Shown piece by piece: positions 1 to 64,000 of a stretch of DNA of 64,000 bases. The stretch is taken from positions 1,832,989 to 1,896,988 of the forward strand of contig MTMF02000009.1 of the NCBI GenBank assembly GCA_002011125.2, in the 5' to 3' direction. The notes under the pieces were generated by a model. That model was not told the origin of the DNA. It worked only from the letters and a program-made list of their open reading frames with translations, and did not search any database. A program made the translations under genes and the position numbers. Within the stretch, counting starts at the first letter, position 1, and each line of letters starts with the position of its first letter. The stretch is from Candidatus Hydrothermarchaeum profundi (lineage in GTDB: Archaea; Hydrothermarchaeota; Hydrothermarchaeia; Hydrothermarchaeales; Hydrothermarchaeaceae).

Positions 1-588
1 AATAGGAGTATTAACATTGGAGATGGAAACGTGCTACAAGGCATGATACAAACAGATGCATCCATAAATCCCGGCAACAGTGGAGGACCGCTTGTAGATA
101 TGGCTGGCGAAGTGATAGGTATAAATACTGCCATATTGTCTACAAGTGGGGGCAATATAGGTATCGGCTTCGCTATTCCTATAAACAAGGCAAAGGTCGC
201 AATGGAAGAGATAATTAAGGAAGGAAAGGGGAGGATACCTGAGGGCCGCGCTTGGCTAGGCATCAGCGGTATAACGATAGATGAAGAAATCTCCAACATC
301 CTTAATTTGCCGACAAAGCATGGAGCCTTAATAATTGAGGTAGTACCGGGAAGTCCTGCAGATAAGGCAGGACTTAGAGGAGGAAGCGTTCAGGTATTCA
401 TAAATGGGAGGTTTCTAGCAATTGGAGGAGATATTATAGTAGGGCTTGATGGCAAGGAAATAAAATCTATGAGAGAAGTGGTTGACTTTATCTCCTCAAA
501 GAAGCCAGGGGATAAGGTCAAGGTAACTTATATTAGAAGCGGAGAGGAACATGAGACCACAGTAACCTTAGGCAGAAAAACTTGGTAG
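1..588 (+). CDS. HtrA/DegP-like trypsin serine protease with PDZ domain (5' part outside window)
   Basis: [16 protein letters not shown] catalytic-Ser motif, GIGFAIP, C-terminal PDZ ([13 protein letters not shown]); frame open from base 1. Confidence 0.93.
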
Positions 589-664
589 ACACTATACTTT
601 TAATGAGAAGCTGCGAAAAATTTAAATGGTAGATAGTAACTCAGTCTGATGAGGAGGCCTTTGA

Positions 665-1513
665 TTGAGCCAGTTCAGGGACCATGTAGATTTTTTTAAT
701 GAACTCAGGAAGAGGAGTGCTACCAGCATTGTAGACAGGCTTGTTCCATTAATTTCTATGTTGACTCCAGATCAAAAGAGGAGTATATTCTTAAAAAGCT
801 TTAATGTTGCTGTCCAAGAAGAAGATAGAATCCTGAAACTAGTCGCATGCACTATCGGGTATACAATCCGGCTTCAGGAGAATATTGAACGCGATTCGTT
901 AGAATGGGAGATAAAAAGAGATATCGAGAGATTAGTGGATGATTACTTAGTATATTCTGGCGCAAGTAACCCCGACATAAAATCAAAGAACTTGGTATTA
1001 TCATCAATTTTCCATCCCCCGTTTTATAGCTATGGGGAACTACCGTTATCTGAAATGAGGGGCTATGCTTTTCTAAATACTCTTCATGCCATAAATAGGG
1101 ATTTTATTAGATTCTTGAATCGTAATCCTCAGGGAAAGTATATATGCAACAAAATAACGCGCCTCCAGCAAAACCTTGAAAACCAGAATCTACACAATCA
1201 ATTTGAGAGAGAACACTGGCGGATATTCGAAGAGATCCTAGATGAGATATGCCCACCTTCTAGGGGCGACTTTTTCATGCAACCGGGATACACGAAATAC
1301 ATAAACCCACCATTAGGTAAAAAGCTGGGATATCTCTTAAAGACTTTTAAAACCTCGCCTTTAGTTAGGGAAACGGTTGCCCTCGTAGTGAGTAACATTG
1401 TTAGGAAAAACTACATACTATCGAGATATCATCTGAGAGCTATCACGAGGTCTGGATTGCTTAACAAGCTTGAGTTGAGGATCGTCAAAAACTCATCTAA
1501 CCCCTCTCTATGA
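665..1513 (+). CDS. hypothetical protein
   Basis: 282-aa ORF, GAGGAGG RBS before TTG start; no motif recognised. Confidence 0.6.
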   Translation: MSQFRDHVDFFNELRKRSATSIVDRLVPLISMLTPDQKRSIFLKSFNVAVQEEDRILKLVACTIGYTIRLQENIERDSLEWEIKRDIERLVDDYLVYSGASNPDIKSKNLVLSSIFHPPFYSYGELPLSEMRGYAFLNTLHAINRDFIRFLNRNPQGKYICNKITRLQQNLENQNLHNQFEREHWRIFEEILDEICPPSRGDFFMQPGYTKYINPPLGKKLGYLLKTFKTSPLVRETVALVVSNIVRKNYILSRYHLRAITRSGLLNKLELRIVKNSSNPSL

Positions 1514-2408
1514 TCCTGCAGAAGGCACATTTTTTGGACGTAGTTGGAAATCCGCAAACCTCACAGTCGGAAACTCGAGATCTATCGTGAAGCGACTCAA
1601 ACATGCTCCTGTGTTTCAGGAATTCCGTATAGAAGTATAGCTTTGTACTGGGCGACCTATCCTCAATACGATTAAGAGCCTCTTTTATTGTTATACTAGT
1701 GGAGCCTTCAGAAAACGGACATTCATCATAAAGCATATAATCAATATCATTCGTTATCGCATACATGGCTGTCTCCTTCTCAGTCAATAGGCAGAGAGGC
1801 TTCACTTTAAGGCTGAGTTTAGGATGCCAGCCCTCTAGACGGGGACTTTGTCTTGAAATTAAGTCGAAGTTCCAGTGCAACAAGTTACTCATAAGCACAC
1901 TTACCTCATCATCGAGATTATGTCCAGTAGCAAGAACGTCGTAATTATTATTAAAAGCAATACGGTTCATCTCATGGCGTTTCACGATACCGCAAACACT
2001 ACAGACACTACGTGGGCTACGTCTCGCAAGCAGCGGAACACTTACCCCATACTCCTTTTTCAGGTCTACGATATTAAGTTCAACTCCTTTAACTGAAGAG
2101 AATTTTTCAACCTTCCGTCGAGACTCCTTAGAATACCTCTGTCTTTCTATACCTAAGTCAATATAAAGTCCACTGACATCATATCCTAGTTTTAGAAGTA
2201 CATCGCAGAGAGTTAAGGAGTCTTTCCCCCCAGATACCGCTACAAGCACCTTATCTTTCTTCTTGATTAAAGAATACTTCCTTATTGTCTGCTCAACTGT
2301 GTTTATGAAGTATTCTAAGAAATGCTTCTCACACAGGATTCTATGCCGACTTCTAATAGATATAACGGCCTTCTCATTACACTTAGTGCAACGCATTTTT
2401 CCTTTCAT
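1497..2408 (-). CDS. tRNA 2-thiolation enzyme, TtuA/Ncs6 (TtcA/PP-loop) family
   Basis: N-terminal CxxC..CxxHF, SGGKDS PP-loop, CSVC, TGHNLDD, C-terminal CxxC..CxxC zinc finger. Confidence 0.88.
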   Translation of the reverse strand: MKGKMRCTKCNEKAVISIRSRHRILCEKHFLEYFINTVEQTIRKYSLIKKKDKVLVAVSGGKDSLTLCDVLLKLGYDVSGLYIDLGIERQRYSKESRRKVEKFSSVKGVELNIVDLKKEYGVSVPLLARRSPRSVCSVCGIVKRHEMNRIAFNNNYDVLATGHNLDDEVSVLMSNLLHWNFDLISRQSPRLEGWHPKLSLKVKPLCLLTEKETAMYAITNDIDYMLYDECPFSEGSTSITIKEALNRIEDRSPSTKLYFYTEFLKHRSMFESLHDRSRVSDCEVCGFPTTSKKCAFCRIIERG

Positions 2409-2548
2409 AAAAAACTGTAGAATCGTAATCTTTAAAAGAGAATAGTGAAATTATTTTGTACATTTAATATTATTTAAACTATGTTACGTATATATCAAAA
2501 AACTGAGGAGATTTTCCTTTAATAATTGAAACACAGGTGAGAGGATGA

Positions 2549-2896
2549 GTGACGATGACAGTAATCGGGAAACACATTATTGCAGAACTATACGGCGTGG
2601 AGAAGGAGTTGATATCTCATGAAGACAGTGTCCGTGGGATCATAGAGCGGGTCGTAAATGAATCTGGCTTAACGAAAGTGGGGTCTCTCTACAAACAGTT
2701 TAACCCCCATGGTGTTACAGGAATGGTGTTGATCACGGAGTCCCATATCTCTGTGCATACTTGGCCGGAATATAAAACTGTGAATCTGGACATATTCACC
2801 TGCGGTAGTCCAGAGAAGGCCGAACGCGCCTTCAACCTATTCCTAGAATATTTCAGGCCAGAGTCCTACAAGCAACGCGTTATTACGAGGGGATAG
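2549..2896 (+). CDS. speD: S-adenosylmethionine decarboxylase proenzyme
   Basis: GKHIIAELYG, F.PHGVTG..L.ESH.SVHTWPE self-cleavage site, DIFTCG. Confidence 0.93.
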   Translation: MTMTVIGKHIIAELYGVEKELISHEDSVRGIIERVVNESGLTKVGSLYKQFNPHGVTGMVLITESHISVHTWPEYKTVNLDIFTCGSPEKAERAFNLFLEYFRPESYKQRVITRG

Positions 2897-2897
2897 C

Positions 2898-3923
2898 TTG
2901 TTAGATCGCTTCACAATACAAGTACTTCAAAAGCTCTCTAAAGGCTCCACGTCGGTTTGGGAGCTTTTAGACTCCCAGGATTTAAGTCTCAGAGAGTTTT
3001 ATCTAAGATTTAGTGAGATGATAGAAGGCGGGTTGATCTCCGTAGATGGCGGTATAGTATCACTAACAGACAAAGGACGAGATCTCGCTAAAGAAATCCC
3101 TGCTATTCCGCTCACATTTACATGCAGGAGATGCCAAGGCCAGGGGTACATAATTCCAGAGAATTTTGAGAAGGTAGCTAAAGCTTTTTACGATATCGCA
3201 GAGGATAGGCCTCTACCAATAGAAGAGTATGACCAGGGGTATATGCGCCCTGAAGATGTGTTAAAGCGGGTTGCGCTCCTCTACGAAAGAGGCGACTTAG
3301 CTTCTAGAGATATCCTAGTCATTGGAGACGACGATTTATTTAGCATCGCCGCATCTTTAACTAGACTACCATCCAAGGTTGTAGTCCTAGAAGTAGACAA
3401 ACGCTTGGTAAAATTCATAAATAAGAATGCAAAGGAGAACAACCTCTGTGTTGAAGCCAGAAGCTATGATGTCCGAGAACCGATTGATAAAGAGTTTGAA
3501 CAGAGCTTTGATGTATTCTTATGTGATCCTGTTGAAACCCTCGAGGGGATTAAGCTCTTCCTCTCTAGGGGGGTCTCCTCATTACGCGGGATTGGAAGCG
3601 CAGGATATTTTGGGCTAACAACCCTTGAGGCTTCCCTTAAGAAATGGTACGAGATACAGCGCATGCTTCTTGACATGGGCTTCGTGATTACCGATATAAA
3701 GAGAAAATATAGCGAGTATCCCTGGGAGGACAATAATTTTAAACGCTACCAAGAGAAGCTTCCGATAATGAGGTATCTAAAATCGGAGTGTAATTACAGT
3801 TGGTACAAGTCAGCTTTCTATAGGATCGAATGCATTAAGGAGCCAAAACCTCTAGTCACAGGTGAACAAAAAATTGGAGATAAGTTTTATTTAGACGATG
3901 AAAGCTGGGCGACTCCAATGTAA
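2898..3923 (+). CDS. bpsA: branched-chain polyamine synthase (N4-bis(aminopropyl)spermidine synthase family)
   Basis: CxxCxG.G, EEYDQGY, RGDL, GDDDL.S, DP.ET, C-terminal DDESWAT; directly after speD. Confidence 0.85.
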   Translation: MLDRFTIQVLQKLSKGSTSVWELLDSQDLSLREFYLRFSEMIEGGLISVDGGIVSLTDKGRDLAKEIPAIPLTFTCRRCQGQGYIIPENFEKVAKAFYDIAEDRPLPIEEYDQGYMRPEDVLKRVALLYERGDLASRDILVIGDDDLFSIAASLTRLPSKVVVLEVDKRLVKFINKNAKENNLCVEARSYDVREPIDKEFEQSFDVFLCDPVETLEGIKLFLSRGVSSLRGIGSAGYFGLTTLEASLKKWYEIQRMLLDMGFVITDIKRKYSEYPWEDNNFKRYQEKLPIMRYLKSECNYSWYKSAFYRIECIKEPKPLVTGEQKIGDKFYLDDESWATPM

Positions 3924-3961
3924 AAATATTTTACAGGGTTTCTATGCTTACGCTAAGAGTT

Positions 3962-5314
3962 TTACTCTATTTCCCAGGGGAACCGTGGATCAAGGTAGTC
4001 TAGTAGATCCGGGTAAAATTCCTCAACTACCGCCTCTTCATCAACTCTTATATCGGACCCTCTTCTAAGGCTCATAGCTATATATCTGGGTATACCCTTT
4101 TCCTCCAACTTCTCTTTAGTTAAAAAGCTCCTTAAATATTCCACTACATTGCGGTACTTCCTTTTTAGGATAATTTGCCATCTCCCATTACGTATAAAAG
4201 GCTCTGTAAGCTTCTCCCTATATGATGCATATTTATCCAAGAACCTGTCTTCATGCGGCGAGTTTACTGTAGGTCCCATGTGAAACTTCGCTGAAGGGAT
4301 TTCTATTGAAGCCAATTCAAGTATTAAGCATATCTTATCTCTCACAAAAAATTTAGAGCCTAGAATCTTAAAGTCCTTCTCTTCAACACAATTTCGTATT
4401 GTAGCATTAAATTTTCTTAACTGGGGGTAGAGTATATCGTCTATCACTCCAGGATTAGAAAAGACTATAGAAACCAGCTGAGTTCCTCTACCTTTTAATC
4501 TCCTCAGAATTTCATCTTTGTTTGCTATCCTCGTTTTTGGAAAGAAAAATTCTTCCTTAGGGTGCCTTAGGTATTCCTTTGCTGCGTATATGAACTCTGA
4601 AAATCTCTCTAGTGAAAGGGCACTGGACACATTCCTATTGCTATCTACCGGATCTATGAAAATTAGAGGAGAGTCAAACTTTTTTGTCACCTTTTTAATA
4701 TCCGGCTTATCTTTAAGCCACAGTACCTGAGGGGATTTCCATTTCCTAGCTCCTTCTAGGACGCCTCTAAAGGACTTGTATTTTATCACAAGGAGTTCAC
4801 AGAGGTAACCCGAGAACCCTTCGACCTTTGCTTCAGCACCATAACAACCGATGCCCATTAAAAACTGCTTTAATAGCCTAACCTCATCCTCCTTCCCATC
4901 AAGATTTTCTTTTACAAATTTATCGTGGAAAGGAGTCCTATCTACCGCCGATTTAAGTTTTTCTGGGTTTGAGACCTGATAGCATGGCACTAGCTCAACC
5001 TCGAAATCCTCATAACGCCCCCTTATATAAGGATGCTCTGCGAATCTCTTTTCAGGCGAATTAAGAACTTTTTTACCAATAATAGTTACTACCCTCTCCA
5101 GCTCTTTTTTTGAGTATTTTTCGGGGAACATTAAAAAGAAATCCAAGTCCTTTTCATTTTTTAACCAGGTACCTCTAGAGGCAGAGCCTAATAGAGCAAC
5201 CTTTATAGTTGGATCAAATTGTTTAACCTCTCTTTCTAATTTTCTAAGAAGCTTATTGGAAACCCTCTTTAATCGAGCCTCATCTTCTGGCGATGGTTTT
5301 ATTCTTGAAAGCAT
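3962..5314 (-). CDS. cca: archaeal class I CCA-adding enzyme
   Basis: GS..RGTWL...DLD, AEHPY, VPCY, SAVDRTPFH, GFSGYLCELL, DPVD..RNV, HMGP. Confidence 0.96.
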   Translation of the reverse strand: MLSRIKPSPEDEARLKRVSNKLLRKLEREVKQFDPTIKVALLGSASRGTWLKNEKDLDFFLMFPEKYSKKELERVVTIIGKKVLNSPEKRFAEHPYIRGRYEDFEVELVPCYQVSNPEKLKSAVDRTPFHDKFVKENLDGKEDEVRLLKQFLMGIGCYGAEAKVEGFSGYLCELLVIKYKSFRGVLEGARKWKSPQVLWLKDKPDIKKVTKKFDSPLIFIDPVDSNRNVSSALSLERFSEFIYAAKEYLRHPKEEFFFPKTRIANKDEILRRLKGRGTQLVSIVFSNPGVIDDILYPQLRKFNATIRNCVEEKDFKILGSKFFVRDKICLILELASIEIPSAKFHMGPTVNSPHEDRFLDKYASYREKLTEPFIRNGRWQIILKRKYRNVVEYLRSFLTKEKLEEKGIPRYIAMSLRRGSDIRVDEEAVVEEFYPDLLDYLDPRFPWEIE

Positions 5315-5351
5315 ATCCCTATTTAAGGCTGCTTTTAATATATTAGTTCCT

Positions 5352-6224
5352 ATGGGTATAGAGGATCTACTTAAAAGCGGGCCTCTTATTGGGAAAGAAC
5401 TCTACATTTTAAGCGGGATAGAAATCTTTCAATTATGGAGAGCATGCAAGCTAGATAACAAGATCGTGATGAAAGCTGTAGGAAAAAAGTACCTGCGGTT
5501 CGATAAGAATGTTCCGGGATATGTTCGGCTATCACCTGCAATTGAGAGAGAATTTTTAACTTACACTGTGGTAGGATTAGACTTAGATGAGGTAGAGAGA
5601 AAAGCAAAGGAGCTAGAGAATGAGATAATTAAAATAAGCGAGGAAAAACTTGCCCTTTCAAGGAAGATTGCTAGAGAGATACTAGATCAAACAGGAATTA
5701 GAAAAGACATCTGTTTTATAATAGGCGGAGATGTTCCGCATAGGATGGCGCACCGAGACCCAAGACCTGAAAGAAGCACAGGAGAGATGGTCTCGGGCTC
5801 TGATCTCGACATAATAGTCGTAGCATCTGATAACCTGCCTGAGAACGAGTTTAATACCATAGACGAGAGTATGTACCTTAAAAAGCATGCTCTACTAAGA
5901 GCCCCTGTGAAAGAAGAAATAGATTATTTAGTCAAACGATTTTCAAAGGTAGAGGAACAGACTAAGTTTGATTCATTTGACAGAATGGTAGCTTGCAAAA
6001 TAATTGCAGAGGGAGAATTCCTACATGGAGATAAAAGCCTCTACCAGAAGATAATTAGATTACTAGAACAAAAAAACATCTATAAAAAATTAGAAGAGCT
6101 CGAGTATAAGGCGAAAGGAGACAGAAAACTTGCAGAGGAATATTTGTTAAAAAAAGAGAAAATCGAGGAAGAGGATTACTTGAAACTCTTCAGTACCACA
6201 GAAGAATTTAGTGAGATTTTTTGA
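5352..6224 (+). CDS. uncharacterised protein with nucleotidyltransferase-like motif
   Basis: GGD...GSDLDIIVV..EEID.L resembles a Pol-beta-type NTase signature; start moved to ATG 5352 to avoid overlap with cca. Confidence 0.55.
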   Translation: MGIEDLLKSGPLIGKELYILSGIEIFQLWRACKLDNKIVMKAVGKKYLRFDKNVPGYVRLSPAIEREFLTYTVVGLDLDEVERKAKELENEIIKISEEKLALSRKIAREILDQTGIRKDICFIIGGDVPHRMAHRDPRPERSTGEMVSGSDLDIIVVASDNLPENEFNTIDESMYLKKHALLRAPVKEEIDYLVKRFSKVEEQTKFDSFDRMVACKIIAEGEFLHGDKSLYQKIIRLLEQKNIYKKLEELEYKAKGDRKLAEEYLLKKEKIEEEDYLKLFSTTEEFSEIF

Positions 6225-6777
6225 GTGAAGTACGAGTATAGCCCAGCTCCTCCAAGTCTTTATAAATCACCAATCTTGAAACACCATAAATCCTCGCAAC
6301 CTGTGAAATGTTAAGAGTCGAAGGATTATTACCTAATAACTCAACAATTTTTTTAAGTCTCCCCCTCCTCTGCTTTGCTTCTACAACCGACTCTAATACA
6401 TCTTCATTTACTGCCGCAACAATCGTTGTATATATCCTGCCAGGTAGCGGAGTAGTAATTGTTTTTGTAAATACGTCTACTACCTCTCCCTTTTTTCCTG
6501 CTAATATCTTATTAAGTTTTTCAGCTGCCTTCGCCATTGCGGAATCCCTAGTCGCTCCCCTCTCATTTATGCCTACTACCCTTTTCCTTCTAGGCTCGCT
6601 CCCCCCTACCGCAACGCTAACAGTAACGTATGCTCCCGCTGGCCCAGAGGAAACATCTGTGTTAACTTTCATTATAACGCCATCTATCACTGCCAGCCTC
6701 TGATTTATTCTCTCTACTACAGTGCTCAACGCTTTACTAACGGTGCTACCAGAGGCCGTCTCGCTTATAATTCTCAT
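6208..6777 (-). CDS. uncharacterised protein with two repeated alpha/beta units and C-terminal HTH
   Basis: C-terminal LNISQVARIYGVSRLVIYKDL helix-turn-helix. Confidence 0.65.
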   Translation of the reverse strand: MRIISETASGSTVSKALSTVVERINQRLAVIDGVIMKVNTDVSSGPAGAYVTVSVAVGGSEPRRKRVVGINERGATRDSAMAKAAEKLNKILAGKKGEVVDVFTKTITTPLPGRIYTTIVAAVNEDVLESVVEAKQRRGRLKKIVELLGNNPSTLNISQVARIYGVSRLVIYKDLEELGYTRTSLKKSH

Positions 6778-6870
6778 TAAGTTCCTTTTTTATTAATCGG
6801 ATTATATTATTTTTAGGTTTACAATAATGCAAATCTTGGAAATCATTTTTATGCACCTCTAGAACTATCC

Positions 6871-7416
6871 TTATAACGCCACCGACTTTATAGTAGAGTA
6901 GATTGGACCTTTTGGGGTTAGAGTGCTCCTTTTAAGCTCTACCTTATCAACTAACGCCTTGCCAAAACTTCTGGTTGCATTTTCAACGACAAAATCTTTT
7001 ACATCTTCTCTTCCACGAGGCGACCTAACCCTCGCCAGAGTGAGATGCGGATCAAACTTTTTCCTCTCTTTTCCTATGCCCAAGCTAGAAAGATTTTCCT
7101 CTAACCTTGATTGCATCTCTATAAGCTTCTCTTTATTTTCTTCAATACCCACCCATATAACCCGTATATACCTTAGACTAGGAAATACCCCCACACCTCT
7201 AAGCGAGACTTCAAAAGGAGAAAAAGGAGAAAAAGCTTTAATCATTGCATCATAAATATCGCCCACCATGTCTTCACCGACCTCCCCAAGAAACTTTAGA
7301 GTCAAATGAAGATTTTGAGGCTCCACGAGCTTGAGGCCGGCTTTAAGTTGAGCCAATTCGTCTAAGATTCCAACTAATGCACTATTTTTAATATCAACAG
7401 CGATAAAACTCCTCAT
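6871..7416 (-). CDS. thpR: RNA 2',3'-cyclic phosphodiesterase (2H family)
   Basis: MRSFIAVD, HLTLKFLG and PHLTLAR two-His motifs, STLTPKGPIY. Confidence 0.95.
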   Translation of the reverse strand: MRSFIAVDIKNSALVGILDELAQLKAGLKLVEPQNLHLTLKFLGEVGEDMVGDIYDAMIKAFSPFSPFEVSLRGVGVFPSLRYIRVIWVGIEENKEKLIEMQSRLEENLSSLGIGKERKKFDPHLTLARVRSPRGREDVKDFVVENATRSFGKALVDKVELKRSTLTPKGPIYSTIKSVAL

Positions 7417-7424
7417 GATATGAA

Positions 7425-8426
7425 CTATAGCTTTCTTAAAATCAGCCCCCCTACAGCTGCGATAACAACAATACTTGCAACTATCAAGCCTATCACTCCA
7501 ACGGGTAAGCCCCCTTCAGAGACGGCTACGGGTTGCTCTGTGGGAGCAACCATCTGGATTTCCGACTGCATTCCTAGAGAAGCTTCAGCCAAGCTTATAT
7601 GCCTCCCAGCTTCCTCTATCTTTACCTTTGCATCCTTCTTATTACCTGCCAAAAGATCGTCTATAGCCGAGTTCAATGAGCTTTTCGCAGTATCGATGTG
7701 GGAGGAGATTTCTCCAACGTTCTCTCCTGCCTTCTCTTTAACATTAACCCTGTAAACCAGTTTCTCAATCTCTCCATCGTAATTTATAATATCTTTGAGC
7801 AAGGGTTCTATCTCAAACTCGGCCTTAATTTCCTGAGTAAAGGAAATCCCATCAAATATAGCTACAAAGTGGTCTTCAAAGCCGCTGACACCCTGCCAAA
7901 GTTCTCTCCAAGGAGTAGGCTTATAACCCGAAGGGATATACCCTACAGGTACATGCAACCTCACGATTCCTCCTACAGATCCCAGCTCAACATTTTTGCC
8001 CCCCTCGAGTATAGCCTCTGGTTTTCCAAATTTCACTGATGTGCTATACCCTGTGTCTGTCCTACTTAATAACCCCATTGCTTTAAACCTAAACCTCACG
8101 ATTCCTTTAGCACCGGGGTCTACAGGATCTATTAGGCTAACTTTAACATAGGGTAGTCCAGACTCCTCAGAGATAGAAATCTCTTTTACATTTTTTTTGG
8201 AAAACTCTTCATCGCTTTCAATCAGATCAAGTGCAGAGGCAGAGAAAGGCATTTTAAGCCCCACTACTTTCTCTTCAAACCCGTTAGCTATAGAAAGATC
8301 CAGCTCAACTACCGCATCAGGTATTTTATAGCTAACTGAGGCTTGCCATCTGTCAACGCTTACAGAGCCCTGAGCCGCGACAACCGGGAAAAACAAGAAC
8401 AAAGCCAAAAAAAACAAAAACCTCAC
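7425..8426 (-). CDS. secreted, C-terminally membrane-anchored protein (paralogue B)
   Basis: signal peptide, beta-rich region, helical region, C-terminal TM plus basic tail; paralogue of 9034..10065. Confidence 0.8.
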   Translation of the reverse strand: MRFLFFLALFLFFPVVAAQGSVSVDRWQASVSYKIPDAVVELDLSIANGFEEKVVGLKMPFSASALDLIESDEEFSKKNVKEISISEESGLPYVKVSLIDPVDPGAKGIVRFRFKAMGLLSRTDTGYSTSVKFGKPEAILEGGKNVELGSVGGIVRLHVPVGYIPSGYKPTPWRELWQGVSGFEDHFVAIFDGISFTQEIKAEFEIEPLLKDIINYDGEIEKLVYRVNVKEKAGENVGEISSHIDTAKSSLNSAIDDLLAGNKKDAKVKIEEAGRHISLAEASLGMQSEIQMVAPTEQPVAVSEGGLPVGVIGLIVASIVVIAAVGGLILRKL

Positions 8427-9016
8427 TCCCCCACCCCCCTCAACAACTCCTCAACATTAGCCATAGTAGGCTGATGAATCCTGCCAACACTACCAACATG
8501 ACAGCTACCGCAAGAACCAGACCCCTTAACAACATGGATCTCAATATAATTACCATCAAAATGACACTGCTCACAAACCAAGAGATCCCCCGGCCTCACA
8601 GAAGGAATAGTCACACCCCCGGCCTCACTAAAACTATGACAATCCGTACAATCCAAAAGCCCCTTATCCAAACGAGCCTCATGAATCCTATGAATAGAAA
8701 CCCCATGACAAGTCGTACAAACCTTAGGAGTCCTATTCCTAAGAGAATCCAGCTTAGTGATATCCCTCACATTATGAAAGCCCTCAACCCTACCATGACA
8801 ATCCGGACAAGAAATAGACAACCCAGAAGCCTCAGCAGACTTCTCCACCACGGGAGCAACACCCCCGGCCTCAGACCTAGCCCTCTCCAACTCAGACAAA
8901 TAATACTGAACAGTCTTATCCAAAACCTGGCCATAATAAACCGAAGCCCCCGCATAAGTAATCACGGCGCTCAAGCCCATCATCACCAACAAGACAACAA
9001 CAACACCAAACGTCCT
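8334..9016. repeat. 683-bp direct repeat, copy 1
   Basis: apparently identical to 9973..10655 (offset 1639). Confidence 0.95.
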
Positions 9017-9034
9017 CACAGCCACCATCTCCAT
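8423..9034 (-). CDS. pentaheme c-type cytochrome with N-terminal membrane anchor (copy 2 in transcription order)
   Basis: five CxxCH motifs (CPDCH, CTTCH, CTDCH, CEQCH, CGSCH), additional His residues, N-terminal TM. Confidence 0.88.
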   Translation of the reverse strand: MEMVAVRTFGVVVVLLVMMGLSAVITYAGASVYYGQVLDKTVQYYLSELERARSEAGGVAPVVEKSAEASGLSISCPDCHGRVEGFHNVRDITKLDSLRNRTPKVCTTCHGVSIHRIHEARLDKGLLDCTDCHSFSEAGGVTIPSVRPGDLLVCEQCHFDGNYIEIHVVKGSGSCGSCHVGSVGRIHQPTMANVEELLRGVGE

Positions 9035-10065
9035 TAATCCTCTTTTCTTTCACCACCTTCTTCTTTTCCTATTAATCTTATTACAATGCCTCCTATAATT
9101 GAGAGAATTATTATACTTAATATAATGCCTGAGAAAATTAAATATTGTGGAATTACCTTTGTTTCTTTTTCAGCGGGTTCTTTGGTTTCTCCGCTTGGAA
9201 CTTCGGACTCTAATCCAAGGGAAACCTTAGCTATGGTTATATATCTGCGAGCAGCTTCCAATTCCACTTCGGCCTTTTCATTATTCCCCTGCACCAAGTT
9301 ATCTATGGATTCCCCGAGGGTAGTTTTTGCTCTATCAACATAGTTTTCCGCTACTACAACGTCTTCCCCAGCGCTTTTTCTAAAATTTATTTCATTAGTG
9401 AGCTTCTCTATTTCGCCATCAGCCTCTATTATATCATAAAGCTTGGGTTCCTCCCTAAATTTCACAATTATTTGTTGGGTTATAGTCACATCCTCAAATA
9501 TGGCTACAAAGTGGTCTTCAAAGCCGCTGACACCCTGCCAAAGTTCTCTCCAAGGCTCTGGCTCGTATTCAACAGGAAGCTGGCCTACTGGAAAGTGAAC
9601 TTTAATTGTTCCCGCACCTATCTGAACCGGAACTTTACTTCCATCCTCGAGTATAGCTGTTGGCTTAGAAAAACTCAGAGTAGTGGTGGAAATCCCGTTC
9701 GTTGTTCTGGTGAGTCCCTCTGTAGAGAACTTTAAAAAAATCTCTCTTGAAGCTCCTTTTTCAATAGGTCTACTGAATATTATTTCGAACTTCGATTTAT
9801 CATCTATGGCGGAGGATTTTACAGTAAAGGTCTCATTTTCAAATCTTTCCTCTTCGGGTATATAGTCTGCATACTTCGCATTAATAATAAGCTCTATACC
9901 AACAACCTTCATTTCCATGTTATTAGTTAATAGAAAATTGAAATCCAAATTTTCTTTCAAAAGATTATAAGAAACTGAGGCTTGCCATCTGTCAACGCTT
10001 ACAGAGCCCTGAGCCGCGACAACCGGGAAAAACAAGAACAAAGCCAAAAAAAACAAAAACCTCAC
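9034..10065 (-). CDS. secreted, C-terminally membrane-anchored protein (paralogue A)
   Basis: same first 33 aa and PWRELWQGVSGFEDHFVAIF block as 7425..8426, otherwise diverged; C-terminal TM. Confidence 0.8.
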   Translation of the reverse strand: MRFLFFLALFLFFPVVAAQGSVSVDRWQASVSYNLLKENLDFNFLLTNNMEMKVVGIELIINAKYADYIPEEERFENETFTVKSSAIDDKSKFEIIFSRPIEKGASREIFLKFSTEGLTRTTNGISTTTLSFSKPTAILEDGSKVPVQIGAGTIKVHFPVGQLPVEYEPEPWRELWQGVSGFEDHFVAIFEDVTITQQIIVKFREEPKLYDIIEADGEIEKLTNEINFRKSAGEDVVVAENYVDRAKTTLGESIDNLVQGNNEKAEVELEAARRYITIAKVSLGLESEVPSGETKEPAEKETKVIPQYLIFSGIILSIIILSIIGGIVIRLIGKEEGGERKED

Positions 10066-10655
10066 TCCCCCACCCCCCTCAACAACTCCTCAACATTAGC
10101 CATAGTAGGCTGATGAATCCTGCCAACACTACCAACATGACAGCTACCGCAAGAACCAGACCCCTTAACAACATGGATCTCAATATAATTACCATCAAAA
10201 TGACACTGCTCACAAACCAAGAGATCCCCCGGCCTCACAGAAGGAATAGTCACACCCCCGGCCTCACTAAAACTATGACAATCCGTACAATCCAAAAGCC
10301 CCTTATCCAAACGAGCCTCATGAATCCTATGAATAGAAACCCCATGACAAGTCGTACAAACCTTAGGAGTCCTATTCCTAAGAGAATCCAGCTTAGTGAT
10401 ATCCCTCACATTATGAAAGCCCTCAACCCTACCATGACAATCCGGACAAGAAATAGACAACCCAGAAGCCTCAGCAGACTTCTCCACCACGGGAGCAACA
10501 CCCCCGGCCTCAGACCTAGCCCTCTCCAACTCAGACAAATAATACTGAACAGTCTTATCCAAAACCTGGCCATAATAAACCGAAGCCCCCGCATAAGTAA
10601 TCACGGCGCTCAAGCCCATCATCACCAACAAGACAACAACAACACCAAACGTCCT
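9973..10655. repeat. 683-bp direct repeat, copy 2
   Basis: apparently identical to 8334..9016. Confidence 0.95.
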
Positions 10656-10661
10656 AGCCAT
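10062..10661 (-). CDS. pentaheme c-type cytochrome with N-terminal membrane anchor (copy 1 in transcription order)
   Basis: five CxxCH motifs; GGAGAGGA RBS upstream. Confidence 0.88.
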   Translation of the reverse strand: MARTFGVVVVLLVMMGLSAVITYAGASVYYGQVLDKTVQYYLSELERARSEAGGVAPVVEKSAEASGLSISCPDCHGRVEGFHNVRDITKLDSLRNRTPKVCTTCHGVSIHRIHEARLDKGLLDCTDCHSFSEAGGVTIPSVRPGDLLVCEQCHFDGNYIEIHVVKGSGSCGSCHVGSVGRIHQPTMANVEELLRGVGE

Positions 10662-10757
10662 TGGGTTCCTCTCCTTTCCTTTACTGTCAAGAAAAATGCA
10701 TTAAGCCTTTTTAAATTTTATTGAAATTTTCTTCAATGTTTTGGATTTCACCGCAAC

Positions 10758-11249
10758 CTATAAAAGTTTTTTTCTTGCCTTCAAAAAAAAGCCGCAAACC
10801 CAAGGAGTTTTAAAGTCTTGGTACGTCCACTCAAAATAGTTACATCCATTCTTCTTAAAGGTTAAAGTGACCTCAGCGTATATTCCTTCCCCTAAATATA
10901 TTCTATGAGGGAACTCTTTGGTTGTCGCCAGAACTAAGTTTGCTTTGGTTATGTAACCCGGATCTATGTTTATCCTCCTTTTTCCATTAACTGCAAATTC
11001 TTTTTCTAGATTGTTAGTATACTTCTTGATAGACGCAAGTTCTCCGCGATCTATGATCCTCTCAAAAATAATAAATCTTTTTATTAGAGGTCTGCCCATC
11101 TCTTTAAAATAATACTCTGTAAAATCAAAGTTAAAGGGATTGCTTTTCGTTTCTATTTTGCCAAATTTTTCCACCATCCTATCAAGTGCTACCATATATG
11201 TTTCTTCATCCCTGTATAACAAGCCCACGAAGAGTTTTGCAGGAACCAA
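10758..11249 (-). CDS. DUF4416-like protein
   Basis: FDFT.YY..EMG, R.INIDPGY, LVLATTK..HRIYL..GIYAE, WTY.D. Confidence 0.8.
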   Translation of the reverse strand: MVPAKLFVGLLYRDEETYMVALDRMVEKFGKIETKSNPFNFDFTEYYFKEMGRPLIKRFIIFERIIDRGELASIKKYTNNLEKEFAVNGKRRINIDPGYITKANLVLATTKEFPHRIYLGEGIYAEVTLTFKKNGCNYFEWTYQDFKTPWVCGFFLKARKKLL

Positions 11250-11309
11250 AGCTAATCACCCTAAAATTTAAATACAGTAAATGAACGATAAAAAATTGGG
11301 TGAATTCAT

Positions 11310-12422
11310 ATTCAAACTTATCTAGATGAATGGATCGGTATTAGGACTAGAGAAGTAAAAGAGAAAGAAGAAATTTTCCGTGAGGCTAGGCCAGCGAGAC
11401 TTATAAAACTTGAGCCTGCGGGATTCCCTCTCAGAGACAGCAAAACCTATTCCATAAATATGGGGGATGAAAAGCTCTTCGAAATATATGCTAAGGAGCA
11501 GTGGATGGGCAACACTATCTCTGTCGGGGATTATCTCTTCGACCAGAGGATTATACCGGATTTTGCATTTAAAGTTATAAAAGTGATCCCAAGAGGCGAA
11601 GTCACGATAACAGAGGATACTAGGATACGATTGAAAGGTGACGAAAGAAGAGAAATTAAAGGCATACGATATACTTTCAGCGATATTGTAGGCCACTCAG
11701 AGGTAAAAAAGAAGTGCAAAATAATAATAAAATACCTACGGAATCCTAATACCTTTGGAGAATGGGCTCCTAAGAATGTCCTATTTTACGGGCCTCCAGG
11801 CACAGGCAAAACGATGACTGCTAAGGCTCTTGCTACTGAGACAGATTCCTCGCTTTATTTGATAAGAGCTACTGATCTCATAGGCGAATATGTAGGAGAC
11901 GGGGCGAAGAAAATCCATGAATTATTCAAAAAAGCATCATCTACCGCTCCTTCAGTTATATTTCTCGACGAGCTAGATGCAATCGGCTTAGATAGATCCT
12001 ATCAGGTCATACGAGGGGATGTCTCAGAAGTAGTAAATGCTTTGTTAACGGAGCTTGAGGGATTACATGAGAATAAAGGTGTGGTGACAATAGCAGCCAC
12101 GAATAACCCTGCAATTTTAGACTATGCTCTAAGGAGCAGGTTCGAAGAGGAGATGGAGTTTAAGCTACCGAATCCAAAAGAAAGACTTGAAATACTTAGG
12201 AAATATTCTAAAAAACTGCCGTTGAAGTTAGAAGCAGACATTAGAGAATATGTCGGAAAAACGGAGGGATTTTCTGGCAGGGATTTAAAGGAGAAACTTC
12301 TTAAAGCTGCGCTTCATCGAGCTATTTTGGAAGATTCCAACGTGATCACCCAAAAGCATCTTGAGGATGCTTTTAAAGCGGTGCCACCTAAATCTAGTCC
12401 TCCGAAAGAGATGTTTACATAA
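11310..12422 (+). CDS. archaeal AAA+ ATPase (COG1223 type); probable non-canonical ATT start
   Basis: FGEWAPKNVLFYGPPGTGKT, FLDELD, RGDVSEVVNALL, SRF; family-like LEPAGFPL segment lies upstream of first ATG (11460). Confidence 0.88.
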   Translation: MQTYLDEWIGIRTREVKEKEEIFREARPARLIKLEPAGFPLRDSKTYSINMGDEKLFEIYAKEQWMGNTISVGDYLFDQRIIPDFAFKVIKVIPRGEVTITEDTRIRLKGDERREIKGIRYTFSDIVGHSEVKKKCKIIIKYLRNPNTFGEWAPKNVLFYGPPGTGKTMTAKALATETDSSLYLIRATDLIGEYVGDGAKKIHELFKKASSTAPSVIFLDELDAIGLDRSYQVIRGDVSEVVNALLTELEGLHENKGVVTIAATNNPAILDYALRSRFEEEMEFKLPNPKERLEILRKYSKKLPLKLEADIREYVGKTEGFSGRDLKEKLLKAALHRAILEDSNVITQKHLEDAFKAVPPKSSPPKEMFT

Positions 12423-12855
12423 CTAGATTTACATCTTCCTTGAAACATTGAAAGACTATACTTGTTCTTATTTCACTTAGACCTCTGATGGCCGTTAATT
12501 TTTTCTCCACAATTTCTCTCAATGTGGCTGTATCCTTGGTCCTAATTTTTATTATAATGTCGTAGTCTCCAACCGTAGTATACACCTCAGATACATCATC
12601 TAATTTTGCAAGCTCCTCTGCAATTGAATTCGTCTTTCCTACCTCACATCTTATATTGATTAGTGCCGTTATGCCTTTTCCGTATGCATTTTGATCTACA
12701 AGTACTGTAAAGCTCCTTATAACCTTGTCTTCAAGCTTTTTTATCCTTTTATGCACAGCTACATCAGAGATCTTTACGCTTTTAGCGATATCTTTGTAAG
12801 GCATTCGAGAATTTTTTTTCAAAACCTCAAGGATTTTTTCATCAATTTCATCCAT
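12415..12855 (-). CDS. Lrp/AsnC family transcriptional regulator
   Basis: MDEIDEKIL..L..NSR HTH, C-terminal RAM domain (VG.YDII). Confidence 0.93.
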   Translation of the reverse strand: MDEIDEKILEVLKKNSRMPYKDIAKSVKISDVAVHKRIKKLEDKVIRSFTVLVDQNAYGKGITALINIRCEVGKTNSIAEELAKLDDVSEVYTTVGDYDIIIKIRTKDTATLREIVEKKLTAIRGLSEIRTSIVFQCFKEDVNLVM

Positions 12856-13054
12856 CCAAAACCTCCAAGTTAATCTTTCTAACCCAACCTAAGGATTTAT
12901 TTTTAACTAATATGATTAAGTTTGATTATCTATAAAAATATTTGCTATATGGTTAATAAATAAACTTCGAAACGTTTTTATATCTTTCTTCCTATTATTA
13001 CCTTAATAGTTTGAAGCTTATTTGTTCGAGAGTCTAAAAGTTGGTGGGTCGGTA

Positions 13055-15259
13055 ATGGCAGTAGCAAGGCGTGAAGTAAGGGTAGTAAAGGCATCTGGAG
13101 ATGTAGAGCCGTTCTCACCTAACGTAATAAAAAATGAGTGCATAGAAGCAGGAATTGAAGAGTTCACCGCTACAGAAGTTGCACTAGAAGTGGCAAAGCG
13201 CGTTTATGACGGAATATCTACTAGAGACATCCAACTGACTACACTAGAAATACTCTATGAGAAGGACCCGATAGCTGCTGACCGATATCATCGCTTTCAT
13301 AGTATGCATGTTAGGACTTCAAAGAACACTATTGAGGCTTTTGACAGGCGTAGGATAGTTTCCTCTTTAATCCTTGAAACAGGTCTACCTAAAGAATTGG
13401 CAGAACAAGTAGCGAGAGAGGCTGAGTCTGAGATAAGAAGGTTGAAGCTTGACTTCATATCAAGCCCCCTTATAAGGGAGATTGTGAATGTAAAACTCCT
13501 AGAGCACGGATTTGAAAAAGCTAGAGCCGACTACACAAGGTTAGGAATGCCTGTCTATGATGCTACTCAACTTATAAAAAGCTCGAATAACGGAAATTTA
13601 CAGAAAAACCCTGAAACTATACACAAGCTGATAGCAGATCAGGTATTTCGGGAGTACTCTCTTCTTAAGGTCCTTCCACTTCATCTAGCCGATGCCCATA
13701 TGCGTGGCGATATATATATCCACGATTTAGAGTACTTTCCAACCCGTCCCTATTGTGCTCACCATGATTTGAGATGGTTTCTGCGTAATGGATTAAAAAT
13801 TGAAGGTACCACTAACGTAGCAGGGCCTGCAAAAAAAGCCGAAGTAGCAATATTACATGCAGCTAAGGTTCTATTTGCCGCTCAGAGCAACTACTCAGGA
13901 TGCCAGGGAATGGACTTCCTCACTGTATGGCTCGCCCCGTATATCGAGGAATCAAGCTATGAAAGAATCAAACAGCTTGCACAGATGCTCATTTATGAGA
14001 TGTCACAAATCTACATAGGACGAGATGGCCAAAGTACCATAGGTATAGAATACGGTGTTCCAGAGATCTTACAGGACGTACCAGCGATTCTTCCTGGAGG
14101 GAGAACTAAAAATGGAATAACATATGGAGACTATGAAGAAGAAGCAAGACTTTTTGCAAAGGCACTAACAGAAGTTTATTTAGAGGGAGACTATTTCGGG
14201 AAACCTTTCCTACTGCCAAGACCAAACTATAAGTTGAGGAAAGAGAACCTGAACAAAGAAGGCTATGAGGATTTCATGATATTAGTGCACCGCGTAGCCG
14301 GCAAATTTGGCACCCCAAATTTCATAAACTTTCACGCAGAATATCTTTCTAATAGCATATTCACACAATACTATAGGTGGGCAGTCCAACACCGGGACGA
14401 CTTTGTTAATGGTTACTTACATGCAAGCATCCTTCAAGTAGTCACTATAAACCTGCCTAGAATATCATATGAGGCAGAAGGCGACTTAAGCAAATTCTAT
14501 GAGTTGTTAGACGAAAAACTGAGCTTAGCTAGGGAAGCCATAGAAATAAAAAGAGAAGTTATAAGGGAGAGGCTTAGGCAGAAACTACTACCGTTCCTAA
14601 GTCAGAAGACAGAAGATGGAAAGCCATATTTTAGACTCGAAGAAGTAGCACATGGTATAGGCTACGTCGGATTAAACGAGGCAGTACAAAGCATTACTGG
14701 CTCAGAAATGCATGAGAGTATTACTTCCTGGAATCTCGGATTGAAGCTAGTAAGATATATGTCCAAAACCACGAAAACCTGGAGCGAAGAATCCGGTCTA
14801 AGATGGGTGCTAACACAAGCTCCGGATATATCCACCGCAAATAGACTTGCGAAACTGGATTATGGGCAGTTTCCTGGGAAGGCTATAGTTAGAGGCGACT
14901 TGGATTCTGGAAGAATTTATTACACTGATTCCTCGCAAGTCAGGCCTGATGCAGATATATCCCTTCTTGATAGGCTTAAGTTAGAGGGAGCTTTTCATCC
15001 TATAGCGTCTGGGGGAATAATGTCTCAGGCTTCAGCCGATGAAAGTATAAACGAGGAAGATTTGTCAAAATTAACGGAGGAGATAATCTCGAAAACTCAC
15101 GTAGGATACTGGTACTATGTAAAGGATGTAACGCGTTGCAACGTTTGTGGTAAATTTTCCAGAGGATTAACAAACTACTGCCATGCTTGTGGATCAACAA
15201 CGGTAGAGCACTACTCTAATAAAATCGGATACTCCTCCCAGAATTATGAATTTAGGTGA
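13055..15259 (+). CDS. nrdD: class III (anaerobic) ribonucleotide reductase NrdD homologue with two ATP cones; catalytic motifs degenerate
   Basis: two ATP-cone domains, H..GDIYIHDL, VTINLPR, IG.VGLNE, C-terminal CxxC..CxxC; finger-loop Cys absent (see findings). Confidence 0.8.
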   Translation: MAVARREVRVVKASGDVEPFSPNVIKNECIEAGIEEFTATEVALEVAKRVYDGISTRDIQLTTLEILYEKDPIAADRYHRFHSMHVRTSKNTIEAFDRRRIVSSLILETGLPKELAEQVAREAESEIRRLKLDFISSPLIREIVNVKLLEHGFEKARADYTRLGMPVYDATQLIKSSNNGNLQKNPETIHKLIADQVFREYSLLKVLPLHLADAHMRGDIYIHDLEYFPTRPYCAHHDLRWFLRNGLKIEGTTNVAGPAKKAEVAILHAAKVLFAAQSNYSGCQGMDFLTVWLAPYIEESSYERIKQLAQMLIYEMSQIYIGRDGQSTIGIEYGVPEILQDVPAILPGGRTKNGITYGDYEEEARLFAKALTEVYLEGDYFGKPFLLPRPNYKLRKENLNKEGYEDFMILVHRVAGKFGTPNFINFHAEYLSNSIFTQYYRWAVQHRDDFVNGYLHASILQVVTINLPRISYEAEGDLSKFYELLDEKLSLAREAIEIKREVIRERLRQKLLPFLSQKTEDGKPYFRLEEVAHGIGYVGLNEAVQSITGSEMHESITSWNLGLKLVRYMSKTTKTWSEESGLRWVLTQAPDISTANRLAKLDYGQFPGKAIVRGDLDSGRIYYTDSSQVRPDADISLLDRLKLEGAFHPIASGGIMSQASADESINEEDLSKLTEEIISKTHVGYWYYVKDVTRCNVCGKFSRGLTNYCHACGSTTVEHYSNKIGYSSQNYEFR

Positions 15260-15263
15260 ATCT

Positions 15264-15419
15264 ATGAGTGTAGAAGAAGAGATGCGGTATTCTGCTTATA
15301 AGCAGAGGCTTTTGGAGGAGATACTTCAGATCATAAAGATTAGCCGGCGAAGTCCATGTTTTGAAAACTTTACGAAAATAGATGTAGAACTAGAGAGGAA
15401 TGAAATATGGTTGAATTAG
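15264..15419 (+). CDS. small hypothetical protein (51 aa)
   Basis: AGGTGA RBS overlapping the nrdD stop; MSVEEEMRYSAYKQRLLEEIL...WLN*; below the ORF-track cutoff. Confidence 0.55.
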   Translation: MSVEEEMRYSAYKQRLLEEILQIIKISRRSPCFENFTKIDVELERNEIWLN

Positions 15420-15463
15420 CCCTGCCAACTAAGTTAAAATATGCGGATAAGAGGGTGTGATAA

Positions 15464-15787
15464 GTGTTAGTAGACGTTGTACTGGACGTTAACATCCCTA
15501 AAAAAGTGAAAAAACTAAACAACGGCTATAGGACTCTGCATATAGGAGACATAGATACTCAGATGAAGGATGAAGAGATTCTTCACCTGACTCGTAAGTT
15601 AGGATGTATAATAGTGACTCATGATAGAGAACTAGCGATAAAAACATCCAAAAAAGGAAGAGTATTATTTATAAAAGAGAATTTACCTGCAGAGGACATT
15701 ATAAGATGTCTTGAGAAAAATGGAAGCTTGCTGAGAACGGCAAGCATTTTCTGCGAAAATGAAACCAAATGCAAAAACTGCAAATAG
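15464..15787 (+). CDS. PIN-like domain protein (Mut7-C/DUF5615-like)
   Basis: VLDVN, D.EIL, IIVTHDREL. Confidence 0.7.
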   Translation: MLVDVVLDVNIPKKVKKLNNGYRTLHIGDIDTQMKDEEILHLTRKLGCIIVTHDRELAIKTSKKGRVLFIKENLPAEDIIRCLEKNGSLLRTASIFCENETKCKNCK

Positions 15788-15919
15788 GATGGTCCTGAGT
15801 TCATCACTCAGGATAGGGAGGGCTTCCACAGGGGATAGCTTGCTCTGCCCACTCCACCTCCAACAAACCCCTTATTTTTATCCCCTAGCCCCCCCTACTA
15901 CTTTTCTACGAAGGGGACT

Positions 15920-16897
15920 ATGAAGAAACTTGCACTTGTTCTACTGCTAGTTTTAACTGGTTGTATGAGTAGTCCCAAGTCGGAAATCACAAACTGGCCT
16001 AATGGCTATAAGGCGGCTGTATGCCCAACTTTTGAGGCTGAAACAGCTGGAGTAGAAGAGTTTAGAATCCTTACTAGAGCTTTAGGCACTACTAATGCTA
16101 CGTTTTTCATTGTAGCCGGGTATTATCAAGATGACCCGAGAGCTCTTTACCTTATAAGAGACTATGAAATCGCTAGTCTAGATTGGAATCAGAAAGAATG
16201 GAGAGAGTATTACGACTCAGAAGGCTTTCAAGAAGATAGCATTAGAAGGGCTCAGGAATGGTTCAGAAAAATTGGGTATAATCCAGCAGGATTCAGAGCC
16301 CCGTTGCTACTTAGTAATAGAGAAACTATCAAAGCTCTTGAAGTTCACGGCTATAAATACGACTCTTCTCAATATTTCGGGTTCCTCCCCTATACAATCA
16401 ACGGAGTAGTCGAGATACCTCTGTCTCTGAATTTTGACCCTTTGTGGAACAATGCATCACGCGAATATTCGCTATTACCTGTTCACCTAGTGTTTCAAAA
16501 AACGTATGATGAGGGGGGATTATTCACATTCACTTCACATGTATCCAAGGCAAGCCAAAATATAGAGGATTTGACCCGCCTTCTAGAGTTTATTAAATCT
16601 AGGAAAAGTGTTTGGATTGCCTCATGCAATGAGATAGCAGACTGGTGGCTGAAGAGAGAAAATCTAGAACTTAAAAGCGAGATGACTCTAATCACCGTAA
16701 AGAACAACAACAAAGAAAAAGTAGAAGGCATTACCATAAAAGTTAGCCCGAAGAAAGAAGTAATTGGAGCGGTTTCAACTTGGGAAGAGGGAGACTCAAC
16801 GTATGCCATATTGCCCCCTATTAATCCTGGGGAAGAAGTTGATTTGCAGATAGTTACCAATCCTTCCTTCCTCGAACGTCTCTTTTGGTGGGTATAA
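15920..16897 (+). CDS. polysaccharide deacetylase-like lipoprotein
   Basis: lipobox LTGC, WPNG.KAA, ATFF, GFRAP, YDSS, VEIP. Confidence 0.8.
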   Translation: MKKLALVLLLVLTGCMSSPKSEITNWPNGYKAAVCPTFEAETAGVEEFRILTRALGTTNATFFIVAGYYQDDPRALYLIRDYEIASLDWNQKEWREYYDSEGFQEDSIRRAQEWFRKIGYNPAGFRAPLLLSNRETIKALEVHGYKYDSSQYFGFLPYTINGVVEIPLSLNFDPLWNNASREYSLLPVHLVFQKTYDEGGLFTFTSHVSKASQNIEDLTRLLEFIKSRKSVWIASCNEIADWWLKRENLELKSEMTLITVKNNNKEKVEGITIKVSPKKEVIGAVSTWEEGDSTYAILPPINPGEEVDLQIVTNPSFLERLFWWV

Positions 16898-17564
16898 AGG
16901 CTTTACTACTCCTAATCTTGTAAGGACAATCTTTGCCCTGTGGGCTATCTCTAACCTCGTTCTCTGGGCAGACGGACATTATTTTGCCTCTACATTCTAC
17001 ACTTTCGAAAATCTCTGGGTAAATTTTTACCACAATATCCCTAATCTTTTTGGCAAGCTCTCTAATTTCAGGAGAAGCCCTTACACAGAGGCGAAGACCA
17101 AGGAAATTAATCAAGCTTCGGGCATTTACCGTCCATACGTAATTAGTATGCACTGCCATAGGTAGGACATATCGTCTAGACTCCCTAGAAATCCCCATAT
17201 CTCTAAGCTCTACGTAGGTTTTAGAGAGCTCTCTCATAGCCTTCTTATAATTCTCCAAAGCTCTCTTATTCTTCAATATTTCAGTAGGTATATAGTAACC
17301 AAAGTCCTCTTCTTCTTGGTATCTTGTAGATCTTGCTGTATGAGACGCTATCCTGTGCTCCAGCAACTCCCTACTGAGAGCCACGCTTATTCCGGAAAGG
17401 TTGAAAGTGAAAGATATGTGCTCCAATGCACTTGAGTAGTCGTTCTCAACTATCATTCTAACTATCTCTTCATCGCTCATGCCTCCTGGGACACCACTCA
17501 CCCTAGCTGACTGGGCTACTAGCTCTATTCCTCCCTCGGTATATTTCAACAGCTCTACCTTCAT
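16854..17564 (-). CDS. thyX: FAD-dependent thymidylate synthase
   Basis: SALEH..FTF, SRELLEHRIAS..S.RY, R.VLP, NARSL..F..LR.C..A..EIR. Confidence 0.92.
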   Translation of the reverse strand: MKVELLKYTEGGIELVAQSARVSGVPGGMSDEEIVRMIVENDYSSALEHISFTFNLSGISVALSRELLEHRIASHTARSTRYQEEEDFGYYIPTEILKNKRALENYKKAMRELSKTYVELRDMGISRESRRYVLPMAVHTNYVWTVNARSLINFLGLRLCVRASPEIRELAKKIRDIVVKIYPEIFESVECRGKIMSVCPENEVRDSPQGKDCPYKIRSSKAFIPTKRDVRGRKDW

Positions 17565-17611
17565 TTTACACCCAAAAATTTTACTTTCTCTAAAGGCATT
17601 TAAATACTTCT

Positions 17612-18385
17612 ATGGAATTCGCAATAGTAGGAAATCCTACTATAGACCTTGTGAATGATGAAGAGAGGATAGGAGGTGCAGTGATATATACATCTCTCAC
17701 CATTGCGAATTTAGGGTATCCAGTGACGGTGATCGGAAATCATGGCACTGATTTTAATTTTTCAGACGAGCGTATTGACTCTCGTCTTAAAGAGAGAGGG
17801 AGGACTGCTAGATTCTCTTTTAACAGCGGATTTGAGATAATCGAAAAAGGAGAGGCGATATCAGTAAAAGATGTAAAGGGCATAGAAGGCAAAATTATCC
17901 ACTGTGCTCCGATATTTAATGAGATTAGTCCTTCACTGTTACGCTACTTAAGAAGAATAACGCCCTTTCTTTCTGCCGACGCTCAGGGATTCCTGCGCAG
18001 AGAAAAAATGAAAAAAGTGTATCTCGCTGACTATAGCCTCCCAGTAAAACTCGATTTTCTTAAAGCTTCTGAGGAAGAGTCACTATTTATCGAGGCAGAG
18101 AGCGATATACTTTCAATTACTTTAGGGGATAGAGGTGCCAAGATTATAGCGGGAGAGGTCTACAAGATACCGGCTTTTAAGACGAAGGCAGTGGACTGCA
18201 TTGGCGCTGGAGATGTATTTTGCGGGGCCTTTTTAGTTAGATATATGGAAACAAAGGATGTATACCAATCTGGTTTATTTGCATCAGCGGCTGCATCTAT
18301 TTCTTGTGAAGGTAGGGGAATACATTCCATACCACAGAGGAACGAGGTCATTGATAGAATTAGAAAGTATGAAATGAATTACTAA
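17612..18385 (+). CDS. PfkB family carbohydrate kinase
   Basis: GG..Y.S, D.QGF.R, ITLG.RG, D..GAGDVF.GAF. Confidence 0.9.
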   Translation: MEFAIVGNPTIDLVNDEERIGGAVIYTSLTIANLGYPVTVIGNHGTDFNFSDERIDSRLKERGRTARFSFNSGFEIIEKGEAISVKDVKGIEGKIIHCAPIFNEISPSLLRYLRRITPFLSADAQGFLRREKMKKVYLADYSLPVKLDFLKASEEESLFIEAESDILSITLGDRGAKIIAGEVYKIPAFKTKAVDCIGAGDVFCGAFLVRYMETKDVYQSGLFASAAASISCEGRGIHSIPQRNEVIDRIRKYEMNY

Positions 18386-18431
18386 GTCCTCTAACGTAAA
18401 ACTCGAATGTTAGTGGAAATCAACTCAGAGG

Positions 18432-18566
18432 TTAATCAGACCCAAGGAAGTTTTTCTTACATTCCTCAGAGCAGAAGTCTTTTCCTTCCATCACAGGGGC
18501 ATTACAGTTAATGCACCTATGCTTTGTATCCCATCCAAAATACTTGGGTTTTCCTAGTGCCACCAT
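18432..18566 (-). CDS. small zinc-ribbon protein (DUF2116-like, 44 aa)
   Basis: MVALGK..HRCINCNAPV....FCSEEC; GGAGG RBS upstream of ATG 18566. Confidence 0.7.
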   Translation of the reverse strand: MVALGKPKYFGWDTKHRCINCNAPVMEGKDFCSEECKKNFLGSD

Positions 18567-18675
18567 AACCCTCCAACGAAAATTGGGATATTTCTTAAGG
18601 TATATATGCTTTTGGGTATACTTCCACTGGAAATTGTAATTAAGGTTTTTAAATACCTCCCAATAAACTCTCTCT

Positions 18676-20877
18676 ATGCACGTTGATGAACTCGTTGACA
18701 GCGGGATTCCTACAAGAGTTATAGAAGTTCTAAAAGATAACGGTATTACAAAACTGTATCCCCCACAGAGAGATGCCGTATATGAAGGACTTCTAGATCT
18801 TAAGGAGTCTTTTGTCATAGCAGTTCCAACCGCCAGCGGAAAGACTCTAATAGCTGAGCTTCTAATGGTTAAATCCATACTTGACCGAGGGGGAAAATGC
18901 CTGTATATCGTGCCCTTGAGAGCTCTAGCTAACGAGAAGCTTGAAGAGTTTAGAAAATACGAAAAGTTAGGGATAAGAGTAGCTATCTCTACGGGGGATT
19001 ATGACTCCTCTGATCCCTGGCTTACCAACTATGATATTATAATTACTACGAGCGAAAAAGCAGACTCGCTACTTAGGCATAGAAGCGAATGGCTAGGGAT
19101 GGTTAAAGTACTTGTAGCAGATGAGATCCATCTGATAAACGATGCTGGCAGAGGACCTACTCTCGAGGTGACTATAGCTAAACTCAGGCATCTTAACCCG
19201 CAGCTGATAGTCCTAGGATTAAGCGCAACAATCAAAAATGCAGATGAGATAGCTTCATGGCTTAACGCAAAGCTAATTAAAAGCGAATGGAGGCCAGTTA
19301 CCCTGCGAAAAGGAGTGTACTTTAACGGCGAAATCTTATTTGATGACTCAAGTATAATTGAAGTAGAGCCTCTCACTAATGGAGAGCTGTTTAACCTTGC
19401 CCTAGAACCGGTTAAAGAGAGCGGGCAGAGCCTAGTTTTTGTAAATACTAGAGCTAGTACAGAGAGATTTGCACTCGATATCTCGCGGATTTCGAAGAAA
19501 TTTATCTCAAACTCAGAAACCAAAGCTTTGAAAGATATAGCTGATGAGGCTCTTAACGTACTTGCTGAACCGACTAGAATATGTAAGAGACTAAGCAAAT
19601 GTATTGAATGTGGATCAGCTTTTCATCATGCAGGGCTAGCCGCTGAGCAGAGACGTATCGTTGAAGAAGCTTTCAAGAATAATCTAATAAAAGTCCTCTC
19701 TGCAACACCTACTCTTGCTGCAGGAGTAAATCTGCCTGCTAGGAGAGTTATTATACGAGACTACAAGCGCTATGAGCCTTCTCTAGGACAGTCCCATATA
19801 CCTGTATTAGAGATTCATCAAATGTGTGGCAGGGCTGGAAGACCGAAATACGATGAGTATGGGGAGGCTATACTAGTAGCAAAAAGCTTTGATGAGAGGT
19901 CTTTTCTGCTTGACAATTATATTTTAGCAGAGCCTGAAGCGATTTATTCAAAGTTAGCTATGGAATCCGTACTCCGGGTTCATACCCTTGCGACGATAGT
20001 GACAGGGTTTGCGAATACCAAGCAGGGCCTCATAGATTTCTTCTCAAAGACTTTCTTCTCCTTTCAGCAGGACCCTTGGGTACTAGAGGGTGCAATAATG
20101 AAATCACTCGAGTTTCTAATGCGTGAAAGCCTACTAGAAGAGAAAGGAGAATATATTACCCCAACCCCCTTTGGGAGTAGAACCTCCGAGCTTTACATTG
20201 ACCCTGTAAGCGCGGTAATTTTAAGAAATGCCTTATTTAAAGCGAGAGATAGGGATACAAATGAGATATCATATCTTCAGGCTATCGCTGGTACCCCTGA
20301 ACTCGGGAAAATGTATCTGAGGAAGAAAGACTATGATGCATGCCTCGAATTTGCTTATGAGCATGAGAACTATCTACTATTTGGGATACCAAGTGAGATA
20401 ATCGATCCATGGAATTTTGAGGAGTTCCTCTCAAATTTGAAAACTGTAATGTTTTTTAAAGACTGGATAGAGGAGGTAAGTGAAGAATTTCTCTTGAAAA
20501 AGTATAATCTAGGCCCGGGGGATATCCATAATAAGGTAGAGCTAGCTGACTGGCTACTCTACTCTATGGCAGAGATAGGGAAGCTCTTCAAGATACCTAA
20601 GATCAGAGAAGTTTTAAAACTACGTGTGAGGGTAAAGCATGGAATAAAAGAAGAACTTCTACCGCTGATAACTCTCAGAGGTATAGGTAGAGCACGTGCG
20701 AGGAGGTTATTTGCTAGAGGATATAGAACTTTGGGTGATATACGTAAGGCAGATGTAAAAGAGCTTTCTAGAGTTGAGATGATAGGAGAGAAGCTAGCTA
20801 AAAGTATAAAGTCACAACTCGAAGGAAAAGAAGAAAAAGTAGGTATAGAAAGACAAAGTAGACTTGCAGATTTTTAA
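18676..20877 (+). CDS. hel308: Hel308/Hjm Ski2-like DNA helicase
   Basis: PTASGKT, DEIH, LSAT, HHAGL, TPTLAAGVNLPA, QMCGRAGRP, HhH; C-terminal QSRLADF PIP-like motif. Confidence 0.95.
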   Translation: MHVDELVDSGIPTRVIEVLKDNGITKLYPPQRDAVYEGLLDLKESFVIAVPTASGKTLIAELLMVKSILDRGGKCLYIVPLRALANEKLEEFRKYEKLGIRVAISTGDYDSSDPWLTNYDIIITTSEKADSLLRHRSEWLGMVKVLVADEIHLINDAGRGPTLEVTIAKLRHLNPQLIVLGLSATIKNADEIASWLNAKLIKSEWRPVTLRKGVYFNGEILFDDSSIIEVEPLTNGELFNLALEPVKESGQSLVFVNTRASTERFALDISRISKKFISNSETKALKDIADEALNVLAEPTRICKRLSKCIECGSAFHHAGLAAEQRRIVEEAFKNNLIKVLSATPTLAAGVNLPARRVIIRDYKRYEPSLGQSHIPVLEIHQMCGRAGRPKYDEYGEAILVAKSFDERSFLLDNYILAEPEAIYSKLAMESVLRVHTLATIVTGFANTKQGLIDFFSKTFFSFQQDPWVLEGAIMKSLEFLMRESLLEEKGEYITPTPFGSRTSELYIDPVSAVILRNALFKARDRDTNEISYLQAIAGTPELGKMYLRKKDYDACLEFAYEHENYLLFGIPSEIIDPWNFEEFLSNLKTVMFFKDWIEEVSEEFLLKKYNLGPGDIHNKVELADWLLYSMAEIGKLFKIPKIREVLKLRVRVKHGIKEELLPLITLRGIGRARARRLFARGYRTLGDIRKADVKELSRVEMIGEKLAKSIKSQLEGKEEKVGIERQSRLADF

Positions 20878-21206
20878 TGGAGAAACTTTATTTTATCGTA
20901 ATTCTTTTATTCGATAGAGTTACGTTGGGTAATAGGATGTACCCTGTGCTGTTAGAACTCTTCTTTTCGAAAGATTCCTCTGAGGTTGGAAAAGTTAGAG
21001 AGATCGCAGTTAAGGCCTTGAAAAAGCTAGATGTAGCCGTTTTAGTGGAGAGGGATATTTCAGAATATTCTAATACGGAACTAGCTGCGAGATATGGGAT
21101 AAAATATTTCCCCTCCCTTCTCCTGAACCATGCTTACAAGATAGGAATCCCCAGATCTGAAAGAGAACTACTCTGGATATTCAGGAGATATGGATTAAAA
21201 GTATAG
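20877..21206 (+). CDS. hypothetical protein, thioredoxin-like fold without CxxC
   Basis: A.RYGIK..PSL.LN motif; true start may be an internal Met. Confidence 0.5.
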   Translation: MEKLYFIVILLFDRVTLGNRMYPVLLELFFSKDSSEVGKVREIAVKALKKLDVAVLVERDISEYSNTELAARYGIKYFPSLLLNHAYKIGIPRSERELLWIFRRYGLKV

Positions 21207-21244
21207 ATATCCTTTTCTAACTAGCAACCAATGGACATCGCTAA

Positions 21245-22003
21245 TCAAATGCTTGGAAGATTTGAAATCCCGCCGCTAATGAAGATAGCACCCAGTATTA
21301 TGCTCAGTATTGCGGTAAAAAGTGCAACTACTTTATAAACACCCTCTCTAGTTAATGACTTTTTATATCCAAAAGTGGCTAGAACTCCCAACAAAGAGTT
21401 GTTAAGTATAACTCCAAAAGTGAAGATGCCTATCATAACGGCTCCGATAAAAGTCTTATCAGCTATTCCAGCAGTTGTAGCTAGTACAAAAACGAGCATC
21501 TGTGTAGGAGTCTCTGCCCCCAGAGCATGAATTCCTCCAATCATGAAGGCAGTTTTACCTCCATAGCCACTTTCCAAGATTTTTCGGGTTTTTCTTTCTT
21601 TTCCTATAAGTTTTGCTGCTAATATATCATATGCTGTTAGTATACCGTTAAGAAGAAGCGCCCATCTTGGGAGTAATCGAAAATCTGAGTTAGCGTGTTT
21701 ATAGAGAGAATAAAAAACATATCCTCCCAAGAAAATCAATGTAAAACCAACTACCTTTTCCATTATAGTTAGAAACTCTTTAGGGATAGAAAGACCTAGC
21801 CACAGACCCACTAAACCTATAAAAGCCACTATAGTACCATGACCAATACTATAGAAAAAGCTAAGGATTAAGCCCCGATGAACACTCGTTTGTGAGCTTG
21901 TTATATCGAATATAGCTGCGATATGATCGTAGTCTAGTCCATGTTTAAAACCAAGGAAAAGAGAAGCAATAATAAGTAAAAATACCTGAGTATTATGAAA
22001 CAT
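21245..22003 (-). CDS. HoxN/HupN/NixA-like Ni/Co permease
   Basis: LG.KHGLDYDHIAAI signature, GHG, several TM helices. Confidence 0.82.
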   Translation of the reverse strand: MFHNTQVFLLIIASLFLGFKHGLDYDHIAAIFDITSSQTSVHRGLILSFFYSIGHGTIVAFIGLVGLWLGLSIPKEFLTIMEKVVGFTLIFLGGYVFYSLYKHANSDFRLLPRWALLLNGILTAYDILAAKLIGKERKTRKILESGYGGKTAFMIGGIHALGAETPTQMLVFVLATTAGIADKTFIGAVMIGIFTFGVILNNSLLGVLATFGYKKSLTREGVYKVVALFTAILSIILGAIFISGGISNLPSI

Positions 22004-22120
22004 GCAACTATCCTAACTTAAATTAGTTTTTATAATTAACGATTCTAATAACATTTATTATCTAAATGAATAAGATTTAAATTTTTTATCATTGTTAGAT
22101 ATCCCTTTAATTTCGGTATT

Positions 22121-22684
22121 ATGAGATTCCTGCTACTCTTCTTCCTCCTCTTAGCTCTCCCATCAGCTGTTGGAGCCTCAGAAACTGTGCTCTACGTCGA
22201 GCTGACAAGCGGAAAGAACGCCTACTTGACGATAGAAAAAATTTCACCAGAGAACTTTGCCGAGATTAAAAAGCTTATCTCAAATCCTATGGTACAGTCT
22301 GCTATAATTCAAAGATTGGCTGTATTATATTGCGGGAATATACGGGACTTCTCAATAACAGCTAGCGCAGAGCGTGTTTATGTTGATGTCCAATGTGCTT
22401 TCGCAAGCAACGAAGGGAGTTATTGGATGGTTGAAAAGAAGGATCTGACCGGGGAGGCAACTCCATTTTATCTTGAGATAAAACTGCCAAAAGGATACGA
22501 GCTGGTACATACTGACCCAAATCCTGATGTAATTTCTGGGAACATTCTAAGATGGAAAAAAACAACTATAATACCAATGCTCGTCTATAAAAAAAGCCAT
22601 CCATATTTAAGAATCTTCCTAGCGAACTGGGGCGCTACTATTCTCGTTGCTTTAATATATGCACGTAAAAAAGCACTACGATAA
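22121..22684 (+). CDS. secreted membrane-anchored hypothetical protein
   Basis: signal peptide and C-terminal TM with basic tail. Confidence 0.65.
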   Translation: MRFLLLFFLLLALPSAVGASETVLYVELTSGKNAYLTIEKISPENFAEIKKLISNPMVQSAIIQRLAVLYCGNIRDFSITASAERVYVDVQCAFASNEGSYWMVEKKDLTGEATPFYLEIKLPKGYELVHTDPNPDVISGNILRWKKTTIIPMLVYKKSHPYLRIFLANWGATILVALIYARKKALR

Positions 22685-23035
22685 TGCTTCTTTTAATGCG
22701 CTCTTTTCTGTGAAACCGATAAAGACGGTCTTCACCCCGCCACTTTGATTGAAAACTACTATAGTAGGAAGGGTACCTGTAATACTATACCTCGCCAGAA
22801 GCTTCCGATTCTCGTCTGCATTTAACTTCAGAAAAACTATTTTGTCGTCGTATTCCTCTTTTAGTCCCTGTATGATCGGCTCTTGTTGTTTACAAACTGC
22901 ACACCACTCGGCATAGAAGTATAAGACTACAGGTTTGCCTGAGTTTAAGGCTGAATTCAATTCCTTCTCGCCAATCTCCTGAGCACTTCCAAGGCAACCC
23001 GCTATGAGTAAAAGTATAAGTATCCCTTCTCTCAT
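22676..23035 (-). CDS. thioredoxin family lipoprotein
   Basis: lipobox IAGC, FYAEWCAVC, LPT. Confidence 0.88.
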   Translation of the reverse strand: MREGILILLLIAGCLGSAQEIGEKELNSALNSGKPVVLYFYAEWCAVCKQQEPIIQGLKEEYDDKIVFLKLNADENRKLLARYSITGTLPTIVVFNQSGGVKTVFIGFTEKSALKEALS

Positions 23036-23220
23036 TTTTCTTTAGCCATTTCGAGTAAGATAGCAATACCTAGTACAACGAGTAATAGGCCGAAAAAGTA
23101 CGCTATGTAATCTTCAATGGTATAGTCCCTTACACCTGCCTCTGTGGCAGATACTATTTGAAATTCTAATAGCACTGCAACAACGCTTATAATGCGCACA
23201 GGTAATAAGTGACCTAACAC
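23032..23220 (-). CDS. small membrane protein
   Basis: two hydrophobic stretches; 4-nt overlap with the trx start; start uncertain. Confidence 0.5.
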   Translation of the reverse strand: MLGHLLPVRIISVVAVLLEFQIVSATEAGVRDYTIEDYIAYFFGLLLVVLGIAILLEMAKEK

Positions 23221-23343
23221 CTTATAATAATTTTTCTAAAAGTATATACATAAATAAAAACTCTATTTTTGAGCTATTTACAAAATTTTACTAGGTATTT
23301 CCTTTGGTTTATAAGGTTAAATCTATACTGGAGATGAAAAACT

Positions 23344-24153
23344 GTGGAACCCTTTAGATTAGCATTCTGGATGTTTCCAGAAAAAATAAAAATAGCATTT
23401 TATTTACTTTTTTTATTATCTATTACCCTTTTCTTAGTAGGCTTCTATAGTAGGCTTTCTATCTGGATGAAAGGGAAAAACAACTGCGATAAATTATCTG
23501 GATTAAATAAATTGGGATTGTTAAAACTTATTTTTTTAAAAATGTTTTCTAGAGATTGCATTTTAGCCAAGAGAGTATTCGCACAGAGTTATCTACGTGG
23601 ATTCGCATTACTTGGAATAATCTGGAGCCTGATATTAATATTTCTTAGTACAGTCTTAGTCACTGTAGACCATATTTTAGGAACTAACCTTATAACCGTT
23701 AATAACGTCACCTTTCCCTATTATTCCTTTTTATTCGATATAGCTGGTTTCTTTCTGCTTTTTGGACTCATCTTTGCGCTGACGAGGAGATACCTATTTG
23801 CTAAAAATATCAGCACATTCGAAGATTGGGGTATACTCTTACTGATTCTAATGATAGTAATCACAGGATTTCTCTCAGAAGGGCTGAGACTTGCAGCCTG
23901 GGGTTTAACTGATCTTACTACTCTAGAATCCCCGTTCGGAATGCTTGTAGCTTATTTACTCAGTTCTCTAACAAACTTGGAAGTAGTTGAAACAATAAAC
24001 ATTCTTAGAATAACGATGGCTTTGCATCTTTTATTCACGATTTTCTTAATAGCATACATTCCATTCTCTAGTCTTTTCCACATGTTTGCAGCGCAGATAA
24101 CAACATTCATATCATCTACACGATACGAGGGTTATATCCATGAAGAAAATTGA
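23344..24153 (+). CDS. NarI/HdrE-like b-type cytochrome membrane anchor
   Basis: multiple TMs, RRY, ITGF..EG.R, H.....AYIPFS.LFH. Confidence 0.8.
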   Translation: MEPFRLAFWMFPEKIKIAFYLLFLLSITLFLVGFYSRLSIWMKGKNNCDKLSGLNKLGLLKLIFLKMFSRDCILAKRVFAQSYLRGFALLGIIWSLILIFLSTVLVTVDHILGTNLITVNNVTFPYYSFLFDIAGFFLLFGLIFALTRRYLFAKNISTFEDWGILLLILMIVITGFLSEGLRLAAWGLTDLTTLESPFGMLVAYLLSSLTNLEVVETINILRITMALHLLFTIFLIAYIPFSSLFHMFAAQITTFISSTRYEGYIHEEN

Positions 24154-25342
24154 CTTGATATCAGGGCTTAATAAAAGAGAGCTAATCGAACTAGACGCCT
24201 GCACGAGATGTAGAAAATGCGTCGAATGGTGTCCAATTGTATCTACTACGGGTAAATATGATAACACTCCTATGGACAAAATTAAGAGTTATAGGAGCTT
24301 TATACAAAATACTCACGGGCTACGAGGGCGCCTTTTAGGTAGTAGAATAGACGAGCGTAAACTCGAAGAGTTCGCTTATAATCTCTATGACTGCACTTCA
24401 TGTGGGAGATGCGGCGTAGTATGCCCCGTTGGAATACATTGCCAAGAGCTTTGGGTAGACGTACGAGCGATTATGAGGAAACTTGGATACGGCCCTCAAG
24501 ACAAGGTTGACGTTGCCCTCCACATTATGGAAAAAGTGCATAATCCATTCGACTTGCCTATAGAGAAGAGGAACGAGTGGATCCCAGAAGACCTTCTAGT
24601 TCAAGAAAAGGCAGATCTAGCATTCTTTGTAGGATGTGAATTAGCCTACCGAGCCAAGCCTATGGCGGTAGGTGCGGTTAGACTACTTCAAAGCTCTGAA
24701 ACACCTTATACCCTTCTAGATGACGAATGGTGCTGTGGATTCCCTCTATATATCCTAGGGGAGAGAGGTATGGAATTTATTGGAGAAGTCAAAAATAACG
24801 TTAAAAAACTAAGAGAAAAAGGAGTTAAGGAGGTGACTACTTATTGCCCATGCTGCCTTAACGTTATGAAAAGGGGCTGGCCAGAAGTCATAGAGGTGCC
24901 ATTCAAAATTTCCCATATCTTCCAGATACTATCAGAAAAAATTAAGGCAGGTAGATTAAAATTCACTAAAAGCTTTGATGGAAAAGTTACTTATCACGAT
25001 CCTTGTTATCTTTCAAGAGGATGGAAGGAGGGTGAAAACATAATAGAAGAACCAAGAAGGATAATAAACAGTATTCCCGGAGCTGATCTAGTTGAGATGG
25101 AGCACAATAAGAAGCTTTCCTTATGTCCTGGATCTGGAGGAGGATTAAGGAGAATCAATCTTCCTTTATCCCATAAAATGTCGGTACCTGTGTTAAAGGA
25201 AGCGGACGCTACAGGAGCAGAGGTCTTACTCACTGCCTGCCCCGCGGTATATGAAAGGCTGAAGATGACGGTAGAAGAAGGGATATATGCCCCAAAAGTT
25301 GAGATAATGGACTTATTACAATTTGCTTCAAACCACTTATAA
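24140..25342 (+). CDS. HdrD/GlpC-like Fe-S oxidoreductase (2x[4Fe-4S] plus CCG domains)
   Basis: CTRCRKC..CP, CTSCGRC..CP, FVGC, WCCG, CPCC, YHDPC. Confidence 0.88.
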   Translation: MKKIDLISGLNKRELIELDACTRCRKCVEWCPIVSTTGKYDNTPMDKIKSYRSFIQNTHGLRGRLLGSRIDERKLEEFAYNLYDCTSCGRCGVVCPVGIHCQELWVDVRAIMRKLGYGPQDKVDVALHIMEKVHNPFDLPIEKRNEWIPEDLLVQEKADLAFFVGCELAYRAKPMAVGAVRLLQSSETPYTLLDDEWCCGFPLYILGERGMEFIGEVKNNVKKLREKGVKEVTTYCPCCLNVMKRGWPEVIEVPFKISHIFQILSEKIKAGRLKFTKSFDGKVTYHDPCYLSRGWKEGENIIEEPRRIINSIPGADLVEMEHNKKLSLCPGSGGGLRRINLPLSHKMSVPVLKEADATGAEVLLTACPAVYERLKMTVEEGIYAPKVEIMDLLQFASNHL

Positions 25343-25483
25343 GACTGGTACTTTTTTTAAAGATTATTAGGCATTAACATTTTTTTATTCAGATGATAAC
25401 TTTTAATTATAGATACATACCATATTAAATGAGGGGGCCATATGTTTGGCTCTGGTGTTGTGTTTTTTAGGAGGTGAGTTGTT

Positions 25484-25930
25484 TTGGCTGAGGCTAAGGA
25501 GTTGTCTGCGGAGGAGGCCGACAGGTATATGGAGGAGGTCATGGGCTTTACGCCCAGGATGTTTAAGGTGATTAACACGGTTAACCCTGAGGCTGGTAAG
25601 ACCTTCGCGGACTTCTATAACAGTATATGGAAGGACGCCGCTCTTTCTAAGAAGGTTAAGGAGCTTATCTTCACCGCCATAGGCGTCGCCAACATGTCCC
25701 CTAGGTGCCTTATACACGTTATACCCGCGTTAAAGGCAGGGGCTACGACGGCAGAGATATTTGAGGCGGTATCGGTCGGCGTTATAGCCGCTGGCTTCGT
25801 GCCCAACGGCAAGGGCATACCCTACGCCTTCGAATACGCTGCCAAGGTACTAGAGATAGCAGACAAATACAGCAAAGGCGAAGAATGGGAATACCTGCTG
25901 CCGCCAAAATTCGACCACGGCATACATTAA
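25484..25930 (+). CDS. carboxymuconolactone decarboxylase (CMD/AhpD-like) family protein
   Basis: ALSKKVKELI..AI, C..H...AL.AGAT..EI.EA; strong GGAGGTGA RBS. Confidence 0.85.
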   Translation: MAEAKELSAEEADRYMEEVMGFTPRMFKVINTVNPEAGKTFADFYNSIWKDAALSKKVKELIFTAIGVANMSPRCLIHVIPALKAGATTAEIFEAVSVGVIAAGFVPNGKGIPYAFEYAAKVLEIADKYSKGEEWEYLLPPKFDHGIH

Positions 25931-25945
25931 ACAGTTTGATACCTA

Positions 25946-26314
25946 ATGAGCGATAAAAGGATTATATTCCTATTGAAGACGGGCTTTAATCAACCGGGCA
26001 TTACTAGAGCTGCCTTAATGTTTTCCTCTATTAGTGCGGCCATGGACGTAGATACCATTGTTTACTGCGTTCAGGAAGGCGCGGATATCTTAGTTAGAGG
26101 AGCAGTAGACAAGGAAGAAGCTAAGCCGGGTATCCCAACGATAAAGCAACGGCTTGAAGAAGCCATAGATGCGGGGGTTAGATTTGAGATATGTGACGCT
26201 ACAGCTAAGGTTAGAGGAATCAAAAAGGAGGAACTAATTCCTCAAGCCAGGATAGTTGGCGCAGCCAGGTTGATAGACTTGGCCTTGGATAGTGATAAAG
26301 TAATTAGTTTTTGA
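25946..26314 (+). CDS. DsrE family protein
   Basis: A..A.AM, EG..., AGV...IC, ends VISF. Confidence 0.82.
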   Translation: MSDKRIIFLLKTGFNQPGITRAALMFSSISAAMDVDTIVYCVQEGADILVRGAVDKEEAKPGIPTIKQRLEEAIDAGVRFEICDATAKVRGIKKEELIPQARIVGAARLIDLALDSDKVISF

Positions 26315-26332
26315 TATGGAGGGTAAGGGATA

Positions 26333-26572
26333 ATGGTGACTGAGTATAAAGCCGACAGAGTACTTGACGTTAAAGGGCTCACTTGCCCGTATCCTGTACT
26401 GAAGACTAAGAAATTAATGGATCAAATGAAGCCTGGAGAAATCCTTGAAGTCATTGCTACAGATGATGGCTGTAAGACGGACTTGCCTGCATGGGCAAAG
26501 CGCACTGGAAATGAATTCCTAGGAATGTTTGAGAATACCAACTTCACTAGATTCTTTATTAAGAAAAAGTAG
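26333..26572 (+). CDS. TusA family sulfur carrier
   Basis: LDVKGLTCPYPV, GEILEV.ATD, D.PAW...GN. Confidence 0.92.
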   Translation: MVTEYKADRVLDVKGLTCPYPVLKTKKLMDQMKPGEILEVIATDDGCKTDLPAWAKRTGNEFLGMFENTNFTRFFIKKK

Positions 26573-26627
26573 AATACTTCAATAGCCTCACTCAGAGAAA
26601 CCATTATATCAAGCCTTATGGTAGATT

Positions 26628-27043
26628 TCACTCAGGTACAATCCTAGAGAATTCATCGAATTTATCATAGTAGGCATCCAGCACATATATTTCTCTTATC
26701 CCGTTTTCTTGCATAACCAGCACATTTACTGCGTCATCAAAATCAATTTCATATTCTTCAGCCATGAGTGCTGCATTCTCTATTAACTACCCTATCTAAC
26801 AGAGGGACCCATTTAATGTTTAAGGATTTCAGAGCCCTCATGGCTAGAGTTAATCTATCTTATCAAAGTTTTCTCTATTTTCTAAGATGAAATAAAATAC
26901 TGCGGATGTTAAGAAAGTAGTAGTAACTCTCTCTATGTTGATTTTAGGAGATAACCGTAAGAGCAAATTTTGCCTCCATGATAATATTCTTCTGGTTGCT
27001 TTAAAGCAACGCATAGGAAGATTCCTACATTAAAGAATCTCAT
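26628..27043 (-). pseudogene. VapC (PIN) toxin pseudogene
   Basis: MRFFNVGIFL start, then stops/frameshifts; intact C-terminal part EEYEIDFDDAVNVLVMQENGIREIYVLDAYYDKF. Confidence 0.8.
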
Positions 27044-27289
27044 ATAAGCCTGATTTCCTTTCAAGAAACTTTTCTGCCGCCTTTTTCTTTAACTCTGTAA
27101 CCTGATACCTCTCTAGTAGACCATCGAAAATCTCTACAGGATTTTCGATCTTTTAACGACTATCAATTTGATACCATCTTCTTCAGGTTTAAATATAACC
27201 TCATCCCCTTCTCTAATTAAGTATTTCTTACAAATCTCTTTAGGTATGGTAATCTGATATTTAGAAGTCACTTTTGATTTTCCTTTCAA
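27030..27289 (-). pseudogene. AbrB/MazE-type antitoxin, frameshifted
   Basis: TTG-KGKSKVTSKYQITIPKEI..KY.I.EGDEV.F; frame change near 27150 before ENPVEIFDGLL. Confidence 0.8.
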
Positions 27290-27346
27290 AATAATTCTCC
27301 TTATTATAGCTATTGTCGATTACCGGGCAAAAATTTTATAAAATTT

Positions 27347-27640
27347 ATGAAAATAATCATACTAATGACATATATCGCTACTCTTGTAGATATAAAAGAA
27401 GTAAAGAGGCTACCGCCTGAGATAAGGCCCTACGTTGAATTTAAAGCACAACTCGAGAGCCGGGAATTAACCGGCAATGAGAAAGTTGCCATATTTAATA
27501 TAGCTACTACAACCGCTTATATCCCTGTGTTCCTAGATGAAGGTAAGTCTATAGAAAAAATTAAAAAAGAAATAAAGGAGGATGGACACGCATCAATCAA
27601 CCCTGATAGTCTCAGAAGATTAAGAGGGCTTCTCCATTAG
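27347..27640 (+). CDS. DUF749-like archaeal protein
   Basis: YIATL, PYV.FKA.LE.REL, AI.NI..T..Y..VFLD. Confidence 0.65.
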   Translation: MKIIILMTYIATLVDIKEVKRLPPEIRPYVEFKAQLESRELTGNEKVAIFNIATTTAYIPVFLDEGKSIEKIKKEIKEDGHASINPDSLRRLRGLLH

Positions 27641-28438
27641 CTTTCTTTTACTCAAGAGCTTTCCTTCAGCAGAATGCGGTCTTCTTAGGACGTTATCTTC
27701 CCCCTTTTCTATCTTTCTTACCTCATCGCACAGAAGAGCAGCCGCCCTTAATAGTTCATGGGCAGACGCTACTATAGGAATATATTCTTCGGAATCTTTC
27801 ACTATAAAGCAACCTTTCACATTAAGCTCTCCAACTTTTTCAGCCATTTCATAAGCTGCCATTGCCATCGACTTAGCATATGGATTGTTTATCCCCGATC
27901 TTTCTACTGCTTTTTTACTGTCAATAATAATTCTCGGTAGATATTCTTCCCCATTTTTTATTGCATCAATAGATTTGTCGATCTCTTCTTGTAATACCCT
28001 AAAGGCTCCTGTTATAGATAATACTTTCAGCATCTCAGCATTAAAAATCGCCATCTCTATAGGATCTAAGAATTCCCTCCTAGCGCCTATCATAGAATCG
28101 CCTTTCACAAAGACATATCCGAGACCCTCTTCTTCTAGTTTATCTTTTATTCTTATTCCCGGAGCATCTCCTATAATCACTGCCTTTTTCTTTGAGAGAT
28201 TCTTAATTACCTTAGCCGGTCCAGGAGCTGAAGGGTTTGGAGTTGAATATAGTATAAGGTCTGGGTTTTGCTTCAGTACTTCACTCACAGGCTCTTCAAC
28301 ATCCTTCGGGCCCATCTTCGCCCCAGATGTCACCACTCTTACTTTTAAATCCTTTCTGTCCGCTCTTTCATCTAATAGAAGCTCTAACACTAGGGAAGAA
28401 GCAATATTCCCTGTTTTAATTACACCTATCTCTACCAT
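27620..28438 (-). CDS. mtd: F420-dependent methylenetetrahydromethanopterin dehydrogenase
   Basis: GNI, LLDERADR, SGAKM, PN..APGP, DSMIGARREFLDP.EMA.FN, NPYAK, R.PH. Confidence 0.95.
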   Translation of the reverse strand: MVEIGVIKTGNIASSLVLELLLDERADRKDLKVRVVTSGAKMGPKDVEEPVSEVLKQNPDLILYSTPNPSAPGPAKVIKNLSKKKAVIIGDAPGIRIKDKLEEEGLGYVFVKGDSMIGARREFLDPIEMAIFNAEMLKVLSITGAFRVLQEEIDKSIDAIKNGEEYLPRIIIDSKKAVERSGINNPYAKSMAMAAYEMAEKVGELNVKGCFIVKDSEEYIPIVASAHELLRAAALLCDEVRKIEKGEDNVLRRPHSAEGKLLSKRKLMEKPS

Positions 28439-28510
28439 ATTTCTCTTACCTCCCACCCCCATCTGGGTCCACTAAATATTTAAATATAGTGGGCTACATC
28501 AGGATTTAAT

Positions 28511-28783
28511 ATGTGTTTAAACTATAAGGACGGTAACTGCATAGTGACGAATAAGAAGTGCAAGTTCGGTGAAGACGGAGAGGACCTTTCCATGGGAGAC
28601 TGTGATCTTCACGGGGATTACGATGTCTGGGTTACTGATAAGAAGATAATTGTTGCCAAAACTGAAAAAGGGTCTAAAGGAGAAGGAAAAGTTTTAGGCT
28701 ATGGATTGAATTTTTTGGTAGCTGATGAACTAGCCTATAAGAAGTCTAAAAAACTGGAATTACCCGTAGATTACATAGAATAG
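28511..28783 (+). CDS. hypothetical Cys-rich protein
   Basis: 90-aa ORF with N-terminal Cys cluster. Confidence 0.55.
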   Translation: MCLNYKDGNCIVTNKKCKFGEDGEDLSMGDCDLHGDYDVWVTDKKIIVAKTEKGSKGEGKVLGYGLNFLVADELAYKKSKKLELPVDYIE

Positions 28784-28785
28784 AG

Positions 28786-29025
28786 GTGAGACAAATGATA
28801 GGTTTTGTACAAATTGGTACCGAGCTAGGTAAAGAGAGAGAAATAGCAAATAAGCTCCGTAAATTACCTGAAGTTAAAGAAGTCTATGGTACTTTTGGAC
28901 ACTTCGACATACTGGTTAAGGTAGAAGGAAATACGCCTCAAGACATTGGAGAAATCGTAATCGAGAAGATAAGACGTATTTCCGGAGTAAATATGACCGA
29001 GACTATCATAACTGTGGAACTTTAA
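28786..29025 (+). CDS. stand-alone Lrp/AsnC ligand-binding (RAM) domain
   Basis: EV.EVY..FG.FDI.VKV, IR.I.GV..TET. Confidence 0.85.
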   Translation: MRQMIGFVQIGTELGKEREIANKLRKLPEVKEVYGTFGHFDILVKVEGNTPQDIGEIVIEKIRRISGVNMTETIITVEL

Positions 29026-29094
29026 CCTGAAAAACTTCTACCTGTACCAAGACAAAGAAATATATCATACCTACGGATATTGACAGTTGTTTAG

Positions 29095-29445
29095 ATGAAA
29101 ATAAAAGAAGGAGACTGGATTTATAGAGAGGGATATAGAAAAAAGATACTCTCAGACGAAAAAAATTTAGGAAAAGGAAACTTAGTTCAAATCGTAGAAA
29201 TAAAGCCAGGCTGGAAAGTAAAGCCCCATTATCACCAAATACAAACCGAATTTTTCTATATACTTCATGGAGAAGCAACACTATCAATAGGTGGTGAGGA
29301 GTATATAGCAAAGCCGGGTGAATGTTATCTATGCAAGCCAGGCAAAATCCATTTCGTAGAAAATCATGGAGAAGACGACTTCATGCTTCTAGTATTTAAG
29401 ACTAATTGGAGAGAGAAAGACTCCTACTGGGAAGTCGATCTCTAA
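29095..29445 (+). CDS. cupin domain protein
   Basis: PHYH...TE.FYIL.G, PG..H. Confidence 0.88.
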   Translation: MKIKEGDWIYREGYRKKILSDEKNLGKGNLVQIVEIKPGWKVKPHYHQIQTEFFYILHGEATLSIGGEEYIAKPGECYLCKPGKIHFVENHGEDDFMLLVFKTNWREKDSYWEVDL

Positions 29446-30546
29446 TTAATGAAGCCAGTTGTATAGGGTATCCCTCTGCCTAGGAACCCTACCTGCCTCA
29501 AGGATCATACGCTCAATTTCTTCTTTAGTTAGCATCCTAGAAGCAACCCCTGCAGCCCTAGATATGTTCTCCTCCATGAGGGTACCTCCAAGATCATTAG
29601 CACCAAAATTTAACAGCACTTGTGAGAATTTTTCACCAAATTTAACCCAAGAAGCCTGTATATTCCTGAAGTTATCTAAAAAGATTCGAGAGACCGCTAT
29701 TATTCTAAGGTCTTCCACGCCTGTGGCACCTCCTCTGCTTTCTCCGGAGAGGTATATAGGTGCATTAAAATGCACAAAAGATAATGGTATGAACTCTGTG
29801 AATCCCCCTGTTTCGTCTTGAATATCCCTTAAAATGCTTAAATGTTTAACTTGATCCTCCGCTGTTTCAATATGGCCGTAAAGCATTGTCGCAGTAGTGG
29901 GTATCCCTAGATTATGCGCCTCTTTTATGGTCTCTATCCACTCTTTGGTAGTGAGTTTAGTTGGACAGATTTTTCTCCTCACATCGTCATCTAGTATTTC
30001 GGCAGCGGTACCAGGTATAGAATCTAATCCTGCGTTTTTTAATAACTCTAACGTTTCGTGTATGCTAATCCCTGATCTCTCAGAAGCATATTTTATCTCC
30101 ATGGGTGAAAAAGCATGGACATGTACAGCTCCAATCTCTTTTATTCTCTTTATAATCTCGGTGTAGAATTCTACATCAATATCCGGGTGTAGCCCGCCCT
30201 GTATACATACCTCGGTTGCGCCCACCTCTAAGGCTTCATGGGCTTTAGCTACTATTTCTTCAAGTTTTAAAAAGAAGGCTTCAGCGTCCCCTAGTCTTCT
30301 TTTAAAAGCGCAGAAACCACAGCTTCCAATACATATATTCGTGAAGTTTATGTTCCTATTGACAACGTAGGTAACAAAATCCCCTACATTCCTCTCCCTT
30401 AACTTATTCGCTACAAGTCCAATAGCAATAAGGTCATCAGCGTTCGCGTGCATTAGCACTAATGCTTCTTCGGGAGTTATCCTTTTTCCGTCTAAAGCTT
30501 TCTCTAATATCTCTTGAACCTCAGGGCTTACGCTAACTAGCTCCAT
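29446..30546 (-). CDS. cofH: FO synthase subunit CofH
   Basis: VTYVVNRNINFTNIC...C.FCAF, QGGLHP, PGTAAEIL, NIQASWVK, GGTLMEENI. Confidence 0.93.
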   Translation of the reverse strand: MELVSVSPEVQEILEKALDGKRITPEEALVLMHANADDLIAIGLVANKLRERNVGDFVTYVVNRNINFTNICIGSCGFCAFKRRLGDAEAFFLKLEEIVAKAHEALEVGATEVCIQGGLHPDIDVEFYTEIIKRIKEIGAVHVHAFSPMEIKYASERSGISIHETLELLKNAGLDSIPGTAAEILDDDVRRKICPTKLTTKEWIETIKEAHNLGIPTTATMLYGHIETAEDQVKHLSILRDIQDETGGFTEFIPLSFVHFNAPIYLSGESRGGATGVEDLRIIAVSRIFLDNFRNIQASWVKFGEKFSQVLLNFGANDLGGTLMEENISRAAGVASRMLTKEEIERMILEAGRVPRQRDTLYNWLH

Positions 30547-31532
30547 TTTACTAGGCCCTCAGAATCAGAATATGAATGTATCAAATCCTTGAGCTTCTCG
30601 GAATACCATCCTTTTGATATAAACCTCGGGTAAATGGGTAGCCTCTCTCTAAGCCTAACTCCGAGTTTTCTGGAAACCATTTCTAAATCCTCAATTTTTG
30701 GCCAATCTGCCTCAGGGTTTATATAATCTTTGGTGAAAGGAGAGATCCCCCCTAGATCATTAGCTCCAGCATCCAAATAGAGTTCTAATGATCCCAAGAT
30801 TAGATTTGGAGGGACCTGTATACTCATAGTAGGCATTGTCTTTCTTGCAAGCCTTACAGCCTCCACCATATATCGTATAGAAGGCTCTGGGCGATTTTCC
30901 ATAGGGGTACCCGGCTTTGGTTTAAAGTTTTGGATTATGACTTCTTGGATATGCCCATATTTATCATTAAGACTTTTTAATAGCTTAATAGAATCTAAAA
31001 GCTCGTCCCAAGTCTCTCCTATACCAATAAGCACGCCGGTTGTAAAAGGTATCCGCAACTTTCCAGCGGTTTCAATTACCTTAATCCTCTCCTTAGGGTT
31101 TTTTCCAGGACTATAATAGTGAGGCATGCCTTCTTGGCATAGTCTCTCGCTAGAATTCTCAAGCATTAACCCCATACTTGCATTGACCTCTCTTAGAAGC
31201 CTCATGTCTTCTTCGCTTATCACTCCCGGATTAGAGTGGGGTAGTAGGCCATATTTTATTGCATCCTCACAAAGCTTGTAAAGATACTCTATTATACTGG
31301 AATATCCCCAATGTTCTAGTTTTTTCTTTATCTGGGGTATTACCTCCGGTTTTTCACCGAAAGTAAAGAGAGCTTCTTTACACCTTGCCCTTCTACCTTT
31401 CTTAAGTATATCCACAACTTCCCTTTTACTCATTATACGTGGTCTATCAGAACGAAACCCACAATAGCCGCATCTATTCCTACACGCATTAGTCAAGGGG
31501 ATGAATACATTCTTTGAGTAAGTTAGTTGCAT
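30537..31532 (-). CDS. cofG: FO synthase subunit CofG
   Basis: TYSKNVFIPLT..CRNRCGYC, LPHSN.G, SMGLMLE, IPFTTG.L.GIGE, QVPPNL, NPE..WP. Confidence 0.94.
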   Translation of the reverse strand: MQLTYSKNVFIPLTNACRNRCGYCGFRSDRPRIMSKREVVDILKKGRRARCKEALFTFGEKPEVIPQIKKKLEHWGYSSIIEYLYKLCEDAIKYGLLPHSNPGVISEEDMRLLREVNASMGLMLENSSERLCQEGMPHYYSPGKNPKERIKVIETAGKLRIPFTTGVLIGIGETWDELLDSIKLLKSLNDKYGHIQEVIIQNFKPKPGTPMENRPEPSIRYMVEAVRLARKTMPTMSIQVPPNLILGSLELYLDAGANDLGGISPFTKDYINPEADWPKIEDLEMVSRKLGVRLRERLPIYPRFISKGWYSEKLKDLIHSYSDSEGLVKWS

Positions 31533-31593
31533 AAGACTTTACCTATTCCTTTACACAAATTTAATTAACGCGTAAAAGCTAAGTATATATGGG

Positions 31594-32223
31594 ATGAAAT
31601 GTAAGATTTGTGGGAGAGAAAATTCCTGCTCTTCAATCATCTGTCCTTTAAGCGAGAGCAAAAAACAAGAGCAAGAAAAAACTAACTTAATTACTTTATG
31701 GTCTAATAAGCTCCCTACTGAAAGCAAAAAAGACCCCTGGAATTTCTTTTACTCTATCGTTGGCTTCTTTGTATTAGGATTTATGGGGTCTTGGTACTTT
31801 TTCAAGGATGGAGAGAAGATATTCAATGAGGACCTGGGTATAGTGCCAAGAGTTTTCAAGGCTTCAGCAGATAACCTTGCAAGAGGAGAGATATCTCTAT
31901 ACTTTGAGGTATATAACTGGAGCAAAGAAAAAGTCGTGCTAGAAGATGTTGACTGCCTTATCTCTATAAACAATACGCCAATACAACAATGTTCCGTAAA
32001 AATTGAATGCGAGATAGAACCCGGAGAAAACAAGGATCTAAAGCTAAAAGTTCCATTCTCATATGCAGAAGCGGGTAAAGCCGTGGTGGAAATACTATCC
32101 GCTAGAAGACCCCGGTGGAACATATCCGGGGTCTCAGAGTTCCGCCTCCCCAAAGGCAAAACAAAACTGGTTTTCTCTCAAGATATTTACGTCGATGGTT
32201 ATGGCAAAAATATGTATATCTAG
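31594..32223 (+). CDS. membrane protein with LEA_2-like extracellular domain
   Basis: N-terminal CxxC, single TM, beta-sandwich pattern (V.N...IEPGE). Confidence 0.55.
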   Translation: MKCKICGRENSCSSIICPLSESKKQEQEKTNLITLWSNKLPTESKKDPWNFFYSIVGFFVLGFMGSWYFFKDGEKIFNEDLGIVPRVFKASADNLARGEISLYFEVYNWSKEKVVLEDVDCLISINNTPIQQCSVKIECEIEPGENKDLKLKVPFSYAEAGKAVVEILSARRPRWNISGVSEFRLPKGKTKLVFSQDIYVDGYGKNMYI

Positions 32224-32441
32224 TATTTTTTGGGTTGAAGTATATTGAATTTTAATAATTTTTTATCAGAGGAAAAGGGCATTTTTCGCCTGTTTTCTAG
32301 CATCTTCATCCCTATCTATGTCTTTTTTAGTTGTATAAAAAAAATAAGCTTAAATCTGGATTTTTTCATGTTTAAATGATGATTTCAATGTAAATAGAGA
32401 ATTTATCATAGCTTTATCTCTAATGCGTGCAAAAAAATTTT

Positions 32442-32588
32442 TTAGACCTCAAACATGCCTATCCGGGGCTTCTTCTTAGGCTTTTCTTTGGGCCATATGT
32501 TCTGGAAGATATCATCCTCTACTACAATGCCCTCTCCTACCTTAAGGTTCCACACGTCTTCAACGGTCACTTTCTTTTTACATACCAT
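32442..32588 (-). CDS. small protein (48 aa), candidate antitoxin
   Basis: AAGGTGA RBS, starts just after the toxin stop; MVCKRKVTVEDVWNL...GMFEV*. Confidence 0.45.
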   Translation of the reverse strand: MVCKKKVTVEDVWNLKVGEGIVVEDDIFQNIWPKEKPKKKPRIGMFEV

Positions 32589-32594
32589 GATCCT

Positions 32595-32861
32595 TTATTT
32601 CACCTTCTTTTTATATAGCCTTTTCTCTTTATCATTGGCATCTCTTGCTGTAATCCCTTTCATGTAGAACATGTCTTTATAGGGTTCAGCGATTACAGCT
32701 AATATTCTTCCATAGTAACTGCACAGGATCAAGTATCTGTTATGCGTCGTCCTTTTAACGAACTTTTTACCTTTTAGAGCCTGGTTGACTTGCGACCTAG
32801 ACAAACCATGCCTGGCGATATGCTGCTCGGCCTTCTTAGTCCACTTAACCCTGATCTTCAT
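32595..32861 (-). CDS. BrnT-like (RelE-fold) toxin
   Basis: W...A.QHIARHGLS, GR.L.V, ITARDA..KE.RLY. Confidence 0.75.
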   Translation of the reverse strand: MKIRVKWTKKAEQHIARHGLSRSQVNQALKGKKFVKRTTHNRYLILCSYYGRILAVIAEPYKDMFYMKGITARDANDKEKRLYKKKVK

Positions 32862-33011
32862 GAATACCCAAAGCAAAAAAAAGCCTATGAAATAAGAAAA
32901 AAACATATAAAAACCGAATTTAAATAGTTAGACATCTTATTTTTAGTGGGAATACCGACTCCTAAAAAAATCTTTAAATAACATGAAGATTAGTTCTTTC
33001 TGGGTTTTAAC

Positions 33012-33704
33012 ATGATAGTGAGAAAACTAAAAGAAGTGGATGAACTACAACAAATGCTACAAAACTATAAGAGAGTAGCAATAATAGGTTGCGCGGGCTG
33101 CTATGGAGAGGGAGGAGTTAAAGGAGTAAAAAATACAGCAGCTGCGCTCAGAGAAAGGGGGATAAACATAGTAGCAGAAGGATTTACGGGAAGACAATGT
33201 GCGTGGATGGAGTGGGCCTCAGAGAAAGGCTTGTCAGGTGAGGAAGCCATAACAAACCTTGCAAAAAACGTTGAATTAGAGAAGATTAAAAGCGCTGACG
33301 CCTTTTTATCCTTGGCATGCGCCGTAGGAGCTCAAACTCTATTGAATTTCGTAGGAAATAGAGCATTGCTTCCCGGTTTTAACACATTTCTCAAGGGGAG
33401 GAGAGAGGGAGAAATATTTAAAGAGCAATGCCTAGGGTGCGGCAACTGCATGATCCATCGTACAGGAGGCCTGTGTCCTGTGACAAAATGTCCCAAAAGC
33501 GACATGAATGGGCCATGCGGGGGAGTTAGGACTAATGGCAACTGCGAGGTTCACCCAGACAGAGAATGCATTTGGCTGAGGATATATAGGCGACTTAAAG
33601 AGATAGGAGAGCTTGATAGGTTAAAGGAGAGAATTCCCGAGAAGGATTTCTCCCTAAGGACGCATCCAAGAACCTTGCCTAGAGGAGGGTGGTGCGATGT
33701 ATAG
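33012..33704 (+). CDS. metV: methylenetetrahydrofolate reductase small subunit (MetV-like)
   Basis: GC.GC, AC.VG.Q, C.GCG.C, CPVT.CPK..NGPCGG, CEV....C.W; upstream of metF. Confidence 0.85.
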   Translation: MIVRKLKEVDELQQMLQNYKRVAIIGCAGCYGEGGVKGVKNTAAALRERGINIVAEGFTGRQCAWMEWASEKGLSGEEAITNLAKNVELEKIKSADAFLSLACAVGAQTLLNFVGNRALLPGFNTFLKGRREGEIFKEQCLGCGNCMIHRTGGLCPVTKCPKSDMNGPCGGVRTNGNCEVHPDRECIWLRIYRRLKEIGELDRLKERIPEKDFSLRTHPRTLPRGGWCDV

Positions 33705-34584
33705 TAAACTCATGAAATCTCTAAAGGAAGAAGAATTTACTATAAGCGGGGAAATAGACCCTCCGAAAGGAGCTAACAGAGAAACTATAGTGCACCAAGC
33801 TAAGCTATTAAAAGACCATGTCGTCGCTGCAAATGTCACAGATAACCCATTAGGAATAGTTATAATGAACACACTAGTTCCCTGCCATATAATGCAAAAC
33901 GAGGTCGGACTTGAGGCTGTTTATCAGATGACATGTAGGGATAGAAATAGGATAGCGATGCAGGCGGACTTGCTTGGGGCAGCTGCCCTTGGGATACGCA
34001 ATGTCCTCGCTCTATCAGGAGATCATCCGAGATGGGGCGATCATCCTCAGGCAAAACCGGTTTTTGACCTCGACTCAGTACAGTTAACTGCGATGATCAG
34101 AAAAATGGTCGATGAGAAAAAAGACTGGGCTGGAAACGATCTTGATGTCGCTCCACAGATGCATATAGGTGTAGGACTCACAGCAAATATGGTATCACTA
34201 GAAGCCGAGATAATAAAGCTCGAGAAGAAGATTGAAGCGGGAGCCGAGTTTGTTCAAACCCAGCTTATATATGATACTAAAGTGATGGAGAAGCTAAAAG
34301 AGGCGACATCACATTTAGACGTTCCAATCTTGATAGGTGTTGCTCCCTTAAAATCCGTGGGTATGGCAAAGTTCATGGCAAAGAATGTTCCTGGAGTCGT
34401 AATACCCGACGACATGATGAAAAGGCTTGAAGACTCAAAGAATATAAGAGAAACGACAATAGATATAACCGCAGATCTTATCCGAGAAATAAAAGAACTA
34501 GGATTTGCAGGCGTACATATAATGCCCGTAGGGATGGAGGATGCTGTAGGGGAGATAATAAAAAGATCCGGAGTTAAGAAATAA
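33697..34584 (+). CDS. metF: 5,10-methylenetetrahydrofolate reductase
   Basis: E..PPKG, NVTDN, TCRDRNR, L.GD, KK.EAGA.F.QTQ, GVHIM. Confidence 0.92.
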   Translation: MYSKLMKSLKEEEFTISGEIDPPKGANRETIVHQAKLLKDHVVAANVTDNPLGIVIMNTLVPCHIMQNEVGLEAVYQMTCRDRNRIAMQADLLGAAALGIRNVLALSGDHPRWGDHPQAKPVFDLDSVQLTAMIRKMVDEKKDWAGNDLDVAPQMHIGVGLTANMVSLEAEIIKLEKKIEAGAEFVQTQLIYDTKVMEKLKEATSHLDVPILIGVAPLKSVGMAKFMAKNVPGVVIPDDMMKRLEDSKNIRETTIDITADLIREIKELGFAGVHIMPVGMEDAVGEIIKRSGVKK

Positions 34585-34586
34585 AC

Positions 34587-36368
34587 TTATTCCACTCTCT
34601 TCGAGTATACACGTAATATATCCTGCCTAGTGACTATCCCAATAATTCTAGAAGGATTTTCTTTATCCACTACAAAAAAAGTCTGAATTCCAGTGTTATC
34701 CATATTTTTTATAACATCGAAAAGAGAGCACTCGGGATAGATTATGGGGGGATCGCTAAGTATATCGCCAACACGAGTTTCACCCCACTTTTCGAACGGT
34801 ATATCCATAATTCTCTTTAAGGTAACAGCGCCAATAAGCCTACCATTGTCAACCACAGGCAACGAATCCAGTCCATATTTTATATGAACTACCGCTTTGC
34901 TCAGCATTGTGTCTGGAGGAACTGAGATGAACTCCTGCCTGGTGGCCTCCATAACTGTAGGTATCTTGAGAAGAGACATGAAATACTCTCGCATATGAGC
35001 AGGAGAATCCAGTCTCGTCGGAACTTTCTCGCTATAAATGGATTTATCACCTGTCAAAATCAATGATCCTACAATAGCAACCATAGCTGGAAAAAGAAGC
35101 GAAAAGTCATTAGTCATCTCACTAACCATGATAATAACTGCGACTGGTGCTCTTGCCACACCACCAAATAAAGCCATCATCCCGATAACTACAAATGCGG
35201 GAATAGCCTCAATAGGAACAATTGCAGGGAAAAACATGTTAAAAACCGCACCAATCACTCCTCCTACCATCGCTCCAATAAATAGTCCCGGAGCAAATAC
35301 TCCTCCACTACCCCCCGAGCCTATAGTAAATGAAGTCATAAATATTTTAGTAAAAAGTAGTATAAGCATGATCTTTATTGGGAGATAGTTATACATCGCG
35401 AGTTGTATAAAACCATATCCCATTGCTAGTCCACCAATCCCCGCTACACCACCATGTTCTGGAATTAATGTAGCTAGAATAACTGCTGAAACACCCACAA
35501 TAGCCGCGCCTACAGCTGGCTTAAAGTGAACCGGTATTCTCAGAGCTTTAAAGAAATCTCTCGTTTTATAAAAAGAAAATATGTAAAGCCTCCCTATAAC
35601 TGCACAAGCCACTCCAAGAATAACGAAAAGAGGAATTTGCCCAATATTCCACGGGTAATGCTCTGCATAGAACACAGGATCAAATCCCTCGAAGGAAGAG
35701 AAAATGCTAAAGCCAACTATAGAGGCTATAACGGAGGGTATAAGCGCCTCTTTCTCGAAGTCGTTCATATATAGTATCTCTGTACTAAGAAGTGCCCCAC
35801 CTAAAGGAGCTTTAAAGATGCTTCCTACACCCGCACCTATCCCTACCGTCACAGCTAACCTTCTATCATGAGCATTTAGTTTCAAAATAGAGCCTATAAT
35901 AGAGCCAAATCCAGCAGCTACTTGAGCAATTGGACCTTCCCTCCCAGCACTGCCTCCGGTAGATATAGTTAAAATCGATGCAACCATTTTAACAAGCGGT
36001 ATCCGTTTCTTAATAACTCCTTCCTCCTTATGGAATGCCCGTATAGCAGCGTCAGTACCATGTCCTTCTGCCTCTGGAGCAATAGTGAATACAATCATGC
36101 CAGAAAGCAGGCCTCCTAGAGTCATTATTACTGGAATCGCCCAAAGTCTAGATGGCTTGTCCCAATTGAGAGTTTCGCTCAAACCTTTTCCGGACTCTGG
36201 AGGAAAAAATCCGGCTCCATATCCAAGAAAATAGTATGTTCCATATTTAAGACCTTCATAAAAGATTATGGAACCAATCCCTGCAACTATGCCGATAAGC
36301 AATCCTATGAGTGTCCATTTCTTTAGATAGCTTATCTCAGCACTTTTTAGGAGTTCATTAAGATGCAT
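34587..36368 (-). CDS. ClC chloride channel/transporter with CBS domains
   Basis: APEAEGHGTD, GGSAGREGP, GSGGSGGVFAP, C-terminal CBS pair. Confidence 0.93.
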   Translation of the reverse strand: MHLNELLKSAEISYLKKWTLIGLLIGIVAGIGSIIFYEGLKYGTYYFLGYGAGFFPPESGKGLSETLNWDKPSRLWAIPVIMTLGGLLSGMIVFTIAPEAEGHGTDAAIRAFHKEEGVIKKRIPLVKMVASILTISTGGSAGREGPIAQVAAGFGSIIGSILKLNAHDRRLAVTVGIGAGVGSIFKAPLGGALLSTEILYMNDFEKEALIPSVIASIVGFSIFSSFEGFDPVFYAEHYPWNIGQIPLFVILGVACAVIGRLYIFSFYKTRDFFKALRIPVHFKPAVGAAIVGVSAVILATLIPEHGGVAGIGGLAMGYGFIQLAMYNYLPIKIMLILLFTKIFMTSFTIGSGGSGGVFAPGLFIGAMVGGVIGAVFNMFFPAIVPIEAIPAFVVIGMMALFGGVARAPVAVIIMVSEMTNDFSLLFPAMVAIVGSLILTGDKSIYSEKVPTRLDSPAHMREYFMSLLKIPTVMEATRQEFISVPPDTMLSKAVVHIKYGLDSLPVVDNGRLIGAVTLKRIMDIPFEKWGETRVGDILSDPPIIYPECSLFDVIKNMDNTGIQTFFVVDKENPSRIIGIVTRQDILRVYSKRVE

Positions 36369-36453
36369 TAAAACAAGTCTATAATATTATTGATAAGATA
36401 AAAGTTTCCTAGCTACGTTAATTATAAATAATCTTCAGACCTAACGGCTGGTA

Positions 36454-37449
36454 ATGATTGGGATGATCCTCTGTGGGGGCTATGGCAAGAGGCTTAGCCC
36501 TTTAACTGAAAGCATACCAAAGGCTCTAATAGAGATAAAAGACGGGTACACCATCCTCGATAAACAGCTTTTTGATTTTAGGAATGCTGGCGTAGACGAA
36601 GTTATTTTATTAACTGGGTATCTCTCTGAACGGATAGAAGAGAGATATGGAGATAATTATAATGGAATGAGAATCCTTTATGAAAAAGAGAATAAGCCCC
36701 TAGGTACTTTAATGGCTATAAAAATGGGACTGAATAGAGCTGGAGAGGATGTAGTAATCCGGAATGGAGATGTAGTTTCAGATGTAAATATTAGAAAGAT
36801 GGCAACCAGAGCAAAACAGTCTACCTATCCAATCACTGTTTATATAACTAGGATGAGAAGCCCATATGGGGTTGTTGAGATAGGAGAGGATAGCATAAAA
36901 TCCTTCGAGGAAAAACCTCTACTAGATTATTATATAAACGCCGGTATCTACTATGCTAAGCAAGAAGCCTTTGAACTATTTGAAGGATTTGACTCAGGAG
37001 ATGTGGAGAAGACCCTGTTTCCCATATTAGCTAGAGATAACAAACTTGGATTCTACAAGGAAGATGCCTTCTGGATGTCCATCGATACCACAAAGGATCT
37101 AGAGGAGATCAGACGGGAATATGAAAATAGAAAAGACAAACCATGGGGATGGGAGAAGATCCAAATTAGTACCGAGAAATATCTTACAAAAGAACTCTAT
37201 ATAAAAGAAGGGTATCAAACGTCATTCCACTATCATAACAATAAAGATGAAACTATGTTTGTGATCAAAGGCTCAGGTTATATTCAGTTCAAGAACAAAA
37301 AAGAATATTTCAAGAAAAATGACAAACTTAGGATAAAGCCTAAAGTACCTCACTCGATTCATGCCTATGAAAATACGATAATTCAGGAAGTCTCTACGCC
37401 ACATCCTCTAGATACCGTGAGAGTCGAAGACCTTTATGGCCGAGAGTAG
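36454..37449 (+). CDS. sugar-phosphate nucleotidyltransferase with C-terminal cupin domain
   Basis: LCGG.GKRL.PLT..PK, NGD, EEKP, W..IDT; KPWG.E...HYH..KDET cupin. Confidence 0.9.
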
Positions 37450-37557
37450 AATTTTATATTATTTTAGCTTCTTTTCAGAGGACCCATCACTTTTCCTGCG
37501 CTCTAGGATAAGAGAGTTATAGGTAATAACTCACTTGTTTATGTAAGGTGTTTAGAA

Positions 37558-37803
37558 ATGGAAGTAAAGCTGTATTGTATTTGGTGTGGTGGAAAACTAG
37601 GAGTAGAAGATGAACACATATTTTGCTTTAACTGCGATACGATATACTCTAACATCCTCCTATCTGAAAGTGAAGTAAAAAAAGAAAACCAGATAATATT
37701 TGAGAAAAGCATTAGCATCGATTGTTTAAGTATTAAAGATCAGAAAAATCCGTCTATTGAAAACCATACTTTCCTACTAGAATCAGCTGCAATCTATGAA
37801 TAA
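37558..37803 (+). CDS. small zinc-ribbon protein
   Basis: CIWCG..L....FCFNC; AAGGTG RBS. Confidence 0.5.
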   Translation: MEVKLYCIWCGGKLGVEDEHIFCFNCDTIYSNILLSESEVKKENQIIFEKSISIDCLSIKDQKNPSIENHTFLLESAAIYE

Positions 37804-37804
37804 C

Positions 37805-37852
37805 GAGAGGGAACCTCCATCGCTAATACCCCCTTTGTGGCGGCTCCCTCTC
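37805..37852. other. GC-rich hairpin upstream of cdc6 (terminator or regulatory)
   Basis: GAGAGGGA / TCCCTCTC stem extended by CC/GG and CCAT/GTGG. Confidence 0.5.
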
Positions 37853-37904
37853 TCATTTATTATTTGGAAATATTTATACATGCATAAAAAAAATGTGATA
37901 TTAT

Positions 37905-39011
37905 ATGGGGAAATTTAAGGATATATTGGCGTATGACGAAACGCTTTTTAAAGATGAAAGAGTCTTCGATCAGGATTATATTCCCAAAGACTTTAATTAC
38001 CGTGATTCTCAGCTAGAGGCTATTGCAGTATGTATCAGACCCGCATTAAGAGGAGGAAGACCAATAAATGCTAGAATATTTGGCCCTCCAGCAACAGGGA
38101 AAACCACCGCAGTAAAACTTGCTTTTAAAGATGTTGAAGAGGTTACAGATAAAGTTGCTTGTGTCCATATAAACTGCCAGGTACATTCATCAAAATTTGC
38201 AGTATTCTCACAAATTCATAAGAAAGTAGTTGGCCATGCTCCACCTGAAACGGGAGTACCTTTTCCTAGGGTTTATGAGGCTGTATTCAAAAAATTAGCG
38301 AGAAACGGAAAAAGTCTAATCGTAGCATTAGATGATATGAACTACTTATTTTATGATAGACATGCCAATGAGATAATCTATGATATCTTAAGGGCTTATG
38401 AGATATTTCCTGGCGCAAAAACAGCTATCTTTAGTATCTTATCTGAGCTGGAGTTTCCTTATAAGCTTGACTCAAAGGTAGCCTCAATGTTTAGACCCCA
38501 AGAAATATTCTTTCAACCTTACAAATATAGCGAAATTTTGGATATTCTAAAAGACCGTGCAGAAGTTGGGTTCTACCCCGGAGTAATATCAGAGGACCTC
38601 ATCGAAAAGATAGCCGAATATGCTTTTTCAAATGGCGACTTAAGGGTAGGCATCGAAATATTAAGAGTGAGCGCCCTGATAGCTGAAGCAGAGGCCTCAA
38701 GAAAAGTGAAATTAGAACACGTAGAGAAAGCTCTCGAAAAATCAAAGAATCTCCATTTAAAAAATCTTATCAACTCGCTTAGTTCTGAAGAATTAGAACT
38801 CCTAAAGATATTGGCATCAGAAAAAGAGAATGAATCAGGTAAGGTTTATGAAATATTTAAAAAAAATACGGGTTTAAGCTATACGAAATTTTATAGGATT
38901 ATAGAAAAGCTTGAGGGGATAAGACTAATAGATACAAAGTTTGCAGATAAAAGCGGGAAAGGAAGAACCAGGAACATTTTCCTTAGAGTAGATAAAAATG
39001 AGATACCATGA
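37905..39011 (+). CDS. cdc6: Orc1/Cdc6 replication initiator family protein
   Basis: DYIP...[25 protein letters not shown]-terminal wHTH (GRTR). Confidence 0.93.
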
Positions 39012-39511
39012 TCGAAGTTCTTAGACTCGGCCATAGACCTCTACGGGACAAAAGAATCACTACTCACACGGGGCTAGTTGCCAGAGCATTTGGTGCTGAC
39101 GGCATAGTGTTGACTACCGAGGACAACGCTGTTATAAATAGCATAAAAAAAGTCGTGAAAAACTGGGGCGGCAATTTCTATGTAAAAGTTATTAAAGACT
39201 GGGAGAGCTATATCAAAAATTGGAGGGGAGTAGTTGTTCACCTTACCATGTATGGTTTACCTGTAGAAGAGACTATTCGGGACTTAAGAGGCAAGGATCT
39301 ATTAATTATTGTAGGCTCACAGAAAGTTCCAAAAGAAGTATTTGAGCTAGCTGACTTCAATGTATCTATTGGCACCCAACCTCACTCGGAGGTAAGCGCC
39401 TTAGCGATATTCTTAGATAGACTTTTTGAAGGTAGAGAACTCTATAAGGAATTTAACGGACATTTAAAAATTATTCCTTCTGAAAAATCAAAGAAACTCC
39501 AAAAAATTTAA
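39008..39511 (+). CDS. trm56: tRNA (cytidine56-2'-O)-methyltransferase
   Basis: [31 protein letters not shown]. Confidence 0.94.
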
Positions 39512-39555
39512 TAATAACCAGTACTAATAACATATTGGTGGCAGCCTAGTGAAAT

Positions 39556-40089
39556 TTGTCTGGAGGCACTCTTGTGGATAACGGTAAAACAATTCTAGCG
39601 AATCCTGAAATAAAACAGTTAATTCTTGAACTTGTTGGTGAAGAAGGATTAGATGTAGTCAGAGTCTTAATGGGGAAAAAAGCAACAGATGAAGAAATTG
39701 CAGAAGAAACGGCCCTAAAAATAAATACTGTGCGAAAAATCCTGTATAAACTCTACGATTATAGACTCGCCAGGTACATTAGAACCAAAGATAAAGAGAT
39801 TGGATGGTATATTTATACATGGGAACTCGACTTAGACCGGGCATCAGAAATAGTTTCTGCTAGAAAACAAAGAATTCTTGAAGAGTTAAGTAAGCAATTA
39901 GAATTTGAAATGAACCATGTATTTTTCAGCTGTAAAAACGACTTTTCAAAAATTCCTTTCGGAGAGGCAAGTGAAAACAACTTCAGATGCCCGAAATGCA
40001 ATGGGATTTTAGAGTATGTAGATAATCAAGAGAATATAATGAAACTCGAAAAGGAAATAGAGAGACTTAAAAGAACTTTAAAACACTAA
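39556..40089 (+). CDS. tfe: transcription factor E (TFE alpha)
   Basis: TDEEIA, VRKILY.LY, GWY.Y.W, F.CPKC. Confidence 0.93.
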   Translation: MSGGTLVDNGKTILANPEIKQLILELVGEEGLDVVRVLMGKKATDEEIAEETALKINTVRKILYKLYDYRLARYIRTKDKEIGWYIYTWELDLDRASEIVSARKQRILEELSKQLEFEMNHVFFSCKNDFSKIPFGEASENNFRCPKCNGILEYVDNQENIMKLEKEIERLKRTLKH

Positions 40090-40093
40090 TTTT

Positions 40094-40591
40094 ATGAAAG
40101 ACTTAGAAATTTTTAGAAAATTAAATTGCCCAGAAAATGTGATCCAACATTGTCTTGCAGTTTCCAAAAATGCTGTTCTAATAGCTGAAAAGGTAAGAAT
40201 ACCTATAGACAAAGAGCTGGTAAGACTAGGTGGACTTTTTCATGACATTGGAAGATGTAGAACCCACAGTATACGCCATGCCATTGAAGGAAGCAAATTA
40301 ATCCGTAAACTAGATTTAGGAGAAGAGATTGCCAATATAGCCGAACGGCATATAGGAGCAGGCATTACACCAGAGGAAGCTAAAAAATTAGGACTCCCGG
40401 TTAAGGATTATACTCCTCGGAGTCCAGAAGAAAAAATAGTAGCTTATGCAGACAATCTAACTCAAGGGAATGGCATGATATCCTTTGAGGAGAGCCTCAA
40501 GAGATTTAAAAGGGAATTGGGGGAAGATCACCCCTCGATAAAGAGAATGATAGACCTCCATAAGGAAATACAGGCGTGGATTAATAGATAG
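40094..40591 (+). CDS. HDIG-domain metal-dependent phosphohydrolase
   Basis: VI.HC, HDIGR, H...G, ERHIGAG, EEKIVAYADNL; usual tfe neighbour. Confidence 0.9.
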   Translation: MKDLEIFRKLNCPENVIQHCLAVSKNAVLIAEKVRIPIDKELVRLGGLFHDIGRCRTHSIRHAIEGSKLIRKLDLGEEIANIAERHIGAGITPEEAKKLGLPVKDYTPRSPEEKIVAYADNLTQGNGMISFEESLKRFKRELGEDHPSIKRMIDLHKEIQAWINR

Positions 40592-41084
40592 TGATTTTTT
40601 TTATCCCTTCAAGGCTTTTTAATTCCTCAAGGAGTTCTCCACTTATCTCATGCTCCGTAATTACAGTAAGCTCGGGATTTTCTGTGAGATAGGGGTCATC
40701 TGCAATCGCCTGTCTTATTGAAATCCCATGCTCAGCGATCTTGCTTGCGACTCTGCCGATAATTCCAGGTTCTGATGCATCTTCAGGGGATATAACAACT
40801 ACTCCTAGACCCAAATGGGGGGCTGCGTCTCTTAAAAAAGCAATTGAATGAAGGTTTTGAAAGACTTTTTTAAGATTTTCGTTTTTTATTATCCTTTCAA
40901 CTGTCGCATCAACAGCCCGCCTGTCTACACCTAACTCATTAGCTATCTGAGCATGCGCGACCTCTATACCTCCTGCGGATATTCTCCTATTTTTCCCTAT
41001 TTGAAATCCTTTTTTTAATAAGAATTGAGCTACCTTCATTTGAGCAGGATACCCTTTGAAATATTTCTCAATTTCCGCCCACAT
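40581..41084 (-). CDS. ACT-domain regulator of amino-acid metabolism (COG2150-like)
   Basis: YPAQ.KVA, GVDRR.V, PGII..V, ISIRQ...DDP. Confidence 0.85.
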   Translation of the reverse strand: MWAEIEKYFKGYPAQMKVAQFLLKKGFQIGKNRRISAGGIEVAHAQIANELGVDRRAVDATVERIIKNENLKKVFQNLHSIAFLRDAAPHLGLGVVVISPEDASEPGIIGRVASKIAEHGISIRQAIADDPYLTENPELTVITEHEISGELLEELKSLEGIKKITIY

Positions 41085-41180
41085 ATACTTAGTTCTATTT
41101 AGTTATTTTTTCTTATAAATCCATGCATTGAGATTCATGCTATATGCTATTTTTTAATGAAATGTTATCTTAGTACTATA

Positions 41181-41207
41181 GTGTTACTATATAGGAAATA
41201 GTAATAC
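41181..41207. promoter_or_regulatory. NikR-like operator palindrome
   Basis: GTGTTAC-N13-GTAATAC upstream of cbiM. Confidence 0.55.
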
Positions 41208-41279
41208 AATTAGTATATAAGAAGAAATTTTTACGCAGAAAAGTATATATAGTATTATTTTTTTAAAAAAAGTGTTACT

Positions 41280-41921
41280 ATGCATATTCCAGACGGCTTT
41301 ATACCTCTATGGCAATGCGCGATATATTTTGCAATCGCATTACCTTTCATAATAAAGTCATTCAAATGGGCTCGAAAGGAGATGGGAGAAGCTAATCTAC
41401 CACTCTTTGCTACTCTTGCTGCAGGCATTTTTGCAATCCAGGGATTAAACATCCCTATACCTTGGGGAACAAGTGGCCACATGGTAGGCGGTGTTATGAC
41501 CGCAATCCTCCTTGGAAGCCCTTATGCTGGAGTACTTTTACTGACTATAGTACTGATGATTCAAAGCTTACTATTCGCAGATGGAGGAATCACCACATTA
41601 GGTGCAAACATCCTTGACATGGGAATAATAAGCACTTACGTGGGATTTTACATATTTAAAAGCTTAAAATATAGATTAAACATATCGGTTGCATCCTTTA
41701 CTGGAGCATGGCTAGGGTTATTCTTATCGTCATTAGCTGTAGCCATACAACTTGCTATTGCAGGCACTTTTCCTTTAATTCAAGGGCTTTTTTTTATGGG
41801 GCTCTATCATACTATTATCGGCCTAATAGCTGAGGGAACTCTAACAAGCATAGTTATTACGACCTGCCTAAAAGTAAGTCCTGGGCTTTTCCCAGCCATA
41901 TCGGAGGAGGCAATGCGATGA
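41280..41921 (+). CDS. cbiM: ECF Co/Ni transporter S component
   Basis: MHIPDG N-terminus, GTSGH, QSLLFADGG.T.LGAN. Confidence 0.93.
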   Translation: MHIPDGFIPLWQCAIYFAIALPFIIKSFKWARKEMGEANLPLFATLAAGIFAIQGLNIPIPWGTSGHMVGGVMTAILLGSPYAGVLLLTIVLMIQSLLFADGGITTLGANILDMGIISTYVGFYIFKSLKYRLNISVASFTGAWLGLFLSSLAVAIQLAIAGTFPLIQGLFFMGLYHTIIGLIAEGTLTSIVITTCLKVSPGLFPAISEEAMR

Positions 41922-42220
41922 ATATTAAAAGAATTGTTATTGTAGGTTTAGGGATCTCTCTTTTAATCTCTGTTCTATCCCCTTATCTAGCTTCAACTAA
42001 TCCTGATGGGCTCGAAAGTACTGCTCAAAAATTTGAAGACGTTATAGGCAAGGAGTATCACGCGATACAATCGCCATTTTCAGATTACTTAGTGCCCCAA
42101 TTCGGTGATAGCAAAAAATCAAGCATGCTAGCATTAGTATTAGGAACGCTAATAACTTTTGGAGTTGGCTACATTGTCGTTAAAGTCATAAGAAAACGGG
42201 ATTTTCATGCAAATAATTGA
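41918..42220 (+). CDS. PDGLE-domain accessory subunit (CbiN/NikN-like)
   Basis: LAS.NPDGLE, PF.DY, two TMs. Confidence 0.88.
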   Translation: MNIKRIVIVGLGISLLISVLSPYLASTNPDGLESTAQKFEDVIGKEYHAIQSPFSDYLVPQFGDSKKSSMLALVLGTLITFGVGYIVVKVIRKRDFHANN

Positions 42221-43082
42221 AACCAAAAACCTACGATACGTTTACTCCGACGGAACAGAAGCCCTCAAAAACGTAAATTTCCAAGCCTACGAAAATGAGA
42301 TAGTGGCTGTGGTAGGCGCTAATGGCGCGGGGAAGACTACTCTATTTAAGCATTTTAATGGACTCTTAAAACCAACTTCGGGTAAAGTCTTAATTAATGG
42401 AGAGGAAATAAGAAAAGATAATCTTCTTCAAGTACGTAAGACGGTAGGACTAGTATTCCAAAACCCTGACGACCAGCTTTTTGCACCAACCGTAAAACAA
42501 GATGTAGCATTTGGGCCGATGAATCTTGGGCTTCCAGAAGATGTCGTAACACATAGAGTTAGAGAGTCCCTAGAGCTAGTTGGGATGTCAGGATTCGAAG
42601 ACAGGACACCTCATAACCTAAGTTTCGGCGAGAAGAAAAGGATTGCAATAGCAGGCGTCCTAGCGATGCAGCCCCGTGTTTTGGTGCTTGACGAGCCTAC
42701 CTCAGGGTTAGATCCTCAAGGCGTGGTTAAGATCATAGAACTTCTTATAACACTCAAAAAATTAGATATTAGCAGTGTAGTAGCGACACACGATGTAGAT
42801 ATTGTCCCAATATTTGCCGATAGGGTTTATCTATTACACCACGGAGAAGTTGCCTTAGAGGGAACCCCGGAGGATATCTTTAATGAAAGCCTTATAGAGG
42901 AATCACATCTCAGACTCCCATATATAGCCCAACTTCTCAAGAACTTAAAAGAAGAAGGTTACGATATTGACCTCAAGCTAACTGTGTCTGAAGCGACAGA
43001 CGAGATTGTGAAATTATTGAGGGAGATAAATGGAACTTCTAGATCTAGAAAGAGAGGCATCGAGAGACAGCACGATTCATAG
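42207..43082 (+). CDS. cbiO: ECF transporter ATPase
   Basis: GANGAGKT, FQNPDDQLF, LS.GEKKR, LDEPT. Confidence 0.93.
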   Translation: MQIIETKNLRYVYSDGTEALKNVNFQAYENEIVAVVGANGAGKTTLFKHFNGLLKPTSGKVLINGEEIRKDNLLQVRKTVGLVFQNPDDQLFAPTVKQDVAFGPMNLGLPEDVVTHRVRESLELVGMSGFEDRTPHNLSFGEKKRIAIAGVLAMQPRVLVLDEPTSGLDPQGVVKIIELLITLKKLDISSVVATHDVDIVPIFADRVYLLHHGEVALEGTPEDIFNESLIEESHLRLPYIAQLLKNLKEEGYDIDLKLTVSEATDEIVKLLREINGTSRSRKRGIERQHDS

Positions 43083-43845
43083 AATAGATAGCAAAATAAA
43101 AGTTATTTCGTTTCTTTTATTAGTTTTTTCTGCTGTATTTATTGGTAGAAGCATAAGCTCAGATTTCTTAAGCCGCATAATTAGTTTAGCCGTATTAGAG
43201 GCTTATCTGCTAGTGATCGTATCATTGGCAAGATTGGATAAATCTTTATTTCTGAAGAGAGTTCTAATGATACTTCCCTTTGGAGGAACAGTAGCGGTAC
43301 TAAAACCTTTTGTTGAAGAAGGGGTTCCGATATATACTTTTCCTTTAGGGATTACTGTAACCTACGAAGGTATTAGTGAGGCTATTCTACTCTTATTTAT
43401 AATGGTGGTATCAATCTCTTCTATAGTAGTCCTTTCATCTACAACTACAATCCAGGGATTAATAAATTCGATGAAAAAAATAGGATTCCCAAAAGAGCTA
43501 GCTCTCCTATTCGGTATGACATTAAGGTATATCTTCCTGTATGGTGAAACTCTTCAGAAAATTTTAGATGCCCAACGGTCAAGATGCTTTAGCATTAGAA
43601 ATAGGAGAGTTAAACTTAGGTACATATTAGAACAATTAGGCTATACCGTAATGATGCTTTTTATAAGGTCTTATGAACACGGTCTAAAAATATACCAAAG
43701 CATGATAAGTAGGTGCTACACCTCTGATTCTACTCTTCTTTTAAGCCAAAGAGGGGTTACTTCTAAAGATATTTTATTCGCAATAGTCAATATCTCCGTG
43801 ATCGGAAGTGCAATTTACATTAGCAGCTATGGAATCCCCCCATAA
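43030..43845 (+). CDS. cbiQ: ECF transporter T component
   Basis: S.IHRID..K, LRYI, AQ.SR, M.SR. Confidence 0.9.
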   Translation: MELLDLEREASRDSTIHRIDSKIKVISFLLLVFSAVFIGRSISSDFLSRIISLAVLEAYLLVIVSLARLDKSLFLKRVLMILPFGGTVAVLKPFVEEGVPIYTFPLGITVTYEGISEAILLLFIMVVSISSIVVLSSTTTIQGLINSMKKIGFPKELALLFGMTLRYIFLYGETLQKILDAQRSRCFSIRNRRVKLRYILEQLGYTVMMLFIRSYEHGLKIYQSMISRCYTSDSTLLLSQRGVTSKDILFAIVNISVIGSAIYISSYGIPP

Positions 43846-44054
43846 TATTAAGCAATCCGCTCTTTAGGATTATCGAAAGCCTATTTGATAAAAATAATTC
43901 CTCCCGAGGAATTACCAACACAGCACTTTTCATCTAAAAATCTCTTAACCATCAGCTAAGAGAGGCTTCCTTTATAAAAAGAAACTGATAAAAACTACTG
44001 GAGTGTCGATGGTGGTCCCGGATAGCATGGTGACGCCGGCACGGTGCTTAGTAG

Positions 44055-44127
44055 TGGGCCCGAAGGGATTTGAACCCTCGACCACCCGGTTATGAGCCGG
44101 GCGCTCTAACCGCTAAGCTACGGGCCC
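44055..44127 (-). tRNA. tRNA with CAT anticodon, most likely tRNA-Ile2 (agmatidine type)
   Basis: GGGCCCG/CGGGCCC-A acceptor, CCCGG-CTCATAA-CCGGG anticodon arm, GAGGG-TTCAAAT-CCCTT T arm; body resembles archaeal Ile2 rather than Met tRNAs; CCA not encoded. Confidence 0.92.
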
Positions 44128-44215
44128 TTCTAACCTCAGATAAATTCATTCAAAAATAAATATATTTCGCCAGAATATTTTGATAAAATATTAATATATA
44201 TTCTTTTATATATTA

Positions 44216-44908
44216 TTGTTGATGACTAAAGAAAAGGGGGGAGAGGAATTTTTTAAGATACTCTCGCATCCTATACGCTTGAGATTAATTGAATTAATAC
44301 ATGAAAACATCCAGTTAAGTTATAGCGAGATCCTTAATACTCTTAAAATAGATGCAGGTCAACTAAATTTTCATCTTAAAAATATGAGAGAACTCTATGT
44401 AAAATCCAAGGGATATTATATGCTAAACGAAAAAGGAGTGTTTGCATATTCTCTCATCAATAAAGTAAGAAAAATGGAGAGATTAAGAGAATTTAGGATT
44501 TCCCTCAAAACTGCTCCGCTTTATAAGAGAGTTGTAGCCTCTCTCATCGACGCCGTGCTTTTCGTAGGTTCTCCAGTGACTGTGGTATTGCTTATAAGCC
44601 TACTTACACCGCCTAAAGCTCTTGATCCCATACTGCTAACAGTTTTCGCCATGCTTATAATGTTTTTATCCCTCCTAGTGCTGGCTCCTATGGAGGCTAG
44701 CACTGGGCAGACTATAGGAAAATACATCACTGGGATTAGAGTCGTAAAGGACAGCGGAAGGAAGATAGACTTGTCTGAGAGTACTATTAGAAATGTAGGG
44801 AAGATATATTTTCTACCACTAGATTTACTTTTGGGACTTATGGTTAGGCGGAAAGGTTATCTTAGATTTACATGTTTTATGACCAAATCAGTAGTAGTTG
44901 AAGTATAA
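44216..44908 (+). CDS. ArsR-type wHTH fused to RDD membrane domain
   Basis: FK.LSHP.R..., L.FHL; KR..A.LID, GQTIGK..GIRVV, IRN. Confidence 0.82.
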   Translation: MLMTKEKGGEEFFKILSHPIRLRLIELIHENIQLSYSEILNTLKIDAGQLNFHLKNMRELYVKSKGYYMLNEKGVFAYSLINKVRKMERLREFRISLKTAPLYKRVVASLIDAVLFVGSPVTVVLLISLLTPPKALDPILLTVFAMLIMFLSLLVLAPMEASTGQTIGKYITGIRVVKDSGRKIDLSESTIRNVGKIYFLPLDLLLGLMVRRKGYLRFTCFMTKSVVVEV

Positions 44909-45050
44909 ATTGTGAAAATGAACCGGCAGTACTTACCCTCATCAAATGGAAGATTTTTTATAGCTATAAATTCCATAAAAGTAGTAAAACCAACAAAAGA
45001 GAGAGGTGGGTGAACTTTGAAATCCTGTAAAAATAGAAGGAGGGTTAAGT

Positions 45051-45698
45051 ATGAGTAAAGAAGAGATTTTGAAGAAAGCAGCTGACGCTATTTTAAAACA
45101 AGACGAGAAGGCTGCTGTTGAAGTTGCAAAGGAAGCGTTAGAAGCGGGTTTAGACCCTGTTGAAGTGATTGAAAAGGGATTTACAGAAGGTATCAGAGAA
45201 GTGGGGGACCTCTTCGATAGGGGTAAGCTTTTTCTCCCGCATGTAATGCTATCAGCAGACGCCATGAAAAAAGCCATCGCAGTTCTTGAGCCTGCTATCG
45301 GCGAAGGTAAGGGAAAAGAAAAAGTGGGGACCGTCGTAATTGGAACCGTTGAAGGAGATATCCATGAAATCGGGAAAGGAATTGTTTCTATCATGCTTCA
45401 AGTGGCTGGATTCGAGGTCCATGACTTGGGTAGGGACGTGCCATTAAAAAAATTCATAGAAGCCGCAAAGGAAACAAACGCCAACATAGTCGGTGCCTCA
45501 GCTTTAATGACGACTTCCTTACCCGGGCAAAAAGAGCTAATAAATCTGTTGAAAGACGCAGGCATCAGAGATAAGGTTAAGATGATGGTAGGGGGTGCAC
45601 CTGCCACTGAGAAATGGGCGCAGAAGATAGGGGCTGACGCCTACGCTGAGAATGCCACAGAGGCTGTGGCAAAGGCAAAAGAATTGGTAACATCATAA
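45051..45698 (+). CDS. mtbC: dimethylamine corrinoid protein
   Basis: GTVEGDIHEIGK B12-binding motif, SALMTT, VGGAP; directly before mtbB. Confidence 0.9.
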   Translation: MSKEEILKKAADAILKQDEKAAVEVAKEALEAGLDPVEVIEKGFTEGIREVGDLFDRGKLFLPHVMLSADAMKKAIAVLEPAIGEGKGKEKVGTVVIGTVEGDIHEIGKGIVSIMLQVAGFEVHDLGRDVPLKKFIEAAKETNANIVGASALMTTSLPGQKELINLLKDAGIRDKVKMMVGGAPATEKWAQKIGADAYAENATEAVAKAKELVTS

Positions 45699-45700
45699 GG

Positions 45701-45775
45701 CCTTCAACCCCCAATCGCCGGTTCGAATGGGTCAAAGGGCCTTTGATGAGAACCAGGGTATAGGTTGAAGGAATA
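45701..45775 (+). ncRNA. candidate structured RNA (long interrupted hairpin, H/ACA-like layout)
   Basis: CCTTCAACC/GGTTGAAGG, GGTTC/GAACC and GTCAAAG/CTTTGAT nested stems. Confidence 0.4.
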
Positions 45776-45801
45776 TAAAAAAGGAATTAGGAGGTGAAGT
45801 T

Positions 45802-47208
45802 ATGGATTACCGTGTTAGAATTGGAGACGGCTCATTAAAATACCTCTCCAAGAAAGAGATAAAGGAAGACATTGAAGACGGAACCAAGGACGCTGCTGAC
45901 CGCGGAGAAATACCAGAACTAACTGATGACGATAAAGAGAGGCTACTTGAAATAGTAACCGAGCCTAATAAGATCGTCAGCGTTTCACCGGGCGAAGAGG
46001 TAGTTATGACAAATGACGTAGGAACACTCACTATCCAAGGTGACCAAGGGAACAGCGGGGTAGGACTACCGCTAGATCGTATACAATGTATACTTACTCA
46101 AGAGCGTGCTTTTGGATCTGACACAATGGAACTAGCCCACACCGATTACAGCTTCAAACCCGTTAAGCCCATCATAGCAATGGAACAACAAGCTCTCGAA
46201 CAGGCAGAACTATTAACAGTGATACCAGTCTTCTATGGAGCAATGCCAAACCTTGGACAGTACTATGTTATAGACGGGCCTTTCCCAAATCCGAATGATC
46301 TATATAGAGATCTGAAAATAAAAGAAGCTCGCGAGAGCCAGGAGGAATGCGCTGAGCATGCCTCGAACAATATGAGTTGGATAGGTCAAAGACTTTGGGA
46401 GGTAGGATGCGAAGGACTAAACTTCGATACTACCGCCGCAGCCGGAGATACCGACTTCTATGCTACTCTGACAGCTACTGAAGAGTTAAAGAAGACTACC
46501 TCTGAAATGTGCATAGAAATGGGCATGGCCGCAGAATACGTGCTCGGGATGCATGGGGAGCTAAAATATGGTGGCGAGCTTCTAGCAGGCCTGTATCCAC
46601 ATCAGCAAGTAAAAGTCGCAGAAAAAGCAGGAGTAGATATATTTGGTCCAGTAGTGAATACCAATACTAGCAAGTCTTTTCCATGGAATATTGCAAGAGC
46701 GCTTACTTTCGTGAAGGAATGCGTAAAACAGTCCAATATACCCATACATGTCAACATGGGAATGGGCGTAGGCGGAATCCCCATGTACGAGACGCCGCCA
46801 GTAGATGCCGTTACAAGGGCTTCTAAGGCAATGGTTCAGATTGCCCACGTCGACGGTATATAGATGGGAGTCGGCGACCCGGTGGGCATGCCTATAAGCC
46901 ATATAATGGCATCTGGCATGGGCGGACTTAGAACAGCGGGAGACCTAGTTGCTAGAATGCAGATGAGCAAAAAAATGAGGATTAATGAAGCCAAGGAGTA
47001 TGTAGCGAAAAAGCTAAACTTAACTCCAAGCGAGCTCTCAGACGAGTATGTCATGAGAGAAGTGAGAGAAGAGCTGGATATAGGGATTATAACACCAGTA
47101 CCGGGAGCAGCGAAAGGGATAGAAGCTAAAGTCAGGATCGCTGAGCTACTGGATATAACTATAAATCCGGTAGAGAGACTAAAAAATAAAGAAAAATTCA
47201 AAAGCTAA
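45802..47208 (+). CDS. mtbB: dimethylamine:corrinoid methyltransferase, pyrrolysine at in-frame TAG 46861..46863 (468 aa)
   Basis: two track ORFs are one frame separated only by TAG; context [23 protein letters not shown] matches the MtbB Pyl site. Confidence 0.95.
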
Positions 47209-47285
47209 GTAACCCTCCGGCCAGTAGCTGGCTATGGGTTACTTTATATCCCCCCAAGCTCTTTGGGGGGATTTATTTTCTCTTT
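47207..47285 (+). terminator. tandem hairpins plus U-tract after mtbB
   Basis: AAGTAACCC/GGGTTACTT hairpin, then ATCCCCCCAA/TTGGGGGGAT hairpin followed by TTATTTTCTCTTT. Confidence 0.7.
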
Positions 47286-47357
47286 GTGTTAAACAACTTT
47301 TCCAAGCCATATCACTTTCTAAATTTAATGATGTTATAGAGATTTTATATAACCAGT

Positions 47358-48254
47358 ATGTTAGAACTCTACGATAAAGTAAGGAAGGAAATTGTAGGCA
47401 GAGATCGAGAGCTTTTAAGAATTTTATCTGCTTTAGAAGCCAAAAAACATTTGTTACTTGAGGGACCGCCAGGTACCTCAAAGTCAACCATCTTGAGGAC
47501 TATAACTAGGCTGTCTAATATCCCTTTTTATCTTTTAGAGGGTAATATCGATTTAACTCCAGCAAAGCTGGTTGGTCACTTTAATCCAGCAGAAGTTATA
47601 TCTGATAATTATAAACCGGAATACTTCAATAAAGGCCCCTTAACAAAAGCCATGGAAGAGGGCGGATTCCTTTATATTGAAGAATTTAATCGAATGCCGG
47701 CAGATGCTACAAATGTGCTATTAGTAGCTATGGAAGAAGGAGAGATAAATATTCCCAGATACGGTAAAGTAGTAGCCAAACCAGGTTTTACCGTGATATG
47801 CGCTCAAAACCCTCTTGACGATGTAGGTACTCTTCGTGTGAGCAGAGCATTTCTAGATAGAGTATGCAGAATAAAGCTTGACTATCAATCCGAAGAAGAA
47901 GAAATTAAAATCGTAGAAGAGAGAACAGGAACAAAAAATAAAGACTTAATTAAATTAGCGGTTAAACTGGCAAGAGAAACTAGAGACCATCCCGATTTGA
48001 AATTAGGAGTCTCTATTAGAGGACCTATTGATATGGTTCAAATAGCCGAAAAGATGCTTAGGCTTGATTTAGATGAAAGGGAAGCTCTTTTAGACTCGAT
48101 GATGCTGGCTTTCAGCGGAAAAGTATGGCTTGATGAGCTTTCTGAAAAATCTCAAGAAGAGGTCCTAGAAGAAATATTTAATCAAATATATACTCCCACG
48201 GGCGCTACTAAAAAAAAAGTAAGCCTGGAACTAATAAGAAAGGAGAAGAACTAA
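47358..48254 (+). CDS. MoxR/CoxD-like AAA+ ATPase (frame-0 product)
   Basis: IVGR, LLEGPPGTSKS, GPL, LYIEEFNR, AQNP, SRAFLDR, S.RG. Confidence 0.9.
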   Translation: MLELYDKVRKEIVGRDRELLRILSALEAKKHLLLEGPPGTSKSTILRTITRLSNIPFYLLEGNIDLTPAKLVGHFNPAEVISDNYKPEYFNKGPLTKAMEEGGFLYIEEFNRMPADATNVLLVAMEEGEINIPRYGKVVAKPGFTVICAQNPLDDVGTLRVSRAFLDRVCRIKLDYQSEEEEIKIVEERTGTKNKDLIKLAVKLARETRDHPDLKLGVSIRGPIDMVQIAEKMLRLDLDEREALLDSMMLAFSGKVWLDELSEKSQEEVLEEIFNQIYTPTGATKKKVSLELIRKEKN

Positions 48255-49141
48255 CGCAACTTGAATCTGATGATAGCGAAGAAAAACCAAGCATCGATAT
48301 AGAAAAAGAATTCGAAAAATCCCCATATCATCTCGCGAAATACTTCAATGCTAATCCTGAAGAACTAGCGAAGGTATTCAGTTCTAAGAAAGCTCTTAAG
48401 ATATATGGCGATATTTCCAGCATGCTTAAACCTGAAACAAAAGAAATAGCAAAGAAGTATATTAGGAGGCTCATTATAAAACTTGGAGTATCGCTGGCCA
48501 ATCCAGGATATCAGCGAGATAAGATTGTTCCCTTGAATGATATAACACTATCAGACGATATCGAGATAGATAGAACAATCGAGAAAATTATACAGGCCCC
48601 GGAACTTCCCTTAGAGGATAACATCACCGTTTTAGGCAGAAAGAAGAAGAAACAAGATATCGTGCTAATGTTAGATAGGAGCTTTTCTATGAAGGGGATC
48701 AAAACCGTCTTGTCAGCTATAACTGCCTCTGCGATTTCTTTACATTTTAAGGGGAATGTATCTGTCCTATTTTTTAACGATAAATCAAAATTCATTAAAA
48801 AAAGAAACCAAAAGATGGTTTTAGATTCTATAGTAGATAAGATTCTCGATTTAGATGTAGAAGGAGGAACAAATATAAGGAAAGCCCTTGAAATGGGCCT
48901 ACAAGAAATATCATCCTCAGACAAAAAAAGAGGACTACTTCTTACAGATGGTAACTGGACGGTAGGAGCTAATCCCTTAAGTGTGGCACAGAAGTATGAT
49001 AAGCTAGACGTAATCTGCTTCCCACCAGCTAATAGTGAGAAATCCAAGCTTTTAGCATTAAAAGGAAACGGAACCCTAGAATATGTTGAAAGGGAAGAGG
49101 ATATTTTCAGAGCAATATTAAGCTGCCTACGGCTAAACTAG
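48218..49141 (+). CDS. vWA domain, probably translated as an AAA-vWA fusion through a -1 shift at A9 (48210..48218)
   Basis: MIDAS DRSFS, GGTN, LLTDG; frame open from the A9 run to the track start at 48422. Confidence 0.8.
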   Translation, partial: SKPGTNKKGEELTQLESDDSEEKPSIDIEKEFEKSPYHLAKYFNANPEELAKVFSSKKALKIYGDISSMLKPETKEIAKKYIRRLIIKLGVSLANPGYQRDKIVPLNDITLSDDIEIDRTIEKIIQAPELPLEDNITVLGRKKKKQDIVLMLDRSFSMKGIKTVLSAITASAISLHFKGNVSVLFFNDKSKFIKKRNQKMVLDSIVDKILDLDVEGGTNIRKALEMGLQEISSSDKKRGLLLTDGNWTVGANPLSVAQKYDKLDVICFPPANSEKSKLLALKGNGTLEYVEREEDIFRAILSCLRLN

Positions 49142-49722
49142 TTTTTCATATTATATCCGATGAGCAGAGTACCGTCCTTGCTTTTCTCGCAACCCAGTAA
49201 ACGCTTCAAGTATTCATCAGAAGGTGTACAAGGGCTACCTGATACTATATCTTCAAGCTCTTCAAATTCCTGGAGCTCTGGAAAAGGAAGAGGCGGCATA
49301 AGAAAATAAGGCTTTCCTTTTGGAAGTTTATTCTTATACAGTACAAAGTCAGGACCCATAAAAATAACATCTTTCCTTTTTTTCATTTCTTCCAGCTTTT
49401 TGGATCCAACCCATTCTCCAAGAATCTCCCCATCTTCGTCAACCATTACCACCCACGGGCGGGAGGGTTCCCTAAATGTTTTATCAAATAATATCACCCA
49501 TGTCTCGTCCCTTGATAAAGCCTCGAAAGTACCCTCGTTTAAAAAGTCCATCATGCCTTGTACCGCCCCTCTCTCCTGTGCTTTCTTCTCAAGCCTCAAA
49601 ATCTCCTCTTTTTCATCCTGGGTAAGAAGTCTTACATCCAGTACTCCTTTAAGGTTCCTAAGCCTAAACATTATCCTTTCGTGGAGGTCTTTTGTTACTC
49701 CACTAGTACTAGGCCGTTCCAT
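49138..49722 (-). CDS. uncharacterised protein in the methylamine locus
   Basis: 194-aa ORF coupled to the DUF2284 gene; N.G..EAL.R, P..FPEL, SGSP motifs. Confidence 0.7.
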   Translation of the reverse strand: MERPSTSGVTKDLHERIMFRLRNLKGVLDVRLLTQDEKEEILRLEKKAQERGAVQGMMDFLNEGTFEALSRDETWVILFDKTFREPSRPWVVMVDEDGEILGEWVGSKKLEEMKKRKDVIFMGPDFVLYKNKLPKGKPYFLMPPLPFPELQEFEELEDIVSGSPCTPSDEYLKRLLGCEKSKDGTLLIGYNMKN

Positions 49723-50291
49723 CTTACATTCTCCTGCGAAGATAATCCTAATGGCATGCCTATGTTTTTACAGGTCCTATAAACATCTATCCCTACACCT
49801 TCTAACGAGGGTCTGGCCTTAAAAGGTTGATGACATAACTCCCCTTTTTTAGGGTCAGCGCACTCCTCGCAAAGCTTACAATTACCGCCAATCAGTCCCG
49901 TAGCAAGATAGTAGCCCAGCTTAAAAGCTTCTCTTTCGACTGCATTAACTATCTCATGCAACTTAAGCTCATACTTCTCATAAACCTCTTTCTCAAGTTT
50001 ATCCACAAGATTTTTAGAAATAGGCTCATTTGACTTATCTAAAGAATCAACGTTCTCCATCTCAAGCTGAATGAATATTGCCTTTTTATACTTTGATAAA
50101 ATCTTCCTAAATTCATCAAATGGTATGGAATTAGGAGGACAGAAATAATATCTATTATATCCATCGCATGGGGGTACCTGACACTTTAATAAAACCCGCC
50201 TATCCATTACTATCGATCCCACATCAATAATCTTCGCCCTAGTAGCCCCTTCCCTTAGACTAACCTCTACGAGCTTCTCAAGCTTATTCAT
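49695..50291 (-). CDS. DUF2284-like metal-binding protein
   Basis: D.RV.LKC..P.C..Y...CPP, EREAF..GYY.A, G.C.LC..C, RPS.E.VGIDV. Confidence 0.82.
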   Translation of the reverse strand: MNKLEKLVEVSLREGATRAKIIDVGSIVMDRRVLLKCQVPPCDGYNRYYFCPPNSIPFDEFRKILSKYKKAIFIQLEMENVDSLDKSNEPISKNLVDKLEKEVYEKYELKLHEIVNAVEREAFKLGYYLATGLIGGNCKLCEECADPKKGELCHQPFKARPSLEGVGIDVYRTCKNIGMPLGLSSQENVRWNGLVLVE

Positions 50292-50410
50292 TGAATCCCA
50301 CCTAAATATTATTTTCCGAGTCCTACTACTCAGATAAACATTAACAAGCCTAAAAAAATTTTCTAGAAACAATTTTATTTTTCGAAGGCAATATTCGATG
50401 CTGATAGTTT

Positions 50411-52042
50411 ATGAAGAGGTACGGGATTGCTTTGGATATGGGCACTAGCGGTTTCCGCGCCCAAGCGATAGATTTGGATGAGGGGGAAATAATCTCAACA
50501 TCAATTACTCTGCGACATCCTATACCCGGAGCTAACGTTATGGACCATGTGACTTTCGCAATAGACGTTGGAACTGATATAACCCACGACCTAATAGTAA
50601 TGACAGTAAACAAGCTAATAACAACCCTAAAAATTGACCCGACAAGAGTAGAAAGACTAGCGGTATGTGGTAATCCCTTTCAGCTTTCACTTTTCCAAAA
50701 ACTTGAGATACGAGACCTAGCATACGCGGGGGAATCTAAATTAAAGGCTTTAGGAGTAAAACCGCCTAAAAGAGATGCGACCATAATGGATGCCGAAACT
50801 ATTGGACTCAATATAAACCCTGAGGCAAATGTGCTTATACCCCCAGCGGTAAAACATGAAATAGGAGCAGATGCCTTAGCAATGATGCTAAAAACAGATT
50901 TCCTCGAAAATTCGCCAAGTATAGTCACAGACTACGGAACTAATGCAGAAATGGCGCTAAATGTAGATGGCCAGATATATTCAGGATCTGCTGCCGCAGG
51001 TCCTGCCCTAGAGGGACAACAAATTAAGGAGGGCATGCTAGCTGCTCCAGGTGCTATATCTGATGTAGATCCTGAAGACTCAAAATGGCGTTGCTCCGTT
51101 TTAAGTAAAGAGCTAATGGCTGAAGAGGGAGACCTAATAGATCCCCGCACTGGAGAAATATTTAAAAAAGGGGTCATGCACGGCAAAGTAAAAGGAATAA
51201 CCGGTACTGGCGTTATAGCTGCTATCGCTAGAGGACTACAAGAAGGGTTGGTTGTACCACCAAAGATTAAGACTCCAGACAATAAGGTCCACCTTCAAGA
51301 TGGTATTACGATAACTGAGGATGACATAGTCGAGGCTGGAAAAGCTATAGGAGCTATTAGAGCAGGCCATATGACGTTGATAAATGAAGCTGGAATAAGT
51401 ATGGAGGAAGTTGAAACAGCCTATATGGCTGGCGCCTTAGGAACGTATGTAGATGCAATTAAAGCTCAGAAAGTAGGCCTAGTGCCATCTACGTGCAAAA
51501 ACCTAGTGCAAGTCGGAAACACCTCTCTTTCACTAGCGAGGGATCTGATTTTTGAACCTGAAAAGCTTGAAGAACTCCAAGATTACGCAAACAAGTTAAG
51601 GGCAAAACATGTTATGTTCGCGATATCAAATACCTTCAGAAACATCTTCGTTATAGAGCTTTCTCTTTGGACTGAAGGAATGCCCTTCAGCATGTATAAT
51701 GACATGTTAAAGATGTATAAATTACCGCCAATACCTATGAAGAATGTCAATGCAAAAGTGAATAAAATTGTTCAGAGAGATATTCCAATACTGGGTAAAT
51801 ATGGAATCACCGTTGTTGAAGATGTAGGTATAATTCTTTCAACTAGAGTATCAGAGTGCATTTACTGTAAAAAATGTATTAGAGAATGTCCTGAGGAGGC
51901 AATAGAGATAATAGAAAAAGATGGTAAGCGAATAGCATTAATAAGATCTGATAAGTGCAATGGAACAGCGTGTCGAAGGTGCGAGATAATTTGTCCTAAA
52001 AATACCCTTAAGCTAAGAGAACTAAAGATAAATACAACCTAA
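50411..52042 (+). CDS. ramA: methylamine methyltransferase corrinoid reductive activase
   Basis: DMGTSG.R, RHP.PGANVMDH, HEIGADALA, DYGTNAEM, GSAAAGPA.EGQ, C-terminal 2x[4Fe-4S]. Confidence 0.94.
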   Translation: MKRYGIALDMGTSGFRAQAIDLDEGEIISTSITLRHPIPGANVMDHVTFAIDVGTDITHDLIVMTVNKLITTLKIDPTRVERLAVCGNPFQLSLFQKLEIRDLAYAGESKLKALGVKPPKRDATIMDAETIGLNINPEANVLIPPAVKHEIGADALAMMLKTDFLENSPSIVTDYGTNAEMALNVDGQIYSGSAAAGPALEGQQIKEGMLAAPGAISDVDPEDSKWRCSVLSKELMAEEGDLIDPRTGEIFKKGVMHGKVKGITGTGVIAAIARGLQEGLVVPPKIKTPDNKVHLQDGITITEDDIVEAGKAIGAIRAGHMTLINEAGISMEEVETAYMAGALGTYVDAIKAQKVGLVPSTCKNLVQVGNTSLSLARDLIFEPEKLEELQDYANKLRAKHVMFAISNTFRNIFVIELSLWTEGMPFSMYNDMLKMYKLPPIPMKNVNAKVNKIVQRDIPILGKYGITVVEDVGIILSTRVSECIYCKKCIRECPEEAIEIIEKDGKRIALIRSDKCNGTACRRCEIICPKNTLKLRELKINTT

Positions 52043-52109
52043 ACACTTCTTCAAAGAAAAAATAAAAAATAAGGGGAGAAATCCTCCCCAAAGAGTATAT
52101 TCTTTACCT

Positions 52110-53489
52110 CTACTTGATGTCAACGCCGAGTTCCCGTAGAGTGTTCACGGCCTTATCATACACCTGCAGGTGCTCCTCAGTAGGAACAACCTTAACCACG
52201 TCATAACACTCCTGGAACCTCTTACCCTTAGGCGCCGTCTTATAGTCACTCTCGTACTTCTTAATCAAATTATCCAAGATCACGTTAACCTCACTGATAT
52301 CCATGCCAGCCACAGCAATAGCCGCCTCACCCATAATCCGGGCCTCCATACCAGTCGTATAATCCAACGCAACGCCCTTAGCACTAGCACTACCACTAAC
52401 AAGCTCACGGCCACTAGCAGTGTCAGTAATAGCCTGAGCAGCCGTCTCCAACAAACACATCTCAGTACACGGACCCGCCAACGGATAATACTGGTTCGAA
52501 GTCAACAAATGAGTATTCTCATCAATAGCCCTAGCCGTATGCCCAGCCACCTGCAGGGTCTCACGCGCAGTAGTGATACCCCACCTGATATGGATAGGCC
52601 CATCCAAGTGATAACTCCCATTCAACAAGGTGAAGCTCGTCAAATGAGTAGCCACGTTACAGATCGAGGTCTCCTCGACCCCGCCAGCATAGCCACCAAA
52701 GATAGGCATCTGCTCCACCATAATAATATCACCATTCTGAACCCAACCAGCAATCATATGCAGGCCACCATTATCAATCTTAAGCTCATTCAACTGACTG
52801 ATCTCATGGCTATCACAAGGCCTCAAGCCACCCAGGAGATCCCCGGCAAGACGCCCCGCACTCGTCAAGGGCGTCTCTGGGCCCTAAACCGCCATATAGG
52901 GTCTCCCAGCCTTACGACAAGCCTCACGGATATAATACAACTCAAACAGAGTAGCCTTAATCTCCCAAGGACTACCGCTAGTAGCCTCATTACCCTCAAT
53001 AGTAGCCAACACACCATTCACAATAGTATCCACCGTAGGCTCCTGAGCATAACTCTGAAACATCGGGATAAAAATATCCTCACTAACAGGAGCACCCGTA
53101 GGACCGCCCTGAATAACAGGCTTAAAACCAGGATTACCACGACGCTGCGCCATATCCACTGCGTCCTGATACTCGCCCAACACGAGCTTCCTAGGCGCCT
53201 TCTTAATAGACTCAAGAACCTCGTCCTCAGAGACCCTGATAACCCTTCCGGTGTCAATATTATAGATCCCAGTCTCCACCAACATCTCCAAGCCGGCCTG
53301 GAACAAGTTATCAATCAGCTCACTGTCCGTAGGAATAATCTCACCCGAAAACTTGATGTTATACTTCTCCTTCATCTTAGCAGCATTCTGCGGGATAATC
53401 TTATAATCCCAGTCACGCTCACTAACCTTCTCCCCACTAATCGACCTATTATAGGTCTCATACACATCTAAAGGCCTACCAACCGCCAA
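52110..53489 (-). CDS. mtmB: monomethylamine:corrinoid methyltransferase, pyrrolysine at in-frame TAG 52884..52886 (codon 202; 459 aa)
   Basis: QGGPTG, AGRP.M.V-O-GPET, DSHE.SQL.ELK, HLDGP.HIRWG, GK.FQECYD. Confidence 0.95.
52849..52876 (-). promoter_or_regulatory. PYLIS-like hairpin 7 nt downstream of the mtmB amber codon
   Basis: AGACGCCC-12 nt-GGGCGTCT perfect 8-bp stem, extendable by G-U pairs. Confidence 0.55.
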
Positions 53490-53524
53490 AACAACTCACC
53501 TCCAACAATAAACAATTATTATCC

Positions 53525-54169
53525 TTAGTCGCCAACAAGCTCCTTCGCAATCCTCACAGCCTCAGCACCATTCGGACAATAAGCGTCACCGCCAATCTCA
53601 TCCACCCACTCCTGGTTAACAGGCGCACCGCCAAACAACGTCTTCACCTTATCCCGGATCCCAGCCTCCTTCAAAGCCTTAACAATCTCCCTCTGACCAG
53701 GACGCGTAGTAGTCATAAGAGCACTAGCACCAACGATATCAGCATTAACCTCCTTAGCGGTCTCAACGAACTTATCGATAGGAGCATCCCGGCCAATATC
53801 AATCACATCAAAGCCAGCGCCCTGAAGCATAGCAGCAACAACGTTCTTACCGATCTCATGGATATCCCCCTCAACAGTACCGATAACCACTACCTTACCC
53901 ATCTTCTCCCCAGACTCCATGATCTTAGGCTTCAAGACCTCAAGACCCGCCTGCATAGCCTCCGCAGCCATCAAGATCTGAGGCAAAAAGATCTTGGCCT
54001 CATCAAAAAGGTCGCTGATAGTCATCATACCCCTACCCAAGCCGTCATTAATAGCCTCAAAAGGCTCAATGCCCGCCTCCAACGCCTCCTTAGCCGCAGA
54101 GCTAGCCAAGTCAGCATCATAGGTCTCCACGGCTTTCTTCAACTTATCAAGAATCTCCTGCTTAAACAA
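53525..54169 (-). CDS. mtmC: monomethylamine corrinoid protein
   Basis: GTVEGDIHEIGK, SALMTTT, FGGAPV; directly before mtmB. Confidence 0.9.
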   Translation of the reverse strand: MFKQEILDKLKKAVETYDADLASSAAKEALEAGIEPFEAINDGLGRGMMTISDLFDEAKIFLPQILMAAEAMQAGLEVLKPKIMESGEKMGKVVVIGTVEGDIHEIGKNVVAAMLQGAGFDVIDIGRDAPIDKFVETAKEVNADIVGASALMTTTRPGQREIVKALKEAGIRDKVKTLFGGAPVNQEWVDEIGGDAYCPNGAEAVRIAKELVGD

Positions 54170-54275
54170 GCCAAATCACCCCCGAATCCAAAAAACCTTT
54201 TTCTTAATTTATTATATGTTCTTATGGTTTAAATGTTACGGTTCCAAAAAAATAAAAAAAAGGAAGAAAGGGAAA

Positions 54276-54542
54276 TCACTCGGATTTCTCGGTTGCTTTT
54301 TTGAGTTCTTCTATGAAGCCCTCATAACCAGGCAACGTCCCTTCTTCCAGCCATTTATCCACAGCTTCTTCGTATTCCTGGTTTTCCATTTTAATCTGCC
54401 AGTAGTGCCACCAGATCCAGAGTAGTGTTGAGATTGCTACGAAGAGTTTTGTCAAACCCCACAGAGGCGATACAACCTCCATGTTCTCTGCACCAGTCCA
54501 GTCTGTTACTCCTGTTGCAATTAACAGCATTATGCTTACCAT
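54276..54542 (-). CDS. small membrane protein coupled to the Amt-like gene
   Basis: one clear TM (LFVAISTLLWIWWHYW), acidic C-tail, GAGGTGA RBS. Confidence 0.7.
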   Translation of the reverse strand: MVSIMLLIATGVTDWTGAENMEVVSPLWGLTKLFVAISTLLWIWWHYWQIKMENQEYEEAVDKWLEEGTLPGYEGFIEELKKATEKSE

Positions 54543-56140
54543 CTCAACTCACCTCGTTCCTCAAACTCTTTTTGTAGCCTTATAGCATCCTTTATTAAGT
54601 CCTCTGGACTCGGCACTCCGAGGTAATCTTTTCTACCAGTGTCTTTACTGTACGCATTGATATTCAATAGTAGGTTTCTCCCAGGCTTAGAACCCTGCTT
54701 AGCTTTTAATAGGATTCTATGAGCCTCGATTCCCTGGACCTTATCGATCTCCGAGAAGTCCTCTGGCCTGTATGGTGGGAAATACGGGTACATTTCACCG
54801 ACTGCTGGAGAAGCTATATCAAGTCCTGCAAGCTCTACTAGCGGTGGAACTCTGAGTAATCCTAGCTTCTTGAATATCCAGCTAGCACCAAAGCCGAAGA
54901 GGAATGCCCAACCTGCTTCCCAAACTGCAAGCATGAAATTACCCCAAGGCGTGGTTACCCCTTGTAGTTCGTCGAAACCAAGAGGACCTCCTCCGGCAGG
55001 ATATCCCCAAAGCAATATGCCTGCATATATAAGTCCTAGTACTCCCGAATAGCCGTGGACAGCACACGCTCCTACTGCGTCGTCGATCTTGAATCTCTTT
55101 TCTACCCAGTAGTGTAGCTTATATATTATTGGAATGGTTATGAACCCTAGGAGAAACGCTTGCATCGGGTGATAAAGATCGTTTCCTGCCGAGGCTGCGA
55201 TGACTCCAGCAAGCCCTCCTGAAAAAATCCAGAAGGGATTCCCTTTGCTCGCGAAGAATCCTCCCATGAAACCTCCGGTTAGAGACAATAAGAAGTTGGT
55301 CCCAATAGCAGAATTACTTGTTGGATTACCATATATGTTAACCGTTCCCCAATAGGACATCTCCATTGTCGGATCCCATGCTAGGGCTGTCGGTATGTTG
55401 CAAGCAAAATAGAATCCCCAGAACCCTGTATATATAAGGAACAATCCTATACATGTCAACCACTGGTTGTGGAGAGGGACATCCCTTGGATTTCCCTTTT
55501 CATCGAATCTTCCAATTCTAGGTCCCAAGTTTATTAGAACTCCAAGAGTATACCATCCCGCAATAGTGTGGATAATGCCACTAGCGTATGCATCGTGAGA
55601 GCCAAAGTATTTTACAGTCCATCCCCAGGGAGACCACGCCTGAGATGCTAGCCAGATCCATACAAAGGACCCTAGGAATACTGACATTAACAAAAATGCT
55701 CCTACTCTGCACCTTTCAATAACCGCACCAGAAAGGATTGAGCCCTCTGTCAGAGAAAAGAGCAGGAACGCTGCCCAGAATGCTAACATAAAGTGGTCCT
55801 GCATATGCGTTGTCATCAATGGACTCCACGGAGCATAATCGGCTGGATCAACTATCTCTGGATATTGCCCTGGTATCAGGAAAGTGGACCAATGAGGACC
55901 TGAGAATGCTGCATACACCCACCATCCGAAGATATAGAACGTGAAGATGATGAGTGGGAACAGCATTGCATTTTTCATCAGCGTATGACCAACGTTCTTC
56001 CTTCTAGACACCCCGACTTCGTATGTACAGAATCCTACGTGTATCAGGAACATGACTATCACTGTCACCCAGTAATACCACTCCTGATACAGATACGCTA
56101 ACTGCCATATTCTTTCAGCTAGCGGATACGGTTCTACCAT
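54536..56140 (-). CDS. divergent Amt-family permease, candidate methylamine transporter
   Basis: GF..YE.G..R.KN, SILSGA..ER, H...G, LGPRIGRF, G.LAG, IDDAVGA..VHG; start ATG 56140 after AGGAGGTG. Confidence 0.88.
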   Translation of the reverse strand: MVEPYPLAERIWQLAYLYQEWYYWVTVIVMFLIHVGFCTYEVGVSRRKNVGHTLMKNAMLFPLIIFTFYIFGWWVYAAFSGPHWSTFLIPGQYPEIVDPADYAPWSPLMTTHMQDHFMLAFWAAFLLFSLTEGSILSGAVIERCRVGAFLLMSVFLGSFVWIWLASQAWSPWGWTVKYFGSHDAYASGIIHTIAGWYTLGVLINLGPRIGRFDEKGNPRDVPLHNQWLTCIGLFLIYTGFWGFYFACNIPTALAWDPTMEMSYWGTVNIYGNPTSNSAIGTNFLLSLTGGFMGGFFASKGNPFWIFSGGLAGVIAASAGNDLYHPMQAFLLGFITIPIIYKLHYWVEKRFKIDDAVGACAVHGYSGVLGLIYAGILLWGYPAGGGPLGFDELQGVTTPWGNFMLAVWEAGWAFLFGFGASWIFKKLGLLRVPPLVELAGLDIASPAVGEMYPYFPPYRPEDFSEIDKVQGIEAHRILLKAKQGSKPGRNLLLNINAYSKDTGRKDYLGVPSPEDLIKDAIRLQKEFEERGELRW

Positions 56141-56571
56141 AGAATACACCTCCTAATCGTTTCCTCCCCCCTTAGGTACTTCCCTTCTATCACTTAAGCA
56201 CCTCCTACTAACCTCTTTGGACTAGGCAAGTTGGGGTTTAGTGGGTTATGTTATTTAAAATTTTCTATTTTGAATTGTAGTGAATATGATTCTTTTTCTT
56301 AAGAAATGTATTAATTAATGCTATTATCAAGTTAAAATACTTTATAAAATCTGAAAATTAAAAATAAATAACAATATGATATTGTTAGCTAAAATAATTC
56401 TTATTTAATCTTTAAAATATTCCCTTAGAAGGTAATGTAACGAAAATTAAAATATCCCATAACATCACGCACCAGCTTCTTATTTTCAGCTTACTTTAGT
56501 AGTGTAAGCAAAAAGTTTTTATGATGACTCATAGAATCATGGGAAGTTAGAAAATAGAATACTGTGATATC

Positions 56572-57189
56572 ATGGAACTAAAAAATATCCTACTCGATTC
56601 TCTGAGGACCGCATTAGAACTCCCAAATAGTATCCTCAGGTATATCATACTAGTCATTCTAAGTTTAATTCCCTTAGTAAACCTTACAGTCCTCGGATAT
56701 GCATACCGCTATATTGAGGAGGAGGGATTTCCTGAGCTTAGGGGGTTTGGCAAGATGTTCATTAAGGGATTTAAAATTGCCATGGTACTAACAAGTTATT
56801 TGTTCTTGCCTATCTTCATACTTTTCGTTTTAATGATAAAAGCAGGCATATACGTGGAGTCGCACCTTGAACTAACACTTCTTACCTATAGCGTATCTTT
56901 TCTCCTAGCTATCCCAATGTTCATTGGGATTATTTTGATGATAGTGCATGATGATTACGTTAAAGCTTTCGACTTGATAAAAATCTTCAAGATTTTGAGA
57001 GGAGTATATATTGAGTACTTAATATGGCTTGCCATAACTTTCCTAGCTGGTCTATTGATTTTAACAATATATGGAGTAGAAAAAATAGGATGGATTTTTG
57101 GATCTGCTATTTTCCCCTTCTACGTCATCTTCGTTTTGAGGTCTTCCTACTTGATGTATCAATACGGCGAAAACGTATCCAAATCTTAA
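56572..57189 (+). CDS. DUF4013-like membrane protein
   Basis: IP.VN..VLGY, P.....MF..G.K, AFD; multiple TMs. Confidence 0.75.
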   Translation: MELKNILLDSLRTALELPNSILRYIILVILSLIPLVNLTVLGYAYRYIEEEGFPELRGFGKMFIKGFKIAMVLTSYLFLPIFILFVLMIKAGIYVESHLELTLLTYSVSFLLAIPMFIGIILMIVHDDYVKAFDLIKIFKILRGVYIEYLIWLAITFLAGLLILTIYGVEKIGWIFGSAIFPFYVIFVLRSSYLMYQYGENVSKS

Positions 57190-57237
57190 GATTTCTTGAG
57201 TCAACTTTTATTATATTCTCTTTCTCTATCATAGGAT

Positions 57238-59145
57238 ATGTTTGAAATAAAATATAGAGACGCGTTGGGGAGGTTAGGCAGGTTTGAGGTACGGGGTAAG
57301 GTCGTCGAAACACCTCTCCTGCTACCGGTAATAAACCCTAAAATACAGCGGGTACCTTTGAAAGAAATTAAGCAAATGGGTTTTTCTGGTATTATAACAA
57401 ACAGCTATATAATAAAAAAAGACCCTGAATTGAGAGAAAGTGCGCTTAAAAAAGGAATCCATAAGACAATAGGTTTCGACGGTTTAATAATGACAGACTC
57501 GGGTTCTTATCAGCTTTATAGGTACGGAAAAATCGATGCAACCCCTGAAGAAATGGTTAAATTCCAAATTGACATCGGCTCTGATATAGGAGTTATTTTA
57601 GATGTCCCCTCTCTGCCAGACGCTAGTTGGGAAGACGCAAAAAGAAACCTACTAGAAACCCATAGGAGAGGAGAGAAGAGCATGCTTATTCCTAGAAACG
57701 GGATGTTACTTTCAGGTACAGTGCAGGGCGGAATTTATGCTGACTTACGTGAAGAAAGTGCTAAAAAGATGAGTAAAGTAGGGTTTGATCTGTATCCTAT
57801 AGGGGGAGTTGTTTCCTTACTCGAGAATTACCGCTTTAAAGACCTTGCAGAAGTAATAATGCATTCAAAGAAATTCTTACCGGTAGATAAACCTGTTCAC
57901 CTTTTTGGATGCGGTCATCCTATAATATTCGCCTTAGCGGTCGCTATGGGATGTGATATATTCGATTCCGCCGCCTATGCTCTTTACGCAAGAGATGATA
58001 GGTATATCACTTCAATGGGGACCTATAAGCTCGGACAACTTTCTGAGTTCCCATGTACTTGTGATGTCTGCTTAAACACTACTCCAGAGGAGATGAGGAG
58101 TATTGAAAAAGAAGACAGAGAAACTCTCTTAGCAAAACACAACTTATATGCAAGTCTAGAGGAACTAAAGAGAGTCAAACAATCCCTTGTAGACGGTACT
58201 TTATGGGAACTGGTAAGCATTAGAGCCAGAAGCCACCCTAGTTTACTTGATGCTTTTAAGGTTTTATTAGGATTTGAATTTGTAGAGAAGTTCGATCCAA
58301 TGACCAAAAAATCAGCCTTCTTCTATAGTAGCCAAGAGGACCTCGAAAGACCTGAAGTAAAAAGACACTTATATAGACTTAAGAATCTCGAAGTCAAGGG
58401 GGATATACTGATACTTCTTCCAGATGGAGAAAAACCCTATTCTAAAACATATGGCACCTTTAGTGATAGCAAGTATCATCTCTGTGTTGCTTCTCCCATC
58501 TTCGGTATCATACCTCTTGAACTTGAAGATATTTATCCTCTCGGACAACATGAAATTCCTGAATTTTTAAGAAAACGCATAATAAAAGAAGTTATTATGG
58601 AATATGCCAGAGGCTTTAAAAAAGTGTATATTTATGGAGAATTAGACATAGATCTGGGTGAAAAACTAGATTCTTTACCAGTACCTGATCTCAAAGAGGC
58701 AGACACCGTAAAAATCAGAGCTATAGGAGACTATCTTTTCGGAAAAGGAGCTGGGGAAATACTCTTCCATGATAGCCGGGTTGAAAGGTCTTCAAAAGGA
58801 AAAATAAGGAGAATAAAATCTGAAGATAACTCTCTCCTTGCAGTCATTAGAGCATCAGACGGCCAGATTATATTAACACCTAAAGGCGCTGAAAGATTGC
58901 TAAAAATGCCATGCCCAAAAAATAGAGTTATAGTGGATGATAAAGTATCTCAGTTCATACGGGAAGGGAAAAGCGTATTTGCGAAATTTGTCGTAGATTG
59001 CGATCCAGAGATTAGACCTTACCAAGAAGTAATCGTTGTTGATAGTGATGATGACGTATTAGCTACTGGGACAGCGATACTAAATAAGGAAGAGATGCTC
59101 GCATTTAATAAAGGTGTGGCGGTGAAAGTGAGGCACCATATATGA
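57238..59145 (+). CDS. tgtA: archaeosine tRNA-guanine(15) transglycosylase
   Basis: ETP.LLPVINP, ITNSY, MTDSGSYQ, VQGG, HLFG.GHP, FDSAAY, C-terminal PUA. Confidence 0.95.
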   Translation: MFEIKYRDALGRLGRFEVRGKVVETPLLLPVINPKIQRVPLKEIKQMGFSGIITNSYIIKKDPELRESALKKGIHKTIGFDGLIMTDSGSYQLYRYGKIDATPEEMVKFQIDIGSDIGVILDVPSLPDASWEDAKRNLLETHRRGEKSMLIPRNGMLLSGTVQGGIYADLREESAKKMSKVGFDLYPIGGVVSLLENYRFKDLAEVIMHSKKFLPVDKPVHLFGCGHPIIFALAVAMGCDIFDSAAYALYARDDRYITSMGTYKLGQLSEFPCTCDVCLNTTPEEMRSIEKEDRETLLAKHNLYASLEELKRVKQSLVDGTLWELVSIRARSHPSLLDAFKVLLGFEFVEKFDPMTKKSAFFYSSQEDLERPEVKRHLYRLKNLEVKGDILILLPDGEKPYSKTYGTFSDSKYHLCVASPIFGIIPLELEDIYPLGQHEIPEFLRKRIIKEVIMEYARGFKKVYIYGELDIDLGEKLDSLPVPDLKEADTVKIRAIGDYLFGKGAGEILFHDSRVERSSKGKIRRIKSEDNSLLAVIRASDGQIILTPKGAERLLKMPCPKNRVIVDDKVSQFIREGKSVFAKFVVDCDPEIRPYQEVIVVDSDDDVLATGTAILNKEEMLAFNKGVAVKVRHHI

Positions 59146-59726
59146 GCCTTGAAAGAGTAATAGAAGAAACGAAAGATTTTTTCTTACCCTACGGCCCCTT
59201 GGGGTTGTTTGCGCTTGCCTTCATAGAGTCATCGTTTTTCATAGTGCCACCAGACGTTCTTCTTATTCCTTTATGTCTTGTTAACCCAGAACTCGCATTT
59301 TTTTACGCTTCGGTATGCACTATTGGATCAGTTAGTGGCGCAATTTTCGGATATTATATAGGGAAAAAAGGAGGACGTCCTGTACTCCTTAAATACGCTT
59401 CAGAAGATAAAATAAAAAAAGTCGAAGAACTCTTCAGAAAACACGGGACACTAGCTGTCGGCCTTGCAGGATTTACCCCTATACCTTACAAAGTATTTAC
59501 CATTTCGTCAGGAGTATTCAACCATAAAATCCACCCATTTATTATTGTCTCGCTAATCGGCAGAGGACTGAGGTTCTTTTCCCTTGCAGCAATAATTAAA
59601 CTTTATGGAGATAAGATTATGGGAATTATATCCTCGTACTTCGAAGCTTTTTCTTTAGCTCTTGGTCTAGCGGTTCTATTAATCTATATAGCGTACAGAA
59701 AAATGTCCTCCCCGAAACGATTATAA
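59142..59726 (+). CDS. YqaA/VTT (DedA-like) membrane protein
   Basis: AF.ESSFF.VPPD, GFTPIPYKVFTI.SG, GRG.RFF. Confidence 0.9.
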   Translation: MSLERVIEETKDFFLPYGPLGLFALAFIESSFFIVPPDVLLIPLCLVNPELAFFYASVCTIGSVSGAIFGYYIGKKGGRPVLLKYASEDKIKKVEELFRKHGTLAVGLAGFTPIPYKVFTISSGVFNHKIHPFIIVSLIGRGLRFFSLAAIIKLYGDKIMGIISSYFEAFSLALGLAVLLIYIAYRKMSSPKRL

Positions 59727-59752
59727 GAGCACTGTGTAGAGAAAAAGGTCTT

Positions 59753-61090
59753 ATGAAAAGGCTGATTATAGCACTTTTATTAATTACTGCAGTAGTATAC
59801 GCTGAGCCTACTCCAGGTCTTTTATGGAGATACGACACTGGAATGCCTATAAGTGATATTGCGATCTCATCTGACGGAAGCAAGATAGTAGCCGCAGCGG
59901 GGGATTATGTTTACATGCTTAACAGAAGCGGAAAGCTTGTTTGGAAAGTCAGATTAGATACTCCCCCTCAAAGTGTCGCCATAACTGAGAAAGGGAATGT
60001 AATTGCTGGAGATGAAGAATCCGTATACCTTTTCAATACTACGGGTCATGAGATATGGAAAAAATATATTGGAGATTATATTAGAGACCTTTCAACTGGC
60101 GAGGGAAAGATCGCCGCAGGTTCTAAGACCAGGAAACTCTATATGCTGAATGAAGGCGGTGAATTTTTATGGATGCGATCTTTAGACTCAACGGTTTATA
60201 GAGTTGATATATCTTCTCACAAAGTAGCCGCTGTGACGACTTCTGGGAGGGTTTATGTATTCGATATTCAAGGAGAACCCCTGTGGCAAGTGAATACTAA
60301 CCGTTTTGTTGAAGGGCTTACTATTTTTGGTGAAGATGTAATATCAGGAACAAATTACTTGACATATTGGAGAAACGGGAAAATTATTGGATACTTCATC
60401 GAGAAAGGCGGCGTTACAGGACTTGATGCCAACTTGGAATACTTACTAGCAGGTTTTGGAGATGGCTATCTATATGCCGTAGAGTATAATAGAAGCCTTT
60501 TATGGAAATATGAGATTGGATCTATCAATGGAGTATCTACTAGTTTGGACGGCAATTATTTCGCTGTAGCATCTGGAGATGAGGTTCTTTTTTTAACTCC
60601 TCCGGATACTATACCTCCAGCAGTAAAAATAGTGACCCCTAAATCAGAAAGCACTGTTTCGGGGATAGTAAAAATAAGCGCAGAAGTTGATGAAGACGTT
60701 TCCACCATACAGGTTTTTATAGACGGAAATTATGCATGTGGAATCTTACCTTGCAATTGGGATACAAGCGCTTCAACTGAAGGAATTCATGAGATAATGG
60801 TTAGGGCAATTGATAGCGGAGGGAATATAGGAGAGGATAAGATTGAAGTGACGGTGAGGAGAACACAGATCTCAAATTTAACCGAGCAAATAGAAGAAAA
60901 GAAAGAAGAGCTGGAAAAAAAGAAAGAGGAACTGGAAGAAAAAGTAGAAATTTTGCCTATTGTGAAGACTTCGTCCTCCAGATACCGAGAGACTCTGATA
61001 AAAGGAATAATTTTGGTGTTTCTGGCTATATTTTTAATAGGGATAATAAAGAGAAAGAAGAGAAGAAAGTATAGATTCAAGAGAAGGTAA
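59753..61090 (+). CDS. surface beta-propeller (PQQ-like repeats) plus Ig-like domain, C-terminal TM
   Basis: repeated G..LW motifs, DT.PP.V.I.P..WDT...G.H.I.VRA.D..GN Ig domain, coiled linker, TM plus basic tail. Confidence 0.85.
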   Translation: MKRLIIALLLITAVVYAEPTPGLLWRYDTGMPISDIAISSDGSKIVAAAGDYVYMLNRSGKLVWKVRLDTPPQSVAITEKGNVIAGDEESVYLFNTTGHEIWKKYIGDYIRDLSTGEGKIAAGSKTRKLYMLNEGGEFLWMRSLDSTVYRVDISSHKVAAVTTSGRVYVFDIQGEPLWQVNTNRFVEGLTIFGEDVISGTNYLTYWRNGKIIGYFIEKGGVTGLDANLEYLLAGFGDGYLYAVEYNRSLLWKYEIGSINGVSTSLDGNYFAVASGDEVLFLTPPDTIPPAVKIVTPKSESTVSGIVKISAEVDEDVSTIQVFIDGNYACGILPCNWDTSASTEGIHEIMVRAIDSGGNIGEDKIEVTVRRTQISNLTEQIEEKKEELEKKKEELEEKVEILPIVKTSSSRYRETLIKGIILVFLAIFLIGIIKRKKRRKYRFKRR

Positions 61091-61102
61091 CTCACTAATC
61101 TA

Positions 61103-61176
61103 GGGCGGGTGGTCTAGATGGTTATGACGGCAGTCTCACACACTGCAGGTCGAGGGTTCGAATCCCTCCCCGCCCA
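61103..61176 (+). tRNA. tRNA-Val(CAC)
   Basis: GGGCGGG/CCCGCCC-A acceptor, GCAGT-CTCACAC-ACTGC anticodon arm, GAGGG-TTCGAAT-CCCTC T arm. Confidence 0.95.
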
Positions 61177-61264
61177 TATATCTGAGTCATCAACTGAGTT
61201 AATAGATTTGACTTAAGAAAAAGAGCATACGGCAAGGCATCTACGATAAAAGATTTTAACTACG

Positions 61265-62263
61265 TCATTCTAAACTTAACACAGCCGTTCCTTTGATCTT
61301 TGATTCTTTGAGCAAACGTAGGACTTTATTAGCTTCGGCAAGTGAGAAAGTAGAAACCTCTGTGCGTATTGGTATATCCCCTGCAAGCTTAAGAAGTTCC
61401 ACAGCGTCCTTTCGAGTCATATTAGCAACACTCTGAATACTGCGTTCCCCATAAATTAAGTTATAGTCCATCCTAGGTATAGGGCTCATATAGATCCCTG
61501 CTGTTACTAGCGTTCCTCCCTTGTTTAGAGTTTTCAACGCCTCAGGCACCATCCATCCAGCTGGAGCAAATATGATGGACCCATCCATCTTTTGTGGAGG
61601 AATATCACTCGCCCTTCCTACCCATTCAGCCCCAAGCTGTATAGCTAGCTTTTTATGTTCAGGGCTACGCGTAAACACAAAAACACAACACCCGAGATGT
61701 CGCGCAACTTGAATAGTAATATGTGCAGATGACCCAAATCCGTAAATCCCGAGATTATGCCCCTCTCGTACACCACTTAATTTTAATGCTCTGTAGCCTA
61801 TAACACCAGCACAGAGTAGAGGCGCTGATTCATGAAATGAAAAATCATTAGGTATAGAATAAGTGAAGTCCTCTCTTGCTATAGCATACTCTGCGTATCC
61901 CCCATCCACATGATATCCTGTAAATTGAGCTTTTTCACAGAGATTTTCAAGGCCGTTAGCACAATATGTACACTTTCTACATGCAGAATACAACCAAGGC
62001 ACTCCCACTTTATCACCAGTGTTAAATTTAGTGACTTTGCTACCCTGCTCAACTACTTCCCCTACAATTTGATGCCCCAATATTAACGGCAACTTAGAGT
62101 CCGGCAGTTCCCCTTCAGCTATATGCAAATCCGTACGACATACGCCACATGCTCGCACTCTGATAAGTATTTCCTTCTCGCTTGGGTGTGGTTTAGAAAC
62201 TTCTTCCAGTAACAATGGTTCGTCTTCTATAGGTTTCGGGTTTCTGAGTACCATTGCTTTCAT
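61265..62263 (-). CDS. zinc-dependent alcohol dehydrogenase family protein
   Basis: CGVCRTD, GHQ.VG, C..C..C....ENLC, APLLCAG, GFG. Confidence 0.93.
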   Translation of the reverse strand: MKAMVLRNPKPIEDEPLLLEEVSKPHPSEKEILIRVRACGVCRTDLHIAEGELPDSKLPLILGHQIVGEVVEQGSKVTKFNTGDKVGVPWLYSACRKCTYCANGLENLCEKAQFTGYHVDGGYAEYAIAREDFTYSIPNDFSFHESAPLLCAGVIGYRALKLSGVREGHNLGIYGFGSSAHITIQVARHLGCCVFVFTRSPEHKKLAIQLGAEWVGRASDIPPQKMDGSIIFAPAGWMVPEALKTLNKGGTLVTAGIYMSPIPRMDYNLIYGERSIQSVANMTRKDAVELLKLAGDIPIRTEVSTFSLAEANKVLRLLKESKIKGTAVLSLE

Positions 62264-62308
62264 TGGTTATACACATCCTTGATGTGACTATTAAGGCTTA
62301 TTGAAAAC

Positions 62309-63064
62309 TCAACGTATTAGGAGTACGTTAGTCTTTGCGTTTTCTAGCACGTAGAGAGACACATGCCCTAATAAGGCCCTCTCTAATTTGCCAAGACCTC
62401 TAGGAGCTAATGCAACCAGGTCATAATGATTCGCGTTTTGAAGAATTACATCTCTAACCTGGCCCCCCTCTATCAGCTTTTTCACATTCTTTATCGAGAG
62501 CTGATTTAACATTTCTGCTGCCTTATTTACCGCTTCCTCTCTCTTTTTCTGCTCTTTATTTTCCCTAGCTACCGACAAAACCGTTATTTCTCCTTCTAAG
62601 CCCTTAGCAAACATGCCTGCAAATTTCACGGCACGGCTTGAATGCTTACTCCCATCTGTACAAACGAGGATTTTCTCTAACTTATCCCCCTTACGGTATA
62701 TTAACGTTGGAATATGGGAGTATTCAGCGATTTTTTTTGTAAGTTTTTTATCAGTATCTTTCATTAAAAGTAAATCATAGTGTTTTTCTGCCTCATCAAG
62801 AACCTGTGAGGCAACCGCTCCTCCTCTTTTAAGCATTACAACTTCCTCGCCAAGGCACTTTATTATCTTTTTTAGTGCTTTTTTCTCTTCTTCAGGTATT
62901 TTTCCAAGTTGTATGCTAAAAGGAGAGTAATATTTCTGCGTTATATCACTTCTAACACATAGCGCTGTTATTTTTCCTTTTAGTGAGGTACAGAGTTTCA
63001 TCGCAATTCTAACAAGCCCTTCACTCTCCTGGTAAGGGGGACATAACATAAGTAATATATGCAT
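62309..63064 (-). CDS. universal stress protein (tandem USP domains)
   Basis: ILVCTDGS, G.V...IL, RG......LLG.VS, VLLIR. Confidence 0.88.
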   Translation of the reverse strand: MHILLMLCPPYQESEGLVRIAMKLCTSLKGKITALCVRSDITQKYYSPFSIQLGKIPEEEKKALKKIIKCLGEEVVMLKRGGAVASQVLDEAEKHYDLLLMKDTDKKLTKKIAEYSHIPTLIYRKGDKLEKILVCTDGSKHSSRAVKFAGMFAKGLEGEITVLSVARENKEQKKREEAVNKAAEMLNQLSIKNVKKLIEGGQVRDVILQNANHYDLVALAPRGLGKLERALLGHVSLYVLENAKTNVLLIR

Positions 63065-64000
63065 CAGCTCACTCTCACCTTCTCACATTCGTTGAATACG
63101 TTTTTACTACATTCTCTACAAATACTTTTATCTAAGTAATAGTTAAAAGCACTTGAGATTGCCTCCTTCTTTGTCTCATGTACTTCTAGGTGCTCAATCA
63201 GTCCTTCTTTTGACAGCGAGTTAACAATCTCTTCTTCAACATGGATGAGTATGAGCCTTATATTTCTCCTTTCCATCTCATCTACTAAATCTCTAAGGGC
63301 TTCGATTCCTGAGGTGTCCATATAATAGACTGCAGCCATATCTATTATAAGACATTTCATACGATTGCATTTTTCAACTAAATGTAAGATTTCGTCTCTA
63401 ATTTGCTCGGCGTTAACAAATATAAAAGGTCCTTCTGGTTTTATTATGAAAAGCTGATCGCACCAGCTTTTTGGCTCTTCAGGTATGGAAATAAAATATC
63501 CTGTTTCTTTATCTCTCACAGTAAAATAGATCTTGGTATGCATCGTCTTCCACAAATGAAGAGCGAGAGCTAATACCACGCCTACTATTAGACCGGTGTC
63601 GGGCTTTGTAATTATAGAAACTCCGAAGGTAGTGAAAGCTACCAAGCCGTCATATCTATTTATCCTGTATATCTCCAAAAGTTGCCTTGGCTTAAAAAGC
63701 TTCATTACAGCTAAGATAACGATTACAGCTAAGATGAACTTTGGAAGATAATAAAAGAGAGGTGTTAAAACAGTGATCGAGAGTAATACGAAAAAACTGA
63801 ATATTATTATAGACATGCCAGTACGTGCACCGCTTGACCAATTAACACTAGTACCCGAAAAGCTTCCACAAACAGGATATCCTTGGAAAAGAGAAGTTAA
63901 TATATTTGCCAGACCTTGAGCTCTAAATTCTTGTTCAAAATCTACTTTCTCTTTTGTATGATAGATTATAATCTTGGAAATAGAGTATGTTTCAGTCATG
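63064..64000 (-). CDS. SulP family anion transporter with STAS domain (5' part outside window)
   Basis: QE..AQGLAN, GSFS.T.VN..SGART, STAS (F.NA, ID...MD.SG). Confidence 0.9.
   Translation of the reverse strand, partial: MTETYSISKIIIYHTKEKVDFEQEFRAQGLANILTSLFQGYPVCGSFSGTSVNWSSGARTGMSIIIFSFFVLLSITVLTPLFYYLPKFILAVIVILAVMKLFKPRQLLEIYRINRYDGLVAFTTFGVSIITKPDTGLIVGVVLALALHLWKTMHTKIYFTVRDKETGYFISIPEEPKSWCDQLFIIKPEGPFIFVNAEQIRDEILHLVEKCNRMKCLIIDMAAVYYMDTSGIEALRDLVDEMERRNIRLILIHVEEEIVNSLSKEGLIEHLEVHETKKEAISSAFNYYLDKSICRECSKNVFNECEKVRVS

Follow-up and report, generated by a model that had tools for sequence, protein, structure and literature searches.

The window, a stretch of 64,000 nucleotides from the archaeon Candidatus Hydrothermarchaeum profundi, carries at positions 47358 to 49141 an open frame for a MoxR-like ATPase followed, in the -1 frame, by an open frame for a vWA domain. 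The two frames meet at a run of nine A residues. Are these two genes, one damaged gene, or one gene that is decoded in two ways? The original prediction held that slippage at the run would yield an ATPase-vWA fusion alongside the ATPase, in the manner of chlD. Our analysis indicates that the region is likely to be a single recoded gene, specifying a predicted ATPase of 298 aa and a predicted ATPase-vWA fusion of about 594 aa.

Two reading frames meet at an A9 run

In the ATPase frame the run reads ACT AAA AAA AAA GTA; another 11 sense codons lead to the TAA (48252-48254) that ends this frame. Positions 48212-48218 form an in-phase A_AAA_AAA heptamer. The elements of the locus, all on the plus strand, are as follows.

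47358..48254, +, zero-frame ORF for the MoxR-like AAA+ ATPase, the short product of 298 aa (AAA_5, 75.2 bits; AAA_3, 57.5 bits)
48210..48218, +, A9 slippery run, three AAA Lys codons (K285-K287); candidate site of a -1 shift or of one extra A in the RNA; homologous A8-A14 runs lie at the same junction
48209..48211, +, TAA in the -1 frame that overlaps the start of the run and shuts this frame upstream (read from the sequence)
48218..49141, +, continuation in the -1 frame: charged linker of ~22 residues, helical region and vWA domain with MIDAS (from colinearity with the in-frame homologue P0008, Pfam and a fold model)
47358-48218 joined to 48218-49141, +, predicted long product of about 594 aa (287 + 307 aa if the shift occurs at the run)
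48422..48424, +, earliest ATG in the -1 frame; unlikely as a start and, in the family alignment, a conserved internal Met (GMLK position)
48674..48688, +, MIDAS DxSxS motif of the vWA domain (D155, S157 and S159 of the -1 translation), invariant in 36 sequences

The ORF coordinates bear out the -1 offset at the run. Reading of the frames likewise confirmed that the TAA stands at the start of the run and that the -1 frame is then open through the vWA domain, as far as its stop at 49139-49141; within the window, this frame holds no ATG, GTG or TTG ahead of ATG 48422. The fusion size that had been predicted stands as well. Straight reading of the gene would give the MoxR-like ATPase, and reading the A9 one base short would give the longer form, in which the ATPase is followed by the charged linker, the helical region and the vWA/MIDAS domain. 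Annotation pipelines at present split the ATPase-vWA gene in two.

Both frames encode intact domains

Pfam analysis placed the AAA_5 and AAA_3 matches of the ATPase well above their cut-offs (22 and 27 bits, respectively). The Walker A sequence GPPGTSKS occupies residues 36 to 43, the Walker A and B motifs are intact, and G36, G39, K42 and E109 are invariant among 28 homologues. The closest solved relatives by sequence are midasin (1.1e-28), MoxR 2r44 (4.4e-17), NorQ (6.4e-12) and CbbQ (3.9e-09). By Pfam score and Walker motifs, the short product is a MoxR-class AAA+ ATPase (AAA_5/AAA_3).

The -1 frame matched VWA_CoxE (40.6 bits; cut-off, 26.4) and VWA (30.3 bits; cut-off, 23.8), and the MIDAS residues D155, S157, S159, T220 and D246 are invariant across 36 sequences. 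A structure model of the -1 translation had an overall pLDDT of 85.2. A sequence search with the vWA part gave no PDB match at an E value of 0.1 or below. The fold search gave 332 PDB matches (E <= 0.001); every match listed is a vWA fold, and those listed include NorD in NorQD complexes (9qhe_G, 9.3e-08) and the MIDAS domain of Rea1. Pfam score, MIDAS residues and modelled fold identify this region as a vWA/MIDAS domain. Both halves of the gene keep every invariant residue of their families.

Homology runs across the junction

Residues 22 to 307 of the -1 translation are colinear with residues 327 to 611 of P0008, an in-frame fusion of 611 aa (36% identity; E, 5e-60). This alignment takes in about 50 residues (~49) upstream of ATG 48422. 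Longer homologues numbered 216, and among the 120 listed nearly all are 585 to 680 aa long with both AAA and vWA Pfam domains. The shorter homologues end in a characteristic way: 90 of 119 proteins of near-ATPase length have KKK or KKKK in their last 12 residues, and in 64 of these 90 exactly 4 residues follow the Lys run. The closest relative, P0122 (80% identity, 295 aa), likewise ends in KKK plus a tail. In the -1 frame, the run is followed by the conserved motif KKK-x-DRYVGDxF. The proposal of one gene for an ATPase and a chlD-like fusion is strongly supported by the colinearity, by the Lys-ended short homologues and by the DNA of the junction.

The alternative of two independent genes, in which the A-run is a mere Lys tract and the vWA protein is initiated at ATG 48422, through coupling or through re-initiation, appears very unlikely. 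An ATG does exist at 48422, an ORF in Desulfospira joergensenii (L028) that begins at a Met (4024) spans the vWA part, and downstream initiation accompanied frameshifting in some constructs described in excerpts from PMC3711429. However, the ~49 conserved residues ahead of ATG 48422 are confidently modelled (helices at -1 residues 30 to 71 had pLDDT values of 86 to 97) and have no start codon ahead of them, and the Met itself aligns with the conserved internal Met of the family. At all 30 scripted -1 loci, moreover, the vWA frame lacks ATG, GTG and TTG from its upstream stop to the end of the run. The retention of AAA codons against codon bias, described below, also argues against two genes.

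The A-run and the -1 offset are conserved

A search of species genomes with a single vWA protein as query found no relative, and the species-genome loci were then found with an ATPase alignment as query. The locus DNA set leaves out P0122; its loci are 42% to 62% identical to the ATPase of the window, the best being 62% identical. The run and offset first reported from the window are kept in related genomes. Among 47 species-genome loci with both parts, 32 have the -1 offset and an unbroken run of A8 to A13; this count includes the window, L002, two loci inspected by eye (L048 and L053) and the otherwise broken L049. Of the others, one has an interrupted run (L043), 2 have a +1 offset and 12 are in frame. 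L002 is an archaeal orthologue, 42% identical, with an A13 run. In metagenomes, 34 of 68 loci have the -1 offset with A9 to A14, 3 have a +1 offset and 31 are in frame. Over both collections the -1 offset outnumbers the +1 offset by 66 loci to 5; because the collections overlap (with identical rows) and the loci are phylogenetically related, these are not counts of independent events. No -1 locus in either collection has a run shorter than 8, and most runs are of 9 to 11. A -1-frame stop overlaps the start of the run at 12 of 30 homologous -1 loci, as it does in the window.

The run alone is not above chance. It is the only A9 or T9 in the window, where shuffles gave an expectation of 4.4, and the genome has 63 A or T runs of at least 9 against about 69 expected from base composition. 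Since some A9 runs of the genome fall within long open frames, such a run is tolerated at other places. For the run at 48210-48218, it is the placement between the two domains, kept across dozens of divergent loci, that goes beyond chance. The A-run is retained in GC-rich Actinomycetota whose preferred Lys codon is otherwise AAG: elsewhere, AAA and AAG occur 1 versus 22 times in L037, 3 versus 23 times in L042 and 2 versus 14 times in L053, and the AAA AAA AAA of the run is kept. Judged by this retention of AAA against codon bias, the nucleotides of the run are under selection. At the level of sequence, the site has the marks of programmed recoding, namely, an in-phase run, the same offset in divergent orthologues and a new frame without a start of its own.

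The logic of two products reappears in other gene layouts. Among 17 in-frame fusions with a retained A8 to A11, 13 have a -1 stop no more than 2 codons after the run, the reverse, dnaX-like polarity. At three further loci (L014, L071 and L113), a separate ATPase-only gene is followed by a fusion without a run of 8 or more, the longest run being A7 in L071, with none in L014 and L113. Many in-frame loci have no run at all.

We gave little credence to a third reading, that of phase variation at the DNA level, gene decay or misassembly, with the run variable or miscalled and the fusion on or off. The DNA was checked against assembled contigs of four sources, three of which (X2, X3 and X4) cover parts of the stretch. 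Contigs from the probable source sample (X1) are identical along the whole stretch. A contig of depth 50 from an independent study (X2) matches 47358-48401 without a single difference or gap; the same A9 thus stands in two assemblies of different studies, at depths of 88 and 50, at the contig level, where a systematic miscall of the homopolymer or a minor variant of its length might escape notice. A contig from a strain of ~95% similarity (X3, 47621-48225) has 32 substitutions and one gap, at 48144, outside the run. The X4 contig (depth, 3.9), in contrast, has an extra A behind 48238 that would bring both parts into one frame. Switching or error would also fit the variation of run length among close relatives (A11 versus A12, A9 versus A10 and A13 versus A14) and the error-prone look of the source assemblies of L049 and L053. 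Nevertheless, the -1 state recurs across several phyla in both collections, the invariant residues are intact in both halves, and random switching would make the +1 and in-frame states about as frequent as the -1 state.

Transcriptional and ribosomal slippage

The single recoded gene could yield its long form by two routes: RNA polymerase may add an extra A to the transcript, or the ribosome may slip back by one; both may contribute. A downstream stimulatory structure is typical of ribosomal -1 sites and is not needed for polymerase slippage. No stable structure was detected in the 92 nt after the run, with z-scores of 0.40 for the window and 0.15 for L002. Since such structure is lacking and no -1 run is shorter than 8, RNA-polymerase slippage is favored over ribosomal -1 shifting, and we give it about an even chance of being the route. 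The original prediction had named both, the ribosomal slip first; this order did not hold up, as the transcriptional option, given the missing structure and runs of 8 to 14, is at least as likely.

A purely ribosomal shift, by tandem -1 slippage of tRNA-Lys on A_AAA_AAA, is possible but rather unlikely; it would give the same two products, with control at another level. The in-phase heptamer and the excess of -1 over +1 loci are in its favor. In excerpts from PMC5009743, the chlD poly-A tract is taken as an A_AAA_AAR shift site with conserved frameshifting, and excerpts from PMC3711429 give 10 to 63% frameshifting in E. coli reporters. Against a purely ribosomal shift, no downstream structure was detected, the bare heptamer occurs at no -1 locus, the +1 loci L020 and L036 are one A away from close -1 relatives, and the efficiency of the chlD reporters in PMC3711429 rose with run length, which RNA-polymerase slippage predicts too. 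Whichever the route, control of stoichiometry by recoding is plausible.

Relation to known AAA+/vWA systems

In searches against named families, the BchD-ChlD model (TIGR02031) scored 26 bits against a cut-off of 499.55, the cobaltochelatase model (TIGR02442) 29.2 bits against 779.45 and the GvpN model (TIGR02640) 82.5 bits against 266.8. P0008, the in-frame homologue, likewise falls below the chelatase cut-offs, and no named NCBIfam family reaches its cut-off for the ATPase-vWA protein. The CobN/ChlH domain (PF02514) had no match in the genome of the window (G000; 97.65% complete), while the control matched in 5 of 14 control genomes. On these family scores, the protein is neither a ChlD- or CobT-type chelatase subunit nor a GvpN and belongs to a separate AAA_5/vWA family.

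The precedent that the original prediction drew from chlD is real. Excerpts from Antonov et al. 2013 (PMC3711429) and Kuznetsov et al. 2022 (PMC9227772) describe how, in class I (Mg/Co) chelatases, a single frameshifted chlD gene yields both subunits, a short AAA+ protein and a long AAA+-linker-vWA protein, through a -1 shift at a poly-A run that closes the AAA+ part; such genes occur in bacteria and archaea, with in-frame fusions in other species. The same architecture is found here, with AAA+, a poly-A -1 site behind it, a charged linker and a vWA domain with MIDAS, and the two products are predicted by analogy. In contrast to chlD, the ATPase here is of the AAA_5/AAA_3 MoxR type, the context is mtbC-mtbB-DUF2284-RamA rather than tetrapyrrole synthesis, and the AAA+ domain of the long form would be identical to that of the short form.

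A second parallel is dnaX (tau/gamma), for which excerpts from PMC3711429 include transcriptional slippage at A9 in Thermus. There, the proportion of short to long AAA+ proteins, which share an N terminus and enter one complex, depends on a poly-A run, as we infer for the present gene. The 13 in-frame members with a stop just beyond the run are closest to it, as their shift would lead to the short form, whereas the polarity in the window is reversed and the shift would lead to the long form. The protein family and function of dnaX are unrelated.

NorQ/NorD, CbbQ/CbbO and midasin each assist a single client enzyme, by remodelling it or by inserting a cofactor. They share with the present protein the pairing of an AAA_5 motor with a vWA/MIDAS arm and differ in being encoded by separate genes or as one giant polypeptide; here the link would be a recoding site, and the client is putative. 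By analogy with ChlI/ChlD and with machines of the NorQ/NorD or CbbQ/CbbO type, short and long subunits would together build an AAA+ ring with one or a few vWA arms.

So far chlD is the one known case of an AAA+/vWA gene that gives a motor subunit and a motor-plus-arm subunit by a slip on poly-A; the present family, unrelated to it, would be the second, and this suggests a general way to set the subunit ratio in such rings. To our knowledge, recoding is poorly documented in archaea. Conservation of the site in at least two archaeal lineages as well as several bacterial phyla makes it a natural system in which to compare transcriptional with ribosomal slippage, archaea included. We found no paper on the gene family or its recoding, though the 146 candidate clusters of PMC3711429 might include it under another name; a chelatase-directed literature search returned chlD and cobalt chelatase work only.

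Genomic neighborhood and putative function

The gene lies in a methylamine locus. The neighbors are listed below with the number of loci, of 48, in which a homologue lies within 3 kb of the gene.

45051..45698, +, mtbC-like corrinoid protein (B12-binding, B12-binding_2); 16 loci, where the homologue adjoins the gene
45802..47208, +, mtbB, dimethylamine methyltransferase (Dimeth_Pyl, 769 bits with the TAG read through); 20 loci
46861-46863, +, in-frame TAG (Pyl) of mtbB, read from the sequence
49695..50372, -, DUF2284 Cys-rich protein, likely start at ATG 50291; 16 loci, mostly directly upstream of the ATPase
50411..52042, +, RamA-type corrinoid activation protein with RACo domains and a 2x[4Fe-4S] domain; 5 loci

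The linkage to methylamine genes noted in the window thus recurs in related genomes. Synteny of the AAA/vWA gene with mtbC-mtbB-DUF2284-RamA extends over bacteria and includes, in the window, an archaeon that is not a methanogen. The proposed connection to corrinoid and Pyl methyltransferases is backed by the conserved mtbC-mtbB-DUF2284 synteny, and it is from synteny alone that we infer a helper of the dimethylamine methyltransferase system.

The ring would act on the MtbB, MtbC and DUF2284 system, which it might load, remodel or reactivate. Two observations count against this function. In the genome of the window mtbB is present twice, and a search of that genome found no further close relative of the ATPase. 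In addition, the orthologue in genome G007 adjoins a corrinoid protein, and mtbB was not found in that genome. The client therefore remains only putative. A three-chain complex prediction with DUF2284, MtbC and the vWA domain as partner gave no support (score, 0.00; mark, 0.32), which counts neither for nor against the proposal.

Only tentatively, then, do we suggest that the recoded AAA+/vWA protein and the Cys/Sec-containing DUF2284 protein form an undescribed ATP-driven activase or cofactor-loading machine needed by the Pyl-dependent dimethylamine methyltransferase system, that the rate of slippage sets the number of vWA arms per ring, and that the mtbC-mtbB-DUF2284-AAA/vWA module has moved between bacteria and archaea. 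Because the quick tree of the loci is unrooted, with midpoint placement only, we claim no direction of transfer. On this synteny, AAA/vWA and DUF2284 would make up an unstudied set of helpers that accompanies dimethylamine methyltransferase and could matter for the reconstitution or expression of MtbB and MtbC and for methylamine use outside methanogens. Among the neighbors, a protein cluster of MTTB-family methyltransferases takes in 9 loci.

Anatomy of a probable recoded gene

Frame translation and Pfam analysis of the sequence bore out the anatomy given in the original prediction: the A9 run, the TAA at 48209, an open -1 frame leading into the vWA region, the ATG at 48422 and a predicted fusion of about 594 aa.

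47358-48254, plus strand: AAA+ ATPase ORF, 298 aa (AAA_5, 75.2 bits; AAA_3, 57.5 bits; bpMoxR)
48210-48218, plus strand: A9 run, read as ACT AAA AAA AAA GTA in the ATPase frame
48209-48211, plus strand: TAA in the -1 frame, which then stays open until 49141 with VWA_CoxE and VWA matches

The ATPase frame stops 11 sense codons past the run, and the first ATG, GTG or TTG in the -1 frame is that at 48422. A frame shift at the run would join 287 and 307 residues into a protein of 594; an RNA one A short would meet a TAA (48220-48222) directly after the run. This is the only A9 or T9 in the window, and runs of nine or more number 63 across the genome versus about 69 expected from composition. Since such runs are not rare, the case rests on position and conservation rather than on mere presence. 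An AT-rich, TATA-like sequence lies upstream of the ATG at 47358; the recoded gene may be transcribed from a promoter of its own, its leader then being very short.

To assess the run in DNA, assembled contigs of public sequencing runs were compared with the window. The contig from the probable source sample (X1) was identical, and one from an independent study (X2; depth 50 over 47358-48401) showed zero differences. A strain about 95% similar (X3) kept the run and had one extra A at 48144 (depth 4.6), an insertion that would disrupt the ATPase frame. In X4, also from a related strain, a 215-nt contig at depth 3.9 carried an extra A behind 48238 that would fuse both frames downstream of the run. 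These low-depth insertions may be assembly errors.

The two halves form one protein in relatives

A search for longer proteins returned 216 homologues; among the 120 listed, nearly all were 585 to 680 aa with AAA and vWA domains, and identity to the window ATPase was 51 to 63%. Residues 22-307 of the -1 translation were colinear with residues 327-611 of one in-frame fusion (E = 5e-60), the homology starting about 49 residues ahead of the Met at 48422, which aligned on a conserved internal Met in a 36-sequence alignment. The AlphaFold model of the -1 part had a mean pLDDT of 85.2; residues 1-22 were disordered, and confident helices at 30-96 included those upstream of this Met.

Conservation of the run and offset

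KKK or KKKK occurred within the last 12 residues of 90 of 119 homologues of near-equal length, with exactly four residues after the Lys run in 64 of those 90. Loci were then compared in 48 species-genome loci plus the window and an archaeal relative (G007), and both parts were present in 47. A script classed these as 32 at -1, 12 in-frame and 3 at +1, and inspection by eye followed. The A-run and -1 offset described for the window proved to be conserved: in the final tally, 32 of 47 loci combine the -1 offset with an unbroken A8-A13, and one more has that offset at an interrupted run (L043, AAAAGAAAA, by eye), leaving 2 at +1 (L020, A11; L036, A9) and 12 in-frame. By eye, L048 has an A10 missed by the script and L053 a -1 offset with an A9 at the junction; L049 is broken at several places. 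In the metagenome set (80 loci, both parts in 68), 34 were at -1 with A9-A14, 3 at +1 and 31 in-frame, 12 of the last with runs of eight or more. Since loci are related and identical rows occur in both sets, these tallies are counts and not independent events. L098, in-frame by script, resembles a -1 locus when its frames are written out. The G007 orthologue, only 42% identical, shares with the window its -1 offset, here at an A13, and its run-overlapping TAA.

None of the 30 scripted -1 loci has a vWA-frame start codon between the upstream stop and the run end. In many of them homology begins well ahead of the first later start codon, and a conserved motif lies immediately 3' of the run in the -1 frame. 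Outside the junction, GC-rich Actinomycetota loci encode 72 to 96% of Lys residues in the gene with AAG; at the junction they retain AAA AAA AAA. Separately, a T stands before the A-run in 21 of 30 -1 loci, and a -1 frame TAA overlaps the run start in 12 of 30, as it does in the window.

Mechanism and alternative layouts

Polymerase or ribosomal slippage would yield the same long protein. We found no stable RNA structure downstream of the run, either in the window or in G007 (z-scores of 0.40 and 0.15) and no -1 locus with a run shorter than eight; close relatives show single-A differences in the run, the offset changing with them. In the chlD reporters described in PMC3711429, longer runs gave higher efficiency (A7, 10%; A9, 40%; A11, 63%). 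Because of these four observations, RNA-polymerase slippage, to which we would assign about an even chance, is favored over ribosomal -1 shifting at the run, which seems rather unlikely.

Among the in-frame fusions, 17 retain a run of at least eight. A -1 stop falls within two codons past it in 13 of these 17, several of the loci being near-duplicates. In those 13 a slip would yield the short form, as in dnaX. At L014, L071 and L113 an ATPase-only gene stands on its own ahead of a fusion whose A-run, if present, is shorter than eight. Desulfospira joergensenii DSM 10085 (L028:3001-4824), an isolate, has ATPase and vWA in one frame with a single TGA between them (~3928-3930). There is no A-run, conserved coding goes on past the TGA, and an ORF with its own ATG starts only at 4024. 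Stop-codon readthrough may take the place of slippage here, or the gene may be split.

Family assignment

Models for ChlD/BchD, cobaltochelatase and GvpN were rejected, with scores far below curated cut-offs. By these scores, and with no CobN or ChlH found in the H. profundi genome, the protein does not qualify as a chlD-type chelatase subunit. The closest solved sequences were midasin AAA domains, MoxR (2r44), NorQ and CbbQ; the vWA model found its matches in vWA folds, among them the MIDAS domain of Rea1 and NorD from NorQD complexes, and Walker A and MIDAS residues were invariant in family alignments. The gene product is predicted to act in the manner of MoxR-type motors that carry a vWA arm, and the logic of its gene is that of chlD, for which poly-A recoding giving I-like and D-like subunits is already published (PMC3711429, PMC9227772, PMC5009743). 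It falls in neither named family. We found no paper on the AAA_5/vWA family or its mtbB link in literature that took in PMC3711429 without its supplements. The present survey provides a run-length spectrum, a codon-bias test, and reverse-polarity and separate-gene forms.

Organism and probable transfer

Orc1/Cdc6 and archaeosine TGT genes mark the window as archaeal. The genome (G000, 97.65% complete) gave no McrA match and holds two mtbB genes, each with an in-frame TAG (second copy, G000:C9:239781-241148, 565 bits, one TAG). The organism is a pyrrolysine-using archaeon and, by the McrA test, not a methanogen. A search of the whole genome for a further close relative of the ATPase found none; the one other match, about 58 kb away, is a distant MoxR with 35% identity. 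None of 40 relatives gave an mtbB match, and just 2 of 38 genomes from the phylum gave the recoded gene; transfer is the probable source of the mtbB module. A quick, unrooted tree used 114 of 134 loci; the rows dropped were the distant paralogues L003-L006, loci lacking a vWA part and those whose ATPase match covered fewer than 240 residues. It placed the window ATPase among sequences from bacteria and away from the other archaeal members. The window's own row carried a no-run label there, since the script's search range did not reach its A9. The placement fits a module that would have moved between domains, in either direction.

Gene neighborhood

The neighborhood of the recoded gene contains the following, the 194-aa and 433-aa ORFs lying within the methylamine cluster.

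Upstream: cbiMQO-type cobalt transport genes (CbiM, ABC ATPase, CbiQ)
Upstream of the ATPase gene: mtbC
45802-47208, upstream of the ATPase gene: mtbB with Pyl TAG
47248-47272, between mtbB and the ATPase gene: terminator-like hairpin, 11 pairs, T-rich tail
49138-49722, minus strand: 194-aa ORF, no Pfam match
52170-53471, plus strand: 433-aa ORF, no Pfam match
Downstream of the recoded gene: DUF2284 (minus strand), RamA, second corrinoid protein, ammonium transporter

The predicted linkage to mtb genes recurs in relatives: the 3-kb flanks of 48 species-genome loci held MtbB in at least 20, MtbC-like proteins in at least 16, DUF2284 in at least 16 and RamA in at least 5, and flank protein clusters comprised an MTTB-family methyltransferase (at least 9 loci), radical-SAM (at least 8) and rubrerythrin-like proteins (at least 7), all lower bounds since contig ends cut many loci. 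On the strength of this conserved neighborhood, the gene is a candidate helper of corrinoid-dependent methylamine methyl transfer. The 433-aa ORF has a 31%-identical homologue in a Peptococcaceae locus (L030, 944-2140). In the DUF2284 gene of another locus (L017:2375-2920), an in-frame TGA takes the place of a Cys codon in a CxxC-like motif, that Cys being invariant in the window and other loci; it looks like a selenocysteine variant and hints at a redox-active site in DUF2284.
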